From the IMG/VR virus record IMGVR_UViG_2667528037_000002, positions 1 to 64,000 of that record: 64,000 nt of DNA, one strand, 5' to 3'. Positions 1 to 64,000 of this stretch are shown piece after piece. The notes beneath the pieces are model-generated. The model made no database searches. It had not been told where the DNA came from and saw only the letters and a program-made list of their open reading frames with translations. A program made the translations under genes and the position numbers. The first letter of the stretch is position 1, and each line of letters opens with the position of its first letter. Origin of the DNA: a virus (Duplodnaviria > Heunggongvirae > Uroviricota > Caudoviricetes).

Positions 1-38
1 TCAGAAGGTTAGGGGTTCGAATCCCTTCGGGCGCACCA
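1..38 (+). tRNA. Partial tRNA, 3' portion only (window starts mid-gene): T-arm AGGGG-TTCGAAT-CCCTT, acceptor 3' strand CGGGCGC, discriminator A, CCA. Likely attachment-site core.
   Basis: GGTTCGAATCC T-loop motif, 7-nt acceptor strand plus ACCA read directly. 5' half lies outside the window. Confidence 0.6.
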
Positions 39-303
39 CAGACGGCCCGTCGCCCTCGGGAGGCTGCTCACCTTCGCCCTCGGCTAACCAACTGACTGGG
101 ACACCGCAGGCGAGTGCCCAGGCGTTTAGGACAATCTTCTTGGGGACGGTCCGGCCCTTTTCGCAATTGCCAATTACCGACCGGCCGACGCCCATCATTT
201 CGGCCAGTTGCCTTTGATCTAGTTGGGCTTCTTCCCGTGCGATCTGTAGGCGGTATCGCAGACGCATTGGGGGGATAGTCCCGGTTTCGTATGCAACGGT
301 CAT
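1..303 (-). CDS. XRE-family HTH immunity repressor-like protein. C-terminus is encoded antisense to the tRNA 3' end and the stop codon (pos 1-3) lies inside the tRNA. Alternative upstream starts at 405 or 417.
   Basis: ORF 1..417(-). HTH motif QRQLAEMMGVGRSVIGNCEKGRTVP. The Met at 303 leaves a 120-bp divergent operator region. Stop TGA is the complement of tca at 1-3. Confidence 0.6.
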   Translation of the reverse strand: MTVAYETGTIPPMRLRYRLQIAREEAQLDQRQLAEMMGVGRSVIGNCEKGRTVPKKIVLNAWALACGVPVSWLAEGEGEQPPEGDGPSVVRPKGFEPLTF

Positions 304-462
304 ATGCGCATGGTATGCGCGTACGCGCACGCTCGCAAGGTGGTGCAAATTGACCCGATCCGCAAACACCCCCTGATTGCTACTAAAGCCCAATAAGTTC
401 CCCATCTGCGAAAACATCTATAGATGCGCTTGCGCGCACTATGCGAATATGCGCAAGATGGG
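288..462. promoter_or_regulatory. Divergent promoter/operator region between repressor and cro/xis-like gene. Repeated TATGCG(C/A)A half-sites plus palindromes ATGCGCAT and GCGCGTACGCGC.
   Basis: Repeats read at ~302, 313, 438, 446. Perfect palindromes at ~304-311 and ~318-329. AT-richer than surrounding sequence. Confidence 0.5.
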
Positions 463-699
463 CGTATGGCCGCACCAACCGCTGAGACACCCGAGCAGCC
501 AGACGAGATCACCGTCACCAAGGCCGCGACTACATACAACGTCTCCAAACGGACCCTCCAGGCACTCGCCGTGTCCGGCCGCATCCCTGCACGATTGGTC
601 GGCAAGACCTACCTGCTCGACCACCAGGCAGTCCGCCTATACGCACAGGCGCGCCAGGCCACCCGCGACCTCAACGACTACGCCCAGGCCGCGTCATGA
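424..699 (+). CDS. Cro/excisionase-like HTH DNA-binding protein (MerR/Xis-type HTH_17). Alternative start 466.
   Basis: ORF track. Motif TYNVSKRTLQALAVSGRIPARLVGKTYLLD. Divergent from repressor. Confidence 0.55.
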   Translation: MRLRALCEYAQDGRMAAPTAETPEQPDEITVTKAATTYNVSKRTLQALAVSGRIPARLVGKTYLLDHQAVRLYAQARQATRDLNDYAQAAS

Positions 700-1610
700 G
701 CACCGTCGCAGCCACCGCCATGTCCCCGTCGGCCGCCCGTGACCTCACCGAGCGCATCCGCACCACCATTGACCGCACCTGGGACCTCATCGCGAAGGCA
801 TACACCGACCGCGCCTGGGCAGTCCTCGGATACCCGACCTGGGACGTCTACTGCGAACGCGAGTTCGGGTCCACCTGGTTCAAGCTGCCCCGCGAGACCC
901 GCGGCGAGGTAGTGCAGTCCCTGCGCGACCTCGGCCTGTCCACGCGCGCCATCGGCTCCGCGATAGGGGTCGATGACCGCACCGTCCGCCGCGACCTGTC
1001 AGGCGCGGCATCTGCCGCACCTGCGGCTGTCATGGGCACCGACGGCAAGACGTACGCGTCTACCCAGCCTGTCCGCCCTCACCTGGCCGTCGTGCCAGAC
1101 CTCCCCACAACCGAAGACCACCCGGAGACCGCCCCGATGTGCGAAGGCGGGACGGCCTCCGGGGTTCCACTGACCCCGTCGCTACTTATCTCCGGCGACG
1201 GGTACTCAGTCGTGCACAACGCACCCGTGACCGACGGCGTAGAGCCGACCCTCACCTCGTTCGCCATGTGCCCCTGCGGTGCCCGAGCTGAGCTGTACGA
1301 CAACGCCACCCAAGAAGATCGCGAACGCTTCGACGAGTTCGACGACATCCACCGCTACTGCGACGACCCGACAGAACCTGTCGCGGCAGAACCGGAACCC
1401 GAGCCAGCGCCAGCCCCAGCGCGCCGGAAACCGATCACAGACTCCTTCGACGACGCCACCACGGCAGTCACGAAGGCGGTGAAGCGGGTAGAGGCACTGG
1501 CGGCCGACGACCGCTTCGACAAGAACGCGGACCAACTCGCCCTACGCAAGAGCGACCTGGTCCGCGCACGAGACGCGCTGCAACGCGTCATCGAGAAGTT
1601 CCCCTCGTAA
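696..1610 (+). CDS. Hypothetical protein with central HTH-like segment (LRDLGLSTRAIGSAIGVDDRTVRRDL)
   Basis: ORF track. ATGA overlap with upstream gene. Confidence 0.5.
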   Translation: MSTVAATAMSPSAARDLTERIRTTIDRTWDLIAKAYTDRAWAVLGYPTWDVYCEREFGSTWFKLPRETRGEVVQSLRDLGLSTRAIGSAIGVDDRTVRRDLSGAASAAPAAVMGTDGKTYASTQPVRPHLAVVPDLPTTEDHPETAPMCEGGTASGVPLTPSLLISGDGYSVVHNAPVTDGVEPTLTSFAMCPCGARAELYDNATQEDRERFDEFDDIHRYCDDPTEPVAAEPEPEPAPAPARRKPITDSFDDATTAVTKAVKRVEALAADDRFDKNADQLALRKSDLVRARDALQRVIEKFPS

Positions 1611-1630
1611 CCACAACAAGGAGTTGCTTC

Positions 1631-2494
1631 ATGTCGAATGCTATACCGCTGCACCGGCCACCGGCCATCACGACGGACATCGAAACCATCGACGGCCCGA
1701 CCGCCGACGCGTACCTCAAGTTCAACACCCACAACCGCCCCCTCAACGAGCGCAAGGTCATCCAGCTGGCCGCCGACATGGAGGCAGGCCGTTGGCAGAT
1801 GAACGGCGAGGCAATCAAATTCGATACCGAGGGCGCCCTGCTGGACGGCCAGCACCGCCTACACGCCGTCTCCTTGTGCGGTGTGTCCATCGACTCGGTC
1901 GTAGTCCGCAACCTGCCGCCCGAAACCCAGATCACCATGGATCAGGGCACCAAACGGTCACCCAGCGACCAACTCAACCTGTCCGGTATCACCGCCTCCA
2001 AGTCTGATGCGTCGGCCGTCAAGACGCTGATCATCTGGGAACGTGGCTGGTTCTACACCGACCGCGCCACAGGCTCCGTCACCAGCGCCGAAATCGTCGA
2101 ATGGACCCTCGCCAACCCCGACACCTTTGAGTTGATCAGGCGCGGTACCCACTACACGCGCATCAAGGCACGCCGCGGACTCATCATGGCCGTCTACGCG
2201 GGCATCGGACGCATCCACGGTGTCGAGGTCACCTCCGAATTCTTTCAACGCACCCTCGACGGCGTCGGACTCGAAATCGGCTCGCCAATCCTTGCACTGC
2301 GCAACAGGTTCGACCGCGTTCGTGGCGAGGGCTTCAAGATGCCCGACGCCGAGGCAATCGGCTACTTCGTCGCCGCCTTCAACCACTGGCTATCCGACCA
2401 CCACGTGGCCCGGTTGCAGCAGCCCAAGGGAGGCTGGAATAAGACCAACTTCCCGCAGCTCGTAGGCGCACCAGCACAGGAAGTACTCCGGTGA
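1631..2494 (+). CDS. ParB-like nuclease domain protein (DGQHRLHA motif)
   Basis: ORF track. RBS aaggag 8 nt upstream. ParB N-terminal domain signature LLDGQHRLHA. Confidence 0.7.
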   Translation: MSNAIPLHRPPAITTDIETIDGPTADAYLKFNTHNRPLNERKVIQLAADMEAGRWQMNGEAIKFDTEGALLDGQHRLHAVSLCGVSIDSVVVRNLPPETQITMDQGTKRSPSDQLNLSGITASKSDASAVKTLIIWERGWFYTDRATGSVTSAEIVEWTLANPDTFELIRRGTHYTRIKARRGLIMAVYAGIGRIHGVEVTSEFFQRTLDGVGLEIGSPILALRNRFDRVRGEGFKMPDAEAIGYFVAAFNHWLSDHHVARLQQPKGGWNKTNFPQLVGAPAQEVLR

Positions 2495-2536
2495 TCCGCG
2501 AGGTAGTCGTCCCCGTGTTCTGGATGCTCCTGTTCG

Positions 2537-2947
2537 GTGCCTTCGTTGGCGTCGTCCTCACGGTCAACGTCATGGCCGCCCGGTGATGACATGGCGCGCA
2601 TCCACCAACGACCCGAGTTGCCAATGCATCTCACGGACATCACCGGCGACCAAACCGTGGCCGACGCTGCGCGCCTGCTATCCCTCGACCCGGCAATCGC
2701 CGTCGGCCGCGACCAACTCTTCGACGCTATGGCCCGCGAGGAATGGATATTCCGCGGCCGTGACCACCGCTGGATCGCCTACGCCGAATCCGTAACCCTC
2801 GGCTACCTGGCACTCCACGACGGAGGCGAATACCAAACGCCCGCAGGACAAACCAAAGAACGTCCCAAACAGATCTACCTAACCCCTAACGGTGTCGCGG
2901 AAATGCACTACCGCCTCGGCGGCAGCCAACAACTAGCACTGACCTGA
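2537..2947 (+). CDS. Hypothetical protein (start uncertain; alt 2590)
   Basis: ORF track, protein-like composition. Confidence 0.4.
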   Translation: MPSLASSSRSTSWPPGDDMARIHQRPELPMHLTDITGDQTVADAARLLSLDPAIAVGRDQLFDAMAREEWIFRGRDHRWIAYAESVTLGYLALHDGGEYQTPAGQTKERPKQIYLTPNGVAEMHYRLGGSQQLALT

Positions 2948-3124
2948 TCAACCACTCACTCAGCACAAGGAGACAGCTATGCCCGTACGAGAATCCAAGT
3001 GGTGGCGCCGCGCCCTATTCGGTGTCCAACCGACACCGCCACCGACGCCCCCAAGTCCCAACCCAATCTGGGACGAGCTGGCCGCCAAGCACGGCAGCCC
3101 CGCCGAAATCTGGGGTGCAGCAGC

Positions 3125-3739
3125 ATGATTGAGAACACCTCGCAACGCCACCCCATCGAGCACCTAGCTGGCTGCCTGGACGGCAACACCTCCAACTACA
3201 TCGAGGGCATGGAGCGGTCCGGGCAACAGCAGCTCCTCACGTCCGACCTCCTCCCTGCCAACGCCGGGCGGGTGTGGTCAGGCGAGGGCGACGAAATGCT
3301 CAGCATCAATGGTTGGGATGTTCTGGAACAGTGGGGATTCCAACGCGGAGAAATCGTTGAGGGCGACCCGCTGTTCGTCCGCGCCACCCTCCCGGAAGGG
3401 TGGTCACGCAAGGGCAGTGAACACGCCATGCACTCAACCATCGTCGACGACCGCGGCGTAGAACGCGTCAGCGTCTTCTACAAGGCCGCCTTCTACGACC
3501 GCCGCGCCAGCATGTCCGTGATCACCGACCCCGGAGGCAATCTCGGAAGCACCGCGATCTATGGCGACGCCGCCGTGGCCCTGCCGGAGGAATGGGCGGT
3601 GCTCACCGCCGAAGAGCGCGACGGATTCCGAGGCGCGCTCGATAGCTATCTGCGTCGAGCCGACGAGTATCCAGACATCTACAAGGACCGAGTGCCCCGC
3701 GTGCGTAGCCTCCTGGCGCTGGTGGAGGCCGCAGCATGA
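3125..3739 (+). CDS. Hypothetical protein
   Basis: Met 43 of ORF 2999..3739 (MIENTSQ). Upstream part of the ORF is P/R-rich and overlaps a small RBS-preceded ORF. Confidence 0.5.
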   Translation: MIENTSQRHPIEHLAGCLDGNTSNYIEGMERSGQQQLLTSDLLPANAGRVWSGEGDEMLSINGWDVLEQWGFQRGEIVEGDPLFVRATLPEGWSRKGSEHAMHSTIVDDRGVERVSVFYKAAFYDRRASMSVITDPGGNLGSTAIYGDAAVALPEEWAVLTAEERDGFRGALDSYLRRADEYPDIYKDRVPRVRSLLALVEAAA

Positions 3740-4035
3740 TGCGCCGACTTCCTACCGCCGCTATGGCTGCCGCGCTGGCGCTCGCTACCGCAGCGCCTGC
3801 GTCGGCCGACAGGGTCAATGACGTCGCCAATGACATCGGCGGCGCGGTCTGCGTCATCGTCGGCGCTGACCCAACCTTCCACGGCATCAACAGCATCGGC
3901 CAGGCGCTCAACCAGCGCGGGTTCACCGACCAGGCCGCCGGACGGGTCATCGCCCTCTCAGTGTCCGCCTACTGCCCGTGGCACCAGCCACTCATCGACC
4001 TGTACACCAAGGCATCTCGCTGGAGGTCAGCGTGA
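3736..4035 (+). CDS. Small secreted protein with N-terminal signal peptide (MMRRLPTAAMAAALALATAAPASA|DR)
   Basis: ORF track. Hydrophobic h-region and AXA cleavage motif. Confidence 0.55.
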   Translation: MMRRLPTAAMAAALALATAAPASADRVNDVANDIGGAVCVIVGADPTFHGINSIGQALNQRGFTDQAAGRVIALSVSAYCPWHQPLIDLYTKASRWRSA

Positions 4036-4604
4036 GCCGTGACGTGTGGGTCGTCGACCTGGAAACAACCGGACTGGACCGGAATGTCCACCTCCCTGTT
4101 GAGGTGGCGGCCGTGAACCTCAAGACCGGGCGCGAAATCCGCTTCGTGCCCTTCATTACCGGAGATGAGCTGGGCAAGGCAGACCGGGAAGCCATGCGGA
4201 TCAACATGTACTACGAGCAGGGCCTGTACAAGGACCAGCTTGACCGCGACACGTCAATCCGCTGCTACCAAGACGTTTTCGAGCTGCTACAAGGGCAGAC
4301 CCTGGCAGGCGCAAACCCCCGATTTGACGCCGACATGCTGCTGATCGGCTACGAGTGGCTACTCCAGCTGGAACCACGGCTACCCGGTGCCAGCACTCGC
4401 GTAGAGGCGCCATGGCATCACCGCCTGGCAGACGTATGCGCCTACGCCGCAGGCACTCTCAACATCCCACCCGACGACATACCCGGCCTCGCTGGGGTGT
4501 GCCAACTACTTGGCGTCACCAACGAGGCCGAGCACACCGCGCTGGGAGACGCCCGCGCGACCGTCGAATGCTTCCGCCGCCTCTACCCCGGGAAGGACCA
4601 ATGA
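4032..4604 (+). CDS. DnaQ-like 3'-5' exonuclease (DEDDh)
   Basis: Motifs VVDLETTGL (Exo I) and HTALGDARA (Exo III). GTGA start overlap. Confidence 0.7.
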   Translation: MSRDVWVVDLETTGLDRNVHLPVEVAAVNLKTGREIRFVPFITGDELGKADREAMRINMYYEQGLYKDQLDRDTSIRCYQDVFELLQGQTLAGANPRFDADMLLIGYEWLLQLEPRLPGASTRVEAPWHHRLADVCAYAAGTLNIPPDDIPGLAGVCQLLGVTNEAEHTALGDARATVECFRRLYPGKDQ

Positions 4605-4855
4605 ACGACCCCGTCGCACGCCACAACCAACTGGTGAGCAAGAACATCGAGATCGCCACGAGCAAGTTGTCTCCCATGGAGCGGCTCCGGAAGCAGGCAG
4701 CCGCCAATTCCAACACCCTCGGATACGCCGTCTTCCTGGGACTGCAACGACAGGCCAACACCTACGCCGGGACAGTGCCCGCAGACGAAGTCCAGCGTCG
4801 GCGCCGCCGGAACCGCGCGGCCCGCAAAGCACGGCGCAGGAACCGCGCGTCATGA
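4601..4855 (+). CDS. Hypothetical protein, basic C-terminus
   Basis: In-frame ATG with ATGA overlap in ORF 4355..4855. Confidence 0.45.
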   Translation: MNDPVARHNQLVSKNIEIATSKLSPMERLRKQAAANSNTLGYAVFLGLQRQANTYAGTVPADEVQRRRRRNRAARKARRRNRAS

Positions 4856-5637
4856 GGAAGGAATGCACCCGCCCCAACTGCACCGAGTTGGTACAGGCCC
4901 GCGGACTGTGCCCCACCCACTACGCAAAGTACCGGCGCCTCGCCGTCTCCGACGGCCGCTGGAGCCCACTACACGTACCAGCGGACGACACCCGCAGCCG
5001 CGTCCTCGCCCTCATGGCAGCGGGGGTCGGCATATCCCGGATCGCAGAACTTGCCGGAGTTACCCACCGGGCCATCGACTTCCTGACGCGGGAAGACCAG
5101 CGCCTGGTGAAACGAACCACCCGCGCCGCAATCCTCGCTATCCCGGTGCCCGTGTGTCCGTTTGGGCCACAGATGGCCGCTGGCGCGCGGATAGATGCCA
5201 CCGGTTCACGGCGCCGCGTCCTGGCCCTTTCCGCGGTCGGATGGTCTCAACAGCACCTCTCGGTGCGCCTCGGGCTACACCCCGGCCGCCTGTCCAAGGT
5301 CGCAACCGGCGCCGTCAAGAAGGTCACGGTGTCCCGCGCCCGAGAGATCGACGCGCTATACCGCGAATTACAGGAGGTACCAGGTCCTTCCAACGTCGCA
5401 CGGCGCATCGCGGTGCAGAAGGGATGGCCGCCGCCGGTGGCATGGGACGACACCGAAATCGACGACCCCGCCGCAACGGCCCACGTCCGCGGAGGACAGG
5501 TCGTATGGATCGACCTCTACCGCGACTACCTCGACCTCGGATTGTCCAACGACCAGATCGCCGAACGCATGGGAGTCACAACGGAATCCGTCGAAGCACG
5601 GCTCAAGCGGCTACGCAAGAAGGGCATAGCGGCATGA
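4852..5637 (+). CDS. DNA-binding protein: N-terminal Cys motif (CTRPNCTELVQARGLCPTHY) plus repeated HTH segments
   Basis: In-frame ATG in ORF 4510..5637. Three HTH-like repeats (RVLALMAAGVGISRIAELAGV etc.). Confidence 0.55.
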   Translation: MRKECTRPNCTELVQARGLCPTHYAKYRRLAVSDGRWSPLHVPADDTRSRVLALMAAGVGISRIAELAGVTHRAIDFLTREDQRLVKRTTRAAILAIPVPVCPFGPQMAAGARIDATGSRRRVLALSAVGWSQQHLSVRLGLHPGRLSKVATGAVKKVTVSRAREIDALYRELQEVPGPSNVARRIAVQKGWPPPVAWDDTEIDDPAATAHVRGGQVVWIDLYRDYLDLGLSNDQIAERMGVTTESVEARLKRLRKKGIAA

Positions 5638-5846
5638 CAGCACGCAAGAAGGTCAACCCGCTACCGGGTGCCATAACCACCCAGAAACGCAACGACGGCA
5701 CCGGTTGGAGCTGGCGCTGGCTCTCCAACAAGGGCAACGTGCACTTTCACCCGGGACCGTTCCCAACCACCACTGCTGCGCGCGCCGCAGCCCGTAAATG
5801 GGTACGAGACAAAGTCCTTCGCGAGGCCCCCGGTGACGACGAATGA
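5634..5846 (+). CDS. Hypothetical protein
   Basis: In-frame ATG (MTARKK) with ATGA overlap. Confidence 0.4.
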   Translation: MTARKKVNPLPGAITTQKRNDGTGWSWRWLSNKGNVHFHPGPFPTTTAARAAARKWVRDKVLREAPGDDE

Positions 5847-6028
5847 GCGCGCGGCGACGCTGCCCAGTGTGTGGTGCAACCGTGTTCCGCACACCCAAGG
5901 GCAACGTTCTCGCACATCACGACCCACACGGCATCGCGCGCTGCCCCATGTCATACGAGAAGTTCGACCTGTGCGAGCCGTGGACCCCACGCGTCAAACA
6001 CCTTTGGGAACGGCGCGCCGCAGCGTGA
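5843..6028 (+). CDS. Small zinc-ribbon protein (CPVCG...C)
   Basis: ORF track. Confidence 0.4.
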   Translation: MSARRRCPVCGATVFRTPKGNVLAHHDPHGIARCPMSYEKFDLCEPWTPRVKHLWERRAAA

Positions 6029-6375
6029 CAACCGACGACATCTGGTCAGAGCCGTACATCACCGAGTGGAACGAAGACCTGACCCGTGAACACGTCAAGG
6101 GCCGGTCAATGGGCTGGTGCGAGTGGTGTGGCAAGCAGCACGGGACTGACATGCACCACCGCCGCAATCGGTCACAGGGCGGCCAGTGGCATCCCGCCAA
6201 CATCGTGCACCTGTGTCGCGACTGCCACCACTGGGTCACCACCAACCCGGCGGACGCCGAGGCCGTCGGACTCACCCTCACCCACGGCCAGGACCTCTAC
6301 GACACCCCCATCGCGCTGCCTCTGCACGACATCTATCTGCACGACAACTACCTACCGAAGGGCCGCAACGCATGA
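6025..6375 (+). CDS. HNH endonuclease
   Basis: Motif HHRRNRSQGG...NIVHLCRDCHHW. GTGA start overlap. Confidence 0.7.
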   Translation: MTTDDIWSEPYITEWNEDLTREHVKGRSMGWCEWCGKQHGTDMHHRRNRSQGGQWHPANIVHLCRDCHHWVTTNPADAEAVGLTLTHGQDLYDTPIALPLHDIYLHDNYLPKGRNA

Positions 6376-7268
6376 CCGCCGCCGACACCAAGCTGATCCC
6401 CGACGCGGACGGCATGTATGCCGGTATCCCCGACGAGGCATACCACGCAGACCGCGGCAGCCTGTCCTCCTCCGGTGCTCGCGCGCTCCTGGCGCCGTCA
6501 TGCCCGGCGATATTCCGCCACTACCAGGACCAGCCGCGGACACCGAAGAAGGAATACGACTTCGGCCACGCCGCCCACCTGTACGTCCTCGGCGAGGGCG
6601 GGGAGATCGTCGCGCTAGACCCGAAGGAACACGGGTTGACGAAAGACGGCAAAGTGTCCGACTCGCCCACATCGACCGCCATGTGGAAGGAGGCGGCGAA
6701 GGAGGCCCGCGCTAACGGCCAGATACCCATGCACATCGACGATGTCGCGGAGGCAAAGGCCATGGCCGCCAAGGTCCGCGAGCACCCCATTGCCCGCATC
6801 CTGCTGGCAGACGGAACACCTGAGCTGTCCGGGTACTGGCACGACCCGGAAACCGGGGTGCGACTGCGTCTCCGGCCAGACTGGCTCCCCAACCCGGGCC
6901 GCCATCGCCTGGTGGTTGTCGACTACAAGACCTCGACGTCAGCGCACCCAGGTCACTTCGCCAAGGCGGCAGCCGAATACGGATACCACATGCAGGCCCC
7001 CTGGTACCTCGACGGGCTAGCGGCATGCGAGATAGCCGACGACGCCGCGTTCGTGTTCATCGTCCAGTCCAAGAACCCGCCCTACCTCGTGTCGGTCAAC
7101 GAACTAGACCCCGCCGCAATCGATCTCGGCCGACGACGCAACCGCAAGGCCATCGACCTGTACGCGCGTTGCGTGGCCAACGACCACTGGCCGGACTACG
7201 GCCAGGACATCAACTCCATATCCCTGCCCAGCTACGCCATCTACCAGCAAGAAGGAGACCTTGACTAA
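6372..7268 (+). CDS. RecE/Cas4-like PD-(D/E)XK exonuclease
   Basis: VVVDYKTS motif. Located immediately upstream of RecT-like gene. Confidence 0.6.
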   Translation: MTAADTKLIPDADGMYAGIPDEAYHADRGSLSSSGARALLAPSCPAIFRHYQDQPRTPKKEYDFGHAAHLYVLGEGGEIVALDPKEHGLTKDGKVSDSPTSTAMWKEAAKEARANGQIPMHIDDVAEAKAMAAKVREHPIARILLADGTPELSGYWHDPETGVRLRLRPDWLPNPGRHRLVVVDYKTSTSAHPGHFAKAAAEYGYHMQAPWYLDGLAACEIADDAAFVFIVQSKNPPYLVSVNELDPAAIDLGRRRNRKAIDLYARCVANDHWPDYGQDINSISLPSYAIYQQEGDLD

Positions 7269-8479
7269 TGACCGTCTCGCAGTACCAGCCCATAGCCGCC
7301 GCACCCCGGACCGCGATCAGCCAAGCCACCTCGGTGGAACAGTCCCGTGCCGTCGCCGAGGTCCAGTCAGCAGTCATTGTGGCGCAACAAATTCCCCGTG
7401 ACCTCCAGCGCGCAGAGGCGGAAATGCGGGACGCGTGCAGCCGCATGGCCATGGCGGTACAGGCGTTCTACCAGGTGCCCAACCGCGGCACCGGCCCCTC
7501 CGTGCACCTCATGCGCGAGCTGGCCCGGCTATGGGGCAACGTGCAATACGGCGTCAACGAGCTGCACCGCGACGACCTCAAAGCTGAGTCCGAGATCCAG
7601 GCGTTCGCCTGGGACGTCCAGACCAACACGCGCTCAACGCGCACGTTCATCGTGCCGCACGCTCGCATGAAGCAGGGACGCCGCGAAGAGCTAAACGACC
7701 TCGGCGACATCACGAACAACAACAACAACGCCGGTGCACGCGCTGTCCGCGAGTGCATTTCGTCGGTGCTGCCGAAGTGGTTTACCGAGATGGCGCAGGA
7801 CCTGTGCCGCAACACCCTGGAAAAGGGCGAAGGCGTCCCCCTCAAGGACCGCATCGAAACCATGGTCGCCAAGTTCCGGCAGGAACTCGGTGTCACCGAG
7901 GCCCAGATGGAGGCCCGGATCGGGAAGAAGCGCGGCGCCTGGGACGCCGGAGACGTCGCCCAGATGGGCATCACGTACACCTCCATCACCCGCGACGGCA
8001 TGGACAAGCGCGAGATCTTCCCACCCGCGTCGCAATCCACTCAGGACGAAATCAGCGCCCGTGCAACAGAAAAGAAGACCAACCCCCAGACGGACTCCGA
8101 GGCAACGACCACCGGCGATCTGGCACAAACTGTGACGCACCCGGAACAGGGTGCGGGTGCTACAGAACCCGCGGCCGAGGAAGTCCCCGCGTCGGGCGGC
8201 GGTGACGACACCCCGCCGCCCGACGACGGCACCCCAGGCCCGGACGGTGACCCGGCAGAGGTCAACAGCCGCGGCGAATACCTGGCAACGAAGAAGGACA
8301 TCGGCACTATCCGCGGCCTTCTCGCCAATGCCAAGTACTCGTTCCGCACCAAGGAATCCGCTGCCGAAACGTACACCTACCTCTGGTCGGTCATCGGCAG
8401 GGAAATCTCGGACATCAATGACCTGTCCGAGTCAGAAGCGGCAGACATCATCACCGCACTCAAAAACAAGGAGAACTAA
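7268..8479 (+). CDS. RecT-like single-strand annealing recombinase
   Basis: Size, position after exonuclease, RecT-family-like N-terminal region. D/E/P-rich C-terminal tail. Confidence 0.6.
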   Translation: MTVSQYQPIAAAPRTAISQATSVEQSRAVAEVQSAVIVAQQIPRDLQRAEAEMRDACSRMAMAVQAFYQVPNRGTGPSVHLMRELARLWGNVQYGVNELHRDDLKAESEIQAFAWDVQTNTRSTRTFIVPHARMKQGRREELNDLGDITNNNNNAGARAVRECISSVLPKWFTEMAQDLCRNTLEKGEGVPLKDRIETMVAKFRQELGVTEAQMEARIGKKRGAWDAGDVAQMGITYTSITRDGMDKREIFPPASQSTQDEISARATEKKTNPQTDSEATTTGDLAQTVTHPEQGAGATEPAAEEVPASGGGDDTPPPDDGTPGPDGDPAEVNSRGEYLATKKDIGTIRGLLANAKYSFRTKESAAETYTYLWSVIGREISDINDLSESEAADIITALKNKEN

Positions 8480-8483
8480 CCAA

Positions 8484-9371
8484 ATGTCCTGGGAATTCGT
8501 AACATTCCTGATCTTCGGCAGTATTGCGTTACTGCTACTGCTGGGCGGGCTTGTCGGCCGCCGATTCAACCGGCGTGCTGATGGCCCCGTAGTGACACTG
8601 TTCATTGGCGGTATCGCCTTGGCTATCGCCGTCCTCGTCCTCGTGATCGGCTCCTTCACGGTCGTTGGTACACGCAAGGTTGGTATCGAGACGGTATTCG
8701 GCAAGCCGTCCGGCGACACCCTGTCCAACGGTCTGCACTGGAAGAAGCCGTGGGCGACAGTCGATGAGATGGACGCAGCAGTCCAGATCGACAAATACGA
8801 GGGCACCGGCCGCATCAAGGTCCGCCTGGGCAACTCGTCCACCGCCGACGCTGACGTGTCCGTGCGCTGGCAGATCAAGCAGGACGCCGCCGACGAGCTG
8901 TACGTGCAATACCGGTCATTCGACAACGTCCGCACCAACCTGATCACCCGCAACCTCCAGGTCTCACTCAACGACGTGTTCTCCAAGCTCGACCCACTGG
9001 CGACCAAGTGGGCCAACGGATTACCGCTGGAGACCTTCGCCAAGGACGCGTCCGAGAAGCTGCGTGCCCTGGTGGGTGACCAGGTCGACATCCTGGACGT
9101 CGCCGTCCCCACCATCGACTACGACGACGGCACCGAGGCCCGTATCAACGAGCTGAACGCAGAGCGCGCGAACACCGCGAAGGCCGAACAGGCAAAGAAG
9201 ACGGCCATCGAACAGGCCGAAGCCAACCGCATCCTCTCGTCGTCAGTGTCTAACGACCCCAACGTGATTGTGCAGAACTGCATCACCAAGGCACTCGACA
9301 AGGGCATGTCGCCGTGGGGCTGCTGGCCCGGAACCGGCGCCCTCGCCACCATCCCCGCACCCATCAAGTAA
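8484..9371 (+). CDS. SPFH/band-7 (prohibitin-like) membrane protein
   Basis: N-terminal TM segments then SPFH-like core. Strong RBS aaggaga. Confidence 0.55.
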   Translation: MSWEFVTFLIFGSIALLLLLGGLVGRRFNRRADGPVVTLFIGGIALAIAVLVLVIGSFTVVGTRKVGIETVFGKPSGDTLSNGLHWKKPWATVDEMDAAVQIDKYEGTGRIKVRLGNSSTADADVSVRWQIKQDAADELYVQYRSFDNVRTNLITRNLQVSLNDVFSKLDPLATKWANGLPLETFAKDASEKLRALVGDQVDILDVAVPTIDYDDGTEARINELNAERANTAKAEQAKKTAIEQAEANRILSSSVSNDPNVIVQNCITKALDKGMSPWGCWPGTGALATIPAPIK

Positions 9372-9397
9372 CACCCCACGAAAGGAACACCGCCCAT

Positions 9398-9763
9398 ATG
9401 ACCACTCCAGCACCCGAGGAAGAGGACCGGGTACGCCCGTTCGCCGACTTCCTGCGGGAACTCCAGAAGGGCCGCGTGCACGACGAGCTGTCCGACGGCC
9501 TCAAGGAAGTCGTTGCCGCCGTCCGCGCGACCGGCAAGGCCGGGTCACTCACGTTGAAGCTCAGCGTTTCTGAGCAGGCCAACACCTCCATGTTGGTCAT
9601 CAAGGACGACGTGACTGTCAAGGCGCCGCAGGCCGACCGCCAGGTATCCCTCTGGTTCGTCGACCGCGAGGGCAACGTCACCCGCACCGACCCGGCGCAA
9701 CTCCAGTTCGAGTCCATGAAAGCGGTCGCCGAGAGCACCACGAACATCCGAAAGGAAGCCTGA
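9398..9763 (+). CDS. Hypothetical protein
   Basis: RBS gaaaggaac, ORF 9314..9763 frame. Confidence 0.5.
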   Translation: MTTPAPEEEDRVRPFADFLRELQKGRVHDELSDGLKEVVAAVRATGKAGSLTLKLSVSEQANTSMLVIKDDVTVKAPQADRQVSLWFVDREGNVTRTDPAQLQFESMKAVAESTTNIRKEA

Positions 9764-9766
9764 CCC

Positions 9767-10591
9767 ATGACCGACGAAATCCGTACCGAGGCAGACGCTG
9801 TCGCCGAACTCACCAACGCGGCGGAGCGCTACAGCACCGAACAGGTTGTGCCCGACACCGAGCATGTCCTGTCGTACGTCACCAACTCCGACGAACACCG
9901 TGATTTCGACTCGCTGGAGCGATATCTGCCGAACCCTCGACGCGACCGCGGCACCACCACCGTGCTGGACGTCGACAGCTTCAACAAGCTGATCGACGGC
10001 GCCCTGCACCTCGATGCCGTCGCGTACGCCGACCGCGGCCCCAGCCGAATCACCGCGGTACTTAACGACAAGGGCTGGCGTGACCACCGCATCGTGGTAG
10101 CGCTCCAGCTGTCCCGCGAGTGGAACCACTGGGCGGCAGCCGACGGCAAGCTGCTCAACCAGATTGCGTTCGCCGAGCACATCGAGGACGGCCTAGCCGC
10201 CATCACCTCGCCACCGGCGGCCGACCTGATGGAGGTCGTGCAGAACTTCCAGACGAAGCGCAAGGTCGAGTTCCAGTCCGGCCACCGCACCCAGTCCGGT
10301 GAGGTGCAGTTCCAGTACAAGGAGGAGGCCACCGCGACCGCTGGCGGCAAGGGCGGACATATCGAGGTGCCCGAGCACTTCACCCTCCGCATCCCCGTCT
10401 ACGAGCGCGGCGACGTGTACGACCTCACCGCCCGCCTGCGGTTCCGCATCGGGCAGGACGGCTTGCTCCTCGGCTACAAGCTGGACCGCGCCGGGGACGT
10501 CAAGGACGTGGCGTTCGACGCTGAGGTGGCGAAGCTGGCCGTCATCAAGTCCGTGTTCGGTCCCGCGCCCGACACGATCCGCGAGCTGTGA
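9767..10591 (+). CDS. Hypothetical protein
   Basis: ORF track. Confidence 0.5.
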   Translation: MTDEIRTEADAVAELTNAAERYSTEQVVPDTEHVLSYVTNSDEHRDFDSLERYLPNPRRDRGTTTVLDVDSFNKLIDGALHLDAVAYADRGPSRITAVLNDKGWRDHRIVVALQLSREWNHWAAADGKLLNQIAFAEHIEDGLAAITSPPAADLMEVVQNFQTKRKVEFQSGHRTQSGEVQFQYKEEATATAGGKGGHIEVPEHFTLRIPVYERGDVYDLTARLRFRIGQDGLLLGYKLDRAGDVKDVAFDAEVAKLAVIKSVFGPAPDTIREL

Positions 10592-10989
10592 GCAGGAGGA
10601 AGGAGTTCCCGTTGGTGGCGGTGTTAGCCGTCACCAACGGACTCCCCGAAGGCGCCATCTGCACCGTGGTGCAGGTGCAGGACCTGTTGTCGCACATGAC
10701 CGGCAACCGCATCTTCTTGCACCAGATACCCCGCGCGAAGGACGTGTGCGGCAAGTTCCTCCGCGACCAGCACACCTGGCTAGACAACACCTGTCCCTCG
10801 TCGGAGCAGCTGGCCGACGTCGCCAAGTTGCGGCGCTGGGCGAATGCAGTCCAGAAGGTGCGCGGCGAAACGGTGAAGGTAAGCGTGTTGCCCGGGGACG
10901 CGTACACGTACATGGACCCGATCATCGAGAACGCGGTCAACATCAAGGCCGCGGAGCAGGCTGCCAAGGAGAAGGCGGCGGCCGGGTGA
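10588..10989 (+). CDS. Hypothetical protein
   Basis: ORF track. Confidence 0.5.
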   Translation: MSRRKEFPLVAVLAVTNGLPEGAICTVVQVQDLLSHMTGNRIFLHQIPRAKDVCGKFLRDQHTWLDNTCPSSEQLADVAKLRRWANAVQKVRGETVKVSVLPGDAYTYMDPIIENAVNIKAAEQAAKEKAAAG

Positions 10990-11264
10990 CTACGCACACC
11001 GCCACCGGCTACCTGATCTTGGAGGCGTCCCGCGGTTACCGCACAGGCGACGACGGACTCAAGGTCGTCAACGGCCTGCGTATCGCCGGGTACCGGGCCA
11101 AGCGCCCGGCGATGCTGGCGCGCGACCAGATCACCGTCAAGGTCGGGGTGACAGTGGATGCGGCTGAATTCTCGCCTATAACAGCAGAAATCGCGGTCAC
11201 CCTCGCCCCGTCTCAGGTCATCCACCCGGTCATTGAAGCCCTAGACCCAGCCAAGGAGCCCTGA
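10986..11264 (+). CDS. Hypothetical protein (GTG start)
   Basis: In-frame GTG with GTGA overlap. Confidence 0.4.
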   Translation: MTTHTATGYLILEASRGYRTGDDGLKVVNGLRIAGYRAKRPAMLARDQITVKVGVTVDAAEFSPITAEIAVTLAPSQVIHPVIEALDPAKEP

Positions 11265-11560
11265 TGGCCACCCTCACCCAGGCCGACATGTTCCCCACAG
11301 CCGAGCGGAACACCCTCAACTACCGGGGCGACATCGCCGACCACGTCATGATTGTCAACCAGCGATGGGGGCCGGACATGTTCGGTGCCCTCTACACACC
11401 CGTGGCGGCGGTCTACGACTCCGAGGCCGACCAGACAAAGGTCACCTTCCGGTCTATCCCACGCCCACAACCACATCGCGCCCACCAGCGCGACGAGATC
11501 CAGTTGGCACACCCGGACGGCAACCGGCGCCAGCGCCGACACAAGGGGAAGAAGCATTGA
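11264..11560 (+). CDS. Hypothetical protein
   Basis: ORF track. Confidence 0.45.
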   Translation: MATLTQADMFPTAERNTLNYRGDIADHVMIVNQRWGPDMFGALYTPVAAVYDSEADQTKVTFRSIPRPQPHRAHQRDEIQLAHPDGNRRQRRHKGKKH

Positions 11561-11868
11561 CCACCAACGACATCGAACGCGCCGTCAACGCGCTCCTAGA
11601 ACTGTCCGGCCGCCTGGTCCGCAGCATCGCCGAGAAGATCGAGGCCACCTCCAAGGCCGTCGACAGCAATGAGACGCCAGAACCCGTGTATGTCGAGACC
11701 CTACTGCGCTGCGCGTATTGCAAGGCGCCCCTCAAAGTCAAGACTGGGCACAGCCCGTTCGAAGCGTGGATATGCCAAGCCTGTGCCCGCACCTGGCACA
11801 ACTGGGATGGCATTACCCCGACCGTCGCCGCCCGTCTCCGCGTGACCGGAGCGGGTGATCGTCGATGA
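11557..11868 (+). CDS. Hypothetical Cys-rich protein (TTG start)
   Basis: ORF 11365..11868 frame, TTGA overlap. Confidence 0.4.
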   Translation: MTTNDIERAVNALLELSGRLVRSIAEKIEATSKAVDSNETPEPVYVETLLRCAYCKAPLKVKTGHSPFEAWICQACARTWHNWDGITPTVAARLRVTGAGDRR

Positions 11869-12473
11869 CTGCGCCTACCAACAAGGGCTGGCTACGGAAG
11901 TGGCTGCGCGGCGAGCCGCACCAGCTCATCGGCGCCGACCCCGACGCCCCGTACCTGTTGCGCTGGTATGTGATCCCCCGTAACCCATGGCTCAACGTAT
12001 ACGTGCATAAGTTCCTCCGCGATGACGATGACCGCGCCCTGCACGACCACCCCTGGGGGTTCCTGTCCCTGATGCTGTGGGGCCAGTACGTCGAGGTCAC
12101 CGACGAAGGCCGCGCAGTGCGCTCGGCGCCGGAGCCATGGCGCTGGTTCTGGGGCGACCACCCACTAGCGTTCCGGCCCGCCAAATGGACGCACCGCGTC
12201 GAGCTGATCAGCACCAGCGTGCAGGACCGTTACGAGGACGGCACGTGGGCCAGGAGCGCCACTCGGCACAAGGTGCCGTGCTGGACGCTCATCATCACCG
12301 GCCGCCGGTCCCGGCTGTGGGGATTCTGGTGCCGCCGCCTCGTTGACCTGCGGGGGCCGGAACCCATCGACGACGAGCTGGACAGGGTAGTTGCATCCAC
12401 CGACGGTCAGGCCATCGTCGAACGGTTCGTGCCGTGGGACGAGTTCGACGACGCCGGATGCGGTGAGTCGTGA
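11865..12473 (+). CDS. Hypothetical protein (HKFLRDDDDRALHDHPW motif)
   Basis: ORF track. Confidence 0.5.
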   Translation: MTAPTNKGWLRKWLRGEPHQLIGADPDAPYLLRWYVIPRNPWLNVYVHKFLRDDDDRALHDHPWGFLSLMLWGQYVEVTDEGRAVRSAPEPWRWFWGDHPLAFRPAKWTHRVELISTSVQDRYEDGTWARSATRHKVPCWTLIITGRRSRLWGFWCRRLVDLRGPEPIDDELDRVVASTDGQAIVERFVPWDEFDDAGCGES

Positions 12474-12898
12474 TGCACAACGCGCCTCCAGCGGCCGAGA
12501 CGACACCGACCGGACGTGTGTTGCAGATCGTGTTCTACGAGCGCATGTCTCAGGACGCGAAGTGGGGCGACCAGAACCACCCAAACGTCGACACTGTGCT
12601 CACGCAGCGGACGGGTGGTTGCACACCGGAACGCATGGCGGAGGAGTACGGCATACCGAGCGCGATGCGCGCAAAGTACCTGTGCCAGAAGGCGGCTAGG
12701 GAAGGCAAGCCCACCTGGGCACACGTCCTCGTCGAAGAGGTTGCAGAGGCCATCGAGGCGGCAACCCACCTCGACCGCGCAGCACACCTGGACTCCGACG
12801 CCTTCGACGCACTGCGCCAGCGACTCCACGCCGAGCTGATCCAAACAGCCGCGGTAGCTGTCGCCTGGGCCGAGAAGGTTGGAAGGGCAGAGAAGTGA
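12470..12898 (+). CDS. MazG-like nucleotide pyrophosphohydrolase (tentative)
   Basis: DAKWG and EEVAEAIEA (EExxE) motifs. Confidence 0.45.
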   Translation: MMHNAPPAAETTPTGRVLQIVFYERMSQDAKWGDQNHPNVDTVLTQRTGGCTPERMAEEYGIPSAMRAKYLCQKAAREGKPTWAHVLVEEVAEAIEAATHLDRAAHLDSDAFDALRQRLHAELIQTAAVAVAWAEKVGRAEK

Positions 12899-13365
12899 AT
12901 ATCATTGACACGCAACGCGAATGGATAACCGTTTGCATCGACTGCCTGGCCCCGCCCGGCGAGGACGAGGCTACCTGGGCGTTTCCAGGTACCGACGAAG
13001 GCCAGAAGCATGCGGACGCCTTTGCAAAACGCCACAACGCGCTGCAAGGGCACCGGACCCATGTCAACGAGCAGTTCGTGGTCACAGCCAGCACATACGA
13101 AGGCCCGCACCTCCTCTACGTGGACCCGCTGCGTGTTGGTGATGCCGGAGACACTGCCGCGTCGATAGGTGAGAGGGTCACCCAGACAACGGTATTCCCC
13201 GGCCGCCCCGCGGTGTACTACCTCGCCACCTGCCAGGAGTGCGTCGATATGAAGCTCCCGTTTGACACCGAGGACGACCGCGACATCTGGGCTGACACTC
13301 ACCACGCGGGCACTGGCCACGACGTCACCCCATCCGTCGAAGTGCGACCAGACCAAGGGGAATGA
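12895..13365 (+). CDS. Hypothetical protein
   Basis: ORF track. Confidence 0.5.
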   Translation: MNIIDTQREWITVCIDCLAPPGEDEATWAFPGTDEGQKHADAFAKRHNALQGHRTHVNEQFVVTASTYEGPHLLYVDPLRVGDAGDTAASIGERVTQTTVFPGRPAVYYLATCQECVDMKLPFDTEDDRDIWADTHHAGTGHDVTPSVEVRPDQGE

Positions 13366-13580
13366 CTGTGAGCCAGACAGTCCAGATCCGCACCGGCATC
13401 TACACCACCAGCGGTGGAATCACTTTCACCGTCAACGACACCGACCTCGGCGTATGCGGCATAACCCACTGTGGGCAGACCGCGATGATCGCCATAGACC
13501 TGGACGGCCAGGGCGGCGTTCGCTGCCCCGAGCACTACCAGCCGTGGGCGGACAACCCGGCAGAAACGAGCGAGCAATGA
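13362..13580 (+). CDS. Hypothetical protein
   Basis: ORF track. Confidence 0.45.
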   Translation: MTVSQTVQIRTGIYTTSGGITFTVNDTDLGVCGITHCGQTAMIAIDLDGQGGVRCPEHYQPWADNPAETSEQ

Positions 13581-14191
13581 CCATCTACTGCTACGACACA
13601 GAGTTCCTGGAAGACGGCCGCACCATTGACCTGATCTCAATCGGAATCGTGTGTGAGGACGGCCGCGAATACTACGCCGTCAACAGCGAGGCCGATTGGG
13701 ACCGTATCCGCAAGGACGACTGGCTCATGGACAACGTCGTACGTCACTTGCCCACCCACTCCACTGGGGAGGTGAAGAGGCGTCAAGAATTCGGGTCTAT
13801 CGGTTGGTCGTGGGGCGGAATCGATATGCGCTCGCCGCTGGTAAAGCCAAAGTGGGTAATTGCCAACGAGGTTCGCCAGTTCGTCATCGGTGACCTTGCC
13901 GACCGAGACGAGGCTGTCGCTGACCACGAGCTGCCGGTGCTCTGGGCGTACTACGGAGCCTACGACCACGTGGCCCTGTGCCAGCTGTGGGGTCGGATGA
14001 TTGACCACCCGCGGTTCATGCCCATGTACACCCTGGACCTCAAGCAGGAGATGGACCGCCTCGGTGTCAGCGGCAGCACTGTGCCGAAACCTGATACCGC
14101 GCACGACGCTCTTTCCGACGCCCGGTGGAACTGGCAAATGCTGCACAAACTGCGCGCGGTGGCGGCCGGGGCCACGGAGGTGCCTTTCTGA
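13577..14191 (+). CDS. Second DEDDh 3'-5' exonuclease (RNase T/oligoribonuclease-like)
   Basis: Motifs YCYDTEF and HDALSDARW. ATGA overlap. Confidence 0.6.
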   Translation: MTIYCYDTEFLEDGRTIDLISIGIVCEDGREYYAVNSEADWDRIRKDDWLMDNVVRHLPTHSTGEVKRRQEFGSIGWSWGGIDMRSPLVKPKWVIANEVRQFVIGDLADRDEAVADHELPVLWAYYGAYDHVALCQLWGRMIDHPRFMPMYTLDLKQEMDRLGVSGSTVPKPDTAHDALSDARWNWQMLHKLRAVAAGATEVPF

Positions 14192-15279
14192 TGGGCGACA
14201 AGACCGGCATCGAATGGACCGACGCCACATGGAATGTCGTGATCGGATGCGACAAAGTCAGTCCGGGCTGCGATCACTGCTACGCGATCCGCACGGCGCA
14301 CCGGATGCAGGCGCATCCGAATCCGAAGGTGGTCGAACCTTACGCAGGCACCGAGTCTAGCGGCGAATGGACGGGACGCGTCAACCTCGTGGCGGACCGC
14401 CTGGCATTGCCGCTGCAATGGAAACAGCCGCGTCGCATCTTCGTCAACGCGCAGTCCGACCTCTTCCACGACCAGGTGCCTGACCAGTACATCGCGCGTG
14501 TATTCGCCATCATGGCCGTCGCGCAGCACCACACCTTTCAGATACTCACCAAACGTCACGCGCGTATGCGGTCCTTGCTGTCCAGTGCTGACGGCAGTTT
14601 CATCTACAACGCACTGCTGTCCATGCTTGCCGATCAAACGCTGCGCGTGCCCGCGAAAGGGCCACTGACCGTTCAAGTACAGGAAGCGCTCAACCGCAAC
14701 GCGTTCGGGCAAGGGTGGCCGCTGCCCAACGTCTGGCTTGGAGTGAGCGCCGAGGACCAGAAGCGCGCGGACCTCCGAATCCCAGCGCTGCTCGATACCC
14801 CGGCCGCGGTGCGGTGGATCAGCGCCGAACCGCTACTCGGGCCGGTCAACCTGCACACCGATCCGATCAAGGCCGGTACGCCATTCTGGGGTAGCCAGCT
14901 CGACTGGGTGGTTGTCGGCGGCGAGTCCGGGTCGGGTGCGCGGCCGATGCATCCGTGGTGGGCGGAGAGCCTGCACCGCCAGTGTGTGGCTGCTGGTGTC
15001 CCGTTCCTGTTCAAGCAATGGGGCGATTGGACACCCATGGCGCCGTTGAAGAATGGCCGGTTCGACTTCTCGAACGGTATCGCGACGACCGACGACGGAA
15101 ACACCTACAACGCGGGTGATCTGGACTGGCCTGACGGCCCGCGTCGTGGTGAGGCGATACGCGCCGACTTCCCACACCACCACCCGACCTCCATGTACCG
15201 AGTCGGGAAGAAGGCGGCGGGCCGCGAGCTGTACCACGACGGCCGGACCTTCGACGGCTACCCCCAGGTGTTGGCGTGA
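14191..15279 (+). CDS. Phage Gp37/Gp68 family (DUF5131) protein with N-terminal C-x6-C-x2-C cluster
   Basis: GCDKVSPGCDHCYA, VVGGESG, FLFKQWG motifs. Confidence 0.55.
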   Translation: MGDKTGIEWTDATWNVVIGCDKVSPGCDHCYAIRTAHRMQAHPNPKVVEPYAGTESSGEWTGRVNLVADRLALPLQWKQPRRIFVNAQSDLFHDQVPDQYIARVFAIMAVAQHHTFQILTKRHARMRSLLSSADGSFIYNALLSMLADQTLRVPAKGPLTVQVQEALNRNAFGQGWPLPNVWLGVSAEDQKRADLRIPALLDTPAAVRWISAEPLLGPVNLHTDPIKAGTPFWGSQLDWVVVGGESGSGARPMHPWWAESLHRQCVAAGVPFLFKQWGDWTPMAPLKNGRFDFSNGIATTDDGNTYNAGDLDWPDGPRRGEAIRADFPHHHPTSMYRVGKKAAGRELYHDGRTFDGYPQVLA

Positions 15280-15473
15280 TGGCGTTCCAGGCTAAATACC
15301 GCGGGCAGTGCCGTAACTGCGGTGAGCAGATCGAGCCGGGTGAATTGGCGACCTACATGCACGATCACATCGTCCATGACCAATGCCCTGACGCGGTCGA
15401 TCCGGCACAGCCCGGGCGGCAGGAGCGAAAGTGCCCGGACTGCCACACAATCCACGCAGGGGAGTGCTTCTGA
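15279..15473 (+). CDS. Small zinc-finger protein
   Basis: ORF track. Two CxxC pairs. Confidence 0.4.
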   Translation: MAFQAKYRGQCRNCGEQIEPGELATYMHDHIVHDQCPDAVDPAQPGRQERKCPDCHTIHAGECF

Positions 15474-16108
15474 TGACGACCGTCTGGTTCACCTCCGACC
15501 TACACATCGGGCATGCCCTGGTCGCGGAGGAACGCGCCAACCGCGCCAACATCGCGGTCCCGCTGGCCCCTACGGAACGTAGTGAGCACTGCATCCGGTG
15601 GCACGACCGGACCCTCGCCGAGAATTGGGACGCAGTCGTTCAGCCGCACGACCAGGTGTGGGTGCTGGGCGACCTCAGCGCCGGATCATCTGGAGCACAA
15701 AGGAACGCGCTGAAATGGATCGAGCAACGGCCCGGCGAGAAGCACCTGGTTTCCGGGAACCACGACCGCGTCCACCCCATGTATCGGGACGCCCACAAGT
15801 GGCAGGCGCACTACCTGGAGGTGTTCCAGTCGGTGCAGCCGTTCGCCCGTCGCCGCGTGGGCGGACACACCGCGCTGCTGTCGCACCTGCCCTACCGCGG
15901 CGACCACACCACGGAGCAGCGCTACAACCAGTACCGGCTACGCGACGAGGGCGAGTGGCTTCTGCACGGGCACACCCATTCCCGCGCCAGCTTCCTCCCA
16001 CATGTGCACCAACGGCAGCTCCACGTGGGCGTAGACGCATGGCACATGGCGCCCGTGAACATCGACGTGCTGGCTGACGGCATAGAGCAACTGGGAGCCG
16101 AGTGGTGA
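15473..16108 (+). CDS. Calcineurin-like metallophosphoesterase
   Basis: SDLHIGH, VLGDL, GNHD, GHTH motifs. Confidence 0.7.
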   Translation: MTTVWFTSDLHIGHALVAEERANRANIAVPLAPTERSEHCIRWHDRTLAENWDAVVQPHDQVWVLGDLSAGSSGAQRNALKWIEQRPGEKHLVSGNHDRVHPMYRDAHKWQAHYLEVFQSVQPFARRRVGGHTALLSHLPYRGDHTTEQRYNQYRLRDEGEWLLHGHTHSRASFLPHVHQRQLHVGVDAWHMAPVNIDVLADGIEQLGAEW

Positions 16109-16458
16109 GCGGCGGCAGCTTCAACTACCTGTACTCGGACGACCTAGACGAAGTCATGTGCCGCATGTCCACCCTCAACGACATGGCCGACGCCCTCGAC
16201 TCGTCCTTTCCGGGGACTCGCGCCGCACGGGACACCCGTGCACTCATCGCCCGCATTAACGAGGCGTTCACCGCGTGGGAGTCCGAGCAGATGAAGGCGC
16301 TACGGGACGTCTGGCACGACGTCGAGTGGTGGATGTCCATGGACTACAGCCGAGATAAGGCACAGGCGGCCGTCGACAACTACCGCAGCAACCACAACGG
16401 GTTGCTCAGCTGGGCGCCCATGTCCGGCAACGCAACCCATGACAAGGAGACAGGGTGA
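16105..16458 (+). CDS. Hypothetical protein
   Basis: GTG start overlap, ORF track frame. Confidence 0.45.
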   Translation: MSGGSFNYLYSDDLDEVMCRMSTLNDMADALDSSFPGTRAARDTRALIARINEAFTAWESEQMKALRDVWHDVEWWMSMDYSRDKAQAAVDNYRSNHNGLLSWAPMSGNATHDKETG

Positions 16459-16877
16459 CCCTCAACGCGACACTGGACAACGACACACCGGCGCAGACCT
16501 CAGCCTCGCCGGAGGCGCCACTTGAATATCTGGACGGCCGTGTGACCGTTAGCGACACCGAGCTGTCCGCCATGATCGTATGGCTACAGAAGCAGATACC
16601 CAGCTTCCCGCAGAAGCTGGATTACAACATCGCCAAACATCTAGTGGTCGGGTTACTCCGCGCCCTCAACGTCAAGCGCCTGGGCTACGCCGAGGGCAGC
16701 GTGGCCGTCCACACAGACGGTCGCCTCGCCCGCCGCTACTACTCGGCCGCCGAGAAGCGGTTGACTTGGTTAGTGATTCAACCCCCCAGTGACGCGCAAC
16801 TGGAGGTAGACAGCAGCACGGAGCTGCCAGGTTTCAGCTGGACCGTCCATCCCGTGGAATGGGGCGTGACCCAGTGA
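16455..16877 (+). CDS. Hypothetical protein
   Basis: ORF track. Confidence 0.45.
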   Translation: MTLNATLDNDTPAQTSASPEAPLEYLDGRVTVSDTELSAMIVWLQKQIPSFPQKLDYNIAKHLVVGLLRALNVKRLGYAEGSVAVHTDGRLARRYYSAAEKRLTWLVIQPPSDAQLEVDSSTELPGFSWTVHPVEWGVTQ

Positions 16878-17608
16878 CCGCGTCGTACACATTCAACTCC
16901 CGCCCCGTGCGACCGGGTCCGGTCGTCGACTTCTTCGACTACACCGACCTCAAGTGCATACCGGCAACCCCCAACCTGGAACGCGCCAGCCTCCAGAACG
17001 CCGTCCTGTTCGGCGGCCCCGCTGTCCGGCGGTGCCTGGAGCAGGCGCCCATTGTCGGCGATCACACACACGTGCACGTCGACACGAAGGTGTCGCTGCT
17101 GCTGCCCGGGTTCATCCCTGCGATACCCGGCTGGCACACCGACGGCGTACCGCGGCGTAACGCAGACAAGCCGGGTGAGGAGACCAGCTTTATGTCGGCC
17201 AGCGCCTCCAACACCGGTGCTCCGTCGCTGGCGGCACAAACGCTCCTGGAGGCGCGGGGCTACCGGCCGCGGTTCCACACCGTCCACGTCGGGAACGACT
17301 GCCCCACACGGTTCATGCGGCACCCGTACGTCGTCGGCCTGGAGCACAGTGGGGACTCCGGCCTGTACCGCGAGCTGACACAAAAGGTGAACGCGGCAGC
17401 ACCACGTATGGGCAACGACGACTTCCTGGACGCTCCACTGGCGCAATGGATGTCGTGGGACTGGTGGAACATCCACACCGCTACCCCGGCCGAGACCCGC
17501 GGCTGGCGCCTCCTGATACGCGTCACCGAGTCCGACCAGCCGCCCCTAGACACTGGCTTCATCCGGTCCCAGACCCAGGTGTACGTGCCCACGGAGTTCG
17601 GCTGGTGA
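16859..17608 (+). CDS. Hypothetical protein, possible HxD...H metal-binding (2OG-oxygenase-like) fold
   Basis: IPGWHTDG motif. Start may be 16874 GTG. Confidence 0.4.
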   Translation: MGRDPVTASYTFNSRPVRPGPVVDFFDYTDLKCIPATPNLERASLQNAVLFGGPAVRRCLEQAPIVGDHTHVHVDTKVSLLLPGFIPAIPGWHTDGVPRRNADKPGEETSFMSASASNTGAPSLAAQTLLEARGYRPRFHTVHVGNDCPTRFMRHPYVVGLEHSGDSGLYRELTQKVNAAAPRMGNDDFLDAPLAQWMSWDWWNIHTATPAETRGWRLLIRVTESDQPPLDTGFIRSQTQVYVPTEFGW

Positions 17609-17610
17609 GC

Positions 17611-17988
17611 ATGCCCCAACGTATTCAGTTGCGGCGTAGTGCGGGCTGGCGGAAACCGGAAGGCGCGATCAGCGTGGCCCGGCCCGGGCGATGGGGGAAC
17701 CCGTTCAAGGTCGTGTGCGCCGGGACGGAGCCCGGCCTTTTCAGCTGCCGTCGCGAACGTGTCTGGACCGTCGAGGGGCCAGGGACGTTCTTCCAGGGCA
17801 CCGGGACACACGAGTGGGCAGCAACCTACGCAGTGCGCCTGTACCGCCGCTGGCTCCTCGGCTCCATGAAGCGCGTGGAGGACCTGGTGCCACTTCTCCG
17901 AGGCCACGACCTCTGCTGCTGGTGCCGACTCGACGCCCCCTGCCACGCGGACGTCCTACTAGAACTAGCCAACCAGAAGGAGATATAG
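17611..17988 (+). CDS. DUF4326-like protein
   Basis: RPGRWGNPF motif. Confidence 0.45.
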   Translation: MPQRIQLRRSAGWRKPEGAISVARPGRWGNPFKVVCAGTEPGLFSCRRERVWTVEGPGTFFQGTGTHEWAATYAVRLYRRWLLGSMKRVEDLVPLLRGHDLCCWCRLDAPCHADVLLELANQKEI

Positions 17989-17990
17989 CT

Positions 17991-18935
17991 GTGCCGCGCG
18001 ACCATGGTCGGATTCTGACAATCATATGGCGGGACAAAGACTTTCAGCAGCGATCCGTCGAGGCGCAGCGCATGTATATGCTCCTGTTGTCGCAGCCGAA
18101 CGTGAACAATGCCGGTGTCCTGCCGCTGCAACTAAGCAAGTGGGCGAAGGGCTGCGACCAGACCAGCGTCGCCGATGTACGCCGCGCTACAAACGAACTC
18201 GCCGAGCACCTCTATGTGGCCTACGACGAGGACACCGAGGAACTGCTGGTCCGCTCGTACATACGCAACGACGGCGTGCTCAAGCACAAATACCTGTTCG
18301 CTAATGCTCTGAAATGCGCCCAGGCCGTCGAATCACCCAGCCTGCGTGCGGTGCTGGCGGCCGAGTTGAGGCGCACCCGCCGTGCCGATGCGGTGACGGT
18401 CGCCAACCAGATCGACCCGTCTGGCCCCGGGCCAGACGGCACCCCGACAGACCCAAGGCCGGACGACGACCCAACGCCCCCAGACAGTGACCTCGACGGC
18501 ATTTCGATGCCATCCGAAACCGACCACAATGGCATCGAAAACCCATCGCAATCAGATGTGCCATTGGAATGCCATTCCGATGGCATCGCGATCACTAGGG
18601 GGAAGGGGAAGGGGAGGGGGAGGGGGTCACCTTGGGTAGGTGGTTACGTTGGGGAGGCGCCCACCCGCTGCCCCAAGCACATCAAGGACCCACACCCCCC
18701 AAACTGCCGCGACTGCATGACAGTCCGACTGGCATCCGAGGCAGCCGCCCAGGAGGCAGCCGAACGTCAGAAGTCGGACCGGGCAGCCGCCCTGGCCCGG
18801 CGGGAGGCGTGCACCCGCTGCCAGGGCGGCGGCTGGATCGAGGCCGACGACGGTTCCGGCGTCCTGCCCTGCACGTGCCGTAAACCCCTACAGCTCGTCC
18901 CACGACCCACCGACGACCAGAGGGTGGCCGGATGA
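17991..18935 (+). CDS. Putative replication initiator/DNA-binding protein: N-terminal winged-helix-like region, GK/GR repeat, C-terminal Cys4 zinc finger. Contains iteron-like repeats.
   Basis: GTG start with RBS agaaggag. ATGCCAT/ATGGCAT repeats inside coding sequence. Confidence 0.5.
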   Translation: MPRDHGRILTIIWRDKDFQQRSVEAQRMYMLLLSQPNVNNAGVLPLQLSKWAKGCDQTSVADVRRATNELAEHLYVAYDEDTEELLVRSYIRNDGVLKHKYLFANALKCAQAVESPSLRAVLAAELRRTRRADAVTVANQIDPSGPGPDGTPTDPRPDDDPTPPDSDLDGISMPSETDHNGIENPSQSDVPLECHSDGIAITRGKGKGRGRGSPWVGGYVGEAPTRCPKHIKDPHPPNCRDCMTVRLASEAAAQEAAERQKSDRAAALARREACTRCQGGGWIEADDGSGVLPCTCRKPLQLVPRPTDDQRVAG

Positions 18936-19144
18936 ACGCCAGCGAGAACACGACAACCCCTCAGCCAGAGGTCTTCCACGAGTACGCGCGGCACAACATG
19001 CTCCGGCAGATCACCCTCGCTGAGATCGACATGAAGCGGGCCACTGTTGCCATCGGAGACAAGGAGGCGCAGGACCTGCTCAAGTCGGCGTCCTGGCACC
19101 TGTACGAGGCTTTCAGGGCGATTGGCGGGTGGCAGTGGCCATGA
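18932..19144 (+). CDS. Hypothetical protein
   Basis: ORF track. Confidence 0.4.
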   Translation: MNASENTTTPQPEVFHEYARHNMLRQITLAEIDMKRATVAIGDKEAQDLLKSASWHLYEAFRAIGGWQWP

Positions 19145-19533
19145 CCGACGGTCGGCTCACCGACGAGCAGATCGCGGCGCTTGTCGATACCCAGCTGGTC
19201 GGACTCAATGACCAGTTCATCGGCCGACGCCCCACCTGCCAGCACCCGCAACACGCGTGTAGGCGGCCGGTCACCGCAGTCGTCTCGGTACACGTCCTGG
19301 ACAACTGCGACGGCGAGGAGGCAGACGAGTTCGGCAACGAGGTGTTCCTGTTGTGCACGAATTGCGCACGGGCGCTGTGGATGGCGGCCCAGTGGGAGGT
19401 ACGCGACCGCACGGTCGCCGCTACCCGTGCTGGCGTTATACCCATGTGCTCTACCTGCCAGGCGCCGGTGGTCAAGCCATCGCACATCGTGCGCGATGTA
19501 CGAAAATTCGAGGAGGTTTTCAATGCACCGTGA
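19141..19533 (+). CDS. Hypothetical Cys-rich protein
   Basis: ORF track frame. Confidence 0.45.
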   Translation: MTDGRLTDEQIAALVDTQLVGLNDQFIGRRPTCQHPQHACRRPVTAVVSVHVLDNCDGEEADEFGNEVFLLCTNCARALWMAAQWEVRDRTVAATRAGVIPMCSTCQAPVVKPSHIVRDVRKFEEVFNAP

Positions 19534-19840
19534 GTGGACCCCGGAGCAGCTAAAGCGTTGGCGCATACGCAAAGCGCAGGACGGCGAACAGACACCCTGG
19601 CAGCGCCGGGACTGGTCCGCACTGCCTGACGACGTCCTGACCGCGTCGCCGCAATGGTGCATATGGCGGCCCTGGGAGCAACATCCCATCGCTTGCGTCG
19701 ACACTCAGCAAGACGCCATACGGCACGTCATCCTCCAGTTGCAGAGTGCGTACCTACGCGCGGCTGAGCGGGAGGAACTGGAGCGACAGGGCATGGAGCT
19801 AGCGCGCATCAACAACCGGCCGCGGGTGTTGGAGTCATGA
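19523..19840 (+). CDS. Hypothetical protein
   Basis: RBS gaggagg, in-frame ATG of ORF 19181..19840. Confidence 0.45.
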   Translation: MHREWTPEQLKRWRIRKAQDGEQTPWQRRDWSALPDDVLTASPQWCIWRPWEQHPIACVDTQQDAIRHVILQLQSAYLRAAEREELERQGMELARINNRPRVLES

Positions 19841-20448
19841 GCGTGATTCTTGAGGCCCTGGCGCTATTTCTTGCGGCCAGTGGCGGATTCACCGCGTACC
19901 TGTTGACGCTCGGCCAGCGCCGACGCGGCAACCAGATCCAGATCTCCGGCGACAATTCCGTCGCTATCCAGGCTGGCGGGACCATCACGGTGCAGGCCAG
20001 CCGCGGTAGCATCGCCGCCCACACCATCGTCGGCAACGTGAACGTCGGTGGTGAGCGCTGGGTCGGAGTCGAACCGAACCCGCTACGGCGTGCACTACTT
20101 GCCCGCTCTGGTCCGGGCCAGCCGCTGTACATGTTCGGCGAGGTCGACTCCTACGACGAGTTGCCCAGCATGGTCAACGCAGCCACCGACCACATCGGCA
20201 AGTGGTGGTGGGACCGCACGAGCGAGGTCGCATACCTCTGGCTCGGCCAGGGCTACAAGGTCCTAGGGGCACCCGGGATAGTCAAACCGACACGACCCGA
20301 CACCTACCGCATATCTGAGTTTGCCGCACAATGCGCCTGCCCCCGTTGCGGATTCATCAACACCCACTACATCCAGCCATGCACACAGGACCCCGGCTCT
20401 GTTACCCGGGAGTGCACGGAGTGTGGACAGACTTGGAGGCAGCAGTGA
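19837..20448 (+). CDS. Membrane-anchored protein with C-terminal zinc ribbon
   Basis: N-terminal TM helix, CPRCG...CTECG. Confidence 0.5.
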   Translation: MSVILEALALFLAASGGFTAYLLTLGQRRRGNQIQISGDNSVAIQAGGTITVQASRGSIAAHTIVGNVNVGGERWVGVEPNPLRRALLARSGPGQPLYMFGEVDSYDELPSMVNAATDHIGKWWWDRTSEVAYLWLGQGYKVLGAPGIVKPTRPDTYRISEFAAQCACPRCGFINTHYIQPCTQDPGSVTRECTECGQTWRQQ

Positions 20449-20897
20449 TCTATCAGACCGTTCGCCTGGACGATCAGACCACCCCAGTTGCGTTACACCG
20501 CAACGGTAAGAAGTGGCCAATACCCTTCCGCCTTAACCTCGCACACGATGATTTCGTTCGCGCCAGGCTGACCGACACCCTGCACCCCGGCGACATCCTG
20601 GACCTGCCGTTCAACGTCACCGGCACCATAGTGGAGATCGCCGTATGGCCGCCGAAAGCCCGCGACAACGACGGCCACTGGTTCGCACGCAAGACCCACC
20701 CATACCGAATCGCCCTGCAATTCCACGCCTTCGATACCTGCCCTCAATGCGACACCCAGGCGGCACACCAGGTCGAGATACCCGAGTACGAGACGTGGTG
20801 GGACAGCCCGCTAACCGCCGAGTTCCCGCACCGCAGGTACGTCCTCCGCACCTGCATCACATGCCGCAACTCATGGGAACAGGACGAGGCGCAGTGA
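20445..20897 (+). CDS. Hypothetical protein with Cys4 motif
   Basis: GTGA overlap start. Confidence 0.45.
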   Translation: MIYQTVRLDDQTTPVALHRNGKKWPIPFRLNLAHDDFVRARLTDTLHPGDILDLPFNVTGTIVEIAVWPPKARDNDGHWFARKTHPYRIALQFHAFDTCPQCDTQAAHQVEIPEYETWWDSPLTAEFPHRRYVLRTCITCRNSWEQDEAQ

Positions 20898-21199
20898 GCA
20901 GCGCAGGCGCACCGGTCCTATGCGGCTGCGGCCACTACACCCCGGACATGGCCATGGTGTTGCAGGGCTACGGCTGGACGTGCCCCGGTTGCGGGCGCCG
21001 CTGGGTCAAATACCAGGACCGCATCTGGTTCCTGGAGCCAGGACAAGAGCTGCCCGTAACGGCCTGCCTCAAGTGCGGCCAACAGATTGACGACGACCAA
21101 CGATGCATACCTGTCCTAACCGGGCCACCCGTGCCAAACGTCCTCGTATCCAACCACGACTACATCCACCTCGACTGCCTGATAGGAGTAACCCTGTGA
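20894..21199 (+). CDS. Hypothetical Cys-rich protein
   Basis: GTGA overlap start. Confidence 0.4.
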   Translation: MSSAGAPVLCGCGHYTPDMAMVLQGYGWTCPGCGRRWVKYQDRIWFLEPGQELPVTACLKCGQQIDDDQRCIPVLTGPPVPNVLVSNHDYIHLDCLIGVTL

Positions 21200-22233
21200 C
21201 GCAACGTGATCCGCACCGCTGCGCGCTCGGACACCGATGCGTAAACCACGACTGGTCAACCATCGTCGACGAAGATGACGCACCCTCCGGTCAACTCATT
21301 GCCGACGGTGTGATCTGCGGCGGCTGCCTAACCCGCCTCCGGTACGCCGTCAACGGCCTACCCCGGGACTGGGACCGGCTCCACGAAGGCATCGGCGAAC
21401 GCGTGTACGTCGACCGAGCACGCGTCACCATGACCTCCACCGCAGCCATCAACCTCAACACCCAACGCGACGCCCTCCAACGCGACATCGTCGAGACCGC
21501 TGACCGCGCAGCGGAAATGGTTGAACACGCGATGAACCTGACCGGCAGGCAGCGCCACGGCCGCCAGGGCTTCACCGTCCACCAACGTCAGGTAGTCGCC
21601 CGCTCCGTCGCCGTCGTCAGCGAAAACCTGGACGTACTCCTGGCCCAACCCGCCCAACCCATGCTCGTCTGGGGCCGAGTACCCGACGGCGACGAGGGCT
21701 GGCATCCCCAGCACGGACAACCCCGCCACCTCGTAGACCGCGACGGCGTCGACATCGCCCTCCAACTAATCGAGCTGTCCCGCAACGTCTACCAGGCCCT
21801 CGGACTACCCCGACTACGCCACCACTCCGCCATGCCCTGCCCCGCAGTCAAACGGGACGGCCAGCAGTGCGGCGCCTACACCGTCGGCCGCTGGGACGGC
21901 ACCAGCCAATACGACTGCACCACCTGCGGCCGAACATATGGCGAACGGGAATACCCCTGGCTCCAGCGCGGCGTCATCGACCTCATGCGCGAACTCGAAG
22001 AACGGGAGAAAAACATGCAACTACTCGACCAACTCAAACACCTACTAGCCGAGGCATACTGGCGCCTCGACGGCATCAACGACATGGTCCAGCGTGTCGC
22101 CGACGAGCCACTGCTGGACGAGGCGGGCGCCGGACGACTGGTCGTCGACAAGGTGACCACGATCCTCAACGACGGGCTGGTACCGCACCAGACACCCGAG
22201 CAGCGGCAGACCACCCCGGCGGGCGGTAACTGA
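21196..22233 (+). CDS. Hypothetical protein with zinc-finger motifs
   Basis: ORF 21103..22233 frame. Confidence 0.5.
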   Translation: MTQRDPHRCALGHRCVNHDWSTIVDEDDAPSGQLIADGVICGGCLTRLRYAVNGLPRDWDRLHEGIGERVYVDRARVTMTSTAAINLNTQRDALQRDIVETADRAAEMVEHAMNLTGRQRHGRQGFTVHQRQVVARSVAVVSENLDVLLAQPAQPMLVWGRVPDGDEGWHPQHGQPRHLVDRDGVDIALQLIELSRNVYQALGLPRLRHHSAMPCPAVKRDGQQCGAYTVGRWDGTSQYDCTTCGRTYGEREYPWLQRGVIDLMRELEEREKNMQLLDQLKHLLAEAYWRLDGINDMVQRVADEPLLDEAGAGRLVVDKVTTILNDGLVPHQTPEQRQTTPAGGN

Positions 22234-22589
22234 TGGGCGTGCAGACGGTCGTCAGCACGATCTACAAATGCGACCGGTGCGGGTCCGAGTCCACCAGCTC
22301 CCGGGACTATGAGCGCGGCGCCCACGCAGGCGCCAAGGGCGAGAAGTACTGGTGGTGCGCCGCCTGCTACACCGCCTTCCTCCGGTTCGCCGCCAACCAG
22401 GGCACTACGCAGGAGGTCTGGCTGGGGTACCAGGGCGACGGCACCGCCCTCCAGGGCGGCTCCCGGCTGCAAGTGGTGTTCGGCGACGAGAGCACCGCCC
22501 AGGCGTGGTATTCAGGGCTGGAGCCGGGGTCGTGGGACTACCGCAGCATCACCCGGCACAAGGTCGTCAGCGCGGGGCAGACCCCATGA
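22233..22589 (+). CDS. Hypothetical zinc-ribbon protein
   Basis: ORF track. Confidence 0.45.
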   Translation: MGVQTVVSTIYKCDRCGSESTSSRDYERGAHAGAKGEKYWWCAACYTAFLRFAANQGTTQEVWLGYQGDGTALQGGSRLQVVFGDESTAQAWYSGLEPGSWDYRSITRHKVVSAGQTP

Positions 22590-22939
22590 CCGGCACCGCG
22601 GTCGAGGACCTGGAGGTCCTGGAGACCCGGGTCTACCGCCGGTACGCCCAGGCAGTCGCCGCCAGCATCCCCGCTATGCCGGACTTCTCCGACTGGCTGG
22701 ACATGCTGTCCGCGCCAACCAAGTACACCGTCGACACCGCGCTGGTATGCGCCGACACCGTCACACAGGTTCCGCAGTTCCCGCCCGAACGCTGGATCAC
22801 GTACCCGGCCCGGCGCCGCGTGTCGCTGATGCTGGCCGACGAGATGCTCAACCGCATCAACGACGGCAACACCGCCCACGACTGGCTCACCATGGCCGGA
22901 ATCCTGCTGACCTTCGGGGGACGGAGCCGCGAGGCATGA
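22586..22939 (+). CDS. Hypothetical protein
   Basis: ATGA overlap. Confidence 0.45.
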   Translation: MTGTAVEDLEVLETRVYRRYAQAVAASIPAMPDFSDWLDMLSAPTKYTVDTALVCADTVTQVPQFPPERWITYPARRRVSLMLADEMLNRINDGNTAHDWLTMAGILLTFGGRSREA

Positions 22940-23023
22940 CGCCGCGTACCCGGCACCTGCTTCCATGGAACCCAGAGACGGGACACATCAACGTATCCCG
23001 CAGCCCAGCGATAGGGCACGACT

Positions 23024-23449
23024 ATGACTGACCAGAAAGTTTGGAAGTGGACAGGCGACAGCCGCGAGGACAAGGCGAAACGTGTCGCACTGTCCTACCG
23101 CCAGCTCCTTGAGGACGTCGCGGCCGGACGCATCAGCGACCCCATGCAGGCCCTCATCGAACGCGACAGGTACTGGCAAGACCTCGGCGTCTACTGGGCA
23201 GTGCCATCCGTCGCCCCCGTCGACCAGGAGGCGTGGTTGTCGGCCGCCGACCTCGTCATCCACCTCGCCCACATCGTCCAACTCACCGAGCACCAGGTCC
23301 GCAACTGGGCGTACCGGCGACGAAAAGGACTGGGCGACGGCATAACCGAGCGCACCGGGCCAGAAGGCAAACCGGAATACAACGTCGCCGACGTCCTTGC
23401 CTACCTCACCCGCCAACGCGTCCGACGACAGGGAGGCACAAGCGCATGA
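23024..23449 (+). CDS. HTH DNA-binding protein (Xis/MerR-like)
   Basis: ORF track. Confidence 0.45.
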   Translation: MTDQKVWKWTGDSREDKAKRVALSYRQLLEDVAAGRISDPMQALIERDRYWQDLGVYWAVPSVAPVDQEAWLSAADLVIHLAHIVQLTEHQVRNWAYRRRKGLGDGITERTGPEGKPEYNVADVLAYLTRQRVRRQGGTSA

Positions 23450-23790
23450 TCTGGGAACTATGGGCCACCCCGTCCGGCCAGATCTTCTGGCAGCTCGACA
23501 ACTGGGGCGGCTTCTACAAATGCGAACCGCCCAGCAACGGCCGCGAGACGGTGGAGACGCTGCCCGCCGACGCCCGGCCACTGATCAACGACGGCAGGTG
23601 GATCACCGGCGTCATGGACGCCGCCGAAGACGAGGCCCAACGCCGCATCATGGAGCCCGACTGGCCAACCCAACGTGTAGAACGCCCCTACGAGAAAGCC
23701 CAGCGCCTGCGGTTTGAGCGGTACATGGCAGAGGTCAAGAGCATGACCGCAGCGGCCATCGCAACGCCCCAGAATGGCGGAACGTCATGA
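23446..23790 (+). CDS. Hypothetical protein
   Basis: ATGA overlap. Confidence 0.45.
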   Translation: MIWELWATPSGQIFWQLDNWGGFYKCEPPSNGRETVETLPADARPLINDGRWITGVMDAAEDEAQRRIMEPDWPTQRVERPYEKAQRLRFERYMAEVKSMTAAAIATPQNGGTS

Positions 23791-24221
23791 CCGGCATCGC
23801 CTTCGTCGACGTGACCCTGGCGTGGAAACGCATCGAGGACCGTTGGCATAAAGGCCGCTGGTTGTGGGTCGCCCACCACCGCGACGACATCGGCGGGACC
23901 TACACCCTGCTGCCACGGACAACGGAGTACCGCCTCTGGGACCCGCCGACCAACACCACCACCGAGGTCGTCAAACGCTGCTGGATCACTGAATACGCGC
24001 CCGGATCGCGCGACTGGGACGCTATTACGTCATCCCGGGACCTCTACTGCGGCAACGACCTACGCGCCGCCCGCAAGGCCGCTGAGAAACACCACGCAGA
24101 GACCCGCCGCCGTTCCGCGTGGGAACGCTACATGCGGAACAACGACCCGCCAGCACCCACAACCCCCGAGGAGCAGCAGCGGATGGACGCCCGTATCTAC
24201 TGGCCGCCGGTCGACGTTTAG
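23787..24221 (+). CDS. Hypothetical protein
   Basis: ORF track. Confidence 0.5.
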   Translation: MTGIAFVDVTLAWKRIEDRWHKGRWLWVAHHRDDIGGTYTLLPRTTEYRLWDPPTNTTTEVVKRCWITEYAPGSRDWDAITSSRDLYCGNDLRAARKAAEKHHAETRRRSAWERYMRNNDPPAPTTPEEQQRMDARIYWPPVDV

Positions 24222-24223
24222 TT

Positions 24224-24250
24224 GCTGGACAGTTCGGCCAACTATCCAGC
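24224..24250. terminator. Hairpin GCTGGA-N15-TCCAGC between convergent gene blocks (candidate bidirectional terminator)
   Basis: Inverted repeat read directly. No clear T-tract. Confidence 0.3.
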
Positions 24251-24505
24251 TCAGCTCGTCAGAGGCTGATCTTCAAGCGCCTGTGCCGCCCTCTTAGCCT
24301 CGTTGAGTGTCTTCTCGTCAGCGATTTCGGACCAGCCAATCGCACCTGGTTCATGGACTAGTGCCTGCCATCTGTACCCGCCATCCGCGGACTTGTAGCG
24401 CGCTAGCTCGTACTGCCTGCGGTAGGCGCCAATTTGCTTACCGCCGCCAATGGCGTCGTATAGGCCAGGGCGGACTTGTTGCCACGGAAGCCTCTCGGCC
24501 ATCAA
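24251..24505 (-). CDS. Hypothetical protein (minus-strand island)
   Basis: ORF track. Confidence 0.45.
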   Translation of the reverse strand: MMAERLPWQQVRPGLYDAIGGGKQIGAYRRQYELARYKSADGGYRWQALVHEPGAIGWSEIADEKTLNEAKRAAQALEDQPLTS

Positions 24506-24523
24506 GCACGGGACCCTTCGTGT

Positions 24524-24775
24524 TCAGGCATCGACGCTTCCGTACTCGGCAGCGGTGCGTTGCGCGGCATGTAGATTCGTGCCGCCAAGTCGCTCGGCTA
24601 CGGCCCGCTTCGCTTCGCGGAGCCCATCCGCATTGGTGATGTGCTCACCGTTGACCTTGGTCACCCACATCCATTCGTTGCAGCCGATCATGCCTTCGCG
24701 CATGCGTACGGCGGTGGCGGTGTTGGAGCCGTCGGTGCCGGTCCAGCGGCCGGGCCGCTCGCACGTCCACTTCAT
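24524..24775 (-). CDS. Hypothetical protein (minus-strand island)
   Basis: Met 40 of ORF 24524..24892 with GGAGG RBS. ATGA overlap with upstream gene. Confidence 0.45.
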   Translation of the reverse strand: MKWTCERPGRWTGTDGSNTATAVRMREGMIGCNEWMWVTKVNGEHITNADGLREAKRAVAERLGGTNLHAAQRTAAEYGSVDA

Positions 24776-25107
24776 CGCTGTACCTCCACATATGAGACGC
24801 CGTACGTTTCTATCTCGGGATGGTTGTCGAGTATTTCTGACCCGGTCGCGGGGTCGTAGTGCTCGATCGGGACGCCGACACCGCGCGCCCACTCAACCAA
24901 GGCCGCGGCGGCGCCTTCTGGCGTGACGTAGACGCCGATCCAACCGCCCCGATGCTCAATCAGTTCGAGTTGCGCGACCCACACCTTGGCTACTACGGCA
25001 TATCCGGCGCGTTCGAGTGCGTCCAGCGCAGCATCTGCCTGTGGCCATCCACCGCCCAGGCTGTCCGCGATGATGTCGCGCGGTGCGGCGACGTCAGGGC
25101 CGGTCAC
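24772..25107 (-). CDS. Hypothetical protein (minus-strand island)
   Basis: ORF track. Confidence 0.5.
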   Translation of the reverse strand: MTGPDVAAPRDIIADSLGGGWPQADAALDALERAGYAVVAKVWVAQLELIEHRGGWIGVYVTPEGAAAALVEWARGVGVPIEHYDPATGSEILDNHPEIETYGVSYVEVQR

Positions 25108-25298
25108 GGTCGGATGTTCTGGCGTCGGACCTCGGCCAGTGTCTCGTCGACCATCTTGTCTGCCGCGTCGTTGGTCAGCCGGACGCCGTCGCCGACGAGG
25201 AATTCTTCTTTGTCGAGGTCGATGTCGTCGACGACCAGGTCATCGCCGAAGGTGAGGCGCTTGAGGTCGGCTTCGCTGTGACTGCTCATGAGGGTCAT
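25104..25298 (-). CDS. Small acidic protein (possible antitoxin-like partner)
   Basis: Met 16 of ORF 25104..25343 preceded by AGGAGG. Confidence 0.45.
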   Translation of the reverse strand: MTLMSSHSEADLKRLTFGDDLVVDDIDLDKEEFLVGDGVRLTNDAADKMVDETLAEVRRQNIRP

Positions 25299-25546
25299 TG
25301 TGCCCCTCCTTTCCGGTACTTGGTGGGCATGGCGTGGATACATACCCAGGTCCAGTCCTGGGTGGCGTGTGGGACCAGGATCAGCTCCAGCTCGACACCG
25401 GTGTCGTCGGTGCCGATGAAGTAGAGGCGCCAGATGCCGTCGCGGTTGTCGACGAGGAGCGGCATACCTGCGTTGCGGAGTGCCGACGTGACGCGGCGCT
25501 TGTTGGCGCGCATCCGCGCTTTCGCTGTGAGTATCACTCTTGCCAT
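25295..25546 (-). CDS. Small basic protein, first gene of minus-strand operon. Start codon embedded in 30-bp repeat.
   Basis: ORF track. Confidence 0.5.
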   Translation of the reverse strand: MARVILTAKARMRANKRRVTSALRNAGMPLLVDNRDGIWRLYFIGTDDTGVELELILVPHATQDWTWVCIHAMPTKYRKGGAQ

Positions 25547-25573
25547 GACTCAGAATGTATAGCGCACTATACG
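25544..25573. promoter_or_regulatory. 30-bp repeat copy 1 (CATGACTCAGAATGTATAGCGCACTATACG): palindrome GTATAG-N4-CTATAC plus -10-like TATAC. Leaderless-type promoter/operator for minus-strand island.
   Basis: Inverted copy at 29063..29092. Start codon of gene 25295..25546(-) is inside the repeat. Confidence 0.5.
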
Positions 25574-25601
25574 AAAGAACAAGCCTTAACGACCTTGCTT
25601 C

Positions 25602-25633
25602 TGTGTATAGCTCTGTATACGTTCCGAGTCATG
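25602..25633 (+). promoter_or_regulatory. Third related promoter copy (TGTATAGctcTGTATACgtTCCGAgTCATG) driving secreted-protein gene
   Basis: Shares TATAC-N2-TCYGA-N-TCATG leader with the two 30-bp repeats. Confidence 0.4.
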
Positions 25634-25969
25634 AAAAGCCTTTATGTAAAACGTATTGCCGTCATCGGTGCCGCCATCGCGGCCCTAACGGTGCTCCCAA
25701 CTGCGACCGCCTCCGCGTTTCCCGACCGTTGCCTGTATGCCGCGACAGACGCCAAGACCTGCCTGGGCGCCCGACCGGCGCCCTTCACGCCAGCCGGTGG
25801 CGGCGGATACAAACCACCGGAGGACCCGGAATGCCCTGAGGGCCAGCACCGTCCATCTACAGCTCCGGCAGGTCCTCGCGCGGGCGAAACTGGAGGTAAC
25901 AGCGCTGGTAGCGGGTCTGCTAGTAGCGGTGGTTCCTCGGCGAGCGGAGGAGCTGGCGCCGGACGGTGA
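25631..25969 (+). CDS. Secreted protein with signal peptide, Gly/Ser-rich C-terminus
   Basis: Met 112 of ORF 25298..25969. MKSLYVKRIAVIGAAIAALTVLPTATASA|FP. Confidence 0.55.
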   Translation: MKSLYVKRIAVIGAAIAALTVLPTATASAFPDRCLYAATDAKTCLGARPAPFTPAGGGGYKPPEDPECPEGQHRPSTAPAGPRAGETGGNSAGSGSASSGGSSASGGAGAGR

Positions 25970-26016
25970 TGGTCGCGGCTACCGAGCGGCTATACAGCCA
26001 AGCCTCAATCCTGTTG

Positions 26017-26034
26017 CAGCACCGCTATACCGCG
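26017..26034. promoter_or_regulatory. Perfect 18-bp palindrome GCTATACCGCGGTATAGC upstream of ncRNA array
   Basis: Read directly. Arms related to the GTATAG/CTATAC operator motif. Confidence 0.4.
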
Positions 26035-26065
26035 GTATAGCTTCGTTTTCAGACAACAAAACAAC

Positions 26066-26189
26066 GGACGACGTGAACAGAATGCAGGTCGGTTATCTCG
26101 GGGTACGCCCCCGTAGTTCAAGTTAGAACGCCCCGAGCCAAGCGGGGAAATGGAGCCAAACCCGCCCAGCGCCAACCACGTTCACGTCA
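26066..26189 (+). ncRNA. Y-RNA-like unit 0 (variant): closing stem GACGTGAAC/GTTCACGTC, internal D-arm-like and CCCCG/CGGGG hairpins
   Basis: 9-bp perfect terminal pairing. Starts with shared motif GTGAACAG..GCAGGTCGGTTATC. Confidence 0.35.
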
Positions 26190-26220
26190 CCCCCAGGCCA
26201 CAACTACATAGACACCAGAT

Positions 26221-26359
26221 GGTGCGAGCAGGACGCAGGTCGGTTACCACTTGTAATGGAGAGGTCGCGGGTTCGAGTCCCGCCAGCCAGCCCCCGGCTG
26301 TAGCTCAGTTGGCAGAGCGCTAAACCCCGGTCAGCACACACACGTTCGCCCCATCACCC
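26221..26359 (+). ncRNA. Y-RNA-like (YrlA-type) unit 1 with permuted tRNA-like module: T-arm GCGGGTTCGAGTCCCGC, closed acceptor-like hairpin CAGCC-agccccc-GGCTG, D-arm TAGCTCAGTTGGCAGAGCG
   Basis: Canonical T-loop and D-loop sequences in T-then-D order with hairpin-closed acceptor stem. No anticodon arm. Flanked by conserved 5' and 3' motifs. Confidence 0.5.
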
Positions 26360-26381
26360 AACACAACTCCATGCACAGCAC

Positions 26382-26507
26382 GGTGTGAACAGGACTTCGT
26401 TCGGTTATCTCCTTTCCTGAGAGAGACGCGGGTTCGAATCCCGCCAGCCATGAAAGTGGTTGTAGCTCAGCGGCCTAGAGCGCTAAACCCGGACGAAACC
26501 CACACGC
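26382..26507 (+). ncRNA. Y-RNA-like unit 2: T-arm GCGGGTTCGAATCCCGC, hairpin CAGCC-atgaaagt-GGTTG, D-arm TAGCTCAGCGGCCTAGAGCG. Ends GGTGTGA/TCACACC pair.
   Basis: As unit 1. Exact 7-bp terminal pairing. Confidence 0.5.
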
Positions 26508-26547
26508 TCACACCACCTCAAACACCAGCAGACGCATGCGTGCAGGC

Positions 26548-26687
26548 GGTGTGGACAGGACGCAGGTCGGTTACCAAAACAGTCAGGTGTGGGTTCGAGC
26601 CCCACCACCTCGCCCGCGGGGTGTAGCCCAATTGGTAGAGGCAATTGTCCACATAGGCCGGTCAGCACCCCACACGCCCACACCACC
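26548..26687 (+). ncRNA. Y-RNA-like unit 3: T-arm GTGGGTTCGAGCCCCAC, short hairpin, D-arm GTGTAGCCCAATTGGTAGAGGC
   Basis: As unit 1. Terminal GGTGTGGA/CCACACC pairing. Confidence 0.45.
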
Positions 26688-26712
26688 TACGCGCACGCAC
26701 GACAGACAACCC

Positions 26713-26832
26713 GATGTGAACAGGAAGCTCGGTCGGTTATCACTCAATTGGTTAATGCAGGTTCAATCCCTGTCGCCTGCACTTAGTGCGGGTGTAAAAG
26801 CGAAATCCCGGTCAGCACACACACGTTCACAT
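26713..26832 (+). ncRNA. Y-RNA-like unit 4 (divergent): closing stem GATGTGAAC/GTTCACATC, T-arm GCAGGTTCAATCCCTGT, hairpin CCTGCAC-tta-GTGCGGG
   Basis: 9-bp perfect terminal pairing. T-loop TTCAATC. Confidence 0.45.
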
Positions 26833-26853
26833 CACCCGCCCAATAGCCCTCGC

Positions 26854-26935
26854 GGGTGGCACGAGCAGGATCGCAGTCGGTTACCCCACCCCTCGCAAGG
26901 ATGACGAACCCCGGCAGCCCTTCACACGTTCGCGC
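26854..26935 (+). ncRNA. Degenerate/partial Y-RNA-like unit 5 (5' motif present, no T-arm) abutting rsr RBS
   Basis: Shared 5' motif GGTGGCACGAGCAGGATCGCAGTCGGTTACC. Confidence 0.2.
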
Positions 26936-26965
26936 CGCCCGCACCCTCTAACAAGGAGATGCACG

Positions 26966-28681
26966 GTGGACGTTCTCACCACTATCGGAACCCGTAAGAC
27001 GCCGCAGTCGCAGCAGGCGGACCCCCGGCAGGTGAAGAACTCCGCCGGTGGCTACACCTTCACCATCGACGACGAGGCCCTGCTGCACCGCTTCCTCACC
27101 CTCGGCACCGACGGCGGCACCTACTACACCACCGCCCCCGACCTCACCAAGGAAACAGCGGCCGTCGTGCTCCGCGCAGCAGCGGCCGACCCAGTCCGCC
27201 TCGTCCAGCACATCGTCGAGGTGTCTGTGGCCGGACGCGCACCCCGGCAGAACCCGGCCCTGTTCGCCCTCGCCATCGCCGCCGCAGCAGAGGACGTCGA
27301 CGGCCGCCGCGCCGCCGCAGCAGCCCTGCCCACGGTCGCCCGCACCGGCACCCAGCTCTACACGTTCGTGAAGTACATGGAGCAGTTCCGCGGGTGGGGC
27401 CGCGCCATGCAGCGCGCCGTCGGCGGCTGGTACCTCGACAAGCCCGTCGACCGCCTCGCCTACCAGCTGGTCAAGTACCGGCAGCGCGAAGGCTGGATGC
27501 ACCGGGACCTACTACGCCTGTCCGGCCCCACCACGGCGGACCCGGCCCGCCGCCTCGCCTTCAACTGGGCAGTCGGCAAGGGCCTGAACGACTACATCGG
27601 TAAGGTCCAGCCCCTCACTGCCGAGCAGTTGAAGGCGGGGGAGCGCAACGCCTCCCGGCCCAAGCTGCCTAACGTCGAGCTTGTGGTTGACCACCCCCTG
27701 GCGATCATCGAGGACTTCGAGGATGCCCAGCGCGCCACCCAGCCCAAGGAATGGGTGAGCATCATTCGACGTGGCAACGGCCTTCCCTGGGAAGCGTTGC
27801 CAGACGTCGCGCTCAACTTCACCGCTGTGTGGGAAGCGCTGATTGAGCACGGTCTGCCGCAGACCGCATTGATGCGCCAACTGCCTCGCCTGACCCGGCA
27901 TGGGGTCCTCCATGGTGAATATCTGGATCGCGTGGTTGCTCAGCTCCAGGACGCCGACCGTCTACGCAAGGGACGCGTACACCCGGTCAACGTTCTGATC
28001 GCACAGCGCACCTACGCGTCCGGGCGTTCGGCGCGCGGCGACTCCACCTGGACGCCGGAACGCAAGGTCGTGGACGCTCTGGACGCCGCGTTCTACAACG
28101 CCTACGGCGCGGTAGAGCCGTCGGGCAAGCGCACCCTGCTGGCGCTGGACGTGTCCGGCTCCATGGGCGCCGCGATCTCGGGTATGCCGCTGACATGCCG
28201 CGAGGCCGCAGCCGCACTCGCACTCGTCACCACCAACGTTGAGCCCGACCACGAGGTCGTCGGCTTCACCGACGGACGACAGGCCGCGCGCTCGGGCTAC
28301 GGCTACCGGTCCCAGCACCACATCACCCCGCTGGACATCACACCGCGCCGCCGCCTCGACGACGTGTGCCGGTACACCGCCGGACTCAGCTTCGGCGCCA
28401 CCGACTGCGCACTCCCGATGCTGTGGGCACAACAGTCCAAGCGCGAGTTCGACACGTTCGTGGTCATCACCGACAACGAAACCTGGTTCGGCGACGTCCA
28501 CCCACACCAGGCGCTCCGCGACTACCGCAACAAGACGGGCATCAACGCCCGCCTGATCGTTGTCGGCATGACGGCAACCCGCTTCACCATCGCCGACCCC
28601 GACGACCCCGGCCAGCTCGACGTGTCCGGTTTCGACTCGGCTGTCCCGCAGCTGATCTCGGACTTCTCGGCCGGACTGTAG
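26966..28681 (+). CDS. rsr: Ro60/Rsr ortholog (TROVE domain + C-terminal vWA/MIDAS)
   Basis: Long colinear similarity to Ro60 C-terminal half (HRDLLRLS, LDAAFYNAYGAVEPSGKRTLLALDVSGSM, FGATDCALPMLWAQ, VVITDNETWFGDVHP, RLIVVGMTATRFTIADPDDPGQLDVSGFD). GTG start with RBS aaggag. Confidence 0.92.
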   Translation: MDVLTTIGTRKTPQSQQADPRQVKNSAGGYTFTIDDEALLHRFLTLGTDGGTYYTTAPDLTKETAAVVLRAAAADPVRLVQHIVEVSVAGRAPRQNPALFALAIAAAAEDVDGRRAAAAALPTVARTGTQLYTFVKYMEQFRGWGRAMQRAVGGWYLDKPVDRLAYQLVKYRQREGWMHRDLLRLSGPTTADPARRLAFNWAVGKGLNDYIGKVQPLTAEQLKAGERNASRPKLPNVELVVDHPLAIIEDFEDAQRATQPKEWVSIIRRGNGLPWEALPDVALNFTAVWEALIEHGLPQTALMRQLPRLTRHGVLHGEYLDRVVAQLQDADRLRKGRVHPVNVLIAQRTYASGRSARGDSTWTPERKVVDALDAAFYNAYGAVEPSGKRTLLALDVSGSMGAAISGMPLTCREAAAALALVTTNVEPDHEVVGFTDGRQAARSGYGYRSQHHITPLDITPRRRLDDVCRYTAGLSFGATDCALPMLWAQQSKREFDTFVVITDNETWFGDVHPHQALRDYRNKTGINARLIVVGMTATRFTIADPDDPGQLDVSGFDSAVPQLISDFSAGL

Positions 28682-28687
28682 GAACGC

Positions 28688-28918
28688 GTGGACCCAAGGG
28701 CACAGCAGGCGCGGGAGCATCACCGGTTGCAGCGTGATGCCTCCCGCGTCGGCGAACAACACCGGTACGAACGAGACCGGCTAGTTCGTGAACTGTGGAC
28801 CACCGAACGAGAGAAGTGGACCTACGCCACGTTGGCCGCGGCGGTGACGTGCAGCCCGGGACTGATCCAGAAGATTCTCGACGGCCGCACCCCAACAGCC
28901 CAGCACGTCACCAGGTAA
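28688..28918 (+). CDS. Small HTH protein downstream of rsr
   Basis: ORF track. C-terminal HTH-like YATLAAAVTCSPGLIQKILDG. Confidence 0.4.
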   Translation: MDPRAQQAREHHRLQRDASRVGEQHRYERDRLVRELWTTEREKWTYATLAAAVTCSPGLIQKILDGRTPTAQHVTR

Positions 28919-29062
28919 AGGAAGGCAGACGCCGCAATGGATTTCAACACCCCACTCCAAAGCCTGAACGGCTGGCCCGCCGCGGTCGTCCTTGCCGTCG
29001 TGGTCCTCTGCGTGACGGCCGTGATCATCGCGGTTATCCGCGCCGACTAACGCTCGACGCGA

Positions 29063-29092
29063 CGTATAGCGCACTATACAGTCTGAATCATG
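29063..29092. promoter_or_regulatory. 30-bp repeat copy 2 (CGTATAGCGCACTATACAGTCTGAATCATG), inverted relative to copy 1. Start codon of gene 29090 inside.
   Basis: Identity with copy 1 in reverse orientation in ~26/30 positions. Palindrome GTATAGCGCACTATAC at 29064..29079. Confidence 0.5.
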
Positions 29093-29419
29093 AATGAGAC
29101 CCTGACGGCCCAGCAGCTAGCGTCCTTTGAGGACAGCCTCAATAACTATGCAGGCGACGGTGAATTGCCCACTATCCGAACGGACTACAGCGGTCGGGCC
29201 ATGTACGGCAGGGAATGCCTAGCCGTCGTACTCGACGACTCCAGCTTCACCCCCGCAGTCACCGCCGAACTGGCCTACGTCCTGGCAGACACCGACGATG
29301 ACGTCGCGGAACTCGTAGACCGTATCTGGTCGCTGCCCACCTACACCGACAACATGGGCCACCGCACCGTCATCTACTGGCCAAACATCAAGGCTCCCAA
29401 CACTGCCGGAGAGGACTAG
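29090..29419 (+). CDS. Hypothetical protein
   Basis: ORF track. Confidence 0.5.
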   Translation: MNETLTAQQLASFEDSLNNYAGDGELPTIRTDYSGRAMYGRECLAVVLDDSSFTPAVTAELAYVLADTDDDVAELVDRIWSLPTYTDNMGHRTVIYWPNIKAPNTAGED

Positions 29420-29425
29420 ACGACC

Positions 29426-29812
29426 ATGACGACACCCGCCCCGCGCATGTTCGGCCTCGGCGCCATCTTGACCGTGACGACCGACCTGATGCTGGTAGCC
29501 GACATCGGCGACATCTACGCACTCCTCAACTACATGACCGGCGACAACCTGTTTACCCATCAATTGCCTCGTGCCGCAGGCGAATGCAAGCCAGCACTGC
29601 TGGCACAACATCCCCAACTGGCCGACGTCGACGTACCCGAAATGCCTGATGCAGAGGCCTACATGACCTACCTGGCCAACCTGGAAAAGGTGCACGGCGC
29701 CGAACTGGCCGTCACACCGCTGGCCGCGGGCGCGCACAAGCACATCAACCCGTTGACCGAGCTAGCCGACATGATGCCCGGCAGGCCCATCATCACCGTT
29801 GTCGCACCATGA
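29426..29812 (+). CDS. Hypothetical protein
   Basis: ORF track. Confidence 0.5.
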   Translation: MTTPAPRMFGLGAILTVTTDLMLVADIGDIYALLNYMTGDNLFTHQLPRAAGECKPALLAQHPQLADVDVPEMPDAEAYMTYLANLEKVHGAELAVTPLAAGAHKHINPLTELADMMPGRPIITVVAP

Positions 29813-30048
29813 AGCAGCCAGAACCAGGCGACTACGAAGTGGGAGAGCTTACCCAGGCCGCTATCGGCATGGGCATTAGCTTCGTCACTCTCGGCTCCCA
29901 AGACCGAGACATCACCGTGACCGGAGAATTACGGCAGATCTACTTCTGCGCCGACATGGCCACCCTGCACGTGCTGCATAGCGAAACCCCTTTCGTCATG
30001 GACGAATACATGTTCACTGGCGACGAGACAGTGACGTTGACGGCATGA
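29809..30048 (+). CDS. Hypothetical protein
   Basis: ORF track. Confidence 0.45.
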   Translation: MKQPEPGDYEVGELTQAAIGMGISFVTLGSQDRDITVTGELRQIYFCADMATLHVLHSETPFVMDEYMFTGDETVTLTA

Positions 30049-30497
30049 CCACCTCAACCCGTGACGCACTGCCGGACTGGATGACCGTCGGCGCCGAAGT
30101 GATGCAGATACAGGACCGGCGCTTCTACCCCAGCATCGTCACCCATGGCACTGTGGCCCGCATCCTCGGCCGGGACATCGTGGTGGTCGACACTGACTGC
30201 AAGGAGCTGCTGCGTTTCCGCCGCACCGACTACTCCCCGAATGACGATTACTTCCGGCGTCGTGCCAGCTCTTACGAATACGCCGATTCTGTCTACCTGT
30301 ATCGCGCCGACGACCCCATGGCGGTGGCCATAGAGCGCCGGGCCCTCATCGCGGAAGGCATCAGCAACATCGCCCGGTGCGCCCGCACGCTCTCTATGGC
30401 CAGTCAGCCGTGGAAGGACTCGCATACCGCCGACGCCCTCGAAGACATGGCGGCGACCGCCACGCAGTTGGCCGCACTGATCAGGGAGGGCCGATGA
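30045..30497 (+). CDS. Hypothetical protein
   Basis: ORF track. Confidence 0.5.
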   Translation: MTTSTRDALPDWMTVGAEVMQIQDRRFYPSIVTHGTVARILGRDIVVVDTDCKELLRFRRTDYSPNDDYFRRRASSYEYADSVYLYRADDPMAVAIERRALIAEGISNIARCARTLSMASQPWKDSHTADALEDMAATATQLAALIREGR

Positions 30498-30799
30498 TCC
30501 GGGAGCTAGGTATCCGTCGCTGGTTGGCTTGGCGCCTGGTCCAGCTGGCCCACCGCATTGCCGATACGACGGTCGCGGAGCGCATCGTGATCGTGGCGCC
30601 CGACGGCGGTCCGGTCATTGAATGGGAGATCGAGGGAGACGCCTACGGCAACGGGGTGTCCAGCCAGACCGGCCTCACCCACTTCGCGCCCGGCTATACC
30701 GCGCTGCACATTTTCGACGGCGAGCCCACCTACCCGTACGACCTACACGCGATGGCCGCGTGGGCGCGGCTGCGCGCCTGGGAGGCAGCGCACCGGTGA
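30494..30799 (+). CDS. Hypothetical protein
   Basis: ATGA overlap in ORF 30377..30799. Confidence 0.45.
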   Translation: MIRELGIRRWLAWRLVQLAHRIADTTVAERIVIVAPDGGPVIEWEIEGDAYGNGVSSQTGLTHFAPGYTALHIFDGEPTYPYDLHAMAAWARLRAWEAAHR

Positions 30800-31473
30800 G
30801 GAACCCGGAGGCCGATGTCGTCGACGCGATAGCAGCGCTGGTCGACGACCAGCTTGAGCAGGAACGGTCGGGCTACGACCACAACATCAACCAGGACACC
30901 TGCCCGAAGTGTGGCGGCCCCTGGCACGGCCTCGTGCGCGGCACCTGCCCTGGCGCGACCGGCGTCCGGGGGAGCGAATCAGAACCTGCGACGGTCTCGC
31001 CCCTCGCCCAGATCACCCTGCCCGTCGAGCCGTGGCAGTGGCAGCAGCAGCGTTACTCGCAGCCCACCGTCACCGACGACAACGAACCGCTCCACTCGGA
31101 GTTTCGCCTGGTCATACCTCAAGAAACACACCCCCGCTTTGAATTTCATGAACCCGGCGACGACCCGCCAGCGTTGGATTTTCGATACCGGGTCATCGAC
31201 CTACGCTGCATGTCGGCGTACTACCCCATGACAGACTTTGTGGCGCTAGGAATACGGGTGGAAGACCAAACCCTGACCCACACTTACCCGGCCGAGCTGA
31301 TACACCGCGTCGTGCCCGGCTACCGCTTGGCCCACACCGTGCTACCGCCACACCTGCCCGACAGCTACGTGGAGCTGTACACACACCCCAACTACGGCGC
31401 GGTAGCCATGTTCCGTATCAAGGGCGGCGCGCTCCAGTTCCGCCTCCGCTTTGCAGGGTTGGGTCGCCCATGA
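30796..31473 (+). CDS. Hypothetical protein (GTG start)
   Basis: ORF 30622..31473 frame. Confidence 0.45.
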   Translation: MRNPEADVVDAIAALVDDQLEQERSGYDHNINQDTCPKCGGPWHGLVRGTCPGATGVRGSESEPATVSPLAQITLPVEPWQWQQQRYSQPTVTDDNEPLHSEFRLVIPQETHPRFEFHEPGDDPPALDFRYRVIDLRCMSAYYPMTDFVALGIRVEDQTLTHTYPAELIHRVVPGYRLAHTVLPPHLPDSYVELYTHPNYGAVAMFRIKGGALQFRLRFAGLGRP

Positions 31474-31904
31474 CCGACAACCTGCCCGTTCAACAGCCAC
31501 AGCCGGTCATCGCGCGTCGACTGCCCGGCCCGGCCGACTGCTGGTGGCGCCTCGGTCCCAATATCCGTACCAGCAGGACTGCGGAGGACCGCGGCTTGGT
31601 CAACGTGGTGCAACACGTCGACTTCGACAGCAGGGGCTTCTACCTCACCATCGAGCTACGCGACGGCTGCACACAAGACGTCTGGCCGTCCGACTACAAC
31701 CTGGTGCTGACCGACCCAGACAACACCGACTTCTACCCACCGACACGTGTTGTGCCACAACGTTTGAAGGCACTAGACCTTCTGACGGCGCGACCGCCCC
31801 TGCTTCGTATCCCGTTGGAATGGCAGCAGATAACCCGCCGGGGCGACCACGACCACCCCGGCGAAGACATGCGCAACTGGAGGTACGACAACCCATGGTC
31901 GTAG
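31470..31904 (+). CDS. Hypothetical protein
   Basis: ORF track. Confidence 0.5.
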   Translation: MTDNLPVQQPQPVIARRLPGPADCWWRLGPNIRTSRTAEDRGLVNVVQHVDFDSRGFYLTIELRDGCTQDVWPSDYNLVLTDPDNTDFYPPTRVVPQRLKALDLLTARPPLLRIPLEWQQITRRGDHDHPGEDMRNWRYDNPWS

Positions 31905-32257
31905 ACGCCGACTGGAAACCACCCCGCACCAAGAACGGGCTACGCCGCCTGCTGGCGCGATACCGCGCCACCATCACCGGCCTGCGCACTGAGCGTGATA
32001 GGTGGGAGCAGCGTTACGAGGATGAGCACCAACGCATCGTCAACCTAGCTCTGGAGCACCTTCCCCAGATCGACGCCACATCCGAGGACAGCCTTCCCGG
32101 CTTCGATAAGACCATCTCACTGTTCGGCGACCATCAACCTAGGTTCACGTGCAAGGCGAAACATTGCTGCTACCTCTGGCCTTGCCCGACTTACAGATGG
32201 GCGACCGGCACCGCCGACTTCGCGCTGGTGATCGAGCGGAAAGCGCCGACCACATGA
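31895..32257 (+). CDS. Hypothetical protein
   Basis: In-frame ATG of ORF 31451..32257. Confidence 0.45.
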   Translation: MVVDADWKPPRTKNGLRRLLARYRATITGLRTERDRWEQRYEDEHQRIVNLALEHLPQIDATSEDSLPGFDKTISLFGDHQPRFTCKAKHCCYLWPCPTYRWATGTADFALVIERKAPTT

Positions 32258-32595
32258 CAACGGCCCGGCACATCCAAGCACTGATCGACTGCACACCGCT
32301 AGCGCAGATCGAGCACCCGCAGTACATCGAGGGCACGCTGTACATCACCCGGCGGCAGCTGGAGGCTATCGAGGCCACCAGCCCTGGTCTGCCGACGACT
32401 ATGACGTCCTACATCGCCCTCGGTTCTATCCCCGTGCGCGTTCTAGACCCCGGCGTACCAGTCCAGCTACCTAGCGGCAACGTGGTCATCTACTTACCGG
32501 AGCTGGGCTCCCTATGCGTCGTCAACGCCGCGACCGCACCGGTATTCACGCAGCGCGCCGCCTCCGACCCCGAGGCGGCCAGGTCCGATGGCTGA
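32254..32595 (+). CDS. Hypothetical protein
   Basis: ATGA overlap, ORF 32149..32595 frame. Confidence 0.45.
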   Translation: MTTARHIQALIDCTPLAQIEHPQYIEGTLYITRRQLEAIEATSPGLPTTMTSYIALGSIPVRVLDPGVPVQLPSGNVVIYLPELGSLCVVNAATAPVFTQRAASDPEAARSDG

Positions 32596-32777
32596 CGCGG
32601 ACGTGTCCCGGGTGCGCGACGCTATCTGGAATGAGCTGGAGCGTCAGGCCGCACGATTCGGGCACGTCGACCGTGACCAATCGGTCATAGACATGACCGC
32701 CATCGAGCTGGATATGGACCAGGTCGCCGTCGCGGCCATCAAGGCTGCTGTCGGTGACATCTGATAGGAAAGTGGCC

Positions 32778-33182
32778 ATGGCACGCCGTGTCGAGGCAAA
32801 GATCAGTCAGGCCATAGCAGGTATTCCAAACCTGCTCGGCACCACGCAGACTCGCTTGGGCGACAGCCACCCCACCACACTGGTCTATACCCCGGAGCAG
32901 GTCGCCGCCCGCATAGCGGCGGTTCTCCCTTCGCTGCTTCAATCGGCTGGCTGTCTGCTGGTGGAGTTGCCGGACGTGGCGCAGGATGCGTTCGGGTCCG
33001 AGTCGGTTCGCGTGCCGCTGGGCGGACAACCGTGGGCGGATAGCGCCGTCCGTCTGCACCGTGCTCCTCGCGGCAACCGACTAACCCTGTCCGGCATACC
33101 CACACCGCTCGCGGCCGATGACGCCCCAACCCTTGCCGCCGCTCTGCTGGCAGCACACGCGGCGTCTTGTCGTCCGGCCTAG
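32778..33182 (+). CDS. Hypothetical protein
   Basis: Met 9 of ORF 32754..33182. Confidence 0.4.
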   Translation: MARRVEAKISQAIAGIPNLLGTTQTRLGDSHPTTLVYTPEQVAARIAAVLPSLLQSAGCLLVELPDVAQDAFGSESVRVPLGGQPWADSAVRLHRAPRGNRLTLSGIPTPLAADDAPTLAAALLAAHAASCRPA

Positions 33183-33191
33183 AGGTACTGC

Positions 33192-33761
33192 CTATCCCAC
33201 GCCGTCCGGGTGGCTGGCATCGCTCATGACCTCTTCCGCGGCCGTTTCCCGGGCGACCACCTTCCAGTACGTCAGGGCCGCTGAGGGGTCGGGAAGGTTA
33301 ACCGGAAACAGCTTGGTGTCGCGGCGCGGCAACTCGGACGGCACGGGGAGTTCGCGCACGGCTGTCAGCTGGGACCACTGGTACCCAATGCGGTTCCACC
33401 ATGGGTACCTCGCTGGCCGGTCATTTACCGAGTTGGACACTTCAGAAGGTGTTGGTAGTCCCTGCCGGTTCAGAATGTCCTTCACCCCGGGGCCTCTAGC
33501 CAACGAGTACGTCGCCTCGTATCTTTCAGCGGCCTTGCGAAGCGCAGTCAGGGCATCGTCTTGCCGGTCCCAGCTGACCTCGGCATACCAGACCTTCGCG
33601 TAGATGGCGTAGTACTGCGGCAGTACGTAGAAAGAGCGCTCCCGCAGTATTTCCCGCGGGGCGCGCTCCATCGCTTCGTCGAGGACCTTGAGCAGGTTCT
33701 TGGTGATGACGAAGTCCTCGTAGGCGTCCATCGTGGACAGGTACACCTCTGACAGGTTCAT
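33192..33761 (-). CDS. Minus-strand accessory (moron) protein of unknown function, leaderless-like start
   Basis: Met 38 of ORF 33192..33872(-). Well-balanced composition. Opposite + strand frame is junk. Confidence 0.55.
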   Translation of the reverse strand: MNLSEVYLSTMDAYEDFVITKNLLKVLDEAMERAPREILRERSFYVLPQYYAIYAKVWYAEVSWDRQDDALTALRKAAERYEATYSLARGPGVKDILNRQGLPTPSEVSNSVNDRPARYPWWNRIGYQWSQLTAVRELPVPSELPRRDTKLFPVNLPDPSAALTYWKVVARETAAEEVMSDASHPDGVG

Positions 33762-33845
33762 GATGCCGACCCTAAACCGCAGAACACCAACCGTGCTGGC
33801 TACTCGGCAACCTCCCTGTCCCGCGGCTCGTGGCACGATTGCTGC

Positions 33846-34175
33846 ATGGCACTCACATTGGACGCGGACCACCTACGTACGTCTGTCACCGAGCTGCGTC
33901 GGCTTGAGGACAACGTGCGCCTGAACCCTGATGCCGTCTTTTGGTCGGAGATAAAGCGGATCGCCGAATCGGTGGGTGTCGACAAGAATGACCCAGTCAC
34001 TCGACCGCTGGCCGAACTGATTGCCGAAAAGGAACAAAGACAGAAGGTAACCGGCGATATCGTCCGCCTGTTCGTGGACGTGGTGTGGCGTGCCGCTCGA
34101 CTGGTCGAGGGATTGCAGGACGAGATCTACCACATGACGCGGCCGGTCCTGCACGACCAGCCCTACACAGGGTAG
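33846..34175 (+). CDS. Hypothetical protein, divergent from minus-strand moron
   Basis: ORF track. Confidence 0.5.
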   Translation: MALTLDADHLRTSVTELRRLEDNVRLNPDAVFWSEIKRIAESVGVDKNDPVTRPLAELIAEKEQRQKVTGDIVRLFVDVVWRAARLVEGLQDEIYHMTRPVLHDQPYTG

Positions 34176-34199
34176 ACCCCGACACACCCGTCTGACCTG

Positions 34200-34220
34200 C
34201 ATACGGGCCTGCGCCCGTAT
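34200..34220 (+). other. Perfect hairpin ATACGGGC-ctgc-GCCCGTAT
   Basis: Read directly. Confidence 0.3.
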
Positions 34221-34258
34221 CACGTGTTATACATATGTCGTTGGCACCGCTGTGCCCT

Positions 34259-34296
34259 AAACGCCCCCGGACCTCACCCCGGGGGCGTTTCGTTTA
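34259..34296 (+). terminator. Rho-independent terminator: AAACGCCCCCGG-acctcacc-CCGGGGGCGTTT followed by CGTTT
   Basis: 12-bp GC-rich stem plus T-rich tail. Confidence 0.55.
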
Positions 34297-34634
34297 TCCG
34301 CTTCCCGCCCCCGCGCCGCGTCAACCCGGTACCGCTGATACTGCCGGTAAGCGCGCGACCCCAGGTTCGCCGCGTGCTCGGCGCCAGGGTCACCAGGTAC
34401 GCCACCACATCGCCGCCCGGCCTGTCGGGCGGGTGGTACGCCGATGCCCAGGACGCCCCAACTCCTTGGGGGTGAGGGCGCGCTGCGCCGCGCTGGCGGG
34501 AAGCCCCAAGGCTGGTGCACCGGGCCGCCATTTGCCCTCGCGTGGAACAAGCTGGGCAGCTATCGCGTCACGGCCGAACGGGTAACTAGGCCCGGTGTAC
34601 CCCAAACATGTTGTTAGGCAGGGAGATACACGCA

Positions 34635-34940
34635 ATGGACGATTCTTCGATCCTGCCCGGTCAACGTCCTTCGACCACATTCGTCGACCGCCTGCTGGAC
34701 AAGCTGATTGACCGGGTACTAGACCGCGTATTCGCGCGAATCGGCGAACTCGACGACAAGCTGCCCGTGATCGCCGACGCCGTTACCCGCGCAATCCTGG
34801 ACCGCACTGGCCTCAACAAGTTCGACGAACTCGCAAAAACCATTGTGACAGAGCTACTTTCACGCCTACGCGGTCTCCCGTCCATCCCCTTCAAGAACCT
34901 CTTCCCCAACCTAGGAGACCCTGATGGCCGCACGCCTTGA
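34635..34940 (+). CDS. Hypothetical protein
   Basis: Met 10 of ORF 34608..34940 with RBS gggag. Confidence 0.45.
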   Translation: MDDSSILPGQRPSTTFVDRLLDKLIDRVLDRVFARIGELDDKLPVIADAVTRAILDRTGLNKFDELAKTIVTELLSRLRGLPSIPFKNLFPNLGDPDGRTP

Positions 34941-35274
34941 GATCCGCTTCAACGACCGCGTCATCTACTTGCAGGACGTCGACGAATACACCATCGACAC
35001 CACCGCGGAAGGCACGGTAACGCTGGCCGCCATCGAGTCCGGGCATCGCGCCGACCCCGCAATCCCGACCGGCACCGTCATGGACGGCGTCATCAGCCTC
35101 GACAACCTGCCGCCAGAGTCCGTCGTCATCGCGCCGGACGCCCACCTCAGCGATGTCACCAACCAGGACCCCGAGGTGCTGGAGACCGTGCACACCGGCG
35201 AGGCGTACACGACGACCGGCGGCGAGGACCACACCCCGGCGGCGGACACCGGTAAGGGCGCCAAGGGCAAGTGA
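34924..35274 (+). CDS. Hypothetical protein
   Basis: ORF track. Confidence 0.5.
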   Translation: MAARLEIRFNDRVIYLQDVDEYTIDTTAEGTVTLAAIESGHRADPAIPTGTVMDGVISLDNLPPESVVIAPDAHLSDVTNQDPEVLETVHTGEAYTTTGGEDHTPAADTGKGAKGK

Positions 35275-35753
35275 GCGCTCTGCCAGAGTCGTTCACGGTC
35301 AGCTACGACACCTGGGCCGGTGTCACCGACCGCCAGACCGACCCGGACAACGAGCCGGACATCCGACCCGTCACCGGCACCATCCTGTTCCGGTACCGGG
35401 TGCCGTCCGGCTGGGCGTTCCGCGCCGCCGAGTACGACCCACGCCCCACCGACTTCGCGCTCGACACCTTCACCGCCCGTCTCGACGAGGGCCGGTTGAA
35501 GCAGCTGGATGGCACGGTCAACGTCAAGCTCATCGCCAACACCCCCCTCCTGGCGTGGGACCAGCCGCTGTACATCGACATCAGCTTCTCCAACATCGTG
35601 TTCAACCGCGGTGACCGGGCATGGCGGAACTTCGCCATCGTCGCCCCCACCACCGGTGGTGGGACGGTCAACCTGACCACGGTGCAGCGGTACCCGTTCC
35701 TCACGCCGCAGCAGTACGAGGGCTGGTTCCAGAACCACCCGGCGCCCGTCTGA
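35271..35753 (+). CDS. Hypothetical protein
   Basis: ORF track. Confidence 0.5.
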   Translation: MSALPESFTVSYDTWAGVTDRQTDPDNEPDIRPVTGTILFRYRVPSGWAFRAAEYDPRPTDFALDTFTARLDEGRLKQLDGTVNVKLIANTPLLAWDQPLYIDISFSNIVFNRGDRAWRNFAIVAPTTGGGTVNLTTVQRYPFLTPQQYEGWFQNHPAPV

Positions 35754-36124
35754 TGCGCGCCGGTGTCGTAGTCGCCCGTAGCCGTGAGGACGGGGAGCGG
35801 GTGGCCGACCTCCTGGACCTGACGGGCTGGCAGATCATCACACCGGGGCAGTCCCGTAAGGGCCGCCGATGCAAGCCCGTGGTGATCACCACCGACCCCG
35901 ACCTCCTCACCCCCGACGTCGTGGCCACCGTCGCAGGCATGGCGTACCCGGCATCCCAGCCGCTGACCTTCTACACCCTGCTCCTCACACTGCCCACCCC
36001 GACCGCACCAACGCCGCGCGCCCCCGAGGTGTGCGGGCACTGCGGCCAGCAGCTCGGCGGCGCATGCCCCGGCTGCCACCGACGTCAGCACGACCACACC
36101 AAGAAGAAGTGCTACCTGTGCTGA
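35753..36124 (+). CDS. Hypothetical protein with C-terminal Cys cluster
   Basis: Met 45 of ORF 35621..36124. Confidence 0.45.
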   Translation: MRAGVVVARSREDGERVADLLDLTGWQIITPGQSRKGRRCKPVVITTDPDLLTPDVVATVAGMAYPASQPLTFYTLLLTLPTPTAPTPRAPEVCGHCGQQLGGACPGCHRRQHDHTKKKCYLC

Positions 36125-36501
36125 CCCCACCCCCACTCCACGACCCGCTGCTGCGAGCAGTGATCGACGAGGCAGGTCTGACCATGACCTGCAACCTATG
36201 GCGCCAAGGAGAACCAGCCATGTTCCACAGCACCCCCACCAGCCACGCAGACATCGACCACCGGTTCAACTACCACCGACCCGATGTCGACCAGGTCACC
36301 CGCCACGAGAGCATCCGCGGGAAGTGCCGGGACTTGGCGCACGACCTCGACTCGATCCTCCCGCCGGGCCGCGAGAAGGCCCTCGCGTTGACCAAGCTGG
36401 AGGAAGCGCTGATGTGGGGCAACGCAGCCATCGCCCGCGAGGTCCTGCGGGAGCCGATCGCCAACGCCCACCAGTCCGTCATCCAGGACCACCACGCATG
36501 A
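36118..36501 (+). CDS. Hypothetical protein (GTG start)
   Basis: ORF 35869..36501 frame. Confidence 0.4.
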   Translation: MLTPPPLHDPLLRAVIDEAGLTMTCNLWRQGEPAMFHSTPTSHADIDHRFNYHRPDVDQVTRHESIRGKCRDLAHDLDSILPPGREKALALTKLEEALMWGNAAIAREVLREPIANAHQSVIQDHHA

Positions 36502-36941
36502 CCACCGCAGAGAAGGTCCACCAGGACGCCGTCGCTGGGCCGAAGGTCACCGTGGTCACAGTTAGCGGCGACCGCCAGCACGGCAAGACCCATATCCTGC
36601 TCGACCTCGTCGCCGGTGAGATTCGGCGCGGCCGTTTCGTGCTGTACGAGACGTCGGACTGGCCCGTGGCACAGGAACACCACCGCAACCTGGTCGACAT
36701 CCATCTCATGCCGGGCATCGACGTGCTGGAGCGGGTCCGCCGCAGTGCTAACGACCTGTCCGTCCGACACCGCTCCGGCGGCCGGGTCCAGTTCCTGTCC
36801 ATCGGACGGACCCGTAGCGGCGCGCACTACCGGGCCGACACGTACGTCTTCGACGACGTCCCGGTACCGCGGGAGCTGCTGTACGGCCCGCCCGCCCGCA
36901 TCTACCACGCGCCGCGCGCCGATGATCGGCTGTTCTGGTGA
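36498..36941 (+). CDS. Small P-loop NTPase-like protein (Walker A SGDRQHGKT)
   Basis: ATGA overlap. Walker A motif. Confidence 0.45.
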   Translation: MTTAEKVHQDAVAGPKVTVVTVSGDRQHGKTHILLDLVAGEIRRGRFVLYETSDWPVAQEHHRNLVDIHLMPGIDVLERVRRSANDLSVRHRSGGRVQFLSIGRTRSGAHYRADTYVFDDVPVPRELLYGPPARIYHAPRADDRLFW

Positions 36942-37369
36942 GCAACCAGCGCACGATCCGCGCCGTTATCCCGGTCCTGCCCGACATGGACATGGACCAG
37001 GTGCTCTGGCACACCCGCGAGTCGATTGAGACCACCGCGGCGGCCGACGGCCTCACCGTCGTCGCTGTCACATCGGCCGTAATCCCTGTCGACGCCCTAC
37101 CGAAGGACCCGAACACCGGTGTACCGCTCGCAGCCGCCAACCTTGAACGGCCACTCGCCGAGTACACGTTCTGCGAGTTCGTAGCGACCGTAGAGCGACC
37201 CGAGGCCGACACCAGTAACCCCCCATGCGGCTACTGCGGACACCCCTCCCACGCCGACGGCAAGTGCGAGCACCCGGCACCCGACTGGCTCGGCGGCCCA
37301 GACGCCCTGTGCACTGGCTGCCCCGGTGACGCCGACATCCGCGGCCACAAGCCCGTGGGTCTCCACTGA
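36938..37369 (+). CDS. Hypothetical Cys-rich protein
   Basis: ORF track. Confidence 0.45.
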   Translation: MSNQRTIRAVIPVLPDMDMDQVLWHTRESIETTAAADGLTVVAVTSAVIPVDALPKDPNTGVPLAAANLERPLAEYTFCEFVATVERPEADTSNPPCGYCGHPSHADGKCEHPAPDWLGGPDALCTGCPGDADIRGHKPVGLH

Positions 37370-37623
37370 TGACCGGCCAGCGTGTAGGCGTCGTCATCGA
37401 CGGCGTCGTGTACATCGACCACGTGAGCGGCAAGAAGTATTCAGGGGTCCATGCCTTCGGCGGACTTACACCTGACTTAGAACCACCCGCCTGCCCGGCA
37501 CCCGGCCAGGACCCAGTCGCCCGCGCCCACAGGCGCATCACCGAGCTGTACGACACCGTGCGGTACCTGACCGCACCCCGCTGGAAGCGGCCACTGCTCC
37601 GCATACTCCGGTGGTTCCGCTAA
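37369..37623 (+). CDS. Hypothetical protein
   Basis: ORF track. Confidence 0.4.
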   Translation: MTGQRVGVVIDGVVYIDHVSGKKYSGVHAFGGLTPDLEPPACPAPGQDPVARAHRRITELYDTVRYLTAPRWKRPLLRILRWFR

Positions 37624-37847
37624 TGGCCGACAACGTCACCCGCCTCGACGACCACCGCACACCGCTGACCACCAACCACCGCTGCATCAAATGCGGTAGC
37701 GAGTGGTTCCGGCTGGACGGAACCCTCGCCGGACCCGATGCGCCCGCCCACGGCGCCGTGGTCCTGGCCGCCGACGACCGCATCCGCATAACCGGCTACT
37801 GCGGCACACCCCGCTGCCTGGAGTGCGGCCACCTGGTGGCGGTCTAG
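37623..37847 (+). CDS. Zinc-ribbon protein
   Basis: Met 5 of ORF 37611..37847. Confidence 0.4.
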   Translation: MADNVTRLDDHRTPLTTNHRCIKCGSEWFRLDGTLAGPDAPAHGAVVLAADDRIRITGYCGTPRCLECGHLVAV

Positions 37848-38599
37848 TGCTGTACGTGGTGACCGGCCCACCCGCAGCAGGCAAGTCCACCTGGGTACAG
37901 GCCAACGCCCAGCCCGGCGACATCACCATCGACTACGACGCCATCGCCAACGTCCTCACCCCGCCCGACGGTGACCCCCACAGCTACCCCGAGCATGTGA
38001 AGGCCGTAACGAAGGCAGCCCGGCAGGCAGCCATAGACACCGCGGTCCTACTGATCGCCACCACCGACGTGTACGTCATCCACTCCACCCCCAGCGAGGC
38101 CCTGCTCACCAAGTACCGAGCACTGGGCGCTGAGGTCGTAACCATCAACCCCGGCAAGGACGTGGTGCTCGCCCGCGCCCAGCAGCAGCGGCCCCACAAC
38201 ATCCAGCAGGCAGCCCGCCACTGGTACGAGACCCACGACGAAGCGCCCACCACACCCGTGGACCCCGCCAACGTCCAGGGCCTGGACGCAGATGGACGCC
38301 CACGTTCCCGCGCCTACCGCAAGCTCGTCGCCGACTTCCGCACCGCCTGCGCCCACCACACCAACGACGACGGCACCACCGGCGCACCCTGCTGGATCTG
38401 CCACCGACCCATCGACTACACCATCACCGACCCGTACCACCCCGACGTCTTCAACGCCGACCACGCCGCACCAGTCAAGGAACGCCCCGAGCTGGCCATG
38501 GACATCAACAACCTCCGGCCCTCCCACCGCGACTGCAACCTCAAACGCGGCACCGACGACGCCCACATCGACATCGGTTTGCCCTCAGAGCAGTGGTGA
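37847..38599 (+). CDS. P-loop kinase (AAA_33/PNK-like, GPPAAGKST) fused to C-terminal HNH endonuclease
   Basis: Walker A at N-terminus. HNH-like HAAPV...NNLRPSHRDCN at C-terminus. Confidence 0.55.
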   Translation: MLYVVTGPPAAGKSTWVQANAQPGDITIDYDAIANVLTPPDGDPHSYPEHVKAVTKAARQAAIDTAVLLIATTDVYVIHSTPSEALLTKYRALGAEVVTINPGKDVVLARAQQQRPHNIQQAARHWYETHDEAPTTPVDPANVQGLDADGRPRSRAYRKLVADFRTACAHHTNDDGTTGAPCWICHRPIDYTITDPYHPDVFNADHAAPVKERPELAMDINNLRPSHRDCNLKRGTDDAHIDIGLPSEQW

Positions 38600-38745
38600 C
38601 GCTGAAACGCCCTGTGCGCCCCTGCGCCACAGAGGACCGATGACACCCGACACCCCACAAACGGCCGTCTCAGGGCCAACCAGAGGGGTAAGGGGGCTCC
38701 GAAACTTCAAACGCCCAGGCGAGGCCCATGCCGCCCGGCTTGTGT

Positions 38746-38757
38746 CCTCCCCCCCCC
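38746..38757. repeat. Homopolymeric C tract (9-10 C) in 180-bp noncoding region upstream of structural module
   Basis: Read directly. Confidence 0.3.
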
Positions 38758-38779
38758 GACGAAAGTTGACGGAATCCAC

Positions 38780-40291
38780 ATGACCACGACCCCCGAGGAC
38801 CTGGTCGTCCGAGTGTTTGCTGTAACCGACCTGAGGACTTTCGCCGGCAACCCTCGGCGCGGACAGGTCGATGCCATCGTCCAGTCGCTCTCCCGTCATG
38901 GCCAGTACCGGCCGATTGTCGTCAACGCGGGCACTAAGACAGGTCGCCCGATGGAGGTGCTGGCGGGCAACCACACCCTCCTGGCGGCCCGCAAGCTGGG
39001 CTGGGACACCATCAGTGCCACGTTGCTGGACGTGTCCGAGCAGCAGGCCAAGGCCATCGTCGCGGCCGACAACCGTTTGTCCGACCTGGGTGACTACGAC
39101 ACCGCGGAACTGCTGGCGCTCCTGGAGGGCTTGGACGAGCTGGACGGCACCGGTTACACGGCGGCCGACCTGGAGGAGCTGGCGTCCGAGCTGACCGTGC
39201 CGGACGGAGACGGTGCGGTGTCCGATGCCAAGAGCACGCTGGCCTCCCGGTTCGGGGTTCCACCGTTCACGGTGCTCGATGCCAAGCAGGGCGCCTGGAA
39301 GCAACGGGTTAAGGCGTGGAAGGCGCTCGGAATCGCCTCGGCGTCCGGCCGCTCGGTCGATACAGAAGGTGGGTCGGATGCCCGTGCCGCAACGGGCATC
39401 ATGGCGTTCAAGGCGCCTCAGTCGATCTACGCCAACTGGTACGAGATCAAGAACGCCGCTGAGAAGAAGATCGGCCGGACGTTGACCACCGCCGAGATCA
39501 TGGAGCGCTACGGCGACGAGCTGAAGTTCTACGCCGAGGGCGGCGCCATCTCAGTATTCGACCCGGTGCTCGCCGAGCTGCTGGTGTCGTGGTTCTCACC
39601 GGTGGAGGCCGACGTCATCGACCCATGGTCCGGCGGCTCGGTCCGGGGTGTCGTATCGGCCGCCCTCGGCCGCAGGTACACCGGCATCGACCTGTCCGGT
39701 GACCAGCTGGCGGTGAACGGGGAACAGTGGGCGGTGGTGGAGCCGCGACTCCCGCAGATGGCCACGACCGTCACGGCACCGCAGTGGATTCAGGGCGACT
39801 CTCGCGACGTTCTCAAGACCCTGGATGACGAGTCGTTCGACATGATGATCGGCTGCCCGCCCTACTACGACCTGGAGCAGTACTCCAAGGACCCGGCCGA
39901 CCTGTCGGCCATGTCCACGGACGAGTTCGACGCCGCCTTCATCGAGACCATCGCCGAGGTGGCCCGGGTGCTGCGGCCCGACTCGTTCGCGGCACTCGTG
40001 GTCGGGTCAGCCCGCGACAAGCGCGGGGACCTACGCGATATGCGATCCCTGGTTTCCCGCGCGGCCGACGCCACCGGAATGAAGCTCGCCAACGACGCCG
40101 TACTCCTGACCGCCATCGGGTCCAACGCCGCCCGCGCGGCACGCCCCTTCTCCAAAGGTCGCGCACTGGGCCGGGTGCACCAGGACATCTTGGTGTTGGT
40201 GAAGGGCGACCGGATACGGGCTGCACGCCGTTGCGGGGAGGAAGTCACCTTGATCGCGGAACCCGAGCTGGACGAGGACGGTGAGGATTGA
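38780..40291 (+). CDS. ParB-like N-terminal domain fused to DNA (N6-adenine/N4-cytosine) methyltransferase
   Basis: ParB-N region (AGNHTLLAARKLGW) and methylase motif IV GCPPYYD. Confidence 0.65.
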   Translation: MTTTPEDLVVRVFAVTDLRTFAGNPRRGQVDAIVQSLSRHGQYRPIVVNAGTKTGRPMEVLAGNHTLLAARKLGWDTISATLLDVSEQQAKAIVAADNRLSDLGDYDTAELLALLEGLDELDGTGYTAADLEELASELTVPDGDGAVSDAKSTLASRFGVPPFTVLDAKQGAWKQRVKAWKALGIASASGRSVDTEGGSDARAATGIMAFKAPQSIYANWYEIKNAAEKKIGRTLTTAEIMERYGDELKFYAEGGAISVFDPVLAELLVSWFSPVEADVIDPWSGGSVRGVVSAALGRRYTGIDLSGDQLAVNGEQWAVVEPRLPQMATTVTAPQWIQGDSRDVLKTLDDESFDMMIGCPPYYDLEQYSKDPADLSAMSTDEFDAAFIETIAEVARVLRPDSFAALVVGSARDKRGDLRDMRSLVSRAADATGMKLANDAVLLTAIGSNAARAARPFSKGRALGRVHQDILVLVKGDRIRAARRCGEEVTLIAEPELDEDGED

Positions 40292-40740
40292 TGCGCGCTG
40301 CCGAGCGCCTGGAGCGGGATATGAAGGCGGTGCGGCTGTTCATCGCCGGGAAGTCATTCCGCGCCATCCAGGAGGCGTGCGGCTACAACACCCTGGCCGC
40401 CTGCCACAAGGCGGTACGCCGTGAGATGGCGAAGTCAGAGCGGCGCGACCTGCTCCGCGACAAGGCTTTCGACGTCTACCTGGAGCGGCTGGAGGCACTG
40501 TGGGCCGCCCACTACCCGCGGGCGGTCGCCGGAGACACCCGATCTGCTGAACACTGCCGCCGCGTCGCTCAACAGGAGGCCCGGCTATTCGGGCTTGAGC
40601 CAGCGGCCGGGAGCCGGGTTGGCGGAGACCCGCCGGACCCCGACGGCACCGAAGACGACGAGAGCACCGAGGGCAGTGGCGACGCCACCGGTGACAACGT
40701 GAGTGACCTCGACGAGTGGCGTTCTCGACAGAACGCTTAG
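40291..40740 (+). CDS. Putative terminase small subunit (N-terminal HTH, acidic tail)
   Basis: Position immediately upstream of TerL. HTH KSFRAIQEACGYNT. Confidence 0.45.
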   Translation: MRAAERLERDMKAVRLFIAGKSFRAIQEACGYNTLAACHKAVRREMAKSERRDLLRDKAFDVYLERLEALWAAHYPRAVAGDTRSAEHCRRVAQQEARLFGLEPAAGSRVGGDPPDPDGTEDDESTEGSGDATGDNVSDLDEWRSRQNA

Positions 40741-42313
40741 GGGACACACGGTCCCCAGGCTGTTCACGCCACCCCTAGCTGATCACTGCGACCCCGACCT
40801 ACCCGAGACCTGCGAATGCGGGTGTGGCCTAAACCCCGCTACCTCGTGGGGCTTTGGCTGCATCGACTTTCTCGAAAACGTCGTCAACTGGGAACTTCTG
40901 CCGTACCAGAAGTGGCTCTACATCCACGCCCTGGAGAAGGGCGCCAACGGAACCGGATTCAGGTTCCGCACCGTCTGCATTTTGATCGCCCGCCAGAACG
41001 GCAAAACCCAGTGGCTGCGCGGCCTCGGCCTCTGGCGCCTGTACCTCAACAAGACCGGCCGCCCGATGGTCGGGAAGCCACCGGCGGCGAAAACGGTCCT
41101 GATCGCCGCGCAGGGCCTGGAGTACGCCGAGGCGACGCTGGGCGAAGTCGTCATCAACGTCGACGAATGCCCAGCCCTCAAGCGGGAATTCGTCAAGCAC
41201 GTACAGACGAACGGCAAGCACCGCATGCTGCTGACTGGCCGCCGGTCATGGCGCGCGGTCGCCGCAAACCGCAAGGGCGGCCGTTCCTTCTCCGTCGATC
41301 TGGCGCAGCTGGACGAGCTGCGCGAGCACCACGACTGGCTGGCCTGGGATGCCATCGTCCCGACCACTACTGCCCGGCCGAACAGCCAAGTTGTCTGCGC
41401 ATCCAACGCCGGGGACAAGCGCTCCATGGTGCTTCGTTCTGTCCGGCAGGGCTGCCTAGAAGACATCTACCGGCGGGACACCGACGGCACCAGCACCGGC
41501 CTATTCGAGTGGTCGGCACCGGACGACGCCGAGCCGAGCAACCGGTCGGTGTGGCCCATGGCCAACCCCGCCCTCGGCTGGCTGCCGGGCCACGACGAGG
41601 AATCACTGGCCGCCAAATACGAGGCGAAGCGCGGCGACATCGCCGGATTCAAGACCGAGCACCTATGCCAATGGGTCGACACCTTGTTGCCCGGAATCAT
41701 CGAGCCCGAGCACTGGGCGGAAACGATGGACCCGGACTCACGCAGGGCTGAGGGGGCGCCTGTGTGGGCTGCCGTAGACGTCAACTTCCAACGCTCCCGC
41801 GCATATATCGCCATCGCGGCGCGCCGCGCGGACGGCCTTCTACACGTCGAAGTCGTGAAGGCCGGACGCGGAACCGACTGGATCATCCCGTGGTTCACCG
41901 ACTCCACACGCGCCGGAAAGTTCGTCGCAGTGGCTGTACAGGTCCGCGGTGCGCCAGCCTCCGGGCTGATCGAGGGCATGGAAAAGGCCCAAATCCCGGT
42001 ACTGGAGTGGGGCGGCCCGGACCTCGCGAAGGCGTGCGGCGACTTCTACGACGGCCTCGTGCAACGCGGCATCAAGCACCGGCCCCAGGCAGCACTAGAC
42101 ACCGCCGCCGCATCCGCCGCAGCGAAATCACTAGGCGACGCATGGGTATTCGACCGCAAGGGAAGCCCGGTCGACGCCTCTCCGCTGGTTGCCTGCGCCG
42201 CGGCGGCGTGGGCCGAATCCAAGGGGATACCGGAGCCAGAACCGGTACCCGTAATCCATGAATGGCCCGACGACGAGGAGATCGCGCGATGGGAACGAGG
42301 GGAGTTTGAGTGA
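40703..42313 (+). CDS. Terminase large subunit
   Basis: 536 aa. ATPase-like N-terminal region (ILIARQNGKTQW) and nuclease C-terminus. Synteny with portal. Confidence 0.85.
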   Translation: MTSTSGVLDRTLRGHTVPRLFTPPLADHCDPDLPETCECGCGLNPATSWGFGCIDFLENVVNWELLPYQKWLYIHALEKGANGTGFRFRTVCILIARQNGKTQWLRGLGLWRLYLNKTGRPMVGKPPAAKTVLIAAQGLEYAEATLGEVVINVDECPALKREFVKHVQTNGKHRMLLTGRRSWRAVAANRKGGRSFSVDLAQLDELREHHDWLAWDAIVPTTTARPNSQVVCASNAGDKRSMVLRSVRQGCLEDIYRRDTDGTSTGLFEWSAPDDAEPSNRSVWPMANPALGWLPGHDEESLAAKYEAKRGDIAGFKTEHLCQWVDTLLPGIIEPEHWAETMDPDSRRAEGAPVWAAVDVNFQRSRAYIAIAARRADGLLHVEVVKAGRGTDWIIPWFTDSTRAGKFVAVAVQVRGAPASGLIEGMEKAQIPVLEWGGPDLAKACGDFYDGLVQRGIKHRPQAALDTAAASAAAKSLGDAWVFDRKGSPVDASPLVACAAAAWAESKGIPEPEPVPVIHEWPDDEEIARWERGEFE

Positions 42314-42483
42314 TCAGGTTTGCCGTAGCAACGCTCGTTGAGCTGCTAGGAATCTTCGCGATTGTCGCTGGCGTGTGGGTAATTTACCCCCCAGCAGGGT
42401 TAATTGTCACCGGAATAGGTTGTGTAGCAATAGGTTTAGCGATAGACCCGCCTCCTAGTCGTGAGCGGCGGACTGAGCAGTGA
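42310..42483 (+). CDS. Possible 57-aa two-TM membrane protein between terminase and portal
   Basis: GTG overlapping TerL stop. Hydrophobic. Atypical A/T-ending codons. Confidence 0.3.
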   Translation: MIRFAVATLVELLGIFAIVAGVWVIYPPAGLIVTGIGCVAIGLAIDPPPSRERRTEQ

Positions 42484-43787
42484 GCTTCCTGTCCCGCATC
42501 TTCACCGGCGCACCCGCGGTGGAGGAGCGGGCCATCACCAGCTCGTCGTTTGTGCCCACCCCGGCCGAGGACGCCGCTATGAACGGCATGTACGGGTACG
42601 GGTCCATGACGCCGACGGGCACCCGCGAGATGCAGGTCGCCGCCTTCTCCGCCTGCGTAACGCTTCTCGCCGACACCATCGCCGCGCTGCCGCTTGTCGC
42701 GTACCGGCGTCAGGGCAAGACCAAGGTGGCCCTCGATCCCCAGCCCGTCATCGTCCAACAGCCTTACGTAGAAAACACGATCTTCGACTGGGTCTGGATG
42801 CTGGTTGAAGCGCTGGCTGTAACTGGAAACGGATACGGCTACATAACATCCCGCGGCCCCGACGATCGGCCACGCGGCATCATGCCCGTCCATCCCGACT
42901 GCATCACAGTGGAGATGCCCGACAAGGACCGGTGGCCCAACCCCAACTATTACGTTGAGGGCAGCAAGGTCGACCGCTCCGACATCCTCCATATCAAGCG
43001 ATACCCCATCGCCGGAGCGGCACTCGGACTGTCCCCCGTGCAACGCGCAGCAGCAGCCGTCGGCATCGCCCTTGCCGCAGAACGATACGGACTCAACTAC
43101 TTCCGCGACTCAGCCAACCCCAGCTCCGTCCTTGAAACAGACCTCGTCCTAGACGCCACCGCAACCAAGAATCTGCAACAGCAATGGATCGCCAGCCATG
43201 GCGGCCGTCGCCGCCCCGCGATCCTTTCCGGCGGGGTGAAGTGGCGTCCAATCGCCATATCGCCCAACGAGTCCCAGTTCCTGGAGACCCGTAAGTACCA
43301 GCGCGGCGAGATCGCCATGCTGTTCCGTATCCCGCCCCACATGATCGGCGACACCGAGAAGACGACCTCATGGGGTACCGGCATCGAGCAGCAGTCCACC
43401 GGCTTCGTCCGGTACACCCTGCGCCCCTGGCTCACCTGCATTGAGCAGCAACTGTCCGCACTGCTTCCGCGCGGCGTTTTCGTGAAGTTCGACGTCAACG
43501 ACCTGCTCCGCGGTGACATCAAGTCCCTATGGACGTCCTACAAGGCCGGTCGCGACGCCGGTGTCTACAGCGTCAACGACATCCGCGAACGCGAGGACAT
43601 GGAACCGGTTGAGGGCGGCGATATCCGGCTGCAACCCACCAACATGGCGCCCCTGGGCTGGACGCCCCCGGACCCACCCGGGACGGCCGAGGCAGAGCCA
43701 GAACCTGAGGACGACGAGACCCCCGAAGAAGAACCGGCCGACGAACCTGACGAGGACGAAGAAGGCACGGGACAGGAGGACCAATGA
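42480..43787 (+). CDS. Portal protein (HK97-like), acidic C-terminal tail
   Basis: 435 aa, synteny TerL-portal-protease-capsid. Confidence 0.85.
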   Translation: MSFLSRIFTGAPAVEERAITSSSFVPTPAEDAAMNGMYGYGSMTPTGTREMQVAAFSACVTLLADTIAALPLVAYRRQGKTKVALDPQPVIVQQPYVENTIFDWVWMLVEALAVTGNGYGYITSRGPDDRPRGIMPVHPDCITVEMPDKDRWPNPNYYVEGSKVDRSDILHIKRYPIAGAALGLSPVQRAAAAVGIALAAERYGLNYFRDSANPSSVLETDLVLDATATKNLQQQWIASHGGRRRPAILSGGVKWRPIAISPNESQFLETRKYQRGEIAMLFRIPPHMIGDTEKTTSWGTGIEQQSTGFVRYTLRPWLTCIEQQLSALLPRGVFVKFDVNDLLRGDIKSLWTSYKAGRDAGVYSVNDIREREDMEPVEGGDIRLQPTNMAPLGWTPPDPPGTAEAEPEPEDDETPEEEPADEPDEDEEGTGQEDQ

Positions 43788-44668
43788 CCACCAACACCAT
43801 TCGCGCCGACCGCGACAACCGCAAGGACGTCTGGGAGCACCGCCGGACATCCTCGTTCGAAGTCCGCGAGGACAGCGACACCATCACCCTCACCGGGTAC
43901 GCGTCGACGTTCGAGCCATACGAGATGTACGGCGGTCCCGACGCTGGCGGCTGGATCGAGCAGCTGGACAAGGCTGCGTTCACCAACACCCTCCGTGAGA
44001 AGCCGGACCTACACCTGCTGATCAACCACGAGGGCATGCCGCTTGCGCGCACCAAGTCCGACACCCTCCAGCTGGGTGTCGACCGGCACGGGCTCAAGGT
44101 CACAGCCCAGCTCGACCGGTCCGACCCCGACGTACAACGGCTGGAGCCGAAGATGCGCCGCAAGGACATGGACGAGATGTCCTTTGCGTTCCGCGTGAAG
44201 GGTCAGAAGTGGGAGTGCACCGAGGAATTCCCGGAGGACAACTACGCCCTCCGCACCATCACTGAGGTCTCGCTGCACAAGGGAGATGTGTCCGTGGTCA
44301 ACTTCGGCGCCAACCCCACCACCAGCGCCGAACTCAAGTCAGTCGACCAGGCCCTCGCGTTCCTAGCTGACTGCGACCCCGGAGCGCTCGCTGAAATCCG
44401 TTCCGACGGTGACCTTCTCCGCCGAGCACGCGCCGTCCTGAACTCCCTCGGCAGCATCGACAAGGTTGCCGCGCTACAGGCGGCCCAGGGCAATGCCCGC
44501 GCCGCCGCAGACGCTGCGTCTGCCGCAGCCCAGGTTCTGCAATCTCGATCCGAGAACGATGCCCCCAAGGGTATGTCGCTACGAGAAGCCATGGCCCGTC
44601 AGGGCTTTGCGTCTGAGGACGGCTCCGTGCTGTCCCTCAACGACGCGCTCGCAGTCATCGACCGGTAA
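43784..44668 (+). CDS. Prohead (capsid maturation) protease, HK97 family
   Basis: Synteny and HK97-protease-like N-terminal domain. Confidence 0.75.
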   Translation: MTTNTIRADRDNRKDVWEHRRTSSFEVREDSDTITLTGYASTFEPYEMYGGPDAGGWIEQLDKAAFTNTLREKPDLHLLINHEGMPLARTKSDTLQLGVDRHGLKVTAQLDRSDPDVQRLEPKMRRKDMDEMSFAFRVKGQKWECTEEFPEDNYALRTITEVSLHKGDVSVVNFGANPTTSAELKSVDQALAFLADCDPGALAEIRSDGDLLRRARAVLNSLGSIDKVAALQAAQGNARAAADAASAAAQVLQSRSENDAPKGMSLREAMARQGFASEDGSVLSLNDALAVIDR

Positions 44669-44720
44669 CACCCGGCGCCAGTAGGCGCCCCACAAATTCC
44701 ATCCGACGCACCAACCACAA

Positions 44721-44748
44721 GGCCCCCGCCACCCCGGGGGCCTTTTTC
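44721..44748 (+). terminator. Rho-independent terminator GGCCCCCG-ccacc-CCGGGGGCC-TTTTTC between protease and capsid genes
   Basis: 9-bp GC stem plus T5 tract. Confidence 0.6.
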
Positions 44749-44857
44749 GTGCGCCGGGTCGAACGGCCTGCCCCCGCTCGGGGCCGCCGGTGCCCCGCTC
44801 GGGCCGCCCACCAAATCAAAACGCCCACAAGGGCATACACGAAAGGAACGAACCTCA

Positions 44858-46252
44858 ATGACTGAGTCTGTTGAGGAAGCGCGCATCAAGCGGCTGTCTT
44901 CGCTGCGTGCCACGGCCGAGTCCGAGCTGGAGACCCTCGTGGCACAGCGGACGGCCATCACCGAAATCGTCAAGGAAGAGGCCCGTGAGGACCTCACCCC
45001 CGAGGAAGACGTCGATTTCCGCGCGAAGTCGGCCGCGATCAAGGCCAAGCAGGGTGAGATCGCGGGCTACAACGAGCGCATCCAGGAGCTGTCCGACGAG
45101 ATCGAGCGGTCCGGGAAGCTGAACGACGAGGCCGCCAAGGTCCGTCGCGCACAGGCCCGCGTCGAGTCGGTCAAGGAAGCAGCCGCCTACGCCAAGGGCA
45201 ACGGCCGGTCCTACCTCCAGGACCTCATGCGGGTCCAGCGGAACATGGACCCGAACGGCCAGAGCCTGGAACGGCTCCAGCGTCACGCCCAGGACGTCGC
45301 CAGCGACTCCGAGTACCGCGACCTGGACCGTACCGACGGCAACGGTGGCTACTTCGTGCCCCCGGCCTGGCTGGTCAACCAGTACGTGCCCCTGGCGCGC
45401 GCTGGCCGCGCCTACGCCAACCTGGTCACCTCCCAGCCGCTGCCGTCTGGCACCGACAGCATCAACATCCCCAAGGTCACCGCGGGGACCGCGACTGCTG
45501 TACAGACGGCCGATAACGCGGCCGTCGCCGAGCAGGACCTCGACGACAACTTCATCGAGGCCAAGGTGCGGACCGTCGCCGGTCAGCAGGACGTCGCAAT
45601 CCAGCTCCTGGATCAGTCACCCGTCAACTTCGACGAGGTCGTCTTCCAAGATCTGATCGCAGACTTCGGCACCAAGCTGGACCTCCAGGTCCTTGCAGGT
45701 TCCGGGGCCAGCGGCCAGGTGCTGGGTGTCCACGGCACCCCGGGCATCGGCACCATCGCCATCACCGCGCTGACGGTGGCCTCGTTCTACGCGGCCATCG
45801 CCGACGCGATCCAGCGGGTACACACCAGCCGGTTCCTGCCCCCGACGCACATCGTGATGCACCCCCGCCGTTGGGGCTGGCTCACCGCGTCGCTGGACGG
45901 CGATCAGCGTCCGCTCGTGCTGCCTGCGGCCAACGCACCGCAGAACGCCCTCGCCACTCTGGACGCCGTCGCGTCCCAGCAGGTGGTCGGCCAGCTCCAG
46001 GGCCTGCCGGTGGTGACCGACCCCAACATCGGCACCGCGTACGGCACCGGCACCAACGAGGACGTTGTGTACGTGCAGCGCTCCGCGGACCTGCTGCTGT
46101 TCGAGTCGGGTATCCGTACCCGCACCCTGCCGGAGCCGGGCGCGAAGAACCTGACGGTGTGCCTCCAGGTGTACGGCTACCTGGCCTTCACCGCCGGGCG
46201 CTACCCGCAGTCCGTGGTCGAGATCGGCGGACTGACCCCGCCCGCTTTCTGA
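44858..46252 (+). CDS. Major capsid protein (HK97 fold) with N-terminal coiled-coil delta/scaffold domain
   Basis: RBS gaaaggaac. 464 aa. Synteny. Confidence 0.8.
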   Translation: MTESVEEARIKRLSSLRATAESELETLVAQRTAITEIVKEEAREDLTPEEDVDFRAKSAAIKAKQGEIAGYNERIQELSDEIERSGKLNDEAAKVRRAQARVESVKEAAAYAKGNGRSYLQDLMRVQRNMDPNGQSLERLQRHAQDVASDSEYRDLDRTDGNGGYFVPPAWLVNQYVPLARAGRAYANLVTSQPLPSGTDSINIPKVTAGTATAVQTADNAAVAEQDLDDNFIEAKVRTVAGQQDVAIQLLDQSPVNFDEVVFQDLIADFGTKLDLQVLAGSGASGQVLGVHGTPGIGTIAITALTVASFYAAIADAIQRVHTSRFLPPTHIVMHPRRWGWLTASLDGDQRPLVLPAANAPQNALATLDAVASQQVVGQLQGLPVVTDPNIGTAYGTGTNEDVVYVQRSADLLLFESGIRTRTLPEPGAKNLTVCLQVYGYLAFTAGRYPQSVVEIGGLTPPAF

Positions 46253-46265
46253 CCCACCGCTAGGC

Positions 46266-46298
46266 CACCCACCGTCCCGTACCCCGGGGCGGTGGGTG
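46266..46298 (+). terminator. GC-rich hairpin after capsid gene (weak terminator, no T-tract)
   Basis: CACCCACCG...CGGTGGGTG. Confidence 0.3.
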
Positions 46299-46342
46299 CG
46301 CCCAGCACCCCGGCACGACAACAACAGAGGAGCTGAAATCCC

Positions 46343-46684
46343 ATGGCAGTACAGAAGCGCGACGCCGTCGCGGACACCGTCGCGGCACTGGAGACCAAGC
46401 GCGAGCTGCTGGCGTCCCTCGGCGAAGACACCTCCGCCATCGACGCGAAGCTCGCCGAGTGGCGCGCAGACATTGACCCGGTCGAGCCCGCCCCGCCGGT
46501 CGAGAACAAGGTCGCCCCCGCGGCGCCGGAGAAGGCAACCCCGCCCGCATCCGACAACGCAGCCGCCAAGCCCGGTAAGGCCGCGCCCGCCAAGGCAACC
46601 GCCACCAAGACGGAACCTGCACCGGCACAGGTGAAGACCGAGGAGACCAAGGCCGCTGATGGCGGACCTGGTAACGACAACTGA
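46343..46684 (+). CDS. Hypothetical head protein with Pro/Ala/Lys-rich tail
   Basis: ORF track. Confidence 0.45.
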   Translation: MAVQKRDAVADTVAALETKRELLASLGEDTSAIDAKLAEWRADIDPVEPAPPVENKVAPAAPEKATPPASDNAAAKPGKAAPAKATATKTEPAPAQVKTEETKAADGGPGNDN

Positions 46685-47213
46685 CCTCGGCAAGTTCGAG
46701 GCTGGTGACCGGCAGTGGTTCCTCGACACCGCTGAATCGGCGGTGCGGGACTACTGCGACTGGCACATCGCACCGTCTCGCCGTGAGGTGGATCGGCGAT
46801 GCGAAATTGGGGAGCGCGGCATCATCATGCTGCACTCCCTGCATGTCACCGACGTTGAGTCCGTGAAGGTCGACGGCCAGGTACTCGAACCAGATGAATA
46901 CGACTGGGACGAGGCGGGATTCATTACACGGACCCGCACCACCTGGCCGCGCGGCCGGTACTGGCCAGTCTTCGGGCTGCCCTCGCCGCGCTACGCCTAC
47001 GTCACCTTCACTCACGGCTACCCAGAGGTACCGCTGGCGGTGAAAGCGGTAATACTGGAGTTGGCGTCCAGCGGCATCGAGCTGCCGTCATCGGTAGCCA
47101 CCGAGGCCACCGGTGGCCCGTTCCGCATCAAGTTCAAGGGCACCTCGGGTCTGTCGCTCAACGACGACCACAAGTCCCGGCTGGCCGACTACCGCATCCA
47201 GGCCATCGCGTGA
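46659..47213 (+). CDS. Head-to-tail connector/adaptor protein
   Basis: Position and size. Confidence 0.5.
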   Translation: MADLVTTTDLGKFEAGDRQWFLDTAESAVRDYCDWHIAPSRREVDRRCEIGERGIIMLHSLHVTDVESVKVDGQVLEPDEYDWDEAGFITRTRTTWPRGRYWPVFGLPSPRYAYVTFTHGYPEVPLAVKAVILELASSGIELPSSVATEATGGPFRIKFKGTSGLSLNDDHKSRLADYRIQAIA

Positions 47214-47587
47214 GTGTCTTCCCCGAGCCCTACGACATCGCGCACTACCCGTACAGCGCGACAGCGGGAAAGAACGCCCACGGCAACACCATTGGCGGCG
47301 TCGCAGAGGCGCCGACGCCACGGCGGGCGATGGCCTTCTACCCCCGCGGTGAACGCGCAGCCGACAGGGTCGAGCCGGTAGCACCGGAGTACGTGGCCCG
47401 GCACATCGCCGAGCTGACAATGCTGGTGAAAGACCCAACGGTCTACAAAACCCAGGACCAGGTCGACATCCACGGCGCCCGCTTCGATGTCGTCGGCATG
47501 GGAGCTGACGGTGACTGGCGCAACGGGCCGTGGCGGAAGTACTCGCAGATGTTCGGCGGGGAAATCTCGCTCAAGCGAGTCGGCTAG
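47210..47587 (+). CDS. Head-tail joining protein
   Basis: Synteny. Confidence 0.45.
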   Translation: MSVFPEPYDIAHYPYSATAGKNAHGNTIGGVAEAPTPRRAMAFYPRGERAADRVEPVAPEYVARHIAELTMLVKDPTVYKTQDQVDIHGARFDVVGMGADGDWRNGPWRKYSQMFGGEISLKRVG

Positions 47588-47835
47588 TGGCCGTACGCAT
47601 CAAGTACAACATGGCAGGGTTCCGCAAGATCCGCCACGCCTACGGCGAGTACGTCGAGCAGATCGCCCGGCAGGCCGCCGAAGGACTACCAGACGGCTAC
47701 ACCATTGTCGTGCAACGCGATCCTAATACGCAGCGTCCGCGTATCTTCATCGTCGCCGCTTCGTACGCAGCACGCCGAGACGACGCAGCCAACTCGCGGC
47801 TCCTCAAGCTGATCGCTGGGTTACGGGGTCGCTGA
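47587..47835 (+). CDS. Tail completion-type protein (GTG start)
   Basis: ORF 47530..47835 frame. Confidence 0.4.
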   Translation: MAVRIKYNMAGFRKIRHAYGEYVEQIARQAAEGLPDGYTIVVQRDPNTQRPRIFIVAASYAARRDDAANSRLLKLIAGLRGR

Positions 47836-48272
47836 TGCCCGCCCTGTATCCGGCCATGCTGCCAGCGGACATGGTGGCGCTGGCAGTCGCGTACCTGACA
47901 CCCCAACCCGCCCTGACGGTTCCAGTCGGCTCCAAACTGCCGCCCACCCGAACAGATGCCACCTTGCCTGACGGGTTCCTGCGAGTCGAGTTCGGCGGCG
48001 GCTCCCGCGCCAACCTCCTCGAATGGGACCTCGACCTCATCCTGTTCGGCTATCACCCCGATGAGGTTGAAGCGTCCAACATCTCACGGACCGCGACAGC
48101 GCTCATGGACGCCGCGACCGGTCTCACCATCGACACCTGGTACGTCGTCTGGGCACGCGCCACAAGCCTGACGCACGAGTCGAAGGACCCGAACGTGGCG
48201 ACACCTCGATACCGGTCGATGGTCACCTGGCGCGTCCAGGGCCAACCCATCGGCTCACCCATCACCCCATAA
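47835..48272 (+). CDS. Tail terminator-like structural protein
   Basis: ORF track, synteny. Confidence 0.45.
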   Translation: MPALYPAMLPADMVALAVAYLTPQPALTVPVGSKLPPTRTDATLPDGFLRVEFGGGSRANLLEWDLDLILFGYHPDEVEASNISRTATALMDAATGLTIDTWYVVWARATSLTHESKDPNVATPRYRSMVTWRVQGQPIGSPITP

Positions 48273-48348
48273 CTCACCGCCCCCGCGCGGGAGATCAGGC
48301 CGTCCCGTCCGGGGCGGCCTTTCGCATATCACGAGAGGAAAGCCCCGC

Positions 48349-48930
48349 ATGGCTCTCAACAATGTGCTGGAGCTGGCCGCCCCGTCCCCGCGGGTCACCG
48401 GCGGCGTCCTGCGTGCACCGGTCGGCACGACCTTGCCGACCACCGCTGTCGGCGCCCCCGCAGTGGCCTTCAACAACCTTGGCCACGTCGGCAAGGACGG
48501 CCTGGAACGTACCGAAGATCGGTCGAACCAGGAGGAGTACAACTGGGGCGGCGACCTGGTCGCAGTGCTCCAGGAAAAGTACGGCCTGGAAATCAAGTTC
48601 AAGCTGCTCCAGGTCAACAACGTCGACGTGCAGAAGGCCGTGCACGGTGCATCCAACGTCACCGTCACCCCGGCCAGCACCACGTCCGGCACGGAGATCA
48701 AGGCCGAACTGAACGCCAAGCTCCTGGACACGGGCGCTTGGGTTTTCGACGGCTTCTACAACCTGATCTCCATGCGCCTGGTCATCCCGATCGGTCGTAT
48801 CACCGCCGTCGCGCCCATCAAGTGGACGCACTCCGAACTGGCGGCCTACGAGTGCACGCTCAAGCCGTTCCCCGACGCCGACGGTAACCACGGTTACCAG
48901 TACTGGAACGACGGCGTGGTGACGATTTGA
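48349..48930 (+). CDS. Major tail protein
   Basis: Position before chaperones and TMP. 193 aa. Confidence 0.65.
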   Translation: MALNNVLELAAPSPRVTGGVLRAPVGTTLPTTAVGAPAVAFNNLGHVGKDGLERTEDRSNQEEYNWGGDLVAVLQEKYGLEIKFKLLQVNNVDVQKAVHGASNVTVTPASTTSGTEIKAELNAKLLDTGAWVFDGFYNLISMRLVIPIGRITAVAPIKWTHSELAAYECTLKPFPDADGNHGYQYWNDGVVTI

Positions 48931-49325
48931 GCACCACCACCGCGCGCAAGGCATCGCCCCGCAAAGCGGGCGCGAAGAAGGCAGCCGCACCAGCGGCAGC
49001 CGACGCACCGGTGGACGAGACGAAGGAGGCCCCCGCTCCAGCGGGGGCACCTTCTCCGTACCCCGACGGCACGGCCCTATTCGAATTCACGACCAGCAGC
49101 GGGTATGTCGTCCAGTTCCCGAAGTACTCGGAGATCACGCCACCTACCCGCCAATTCTGGTGGGCGCTATACCAACTGGACGAGACCTTCCAGGCGTTCG
49201 AGTGGATGGACTGGGCAGGAGTGCCCAAGGAAATCCAACTCCGCGTCGTCGGCCTCGACGATGACGAGTACAAGGCTGTCTTCGACGCCTGGTTCGCCGA
49301 CTCCAAACTGACCGCGGGGGAATAG
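48927..49325 (+). CDS. Tail assembly chaperone (G-like)
   Basis: Synteny. Ends at GCGGGGGAATAG slippery region. Confidence 0.65.
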   Translation: MSTTTARKASPRKAGAKKAAAPAAADAPVDETKEAPAPAGAPSPYPDGTALFEFTTSSGYVVQFPKYSEITPPTRQFWWALYQLDETFQAFEWMDWAGVPKEIQLRVVGLDDDEYKAVFDAWFADSKLTAGE

Positions 49326-49759
49326 GTGCGCTCACCCGGGCCATCGGCCAGCACTGGCACGCGGTCGAGCGCGACCTCATATCGCTAGACAAGGACTCCG
49401 ACTTCGACGACCGGCGGCTGCCTGTTGCCAAGCTCGGGTCCATCGTGCTGGCCGCACCCCCCGGCACCGCGGTCTACCACGCCATCCACGGCGGGTGGAC
49501 CCGGGAATCTCACCTGCTAGCTGCCCAGATGGAGCAGCACGCGGGCCTGGTCACCATGCCCCAGCGCATTGCCCGTGAGGGCGTAGACCCCAACGCCCCT
49601 GTGCCGCAACCTGAGCGGCCGGTGGGACCACCACCGCCAGGGCTACTCGCCTGCGACGAGATGCCGCTTGAGGAATTCGAGCGGCTACGCGCAGCCAACT
49701 ACGCGCTGGGCGAGTCGCCCGGTCGCGTCATCGGAATGAAGAAAGGAGTAACCGGTTGA
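49325..49759 (+). CDS. Tail assembly chaperone -1 frameshift extension (T-like). Made as G-T fusion from 48927.
   Basis: -1 frame open from ~49290 to 49759. Run GGGGG at ~49316-49320. Confidence 0.5.
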   Translation, partial: GALTRAIGQHWHAVERDLISLDKDSDFDDRRLPVAKLGSIVLAAPPGTAVYHAIHGGWTRESHLLAAQMEQHAGLVTMPQRIAREGVDPNAPVPQPERPVGPPPPGLLACDEMPLEEFERLRAANYALGESPGRVIGMKKGVTG

Positions 49760-52700
49760 GTCCAGCAGTCGCCGCCGTTGAACTGGCGCAAGTATGGGTG
49801 CCACTCATGCCCGAGGCGTCCGGCCTCGCCGCGGGCGTCGAACGCATCGGCCGCGACGCGGAACGCCGCTTCGGCCGTGCCACCCGCACCATGGGCGCCG
49901 ACATGGCCCGCAACCTTGCCGCCAGCGGCAAGTCGGCAGTCGACGCACTCCGCCAGGTCGAACGTGCGGAGAAGGCACTCGCGACTGCGAAGAAGGCAGA
50001 CGCGGACGCCACCGGCCGCCTCTCCGTCGCACAGACACGACTCAACGAACTCAACGAGAAGGCCAGGGCCACAGCCACTCAGCGGGCCGCCGCTGAGGAA
50101 GGAGTGGCGCGGGCGCGGCGCGCGCAGGAGCTGTCGACACAGAATCTGACCCGCGCCACCCGGGACCTGGAGCGTGCGCAGAAGGCGCAGTCACAGGCGT
50201 CCAGTCAGGTCAAGATGCCGTTCGGCGCCGGGCTGATCATGCGGGCCGAGGCGTATGGGTCGGACTCCGGCGCTCGCTTCGCGCAGGGATTCCAGCGCGC
50301 CCTCAACACCGGTGCCGCACTGGCCGCAGGTGGAGGGTTCATTGCCGCCGTCAAAAGTGTTGTAGACACAGGACTTTCGTTCGACTCGGCACTCAACACC
50401 ATGCAGGGCGTCACCCGCGCCCTACCTGAACAGATGGCCGCCGTATCGCGGCGCGCCCGCGAGCTGGGCGCCGACACCCAGCTCGCCGGGGTATCGGCCT
50501 CCGACGCAGCCCAGGCGATGACCGAACTCGCCAAGGGCGGATTCGACGTCGACCAGTCCATGTCAGCGGCCCGCGGCACCCTGCAATTGGCCACCGCCGC
50601 ACAGGTATCCGCAGCAGAGGCGGCCAAGATTCAGGCCAACGCCCTCCACGCCTTCGGAATGGACGCCAACCAGGCGGCCAATATGGCCGACATGTTGGCG
50701 AACGTCGCCAACGCATCCACCGGCGACATCGGCGACTTCGCCCTCGGCCTCCAGCAGGCCGGTGCCGTCGCCCACGGCTTCGGCCTGACCGCCCAGGACA
50801 CCATCACTGCCCTCGGACTTCTGGCCAACGCCGGTATCCGCGGCTCCGATGCAGGCACCCTCATCAAGACCTCACTCCAGGCCATCACTGACCAGGGCAA
50901 CCCCGCCCAGGGCGCCATCGAAAGCCTGGGACTGACCCTGTACGACACCACCGGCAAGTTCGTCGGCTACCGCTCCATGCTGGAACAGGTTGCCGCAGCG
51001 TCAAAGAGGATGACCGAAGAGGAGTTCCAGGCCGACACCAACATCCTATTCGGCTCCGACGCCATGCGCGCCGCCATGGTCGCAGCCGGTGGCGGCGTCC
51101 AGATGTTCGACGAGATGTTCCGGGCCGTCGGCCGCGCCGGTGGTGCCAGCGAGATGGCCGCCGCCCAGATGCAGGGCCTACCAGGGGTCGTCGAAGGGCT
51201 CAAGAACACCGCCGAGAGCGCGAAACTTGCTCTTTACGATCTTGTTTCGCCGTCCTTGCAGTCAGCCGGTCGGGGGATGACCGGCTGGCTGGACAAGGCC
51301 GCCGACGCGATGCGTGACCTCAGGACCGGCGGTGGCGGCAGCGGTACCGCGGTCGACCAGATCCGGCAGGGCTGGCGCGACATTTCCAGCGCTGCCAAGG
51401 ACCTGGCACCCTCTCTCGCTGCTGCGTCCAAGGCCATCGCAATGGGCGCCGGAGCAACTGCCGTAGCAGGCTGGCGTGCACTAGGTTTCGCCATGCAGGC
51501 GTTGGAGCCGCCGCTGAAACTGGTAGCCGACATCCTCGGCAACAACCAATGGCTCACCACCGGTCTCGTCGCAGTCCTCACCGCCCTATACCTCAAGTCC
51601 AAGCTGACCGGCCCTGCTCTACAGGTTGCCGCCAAGGCCACCCAGGCATGGGGCACCGCCTTCGCGGGATGGCGTACCCCCGCCGCGCAGGCACAGCAGG
51701 CCATGGAGAACACGACACGCGCTGCTGGCGAATCGACACGCGCACAACGCGGATGGGCCACGCAGATGCGGGACAGCTACAACCAGGCGGCCGACCGGTC
51801 CCTGTTCTTCTCCCGCACAGCCGGAACCGCCGGGGCAGCCATGACCGGCATGAAGCTCGCCGGGTCCGGGGTCCTGTCCATGCTCGGCGGCCCGTGGGGC
51901 GTAGCCGCAGCAGGTGTCGGCATCGCGATGGGCATGATCGCCGACGCCCACCAGAAGGCCGCGCAGAAGGCGCAGGAGCAGAAGCAGGCCGAGGAGGAAT
52001 TGCGCGCCACCCTGGACCAGGACACCGGTCGCGTCACCGACGAAACCCGCAGGAAGGCCGCCGAGCGGTTCGGCAAGGAAGACCCCTACAAGACCACCGA
52101 CATCGGGCGCGCCAAGGGCCTAGGCATCGACCCAAACATGTTGGTAGACGCCGCAACTGGAACAGGCAACGCGCAGGCGTACGACATCATCAAGAAGCTG
52201 GCACTAGACAAGGGCGTGCGGGAGGGCCTGGACAAGGTCTCTATCACCGGATCAGGCGGCACCAAGCTGGACTGGAAGGTCATCCAGCAGCAATACCAGG
52301 CCATGGGGGTGTCATCCGACGAGCTGTACAACGCACTCCTCAAGGAGGGCAACGGCTGGGACACCGTCAACGAGAAGATCGCAAAGTACCGCACAGCTAA
52401 CCCAGGTGACCAAAACCTCGTTGGACTGCAACAGATTATCGACGCCATGCCCGACGTCAATGAGTCGCTTATCACGCTAACTCAGAACGTCAACGAGCAG
52501 CGACGCGAGACGGACAAGGGCGCACAGTCATTGCGCGACATGGCACAGGCCCAGTACGGCTTGTGGAAGCCGACCGAGGAAGGCGCCGCCCGGTTCAAGG
52601 AACTCGGCGCCGCCATCGTGTCGGTACCCAACAACAAGTCTATAGACCTCAAGGTCGACCCGACTAAGTACGACGAGACGAAGAAGAAACTCGAAGAACT

Positions 52701-54462
52701 CGGGTACACCGTCACGCAGCTGCCCGGCGGAATCGTAAAGGTCACTGCCGCAACCGATGAGGCGCAAAAGCGTTTCAACGACCTGGTGTACAAGGTCAAC
52801 AACACGACCGCCACCCTTCCCATCGATCTCAAACTGGCCAACTCGCTCGGCGCGATCTTGCCGCCCGGATTGCAGGGCGTATTCAGTGCAGCCACCCTCG
52901 CCGGGCAGGTACCAGGCCGCGCCTCCGGTGGACATGTCGACAGCCGCGGGGTCATCAGCGGCCCTGGGACGGGCACCAGCGACTCCATCCTCGCCCGCGT
53001 AATAGGCGGTGGTGCTGGGGGATTCATCAAGGTATCCAACCGGGAGTCGATCAACACCGCGCAGTCCACACGCGACAACATGCCGCTCATCAACGCCATG
53101 AACCGCGGCTGGGTACCGTCCGCCAACTTCCTGCGAATCCTCACCGGCATACCCGGATACGCGGGCGGAGGCCCCATCTCAATCGAGGACGCAGCCAACG
53201 ACATGGCGGGCGCGCCCTACGTACGCGGCGGCCACGGCCCATCCGGGACCGACTGCTCCGGCGCCGCATCCGTCCTTGTCAACGCCGCCGTCGGCCAGCC
53301 CCTGTACGGCGAGCGGATGGCCACCGGGAACGCAGCCGATTGGCTCGCGGCACGCGGCGCCATCATGGGCCGCGGACCAGCAGGCACCCTCCGCGTCGGA
53401 TGGAAGAACGGCGGCCCCGGCGGCGGCCACATGGCCGTCACGCTGCCCGACGGTCGCAACGCTGAATCCGGCGGCAGCGTAGGCAAGTTCACCGTAGGCG
53501 CGGGCGCCGCGGGCGCCGACGACCCCCAATTCACCAACCAGGCGTACATCCCCATGAACGCCATGTACCCCGACGGCTGGCCCAGCGGCGCAGCAGGCGG
53601 CGGCTACAGCATGTACGGCTCCGGCAGCGGAGGAGGCGGGGCAGGCGGCTATGGCGGTGGAGGAAGCGGTGGGGGCGGCGCATCCCCCGCACAGCGCCGC
53701 CAACTGCGCGACGCGGAGCAGAAGGTCCAGGACAAGCAGTTCGACATCGAACAGGCACAGCGCAAGCTCGACGAACTCCAGGGCAAGAAGAACGTCAAGC
53801 CGTCCGAGCAGGCAGCCGCCGAGGAGCGGCTATCCCGGGCGCAGCGCGAGCACAAGGACGCATTGGACGACCTGTCCACGAAGCAAGAACAGGTCAACGA
53901 CGCCGACGCCCGGGGCCGCGATGGACGCGGCCAGCAGCCGGGCAGCGGCCCCGACGGCAAGAGCTTCGCCAAGGACATGATGTCCGGCGCCATGGAGATG
54001 CTCGGCCTCGACGGCTCCATCTTCTCCAACCCCATGGACTGGGGAATCTTCAAGCTGTTCACCGGAGGCGCCAACGCCATCGGCGGAATGCTCAAGAACG
54101 CATTCGGCGGCCCGCAGCAACAGCAGCAGAACCCCTTGGGTACTCAGGCCATGCGCAACAACCGCCATGGCCCAGGCGGCGCCCCCGGCCCCGGCAACGG
54201 AGGCCTCGGAGAGTTCGACTTCGGCGACGGCGGCATGGGCGTAGTCGGCGACGCACTCCAAGCAGCGCTTCCACAGGTCGGCGACTTCCTGCCCAACAGC
54301 CAGAACCCGGGCGGGAACAACTACACGACCAACCAGAACAGCAACAACAGCAACGCCACCGGTGCCGCGTTCTACGGCCCCGTCACCATCAACGACCCAG
54401 GAGGCCTGGTGAAGCCGCCCGACCGGATGAACACCCGGATGACGGGACTGCCTAGGCCGTGA
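49756..54462 (+). CDS. Tape measure protein (1568 aa) with embedded NlpC/P60-like peptidase motif
   Basis: TTG start with RBS gaaaggag. Coiled-coil N-terminus. GTDCSGAAS...GGHMAVTL motif (~53.2-53.5 kb). Gly-rich C-terminus. Confidence 0.85.
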   Translation: MSPAVAAVELAQVWVPLMPEASGLAAGVERIGRDAERRFGRATRTMGADMARNLAASGKSAVDALRQVERAEKALATAKKADADATGRLSVAQTRLNELNEKARATATQRAAAEEGVARARRAQELSTQNLTRATRDLERAQKAQSQASSQVKMPFGAGLIMRAEAYGSDSGARFAQGFQRALNTGAALAAGGGFIAAVKSVVDTGLSFDSALNTMQGVTRALPEQMAAVSRRARELGADTQLAGVSASDAAQAMTELAKGGFDVDQSMSAARGTLQLATAAQVSAAEAAKIQANALHAFGMDANQAANMADMLANVANASTGDIGDFALGLQQAGAVAHGFGLTAQDTITALGLLANAGIRGSDAGTLIKTSLQAITDQGNPAQGAIESLGLTLYDTTGKFVGYRSMLEQVAAASKRMTEEEFQADTNILFGSDAMRAAMVAAGGGVQMFDEMFRAVGRAGGASEMAAAQMQGLPGVVEGLKNTAESAKLALYDLVSPSLQSAGRGMTGWLDKAADAMRDLRTGGGGSGTAVDQIRQGWRDISSAAKDLAPSLAAASKAIAMGAGATAVAGWRALGFAMQALEPPLKLVADILGNNQWLTTGLVAVLTALYLKSKLTGPALQVAAKATQAWGTAFAGWRTPAAQAQQAMENTTRAAGESTRAQRGWATQMRDSYNQAADRSLFFSRTAGTAGAAMTGMKLAGSGVLSMLGGPWGVAAAGVGIAMGMIADAHQKAAQKAQEQKQAEEELRATLDQDTGRVTDETRRKAAERFGKEDPYKTTDIGRAKGLGIDPNMLVDAATGTGNAQAYDIIKKLALDKGVREGLDKVSITGSGGTKLDWKVIQQQYQAMGVSSDELYNALLKEGNGWDTVNEKIAKYRTANPGDQNLVGLQQIIDAMPDVNESLITLTQNVNEQRRETDKGAQSLRDMAQAQYGLWKPTEEGAARFKELGAAIVSVPNNKSIDLKVDPTKYDETKKKLEELGYTVTQLPGGIVKVTAATDEAQKRFNDLVYKVNNTTATLPIDLKLANSLGAILPPGLQGVFSAATLAGQVPGRASGGHVDSRGVISGPGTGTSDSILARVIGGGAGGFIKVSNRESINTAQSTRDNMPLINAMNRGWVPSANFLRILTGIPGYAGGGPISIEDAANDMAGAPYVRGGHGPSGTDCSGAASVLVNAAVGQPLYGERMATGNAADWLAARGAIMGRGPAGTLRVGWKNGGPGGGHMAVTLPDGRNAESGGSVGKFTVGAGAAGADDPQFTNQAYIPMNAMYPDGWPSGAAGGGYSMYGSGSGGGGAGGYGGGGSGGGGASPAQRRQLRDAEQKVQDKQFDIEQAQRKLDELQGKKNVKPSEQAAAEERLSRAQREHKDALDDLSTKQEQVNDADARGRDGRGQQPGSGPDGKSFAKDMMSGAMEMLGLDGSIFSNPMDWGIFKLFTGGANAIGGMLKNAFGGPQQQQQNPLGTQAMRNNRHGPGGAPGPGNGGLGEFDFGDGGMGVVGDALQAALPQVGDFLPNSQNPGGNNYTTNQNSNNSNATGAAFYGPVTINDPGGLVKPPDRMNTRMTGLPRP

Positions 54463-55472
54463 GGTTCATCCGGCAGTCCGAGATCCCCGCCTACGACCAA
54501 TGGGACAAGCTGCCGAAGGCCCTCCAGGGCCTAGACACCCGGATCGTCCACATCTCACCGGACGGCGACTTCACCGACATGTACGGCGGAGTCAACGCCG
54601 GACGTCAAGGCGTGCAGCTGTCCGAAGACATTGAGGGCGAGCACCACTGGCCTTTCGAGCTACTGCTAACCGAGGGCGCATATGAGCTTGGGGCCACCGT
54701 CGAACGCGCCAACATCCTCAAACGAGAAATCAACTTCACCGTCTCCATCGGCGGTAAGGGAGTGCCGTTCAACAACTTCCAGTACCGAATGGCTGAGGAC
54801 CGCTGGTTCCGCGGCCAGGACGAGAACCGTGACGGATGGCTCGGTATCTACACCCGCTTCTCCGGCTGGCGATGGATCAGGGTCCGGCCCGCCCAGACCG
54901 TAGGCGGCAGCCAGAAGCGCGACCCCGTCGCCTTCGGCAACAACTTCGCCAAGTGGCCGATGAAGTGGCTGGCCCAGAAGCCGTACTACAGCAAGCCGTC
55001 CATCTGGGCGACGTGGCAGAACAACCCCGCCACCGCAGCACAATTCGGTGGCGACGGCGAAGGCATCATCGTCCTGCCCAACCGTGGCGACCTGGAGTCC
55101 TACACCCAATTCATAGTCCCGCCCGGCCGGTGCTGGGTTGAAGACGGCGACAGCGGACGCATGGTCGAACTACCCCTGATCGCCCCATCCGACGGATACG
55201 TCCTAGTCGACACCGACCCCAAAGAGCGGACACTCACCGCATCCAACGATCCAGTCGACAACATCTTCTACCAGATCGCCAGGCGCTCAAAGATATTGGA
55301 CTTCCTACTGCACGACCTGGCAGCCACCGGTGAGCCGGTGTGGAAGCGATTCGACAAGCGGTTCCAAGCATCAGTCCCATCCAGGCACGTCGCGCAGATC
55401 CGGGTCAAGCACAGCAACCCCAACGCCAAGATCACCGCGATACTGCCGCAACGCTATAAGAGGTCTCGGTAG
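54459..55472 (+). CDS. Minor tail protein (distal tail-like)
   Basis: Synteny after TMP. Confidence 0.6.
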   Translation: MRFIRQSEIPAYDQWDKLPKALQGLDTRIVHISPDGDFTDMYGGVNAGRQGVQLSEDIEGEHHWPFELLLTEGAYELGATVERANILKREINFTVSIGGKGVPFNNFQYRMAEDRWFRGQDENRDGWLGIYTRFSGWRWIRVRPAQTVGGSQKRDPVAFGNNFAKWPMKWLAQKPYYSKPSIWATWQNNPATAAQFGGDGEGIIVLPNRGDLESYTQFIVPPGRCWVEDGDSGRMVELPLIAPSDGYVLVDTDPKERTLTASNDPVDNIFYQIARRSKILDFLLHDLAATGEPVWKRFDKRFQASVPSRHVAQIRVKHSNPNAKITAILPQRYKRSR

Positions 55473-57308
55473 GTGACTAGCACACTCCTAGATGGCGTAC
55501 AGCACGGATTAACCACAGCGCCACTGGAGTTCACGCGCTGGCTCAACGACGCCCTCCTAGACACGATGAACCGGCCGACCAAGCCGGACCCGGCCACAGA
55601 CCCCATGTCGGCCTACAAGTACCTGCGCGGCCGACGCGACGCCATCGAAGGTGCGGCACGCCAGCGCCCCATGCTGCGCCTCTTCGACAAGAACATGGAC
55701 CCCATCGCCCAAATCGCGGGCGAGCGGCTGGCGTCCGTCGAAGAGATGAACTCTGACTCCGGCCAGGCGAATGTCGTACTGCGGTACGACAACTGGCTCA
55801 CCGACTTCATCCTCCAACAGACGAAGATCCACGAGGACCTGCACCTCGTCGTCGACCCCATCCCCACACAGCCAACCTGGCGGACCCGGTGGGGCGGGAA
55901 GGTCACCGGCATCAACGCCAAGCGTGACTCGTCCGGCGTCCACACGCTGGAACTGGAGGCGATCAGCAACCGGCAGCACGCAAAGAACCTGCTCTTCGCC
56001 GCTAACCCCGTGTTTCCTCCCGAGGTACAGCTGCCGAAAATGTGGGTGCTACCGGGCAATACACGCACCATCTTGTCCGCGTCCATGTTCATCAACCTGG
56101 CGCGCCTGTTCTTCCCGCTCCTGTCCATCCCGACCAACGTCTTCAACCCGTTCGGCTGGCTCAACGGCGGCATCAGCGGACTCGACCCGCTGTCCTGGCC
56201 GCTGCAAGTCGCTTTCGTCAACCCCATCCTCGACCAGTCCCGCCTCTCCGTCATCGGCGCCGCATGGACCGACTGGCACTCGGCGATGAACGACATGTTG
56301 AAGGACGCTGGCTGCGACTTCCGCGCCTACACCTGGCTCCAGGAAGACAAGGACTCCCCGCACACCGAACTCGTAGACCTGGTGCGCGGCACCGTCGCTG
56401 AGGACGCCGTCAACGACGCCACCAGGCCGCACCGCAACTGCATCGTCTTCGCCATCGAGGACAAGTCGGGCGTTACCGGCCCAACCGGAACGGCCGCCGA
56501 CGGCGTCATCAACCTCATCGGCGCCACGTTGGACGACATGATCACCGAAACCCTCATCAACCTCGATGAGGACGGCGACGGCGAGACCGATCCGGTGTTC
56601 CGAAAGCTGCTCGGCGTCGCACCCGAGAAGCCGAAAACCATATGGTACGACGGCCAATTCAGCGGAATCATCGAGTCAGAGCGCCGACAACACAAGGGGC
56701 CAGTCAAGACGGTGATGACGGGCTCCCGCAGCCCGCAGATTGTCAACCAAGCCCAGACATTTGCTATCAGATACGCGCTGTCGCAACTGGCGCAGGTAAT
56801 CAACTATGCAATAGGCGCCTACCAGCAGCCGGGCACCGAAGGTCTGGACAACCTCTACCAAGGCCAGCTGGACAATACTTTGCTGGCGTGGATGCGCTTC
56901 ACTGATCCGCGCCGCGCTCTCTGGACCGGCGACATGGCCTGGCAGGAGCATTTCGAGAAGGGCGGCGGCACCGCCTACACCCTGTCCGGTGTCGTCACCA
57001 TGCGCGTCGGCCACTACAAAACCCGTGCCTGGCAGGGCTTTACGGTCAAGGTCGTCAACGGCCGACCACACGCCATAGACATCGACATCGGCCTGGGCGA
57101 CCGGGCCGGGTTCGAGCAGGGCGGCATCATCTTCGTCGACCAGATCACCGCCATAAAGCGAACATGGTCCCGAAGTGAGCCAGTCACAGTGCAACTGGCC
57201 ATCGGCGATGACAGCGACAAGGAAGACCCCGCAGCGCGGGGTCTTCGTGCATTGCAGGCCGTTTGGACGACCCTGTCCCAATTCCTCGGCGAAGGGACCA
57301 TCTTCTGA
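55473..57308 (+). CDS. Minor tail protein (611 aa)
   Basis: Synteny. Confidence 0.6.
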   Translation: MTSTLLDGVQHGLTTAPLEFTRWLNDALLDTMNRPTKPDPATDPMSAYKYLRGRRDAIEGAARQRPMLRLFDKNMDPIAQIAGERLASVEEMNSDSGQANVVLRYDNWLTDFILQQTKIHEDLHLVVDPIPTQPTWRTRWGGKVTGINAKRDSSGVHTLELEAISNRQHAKNLLFAANPVFPPEVQLPKMWVLPGNTRTILSASMFINLARLFFPLLSIPTNVFNPFGWLNGGISGLDPLSWPLQVAFVNPILDQSRLSVIGAAWTDWHSAMNDMLKDAGCDFRAYTWLQEDKDSPHTELVDLVRGTVAEDAVNDATRPHRNCIVFAIEDKSGVTGPTGTAADGVINLIGATLDDMITETLINLDEDGDGETDPVFRKLLGVAPEKPKTIWYDGQFSGIIESERRQHKGPVKTVMTGSRSPQIVNQAQTFAIRYALSQLAQVINYAIGAYQQPGTEGLDNLYQGQLDNTLLAWMRFTDPRRALWTGDMAWQEHFEKGGGTAYTLSGVVTMRVGHYKTRAWQGFTVKVVNGRPHAIDIDIGLGDRAGFEQGGIIFVDQITAIKRTWSRSEPVTVQLAIGDDSDKEDPAARGLRALQAVWTTLSQFLGEGTIF

Positions 57309-57919
57309 TGGCCGCCGACCGGCCAGGCAAGGCGCACCGCGTACCGGCAGACCAGACGCCCTCACCGGCGGCCGACACTGCGACGCTGTCCCCGCGCGAC
57401 CTTGCCGTCTGTGTGGCAGCTGACGACGCCGAAAATGGCGACCTCACACCAGATATGCAGGTAGGACTCGACGCCGGACTGGACATCGAGCAGGCGGCGA
57501 AGGTCGCAGAAATGCGTGAGATACAGCGCGCATACCTGGAGCTGCTGGAGGTCATGGAGTACCCGGTCGACCAGAACGGGCGCGTCCACGACCTCAACCA
57601 CATGTCCGCCACCATCCTCGCAATCGCCTGGACCGCAGTGCTGTACGGCTTCCGCCGCACCGCCACCGCGCACATCAAGAAGCGCCGTATGCACGGCCCG
57701 GGCATCTACGAGAACGCGTGCACGTGGGTGGACGTCAACGCTCCCGACGATGCCGAACGAGACCTACAGCCAGGCGATTACAGCGACGACCGACTCCGCC
57801 CGCCCGACGTCCGCGGACTAGCCGCGCGCCGCGACGGCGAGGGGCCGGTCTTGACCGCCGAGTGGCACACGAAGCCAGAAGTCCGCTACACCGACGCACC
57901 CCGTCCCAAGGAGGACTAG
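57308..57919 (+). CDS. Hypothetical protein in tail module
   Basis: Met 16 of ORF 57263..57919. Confidence 0.45.
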   Translation: MAADRPGKAHRVPADQTPSPAADTATLSPRDLAVCVAADDAENGDLTPDMQVGLDAGLDIEQAAKVAEMREIQRAYLELLEVMEYPVDQNGRVHDLNHMSATILAIAWTAVLYGFRRTATAHIKKRRMHGPGIYENACTWVDVNAPDDAERDLQPGDYSDDRLRPPDVRGLAARRDGEGPVLTAEWHTKPEVRYTDAPRPKED

Positions 57920-59323
57920 ATGACTTCACCGGTACCACCCATCGGCCTGATGGTGTACCTCAAGTCGCTGCTGACGAACACCCACATCTACGCCGTGGTG
58001 TCCGATGGCGCGACACCGGACCAGTACGCGGTCACCATGGAAATCCAAGGCGACCAGGCGACTTTGGTGGTTCCCGCTCTCATGGGTCCGCAGGGACCGG
58101 CCGGTACCAACGCCTTCGCACTGCGCCTCCAGAAGTCGATGATCGATGACCCCGAGGACCTGCCGACCAACCTCCAGGACATCGAGGAGGACATCGGCAA
58201 GTACTGGATCATGAACCACTACGCCACCGTCAACGAGGTCCAGACGGTGACACTCAACGGCAACCCCACTTCCTTCACCATCGCGTACGACGGCCAGCCG
58301 ACCGCATCCATCGCCGGTAACGCCACCGCCCAGGCATTCGAGGACGCGCTGGTTGCCCTGCCCAACGTCTCGACCGGCGACGTCGAGGTCGTCGGCAACC
58401 CCGGCGGCCCCTACACGGTGACCTTCGCCGGTTCCAAGGCCGGTATTGGGCAGCCGCAGATGACCGGCACGCCCACCGGCGGCATCAGCCCCTCAGTGGT
58501 CGTGACAACCGAGCAGGAGGGCGTCACCAACCTCATCGGGTCTCGCGCCTACATCTGGTTCGGCACCGAATACCGGATCCTGATGATGGGATCGGAAGGC
58601 CCCCCGGGACCGGTGCCCCAGATCAGCTGGAGCGTTGAGCTTCTCCCGCCGGAGGGCGCCCAGGACTCCTACGTCCACCAGACCGGCTCCCCGTACGCGC
58701 CGTCGTGCCGCCTGTACTTGAAGGTCCCGCGCGGCCCGCAAGGCGTTGCCGCCAGCCTTGGGCAGGCCCCGGACGTCGACATGTCCACCCCGCCACAACA
58801 CCTCCAGGTTCTGGGCTTCGACGAGAACATCGGGGCGTCCGGTAAGTGGCGGCCCATGTCCATCGGGTCGATCCTGCCCAGGCCGTTCACGGTGCCCGAG
58901 GCAGCGTTCACCAACTTCCAGGGCTTCTCCACCCGGGCACCCATCGGGTCCTTTGCCATTCCCGCGCAACCGTTCCCGTGGAAGCCGATTGTGTTCGGGA
59001 AAATCAAGGCGACTGGTGTGGAGCTGGATCAGGACCCGCTCATCATCGGCTGCGAGGTCCGGCTGGGACACCCCACCTCCGGCCAGCTCATTGCCCGCGG
59101 CTTCGGCAACACCTCCCAGTGGGCGCACATGTCGCCGCACGCCTCGACACCGTCCGACCCCACCATGGCCATCACGCCGGACAACACCTACGCCCTGGTC
59201 CCCGCCAACCACACCGGCAACCAGGGCACCGTCTACGTCAACCTGTACAACGACGGCCTGGCCGGTGCCTACCTGTTCGACAAGGCCAACGCCCAGCTGT
59301 ACGTCGAGGTCATGCCGGTCTAA
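57920..59323 (+). CDS. Minor tail protein
   Basis: ORF track. Confidence 0.55.
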   Translation: MTSPVPPIGLMVYLKSLLTNTHIYAVVSDGATPDQYAVTMEIQGDQATLVVPALMGPQGPAGTNAFALRLQKSMIDDPEDLPTNLQDIEEDIGKYWIMNHYATVNEVQTVTLNGNPTSFTIAYDGQPTASIAGNATAQAFEDALVALPNVSTGDVEVVGNPGGPYTVTFAGSKAGIGQPQMTGTPTGGISPSVVVTTEQEGVTNLIGSRAYIWFGTEYRILMMGSEGPPGPVPQISWSVELLPPEGAQDSYVHQTGSPYAPSCRLYLKVPRGPQGVAASLGQAPDVDMSTPPQHLQVLGFDENIGASGKWRPMSIGSILPRPFTVPEAAFTNFQGFSTRAPIGSFAIPAQPFPWKPIVFGKIKATGVELDQDPLIIGCEVRLGHPTSGQLIARGFGNTSQWAHMSPHASTPSDPTMAITPDNTYALVPANHTGNQGTVYVNLYNDGLAGAYLFDKANAQLYVEVMPV

Positions 59324-61839
59324 TGCCTCGGTCAGTCGATCTGGTCCCGCAGAACTTCAAGACGGAATACGACCCGACCAACCAACTCGCCCAGGACCCG
59401 GCCCTCAAGAAGACGATCACCAACCTCGGCGACGTCCTCAAGCAGCTGCCGGTGATGATCCAGAAGGAGCTCCAGCGGCTCATCGACTCGCTGCTGGGAA
59501 TCGCCACCAACCCCATCCCCGAAATCATCGAGTGGCTGGACGAGCTGAAAAAGGGCATCGCCAACGTCCTGTCGTGGATCAAGCCTGGACTGCTGCCGCT
59601 TATCCCCCTGTCACAGATAGGCGAGTGGTTCCCGAACCTGCTTCTCAACGGCGGCTTCGACACCGACGCCGCGGTGGTCGACAACCCGGATTGGTTGTGG
59701 GACGGCACCATCGGCCGCACCAGCCCTTTGGGATCGGTCAAGGCCGTCATGGCAGGGACCGCAAAATACCTGCACTCCAACGCCATACCGGTGGCCAAGA
59801 AGCAGCACTTGGAACTGGAGGTATTCACCCGCTGGCAGGGCCTCACCGCCGGTGCTGGCACCAACCCCATCCGGCTGGTCGTCACCTCGTACCTGGCGGG
59901 CAACCCCGTCTCGTCGACAGTCGTTGCCCAGCACCAACCGTCGGCGGCCGACAGCAGCGGATGGGTGGAACTGCACGGCACCTACACCGTGCCCGACACC
60001 GGCGTCGACGAAGTCCGCACCACGCTCCTAGTGACCGGCGACGCCACCGCAGGCACCGTATGGTTCGACGACGCCGACACCTGGAAGACCGGAAAGCTCC
60101 CGCAGGACTACGTCCAGGATCTGGTCACCCAGCTGGAACAGTTCGGCACCGACATAGGCAACGCCTTGGAGGAGCTGGCGCACAAGGTCGGACTGGACCG
60201 ATTCAAGGAGTTCTTCGACACCGTCGCCGGTCAGGTCAACGCCGAAATCGGCGACATCCAAAACCGTCTCGCGGCAATCACCGCTGACGGCAAGATCGAC
60301 GCCGCAGAGATCCTGGGCTTGCTCGGCCTAGGCAACATCCCGCTACTCCCGCAGACCAAGGTCACCGATCTCCCCGATCTCAACGCCCAGCTGAACCAGA
60401 TACGGGACATCTTCGCCGGGCTCGTTGTCACACCCATCAACTCGACCATCCAGGCCGTCAAGGACTGGTTCGGGCTGAGCAACAACAAGACTCAGAAGCT
60501 CACCGCTGGCGGGACACTGAACGCGGGCGACGTCGTCGGCAATTTCGACATGGGCCGGGTCAACGATCTGGTCAGCAACCTCGGCAACATGCTAACCGGC
60601 GTCAAAACCGGCGCCGACGGAACAGCCACGGGCACAACGGGAACCATCGGCGAGCAGATCAACCAGGCCAAGGACTCACTACTATCGCTGCTCGGCCTGT
60701 CCCGCGATGCCCTCAAGAGCGCCATCGCGGCACAGACAACGCTCCAAGAGCAGGAAACCGAACAGAACACCGGCGGCGGCAACAGCTACAGCTTCACCTT
60801 CTCCGGTGCCGACGGCGCCGCGCTGAACTCGACAGACTGGACCACCGGCCCCAACCCCGGCGACATCACCATCCGCGGGGACTCGGGCTATGCGGGCGTC
60901 AAGAACGGCAACCCCGACGGGTACTTCTTCGCCAGCCCCAACTACACCTACGCCACCGACGGCCAATCAGCCTCATTTGTGTTGGGCGACACCCAAAACG
61001 GAAACTACTACTCCGGTGTCTACATCCGATGCGACTCGGGCCGCACCCAGGGCGCCTACTGCCTGGCCAAAGAGGGCGAAATCCGCATCGGCAAGTTCAC
61101 CCGCTCGGGCACCAGCTGGTCATTCAGCGCACCCCTGACCCTGCAAACCGGTCTCTCGGCGGTCAAGCAGGGCGCGCGCATCGAGATCCGCTGCTCAGGC
61201 ACCAACTACTTCGTCCGCGTCAACGGCCGCCAAATCCTCTCGGCCACAGACGCAGGCAACACCATCAACATCGGTGCCGCATACCGGTATTCGATGTTCA
61301 GCGTGCAGCGGGCAAGCCCGTTCTTCACCTACGACTCCTACCGCATCGCCGCCTTCGCGATGTCCGACTACACCTCAGCGGGAGCGGGATTCTCGATGTC
61401 AAACTCGTGGAGCATCCGACGCGACAGCACCGCCGACGTCACCTACGGCCCCTACTCGTCCGGCGCATTCCCGTCCGGGTTCTTCACATTCAACGACTAC
61501 ACCACCGACGTCACCCTCGACGACCTGGGCACAGCCCGCATCGAAATCACCACCACCGGCCTCTACCGCATCAACACCACCTACCGATCGGTCACCGCCA
61601 AGGGCACATCCGTGCCCTACTGGGTGGTGTACAAAAACGGCACCCGCATCACCGGCGCCATCCCGTCGGGTTGCCCGTTTGAAATCCCGCTGGTGGCCGG
61701 AGATGTCGTGCAGCCAGGATTCATCGCGGTCGACTACGACATACGGTCCAACGGCTCAACCGGCTCGGAAACCGTTGTCGCACGCAGCATCACAGCCCTA
61801 TCCGGCATAGCCACATTCGACGGCCGCCGCATCGCATAA
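59323..61839 (+). CDS. Minor tail / receptor-binding protein with C-terminal jelly-roll lectin-like region
   Basis: In-frame ATG of ORF 58846..61839 after stop of upstream gene. C-terminal region has a LamG/ConA-like compositional pattern. Confidence 0.55.
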   Translation: MPRSVDLVPQNFKTEYDPTNQLAQDPALKKTITNLGDVLKQLPVMIQKELQRLIDSLLGIATNPIPEIIEWLDELKKGIANVLSWIKPGLLPLIPLSQIGEWFPNLLLNGGFDTDAAVVDNPDWLWDGTIGRTSPLGSVKAVMAGTAKYLHSNAIPVAKKQHLELEVFTRWQGLTAGAGTNPIRLVVTSYLAGNPVSSTVVAQHQPSAADSSGWVELHGTYTVPDTGVDEVRTTLLVTGDATAGTVWFDDADTWKTGKLPQDYVQDLVTQLEQFGTDIGNALEELAHKVGLDRFKEFFDTVAGQVNAEIGDIQNRLAAITADGKIDAAEILGLLGLGNIPLLPQTKVTDLPDLNAQLNQIRDIFAGLVVTPINSTIQAVKDWFGLSNNKTQKLTAGGTLNAGDVVGNFDMGRVNDLVSNLGNMLTGVKTGADGTATGTTGTIGEQINQAKDSLLSLLGLSRDALKSAIAAQTTLQEQETEQNTGGGNSYSFTFSGADGAALNSTDWTTGPNPGDITIRGDSGYAGVKNGNPDGYFFASPNYTYATDGQSASFVLGDTQNGNYYSGVYIRCDSGRTQGAYCLAKEGEIRIGKFTRSGTSWSFSAPLTLQTGLSAVKQGARIEIRCSGTNYFVRVNGRQILSATDAGNTINIGAAYRYSMFSVQRASPFFTYDSYRIAAFAMSDYTSAGAGFSMSNSWSIRRDSTADVTYGPYSSGAFPSGFFTFNDYTTDVTLDDLGTARIEITTTGLYRINTTYRSVTAKGTSVPYWVVYKNGTRITGAIPSGCPFEIPLVAGDVVQPGFIAVDYDIRSNGSTGSETVVARSITALSGIATFDGRRIA

Positions 61840-61861
61840 CCACCAGAGAGAGGCATCAGCG

Positions 61862-62026
61862 ATGACCACATTCACCATGCCCGAACTGCCCGGCATCACC
61901 TTCACCGCCGTGCGCGGCGGCCTGGACGCCGACGGGAAAACCAACCCACCCAACTGGATACAAATCACCGGCACCAACGACGCAGACGGTCAGATGGTCT
62001 CCTGCATAGGATTCGCCGGTCCGTAG
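61862..62026 (+). CDS. Possible small protein (54 aa)
   Basis: ATG with upstream gagagagg. Not in ORF track (<60 aa). Confidence 0.25.
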   Translation: MTTFTMPELPGITFTAVRGGLDADGKTNPPNWIQITGTNDADGQMVSCIGFAGP

Positions 62027-63160
62027 ATGAGTTGGACCACCAACCCGCAACCGGAATCATCAGAGCCGCAACTGGGTTGGTGGAAAGAACCACCACAGAC
62101 ACAGCAACAAGAGCCAGTCACCGGCTGGTTCTGGATACCCGATAGAACAGCCTCCCTCAGCGCCGAGGGCACCATGGCCGCCGACGTTGCGCAGGTGTAC
62201 ACCGTCGGTGCCGACATGGCGGGAGCGGGCACCCTCAACGCCCAGGTCTCCCAGATATACGGCATTACAGCGGGATACAACGGGGCAGGCGCACTGGCGG
62301 CCGACGTCCGACAGCTGTACCAACGTACGGCCGCCTTGGCTGGCACCGGCAGCATGTCAGTAGATGCGCGGGTTCGCCTAGACCGTCTGGCACAACTGGC
62401 TGGTGCAGGCACGCTGTCGGCACAACTACTCCAACAGTTCACCCGAAGCGCCACATTCGGCGGCGGGGGTACCTTGGCAGCACAGGTAGCGCAGGCGTAC
62501 GCCCTGGGCGCGGCCCTCGCCGGTGCAGGCACACTGGCTGTCCAGGTAGCCCAGAAGTACCAACTAGGTGCGGCATTCGCCGCAACCGGCACCCTCCAGT
62601 GCGGGGCGGCGTTCCCGGCGATGTCCCCGGTACGCACCGACATCACAGCGACCGGGTCCTACACCTACAACATCCCGTACTGGTGCCGGTACATCGACTA
62701 TGCCTACCTGCCCGGTGGGGGCGGCGGTGGCGGCGCCCAATTCTCCTTCACCCCCGCACAGGGCGGCGACGGCGGCCAATGGGTGTACGGAACCTGGGAA
62801 CGCGGCGTCCATTTCCCATGGACGGCCACACAAATCACCGGCTCCATCGGTGTCGGCGGCACAGCGGGCACCGGGGGAGGTAACGGCGGCAACGGCGGCC
62901 CCACAACCGGCATCGTCAACGGCTCCACCCTCGTCACCGCACCTGGCGCAACGGGACGCGGCGGCGTCGGCACACAGTCCGGCGACCCCGTCGGCGGCGG
63001 AAACGCCAACTCCAACCGCGACGTCTCCCTCAACGGCCAGACCTACACCGGCGGCACCGGCGACGGCGTCGCCCCCGGCTCGGGTGGCAAGGGCGGCGGC
63101 GCATTCAGCAACGGCAACGCGGGTGCCCGCGGCGAAGCCCACTTCTACGCAAGGCAATAG
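62027..63160 (+). CDS. Glycine-rich minor tail (fibre) protein
   Basis: Poly-Gly tracts (GGGGGGGAQFSF, GGTAGTGGGNGGNGG) typical of actinophage tail fibres. Confidence 0.6.
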   Translation: MSWTTNPQPESSEPQLGWWKEPPQTQQQEPVTGWFWIPDRTASLSAEGTMAADVAQVYTVGADMAGAGTLNAQVSQIYGITAGYNGAGALAADVRQLYQRTAALAGTGSMSVDARVRLDRLAQLAGAGTLSAQLLQQFTRSATFGGGGTLAAQVAQAYALGAALAGAGTLAVQVAQKYQLGAAFAATGTLQCGAAFPAMSPVRTDITATGSYTYNIPYWCRYIDYAYLPGGGGGGGAQFSFTPAQGGDGGQWVYGTWERGVHFPWTATQITGSIGVGGTAGTGGGNGGNGGPTTGIVNGSTLVTAPGATGRGGVGTQSGDPVGGGNANSNRDVSLNGQTYTGGTGDGVAPGSGGKGGGAFSNGNAGARGEAHFYARQ

Positions 63161-63168
63161 GAGACCAC

Positions 63169-63519
63169 ATGGCAATTCAAGTACCCCAGACGCGACAATC
63201 CCTCGCCGACGCCTGGAAGGCTCTAGGCAACTGGTTTGGGTGCGCGACCGGCGCACCCGGAACCTCACAGACACCCTCCAACGAGTCGACCGGCGGCGGC
63301 TACGCCCGCGCCCAAACCGTCTGGACATCCGGCTCAGGTGGGAACGTAACCGGCTCCGCGGTCAGCATCGCAGTCCCGGCATCCACCATCACCCACGCCA
63401 TCATGGCGTCCGCCGCAGCAGTCGGCGCAGCCAACATGATCGACAACTGCGCCGTCACCCAAGCCATCTTCTCCACCCCGGGCAACGTGGTTCTCACCCC
63501 TTCGCTGGGAATCGCGTGA
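63169..63519 (+). CDS. Minor tail protein
   Basis: ORF track. Confidence 0.45.
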   Translation: MAIQVPQTRQSLADAWKALGNWFGCATGAPGTSQTPSNESTGGGYARAQTVWTSGSGGNVTGSAVSIAVPASTITHAIMASAAAVGAANMIDNCAVTQAIFSTPGNVVLTPSLGIA

Positions 63520-63866
63520 CCGCCCCGGCCAAAGCCGACGGAATACTCCAAGTCGTCGTGTGGCCCGTCTACATCGGGCTGGCGGGTGAAGACGGCCGCG
63601 AACCCCTACACCCGGAGTATCGCCGCGGCCAGATCAATTGGCAGCCAACCCCTAACGGCACTATCGAGGGCGCGGCAGTCGTCCACGCCCCCGCAGGCCG
63701 GTACCCGTTCTTCACGTACTGGATGGAGCCGACAGGCGGCGCGCCGGTGGGAATGTCCCAACCCGAGCACCCTCTTGTATTCGACATCCGAACGGTAGTC
63801 GATATTCGACCCATCAAAAACGGCGACCTATTCGTCACCAACGAAATACGGCGCGCTGGACTGTGA
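63516..63866 (+). CDS. Hypothetical tail-module protein (GTG start)
   Basis: ORF 62568..63866 frame. Confidence 0.45.
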   Translation: MTAPAKADGILQVVVWPVYIGLAGEDGREPLHPEYRRGQINWQPTPNGTIEGAAVVHAPAGRYPFFTYWMEPTGGAPVGMSQPEHPLVFDIRTVVDIRPIKNGDLFVTNEIRRAGL

Positions 63867-64000
63867 TACGGGAAGTGCTCGCCCTCTGCGACGAGTACGG
63901 AGCGGACCTCCCCGCCTTCAACGAAGGCCACCCCGAGGACCGGTGTCCGATCTGCGGACGCCCCGTCGTCGACCACACCATCCACGGCGGCATCACAGCC
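63863..64000 (+). CDS. Partial CDS (5' end only), Cys-rich
   Basis: GTG start, runs off window. Confidence 0.35.
   Translation, partial: MIREVLALCDEYGADLPAFNEGHPEDRCPICGRPVVDHTIHGGITA

Follow-up and report, generated by a model that had tools for sequence, protein, structure and literature searches.

Probable YrlA-type Y RNAs with permuted tRNA-like modules in a tandem array upstream of a phage Ro60 gene

The phage DNA we analysed, a stretch of 64,000 nucleotides referred to here as the window, carries six tandem Y-RNA-like units at 26066-26945 on the plus strand, directly 5' of a gene for an ortholog of Ro60/Rsr (Table 1). The encoded protein matches the Pfam families TROVE (PF05731, E = 3.5e-46) and vWA_Ro60 (PF25045, E = 1.8e-63), and among structures in the PDB it matches Rsr (2NVO, 2e-103), Ro60 (1YVP, 1e-99) and 9NEN, the last also at about E = 1e-100. 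In phage records this gene is labelled 'Ro-like RNA binding protein'. The array and the Ro60 start codon, both on the plus strand, are 20 nt apart, and an AAGGAG ribosome-binding site is located a few bases 5' of the GTG start. The six RNAs presumably have the Ro60 ortholog as their protein partner.

Scanning the window with the covariance model R1, which was built from 21 diverse homologous units including units 1-3 of this window, returned exactly these six units (33.1-144.6 bits, E 7e-31 to 9e-6). The best match elsewhere in the window reached only E = 0.4; the detection of the six units is therefore far beyond chance. All six share a 5' motif, [GT]TCGGTTA, that is absent elsewhere on the plus strand of the whole 64-kb window, and a 3' motif, CACGYYCRC, that was counted within 25900-27000 only. 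GGTTAC or GGTTAT, which provides YUAY after the stem, is found in six of six units. Close relatives have arrays of seven units, four of which contain a tRNA-like module, compared to six and three here.

A strict sigma-70 scan gave no promoter match, and the weaker promoter-like element upstream of unit 0 emerged only when arrays were compared with one another. Related arrays carry TTGnnn-N16-18-TACAGT just 5' of their first unit, often inside CTGTAC-N4-GTACAG. The element is a candidate start of the Y-RNA/Ro60 operon; alternatively, it could be the terminator of a small ORF upstream, and the hairpin at this position scored as terminator-like.

Table 1. Features of the Y-RNA-like array and the adjoining Ro60 gene, with positions in the window.
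Feature	Position	Strand	Evidence or remark
Promoter-like element TTGCAG-N16-TATAGC	26013..26041	+	overlaps palindrome CTATACCGCGGTATAG, then TTCGTTTTC
Unit 0, Y-RNA-like	26066..26197	+	R1 33.1 bits, E 8.6e-6; end motifs
Unit 1, probable YrlA-type Y RNA	26217..26361	+	R1 144.6 bits; RF02553 37.6 bits, E 2.2e-6
Unit 1 P1 end-stem	26218-26229 with 26344-26355	+	
Unit 1 Ro60-motif region	26227-26235	+	
Unit 1 P2	26235-26243 with 26327-26335	+	
Unit 1 V hairpin (V arm)	26244-26262	+	7-nt loop; 5' of T-arm
Unit 1 T-arm	26267-26283	+	GCGGGTTCGAGTCCCGC
Unit 1 closed acceptor-like hairpin	26284-26300	+	CAGCCAGCCCCCGGCTG
Unit 1 TA (U8A9)	26301-26302	+	
Unit 1 D-arm	26303-26318	+	GCTCAGTTGGCAGAGC
Unit 2, probable YrlA-type Y RNA	26378..26523	+	R1 116.5 bits; RF02553 28.8 bits, E 8e-4
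Unit 2 T-arm	26428-26444	+	
Unit 2 acceptor-like hairpin	26445-26462	+	7 bp, GAAA loop
Unit 2 D-arm	26465-26481	+	
Unit 3, probable YrlA-type Y RNA	26544..26693	+	R1 91.6 bits; RF02553 26.7 bits, E 3e-3
Unit 3 T-arm	26589-26605	+	
Unit 3 acceptor-like hairpin	26606-26623	+	7 bp, CCCG loop
Unit 3 D-arm	26626-26642	+	
Unit 4, Y-RNA-like, without D-arm	26709..26842	+	R1 63.2 bits, D-arm positions deleted in alignment
Unit 4 D-loop-like sequence in V position	26743-26757	+	CTCAATTGGTTAATG
Unit 4 T-arm	26757-26773	+	
Unit 4 closed hairpin	26774-26794	+	9 bp
Unit 5, short Y-RNA-like hairpin, YrlB-like	26854..26945	+	92 nt; R1 35.5 bits
Ro60/Rsr ortholog, TROVE ring and vWA domain	26966..28681	+	571 aa; Pfam, PDB

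Units 1-3 contain the module that the original prediction had described, in the order T-arm, closed acceptor-like hairpin and D-arm; having been found in unit 1, the same order recurs in unit 2 (26428-26481) and unit 3 (26589-26642). The D-arm thus lies 3' of the T-arm, which is not the canonical tRNA order, and the modules have no anticodon stem-loop, again as predicted. The acceptor-like helix is indeed closed, but its dimensions differ from the proposed CAGCC/GGCTG stem with a 7-8-nt loop: it consists of 7 bp and a 4-nt loop in units 2 and 3, and in unit 1 of 5 bp, a C.A mismatch and then one pair around a CCC loop. Unit 3 has about 11 extra nucleotides between the D-arm and P2. The Levitt 15:48 pair is G:C in units 1 and 2 and A15:U48 in unit 3. 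Minimum free energy folding predicts the end-stem in six of six units and, for unit 2 (z = -3.66), the T and AS hairpins as well; units 1 and 3 fold no better than shuffled sequences (z = +0.37 and +0.49, respectively), and the D-arm is not among the helices predicted in these folds. Fold stability alone speaks neither for nor against the proposed fold, and covariation was therefore used to assess it.

The comparison set comprises 47 Ro60 loci with 144 model hits, all 144 of which are on the Ro60 strand and nearly all no more than about 1.1 kb 5' of the Ro60 start. When 21 diverse units are aligned with MAFFT, pairing holds in 87.8% of pair cells, as against 36-45% with the partners slid; both sides have changed at 28 of 40 pairs, and none of 500 shuffles reaches the observed values. 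The model-aligned set of 117 distinct units gives 89.1% versus 36-43%, where it should be kept in mind that alignment A3 was fitted to the model and its pair counts are biased toward structure. Compensatory changes occur at all seven pairs of the acceptor hairpin (93-95% of cells paired), at 11-12 of the 12 pairs in P1 (11/12 on the 21-unit alignment), at 6-7 of the nine pairs in P2, and in the V hairpin, in which 68-71% of cells are paired. Pairing reaches 97-99% in the T and D helices, whose stems are nearly invariant and hence contribute little covariation signal. The fold of T-arm, closed hairpin and D-arm, for which the original prediction proposed covariation in homologous loci as the check, is supported by covariation over the 47 related loci (88-89% paired against 36-45% slid).

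The nucleotides that shape a tRNA elbow are retained as well. Among 59 units the Levitt pair is G15:C48 in 47, A15:U48 in ten and mismatched in two, and the units with A15:U48 come from at least six lineages. The T-loop consensus UUCRANY, the GG of the D-loop and the U8:A14 pair are each present in 58 of the 59. The adjoining Ro60 ortholog, the covarying fold, the invariant elbow nucleotides and the covarying Levitt pair together bear out the earlier suggestion that a Y-RNA scaffold presents a mimic of the tRNA elbow. Orthologues of unit 1 are 75-86% identical, compared to 65-77% for the adjoining Ro60 coding DNA and 36-65% for the spacers, and the Ro60-linked arrangement on the same strand spans several phyla.

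The remaining units depart from this plan. The divergence of the internal modules of units 0 and 4, already noted in the original prediction, holds on closer inspection: unit 0 is without a T-arm and unit 4 without a D-arm, so that half of the tRNA module is gone from each. Unit 0 retains the common end-stems around a divergent core in which an acceptor-like hairpin is followed by TA and by a D-like arm that lacks GG, and it has a counterpart in close relatives. The unit 4 type is conserved in loci L001-L013 of the comparison set. These degenerate types have been kept between arrays whose Ro60 proteins share only 75% identity. Unit 5, the last unit before Ro60, has no tRNA module at all; in most actinobacterial and phage arrays, too, the last place is taken by a short unit.

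A scan of the whole window with Rfam at gathering thresholds returned nothing, and the link to YrlA surfaced with permissive thresholds only, the RF02553 match to unit 3 being full length. The gathering score of RF02553 is 69 bits, and all units of the window fall below it, the best one at 37.6 bits. However, none of 20 Ro60 loci passes this score, and the published YrlA of phage ET08, which aligns with the window units over its whole length, fails too, at 37.4 bits against 37.6 for unit 1. The RF02553 threshold therefore does not discriminate in this clade, and it misses the whole actinobacterial and phage branch. A second departure concerns the 5' motif. The published YrlA motif GNCGAAN0-1G is not matched by the units of the window, which have RCAGGAYG and are two positions off; at the aligned position they read GCAGGACG, ACAGGACG or ACAGAATG. 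Other actinophage units have GCCGGA at this position, and GCCGAA occurs only in some loci (L031, L032). RCAGGAYG is a clade-specific variant of the Ro60-binding motif that is common to all paralogues of an array.

On the observed architecture, covariation, synteny and conservation, we infer that unit 1 is very probably a YrlA-class Y RNA gene with units 2 and 3 as its paralogues, and that the six-unit array is probably co-transcribed with Ro60 and cut to RNAs of about 90-150 nt. Apart from the Ro60/Rsr neighbour on the same strand, which for this class lies within about 4 kb, the similarity to YrlA includes a predicted Ro60-binding stem formed by the two ends, an internal succession of V (the less conserved stem-loop), T-arm, closed acceptor-like hairpin, UA and D-arm in which the T and D arms are near-invariant, a Levitt pair that covaries from G:C to A:U, and YUAY after the stem. 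With its 7 bp, the acceptor hairpin in units 2 and 3 matches that of the M. smegmatis YrlA. In contrast to the experimentally characterised arrangement of one YrlA and one YrlB, three such RNAs (four in close relatives) are found here within an array of six to seven units. The YrlA class, mycobacteriophages included, was described by Chen et al. in 2014 (PMC4201824); the Salmonella YrlA is modified by TruB and DusA, and in M. smegmatis RNase P cuts YrlA, in which the AS has 7 bp, and CCA is added (PMC4201824). The crystal structure of YrlA revealed a tRNA-like L-shape (Wang et al. 2018; 10.1101/312249), and the same topology, the linkage to Ro60 and the recognition by enzymes have all been published for YrlA (PMC4201824; 10.1101/312249). 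The novelty implied by the original prediction thus falls away: the class, its permuted topology and its occurrence in mycobacteriophages have been known since 2014-2018, and the finding itself is confirmatory. What may be mildly new are the size of the array, the clade-specific variant of the Ro60 motif and the two units with half-deleted tRNA modules. In the literature that we searched, we found no specific report of large Y-RNA arrays or of Ro/Y RNA in prophages of M. abscessus.

Several other RNAs share parts of this design. Like the short Y RNAs (the YrlB of Salmonella and M. smegmatis, Yrn2 of D. radiodurans, and Yrl1 and Yrl2 of Thermus phage phiLo), unit 5 is a long hairpin without a tRNA module. 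It has a Ro60-type 5' strand and is located between the YrlA-type units and Ro60, as is the M. smegmatis YrlB; its designation as YrlB-like is by architecture and position only. Yrn1 of D. radiodurans and the metazoan Y RNAs are bound by Ro60 and combine a terminal stem with a distal module that binds effectors; in D. radiodurans several RNAs share one precursor, encoded upstream of rsr, and Yrn1 tethers Rsr to PNPase. However, the T and D elements of Yrn1 are oriented otherwise and are considered by the authors of the YrlA work to be of independent origin, whereas metazoan Y RNAs have no tRNA-like domain. With canonical tRNAs the modules share the T-arm, the D-arm, U8, A14, G18G19, U54U55C56, A58, the Levitt pair and a 7-bp acceptor helix, but they differ in their permuted order, the loop that closes the acceptor helix, the missing anticodon stem-loop and the long extra stems. 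Permuted tRNA genes in which the 3' half precedes the 5' half and the acceptor strands are joined by a short linker were reportedly found in the red alga Cyanidioschyzon merolae by Soma et al. in 2007; these are said to give rise, through a circular intermediate, to normal tRNAs with an anticodon loop. In the window, by contrast, the anticodon loop is missing, and what would be the 'anticodon stem' runs into the putative Ro60-binding stem with its free ends. The tmRNA, viral 3' tRNA-like structures (TYMV TLS) and mascRNA-type RNAs also adopt an L-shaped tRNA-like fold on a T-loop/D-loop elbow; their acceptor ends (CCA) are free, they serve in translation, replication or the processing of 3' ends, and they are neither linked to Ro60 nor permuted.

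In the structure that we propose, pairing between the 5' and 3' ends of a unit would give P1 and P2, two stems stacked on each other. Their conserved 5' strand (RCAGGAYG ... GTCGGTTAY) is presumably where the Ro60 ring docks, with RCAGGAYG and GTCGGTTA as the elements expected to be needed for binding. The distal end of units 1-3 would adopt a tRNA-like fold in which a loop closes the acceptor stem and the P2/P1 stem stands in for the anticodon arm. The T-loop (UUCRANY) and the GG of the D-loop would form the tRNA elbow, and the U8:A14 and 15:48 pairs would hold the L-shape. Recognition of the window units by TruB, RNase P and the enzyme that adds CCA would be in line with the biology of the YrlA class. 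The Y RNA would tether Ro60 to, or gate it toward, an effector such as PNPase, and RNA decay or quality control would be redirected. The position of the array among early lytic genes suggests that it acts during early lytic growth; a related prophage was reported to be mostly silent in lysogeny (PMC8092301).

The array is diverse: its three or four tRNA-like modules differ in acceptor hairpin, V loop and Levitt pair, and beside them stand two 'half-module' units that are conserved. One could speculate that the expansion to six or seven units in the M. abscessus prophage lineage reflects functional specialisation. The mimics would each have a different tRNA-binding factor of the host, which they would link to the phage Ro60 or sequester in early lytic growth, RNase P would split the 7-bp units 2 and 3 with CCA being added, and the clade-wide change in the Ro60 motif would mark a Ro60/Y-RNA pair orthogonal to host systems. 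We regard this scenario as rather unlikely.

A related possibility is that the modules serve mainly as decoys or sponges for host enzymes that target tRNAs (toxin or anticodon nucleases, RNase P) and do so independently of Ro60. The elements are phage-borne, each array contains several distinct modules, acceptor hairpins of 7-8 bp are the commonest length in the clade, and the V loop CUUNUAA resembles an anticodon loop. Judging from the letters, the loops of units 1 and 3 (CCC and CCCG) would provide N73-C74-C75 once cleaved, and the M. smegmatis YrlA sets a precedent for cleavage by RNase P and the adding of CCA. However, all units, with or without a tRNA module, keep Ro60-type end-stems and sit in a Ro60 operon, and in many homologues the acceptor hairpin is capped by a stable tetraloop, UUCG or GAAA, which points to the closed hairpin as the functional form. 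A mainly Ro60-independent role is compatible with the assignment to the YrlA class, but we consider it improbable.

Much less probable still is that the array represents the decaying debris of a phage tRNA cluster, or tRNA fragments of an att site, without present function. Half of the module is missing in units 0 and 4, and tRNA arrays are frequent in this phage group; phage Farewell, for example, has four tRNAs just upstream of its Y RNA. Yet every helix is maintained by compensatory changes, the units are better conserved than the adjoining coding DNA and far better than the spacers, the tie to Ro60 on the same strand extends over several phyla, and even the degenerate unit types persist between arrays with Ro60 proteins of only 75% identity. 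The att-site version was rejected also because the array lies in the middle of the prophage among early genes and contains D-arms.

That canonical tRNA parses fail, as the original prediction held, is correct in that both available parses are rejected, but programs do make such calls. In one, a tRNA of canonical order would combine the unit n D-arm with the T-arm of unit n+1, and its anticodon position would be taken up by an insert or intron of 100 nt. With permissive filters RF00005 matches the unit 1 D-arm plus the unit 2 T-arm at 26294-26452 (33.7 bits, gathering score 29), and comparable above-threshold matches occur in loci L018 and L033; a default gathering scan of the window gives no tRNA hit. 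The original prediction had named such a long-intron model as its refutation, and the acceptor pairing decides against it: over 20 distinct adjacent unit pairs, 6.65 of 7 positions pair within units (5.95 contiguous), but only 4.1 of 7 across units (2.3 contiguous). The hit between units 1 and 2 arises because both contain CAGCC. Moreover, the putative intron consists of the P2/P1 strands of two units, each of which covaries with the partner strand of its own unit, and this parse too lacks an anticodon stem-loop; we see next to no chance that it is correct.

Equally implausible is that unit 1 is an ordinary tRNA-Thr(UGU) gene. ARAGORN calls a tRNA-Thr(tgt) at 26215-26293, the 7-nt loop of the V hairpin, CUUGUAA, looks like an anticodon loop, and GenBank lists this tRNA-Thr as gene 51 of MW584167, the M. 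abscessus prophage prophiGD43A-5 (96% identical), for which a single tRNA was counted (PMC8092301). However, only four of seven acceptor positions pair in the ARAGORN cloverleaf, its D-stem is mismatched, its D-loop has no GG, and it ends in a CCC tail. The Rfam tRNA model finds no match at this site, where the sole hit is tRNA-Sec at 18 bits (E = 1.6). The nucleotides of ARAGORN's 5' acceptor strand and 'D-arm' covary instead with the 3' end of the unit as P1, and the parse ignores the perfect D-arm 3' of the T-arm. The call was rejected as a defective cloverleaf built on a real T-arm, and gene 51 of MW584167 is almost certainly part of a Y RNA and not a tRNA.

Prophages of this lineage infect a pathogen of clinical importance. 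Their Y-RNA arrays are unusually large and offer a compact natural set of paralogous tRNA mimics with which the binding partners of the tRNA-like domain can be probed. The six RNA genes of the locus lack annotation, and in other phages ORFs for a 'hypothetical protein' have been called over such RNAs.

Six tandem units fill positions 26066-26945 on the + strand, and all six begin with ...GTGNGRNCAGGA...[GT]TCGGTTAY and end with ...CCCGG...CACGYYCRC; the 5' motif does not occur on the + strand of the window outside these units, and the 3' motif was counted within 25900-27000. At 26221-26359 the T-arm, closed helix, TA and D-arm are as the original prediction described them, with the same order in units 2 and 3 (see the table). 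Its reading of a tRNA mimic on a Y-RNA scaffold is also correct, but what it rediscovered is the YrlA class (PMC4201824; 10.1101/312249).

Coordinates of the array, its surroundings and related features. L numbers denote fetched loci that encode Ro60; positions without an L number are those of the window.
Feature	Position	Strand	Remark
Flagged cluster sites	25557, 25567, 25605, 25990		flagged alongside 26013-26041
Small-protein ORF	25632-25969	+	signal-peptide-like N-terminus (MKSLYVKRIAVIGAAIAALTVLPTATASA...), Gly/Ser-rich tail
Unit 0	26066-26197	+	acceptor-like hairpin, TA, D-like arm (GTTC/GAAC, no GG); no T-arm
AACT-N2-3-A-N-WG	26204-26213, 26366-26374		also in spacers of L004, L010, L016, L018, L019, L022, L024, L029
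Unit 1 T-arm	26267-26283	+	GCGGGTTCGAGTCCCGC, read from the sequence
Unit 1 closed helix	26284-26300	+	CAGCCAGCCCCCGGCTG, then TA
Unit 1 D-arm	26303-26318	+	GCTCAGTTGGCAGAGC, 3' of TA
Unit 2 T-arm, closed helix, D-arm	26428-26481	+	order as in unit 1
Unit 3 T-arm, closed helix, D-arm	26589-26642	+	order as in unit 1
Unit 4	26709-26842	+	T-arm and 9-bp acceptor-like hairpin kept, D-arm deleted
Ro60 ORF	26966-28681		571 aa, starts twenty bases 3' of unit 5
Class-II-like D-arm units	L010 1732-1911, L012 1735-1911, L016 2218-2371, L018 2158-2309, L019 2254-2402, L020 2257-2401
Alternating hairpins and tRNA-like elements	L033 1636-1960		Isosphaeraceae MAG, upstream of Ro60
Repeated T-arm/hairpin/D-arm block	L046 2211-2330		Poribacteria locus, copies 72 nt apart
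ET08 gp219	L003 1584-1757		'hypothetical protein'
Farewell gp35	L002 1740-1877		last detected unit ends at 1729

By the definition of Chen et al. 2014 (PMC4201824), a YrlA RNA is a Y RNA whose gene shares the strand of Ro60 and lies no more than 4 kb from it; the centre of the RNA is made up of arms V, T, AS (the acceptor-stem hairpin) and D, in that order, and the bases of the tRNA tertiary contacts are retained, among them a Levitt pair that covaries. Such RNAs were reported in 254 bacteria and 22 phages, mycobacteriophage ET08 among them. The structure of YrlA has been solved (PDB 6CU1), and the published account of it resembles the original prediction nearly verbatim (Wang et al. 2018, 10.1101/312249). 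Rfam gave no matches at gathering thresholds; at permissive thresholds its YrlA model ('Y RNA-like', RF02553) matches unit 1 (37.6 bits, E 2e-6), unit 2 (28.8 bits, E 8e-4) and, over the full length, unit 3 (26.7 bits, E 3e-3). Rfam's threshold does not discriminate for this clade: the published ET08 YrlA scores 37.4 bits, level with unit 1, and none of the 20 Ro60 loci scanned contains a YrlA match at gathering score. Units 1-3 are unannotated, and in part mis-annotated, members of the YrlA class, and a modest interest beyond known YrlA lies in the array size, the 5' motif variant and the half-module units. Whereas the published YrlA 5' motif is GNCGAAN0-1G, the window lineage has GCAGGACG, ACAGGACG or ACAGAATG; at the aligned place other actinophage units have GCCGGA, and only a few loci have the canonical GCCGAA. 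The change is common to all paralogues within an array, a pattern that hints at co-evolution with the cognate Ro60.

The original prediction had named covariation across homologous loci as a check of the permuted fold, and such covariation is present. We collected 47 loci encoding relatives of the window Ro60 from phage, viral-contig and bacterial-genome collections, and a loose pattern search found the T-hairpin-D order upstream of Ro60, on the Ro60 strand, in most of them, with hairpins that are widely divergent in sequence and always keep their pairing. With MAFFT, 21 full-length units of diverse origin, the published ET08 RNA among them, align over their whole extent. When six helices (the end-stem P1, P2, V, T, AS and D) are placed on this alignment, standard pairs occupy 87.8% of pair cells, as against 36-45% with the 3' partners slid by 1-3 columns; both sides change in 28 of 40 pairs, compensatory changes affect all seven AS pairs and 11 of the 12 P1 pairs, and none of 500 shuffles reached any observed measure. 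A covariance model built from the alignment finds exactly these six units in the window (next best match E=0.4) and 144 units across the 47 loci; every one of the 144 shares the strand of Ro60, and almost all of them lie immediately upstream of it. The larger alignment, itself fitted to the model, has 89.1% of its cells paired (36-43% when slid), with compensatory changes at 36 of 41 pairs. Orthologues of unit 1 are 75-86% identical, as against 65-77% for the adjacent Ro60 coding DNA and 36-65% for the spacers, which argues for purifying selection on the RNA.

At the tertiary level the elbow leaves no room for covariation, its nucleotides being essentially invariant: UUCRANY in the T-loop, GG in the D-loop and U8:A14 each occur in 58 of 59 units. 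Covariation is seen at the Levitt pair, which is G15:C48 in 47 distinct units and A15:U48 in 10, the latter drawn from at least six lineages; only two units have a mismatch there, one of which is a false positive from genuine tandem tRNAs; within the window it is G:C in units 1 and 2 and A:U in unit 3.

Two canonical parses compete with the permuted fold. A tRNA with a long intron, the alternative that the original prediction had itself named, is found by the Rfam tRNA model when the D-arm of unit 1 is joined to the T-arm of unit 2 across a 100-nt insert (33.7 bits). This parse, which calls for acceptor strands that pair across units, fails: in 20 distinct adjacent unit pairs acceptor pairing averages 6.65 of 7 within units and 4.1 of 7 across them, and each of the P2/P1 strands that make up the supposed intron covaries with partners in its own unit. 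Cross-unit matches of this kind are to be expected wherever permuted tRNA-like units stand in tandem. The tRNA-Thr(tgt) that ARAGORN calls at 26215-26293 has four of seven acceptor pairs, a mismatched D-stem, a D-loop without GG and a CCC tail, reads the loop of the V hairpin (CUUGUAA) as an anticodon loop, borrows the real T-arm of unit 1 and receives no support there from the Rfam tRNA model. GenBank carries the equivalent tRNA in prophiGD43A-5 (MW584167 gene 51, L001 1765-1843), where it was counted as the single tRNA of the prophage (PMC8092301); this entry is probably a mis-annotation. The V loop of unit-1-type RNAs (26250-26256 in the window) is a 7-nt, anticodon-loop-like CUUNUAA, with a U33-like base and AA at positions 37-38; it recurs at the equivalent position in units of L010, L016, L018, L019, L029 and L031, and its middle base (G, C or U) is the sole difference in most near-identical homologues.

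The internal modules of units 4 and 0 are divergent, as predicted. Both are conserved unit types, not products of random decay: the unit 4 type is also kept in related prophages with a Ro60 of only 75% identity, and the unit 0 type is found in close relatives only. A D-loop-like CTCAATTGGTTAATG occupies the V position of unit 4. The two resemble complementary 'half modules'.

The ORF that follows the array contains TROVE (3.5e-46) and Ro60 vWA (1.8e-63) domains, and proteins of known structure match it at about E = 1e-100, namely Rsr from D. radiodurans and Ro60 from Xenopus and human. Genes of related type, annotated 'Ro-like RNA binding protein', occur in about 270 actinobacteriophage records, and over the array/Ro60 stretch the Mycobacterium abscessus prophages prophiGD43A-5 and prophiT37-1 are 95-96% identical to the window. 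The former belongs to cluster MabK, and the toxin-antitoxin pair just upstream has been placed among early lytic genes on the opposite strand (PMC8092301). The annotation of MW584167 has no CDS at the place equivalent to the small-protein ORF.

The gaps between units, by model-match coordinates, are only 11-20 nt, terminator-like sites are absent from the + strand within the array and between it and Ro60, the Ro60 GTG is preceded by an AAGGAG ribosome-binding site, and a promoter-like TTGCAG-N16-TATAGC stands just upstream of the first unit. These features fit a single operon whose transcript would be processed into individual Y RNAs, as reported for M. smegmatis YrlA and YrlB (PMC4201824). 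The promoter-like element (26013-26041) is overlapped by a palindrome, CTATACCGCGGTATAG, whose hairpin a simple scan scored as terminator-like; related arrays have CTGTAC-N4-GTACAG with TTGnnn-N16-18-TACAGT at the equivalent place, and of the 16 GTATAG/CTATAC hexamers in the window, seven are clustered between 25557 and 26040. The element could be an operator or regulated promoter of the Y-RNA/Ro60 operon. Of 55 distinct spacers, 15 have the motif AACT-N2-3-A-N-WG a few nucleotides ahead of the next unit, where it may serve as a signal for processing.

TruB and DusA modify YrlA in Salmonella; in M. smegmatis, where the AS has 7 bp, YrlA is a substrate for RNase P cleavage and for CCA addition (Chen et al. 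2014, PMC4201824). Beyond the architecture, covariation, synteny and selection shown for the array, the best-supported reading, drawn from characterised family members, is that each RNA would dock on the phage Ro60 through its P1/P2 stem, that units 1-3 would present an L-shaped tRNA mimic at the far end, that host tRNA enzymes would recognise this mimic, that the RNAs would be processed and modified, and that the mimic would tether or gate Ro60 relative to an effector.

Loci of the M. abscessus prophage type carry 5-7 units per array, other phage and viral-contig loci 1-5, and bacterial loci mostly 1-4. The unit nearest to Ro60 is, in most arrays from actinobacteria and phages, a short YrlB-like hairpin of about 80-92 nt. 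In the close relatives L004, L005 and L009 the counterparts of units 1 and 2 are separated by a fourth tRNA-like unit. Some units of related arrays combine the T-arm and acceptor-like hairpin with a different D-arm similar to that of class II tRNAs (GTGGCAGAGCGGCCTAATGC), and would represent a second flavour of tRNA mimic in Y-RNA arrays. In the Poribacteria locus the D-arm runs almost straight into the following T-arm, as though the tRNA-like core had been duplicated in tandem. The Isosphaeraceae locus is not organised like the permuted YrlA type, since tRNA-like elements in canonical order take turns there with short hairpins that resemble Y RNAs (GCCGAAG...GGTTATCC); one of the tRNA-like elements has a long insert at the anticodon position and scores 42.7 bits over 124 nt with the Rfam tRNA model, where ARAGORN calls no tRNA. 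Two phage gene calls lie in or beside such arrays: ET08 gp219, which overlaps Y-RNA units upstream of the phage Ro60 gene, is probably a false call, and Farewell gp35, which occupies the short space that separates Ro60 from the last detected unit, is suspect.
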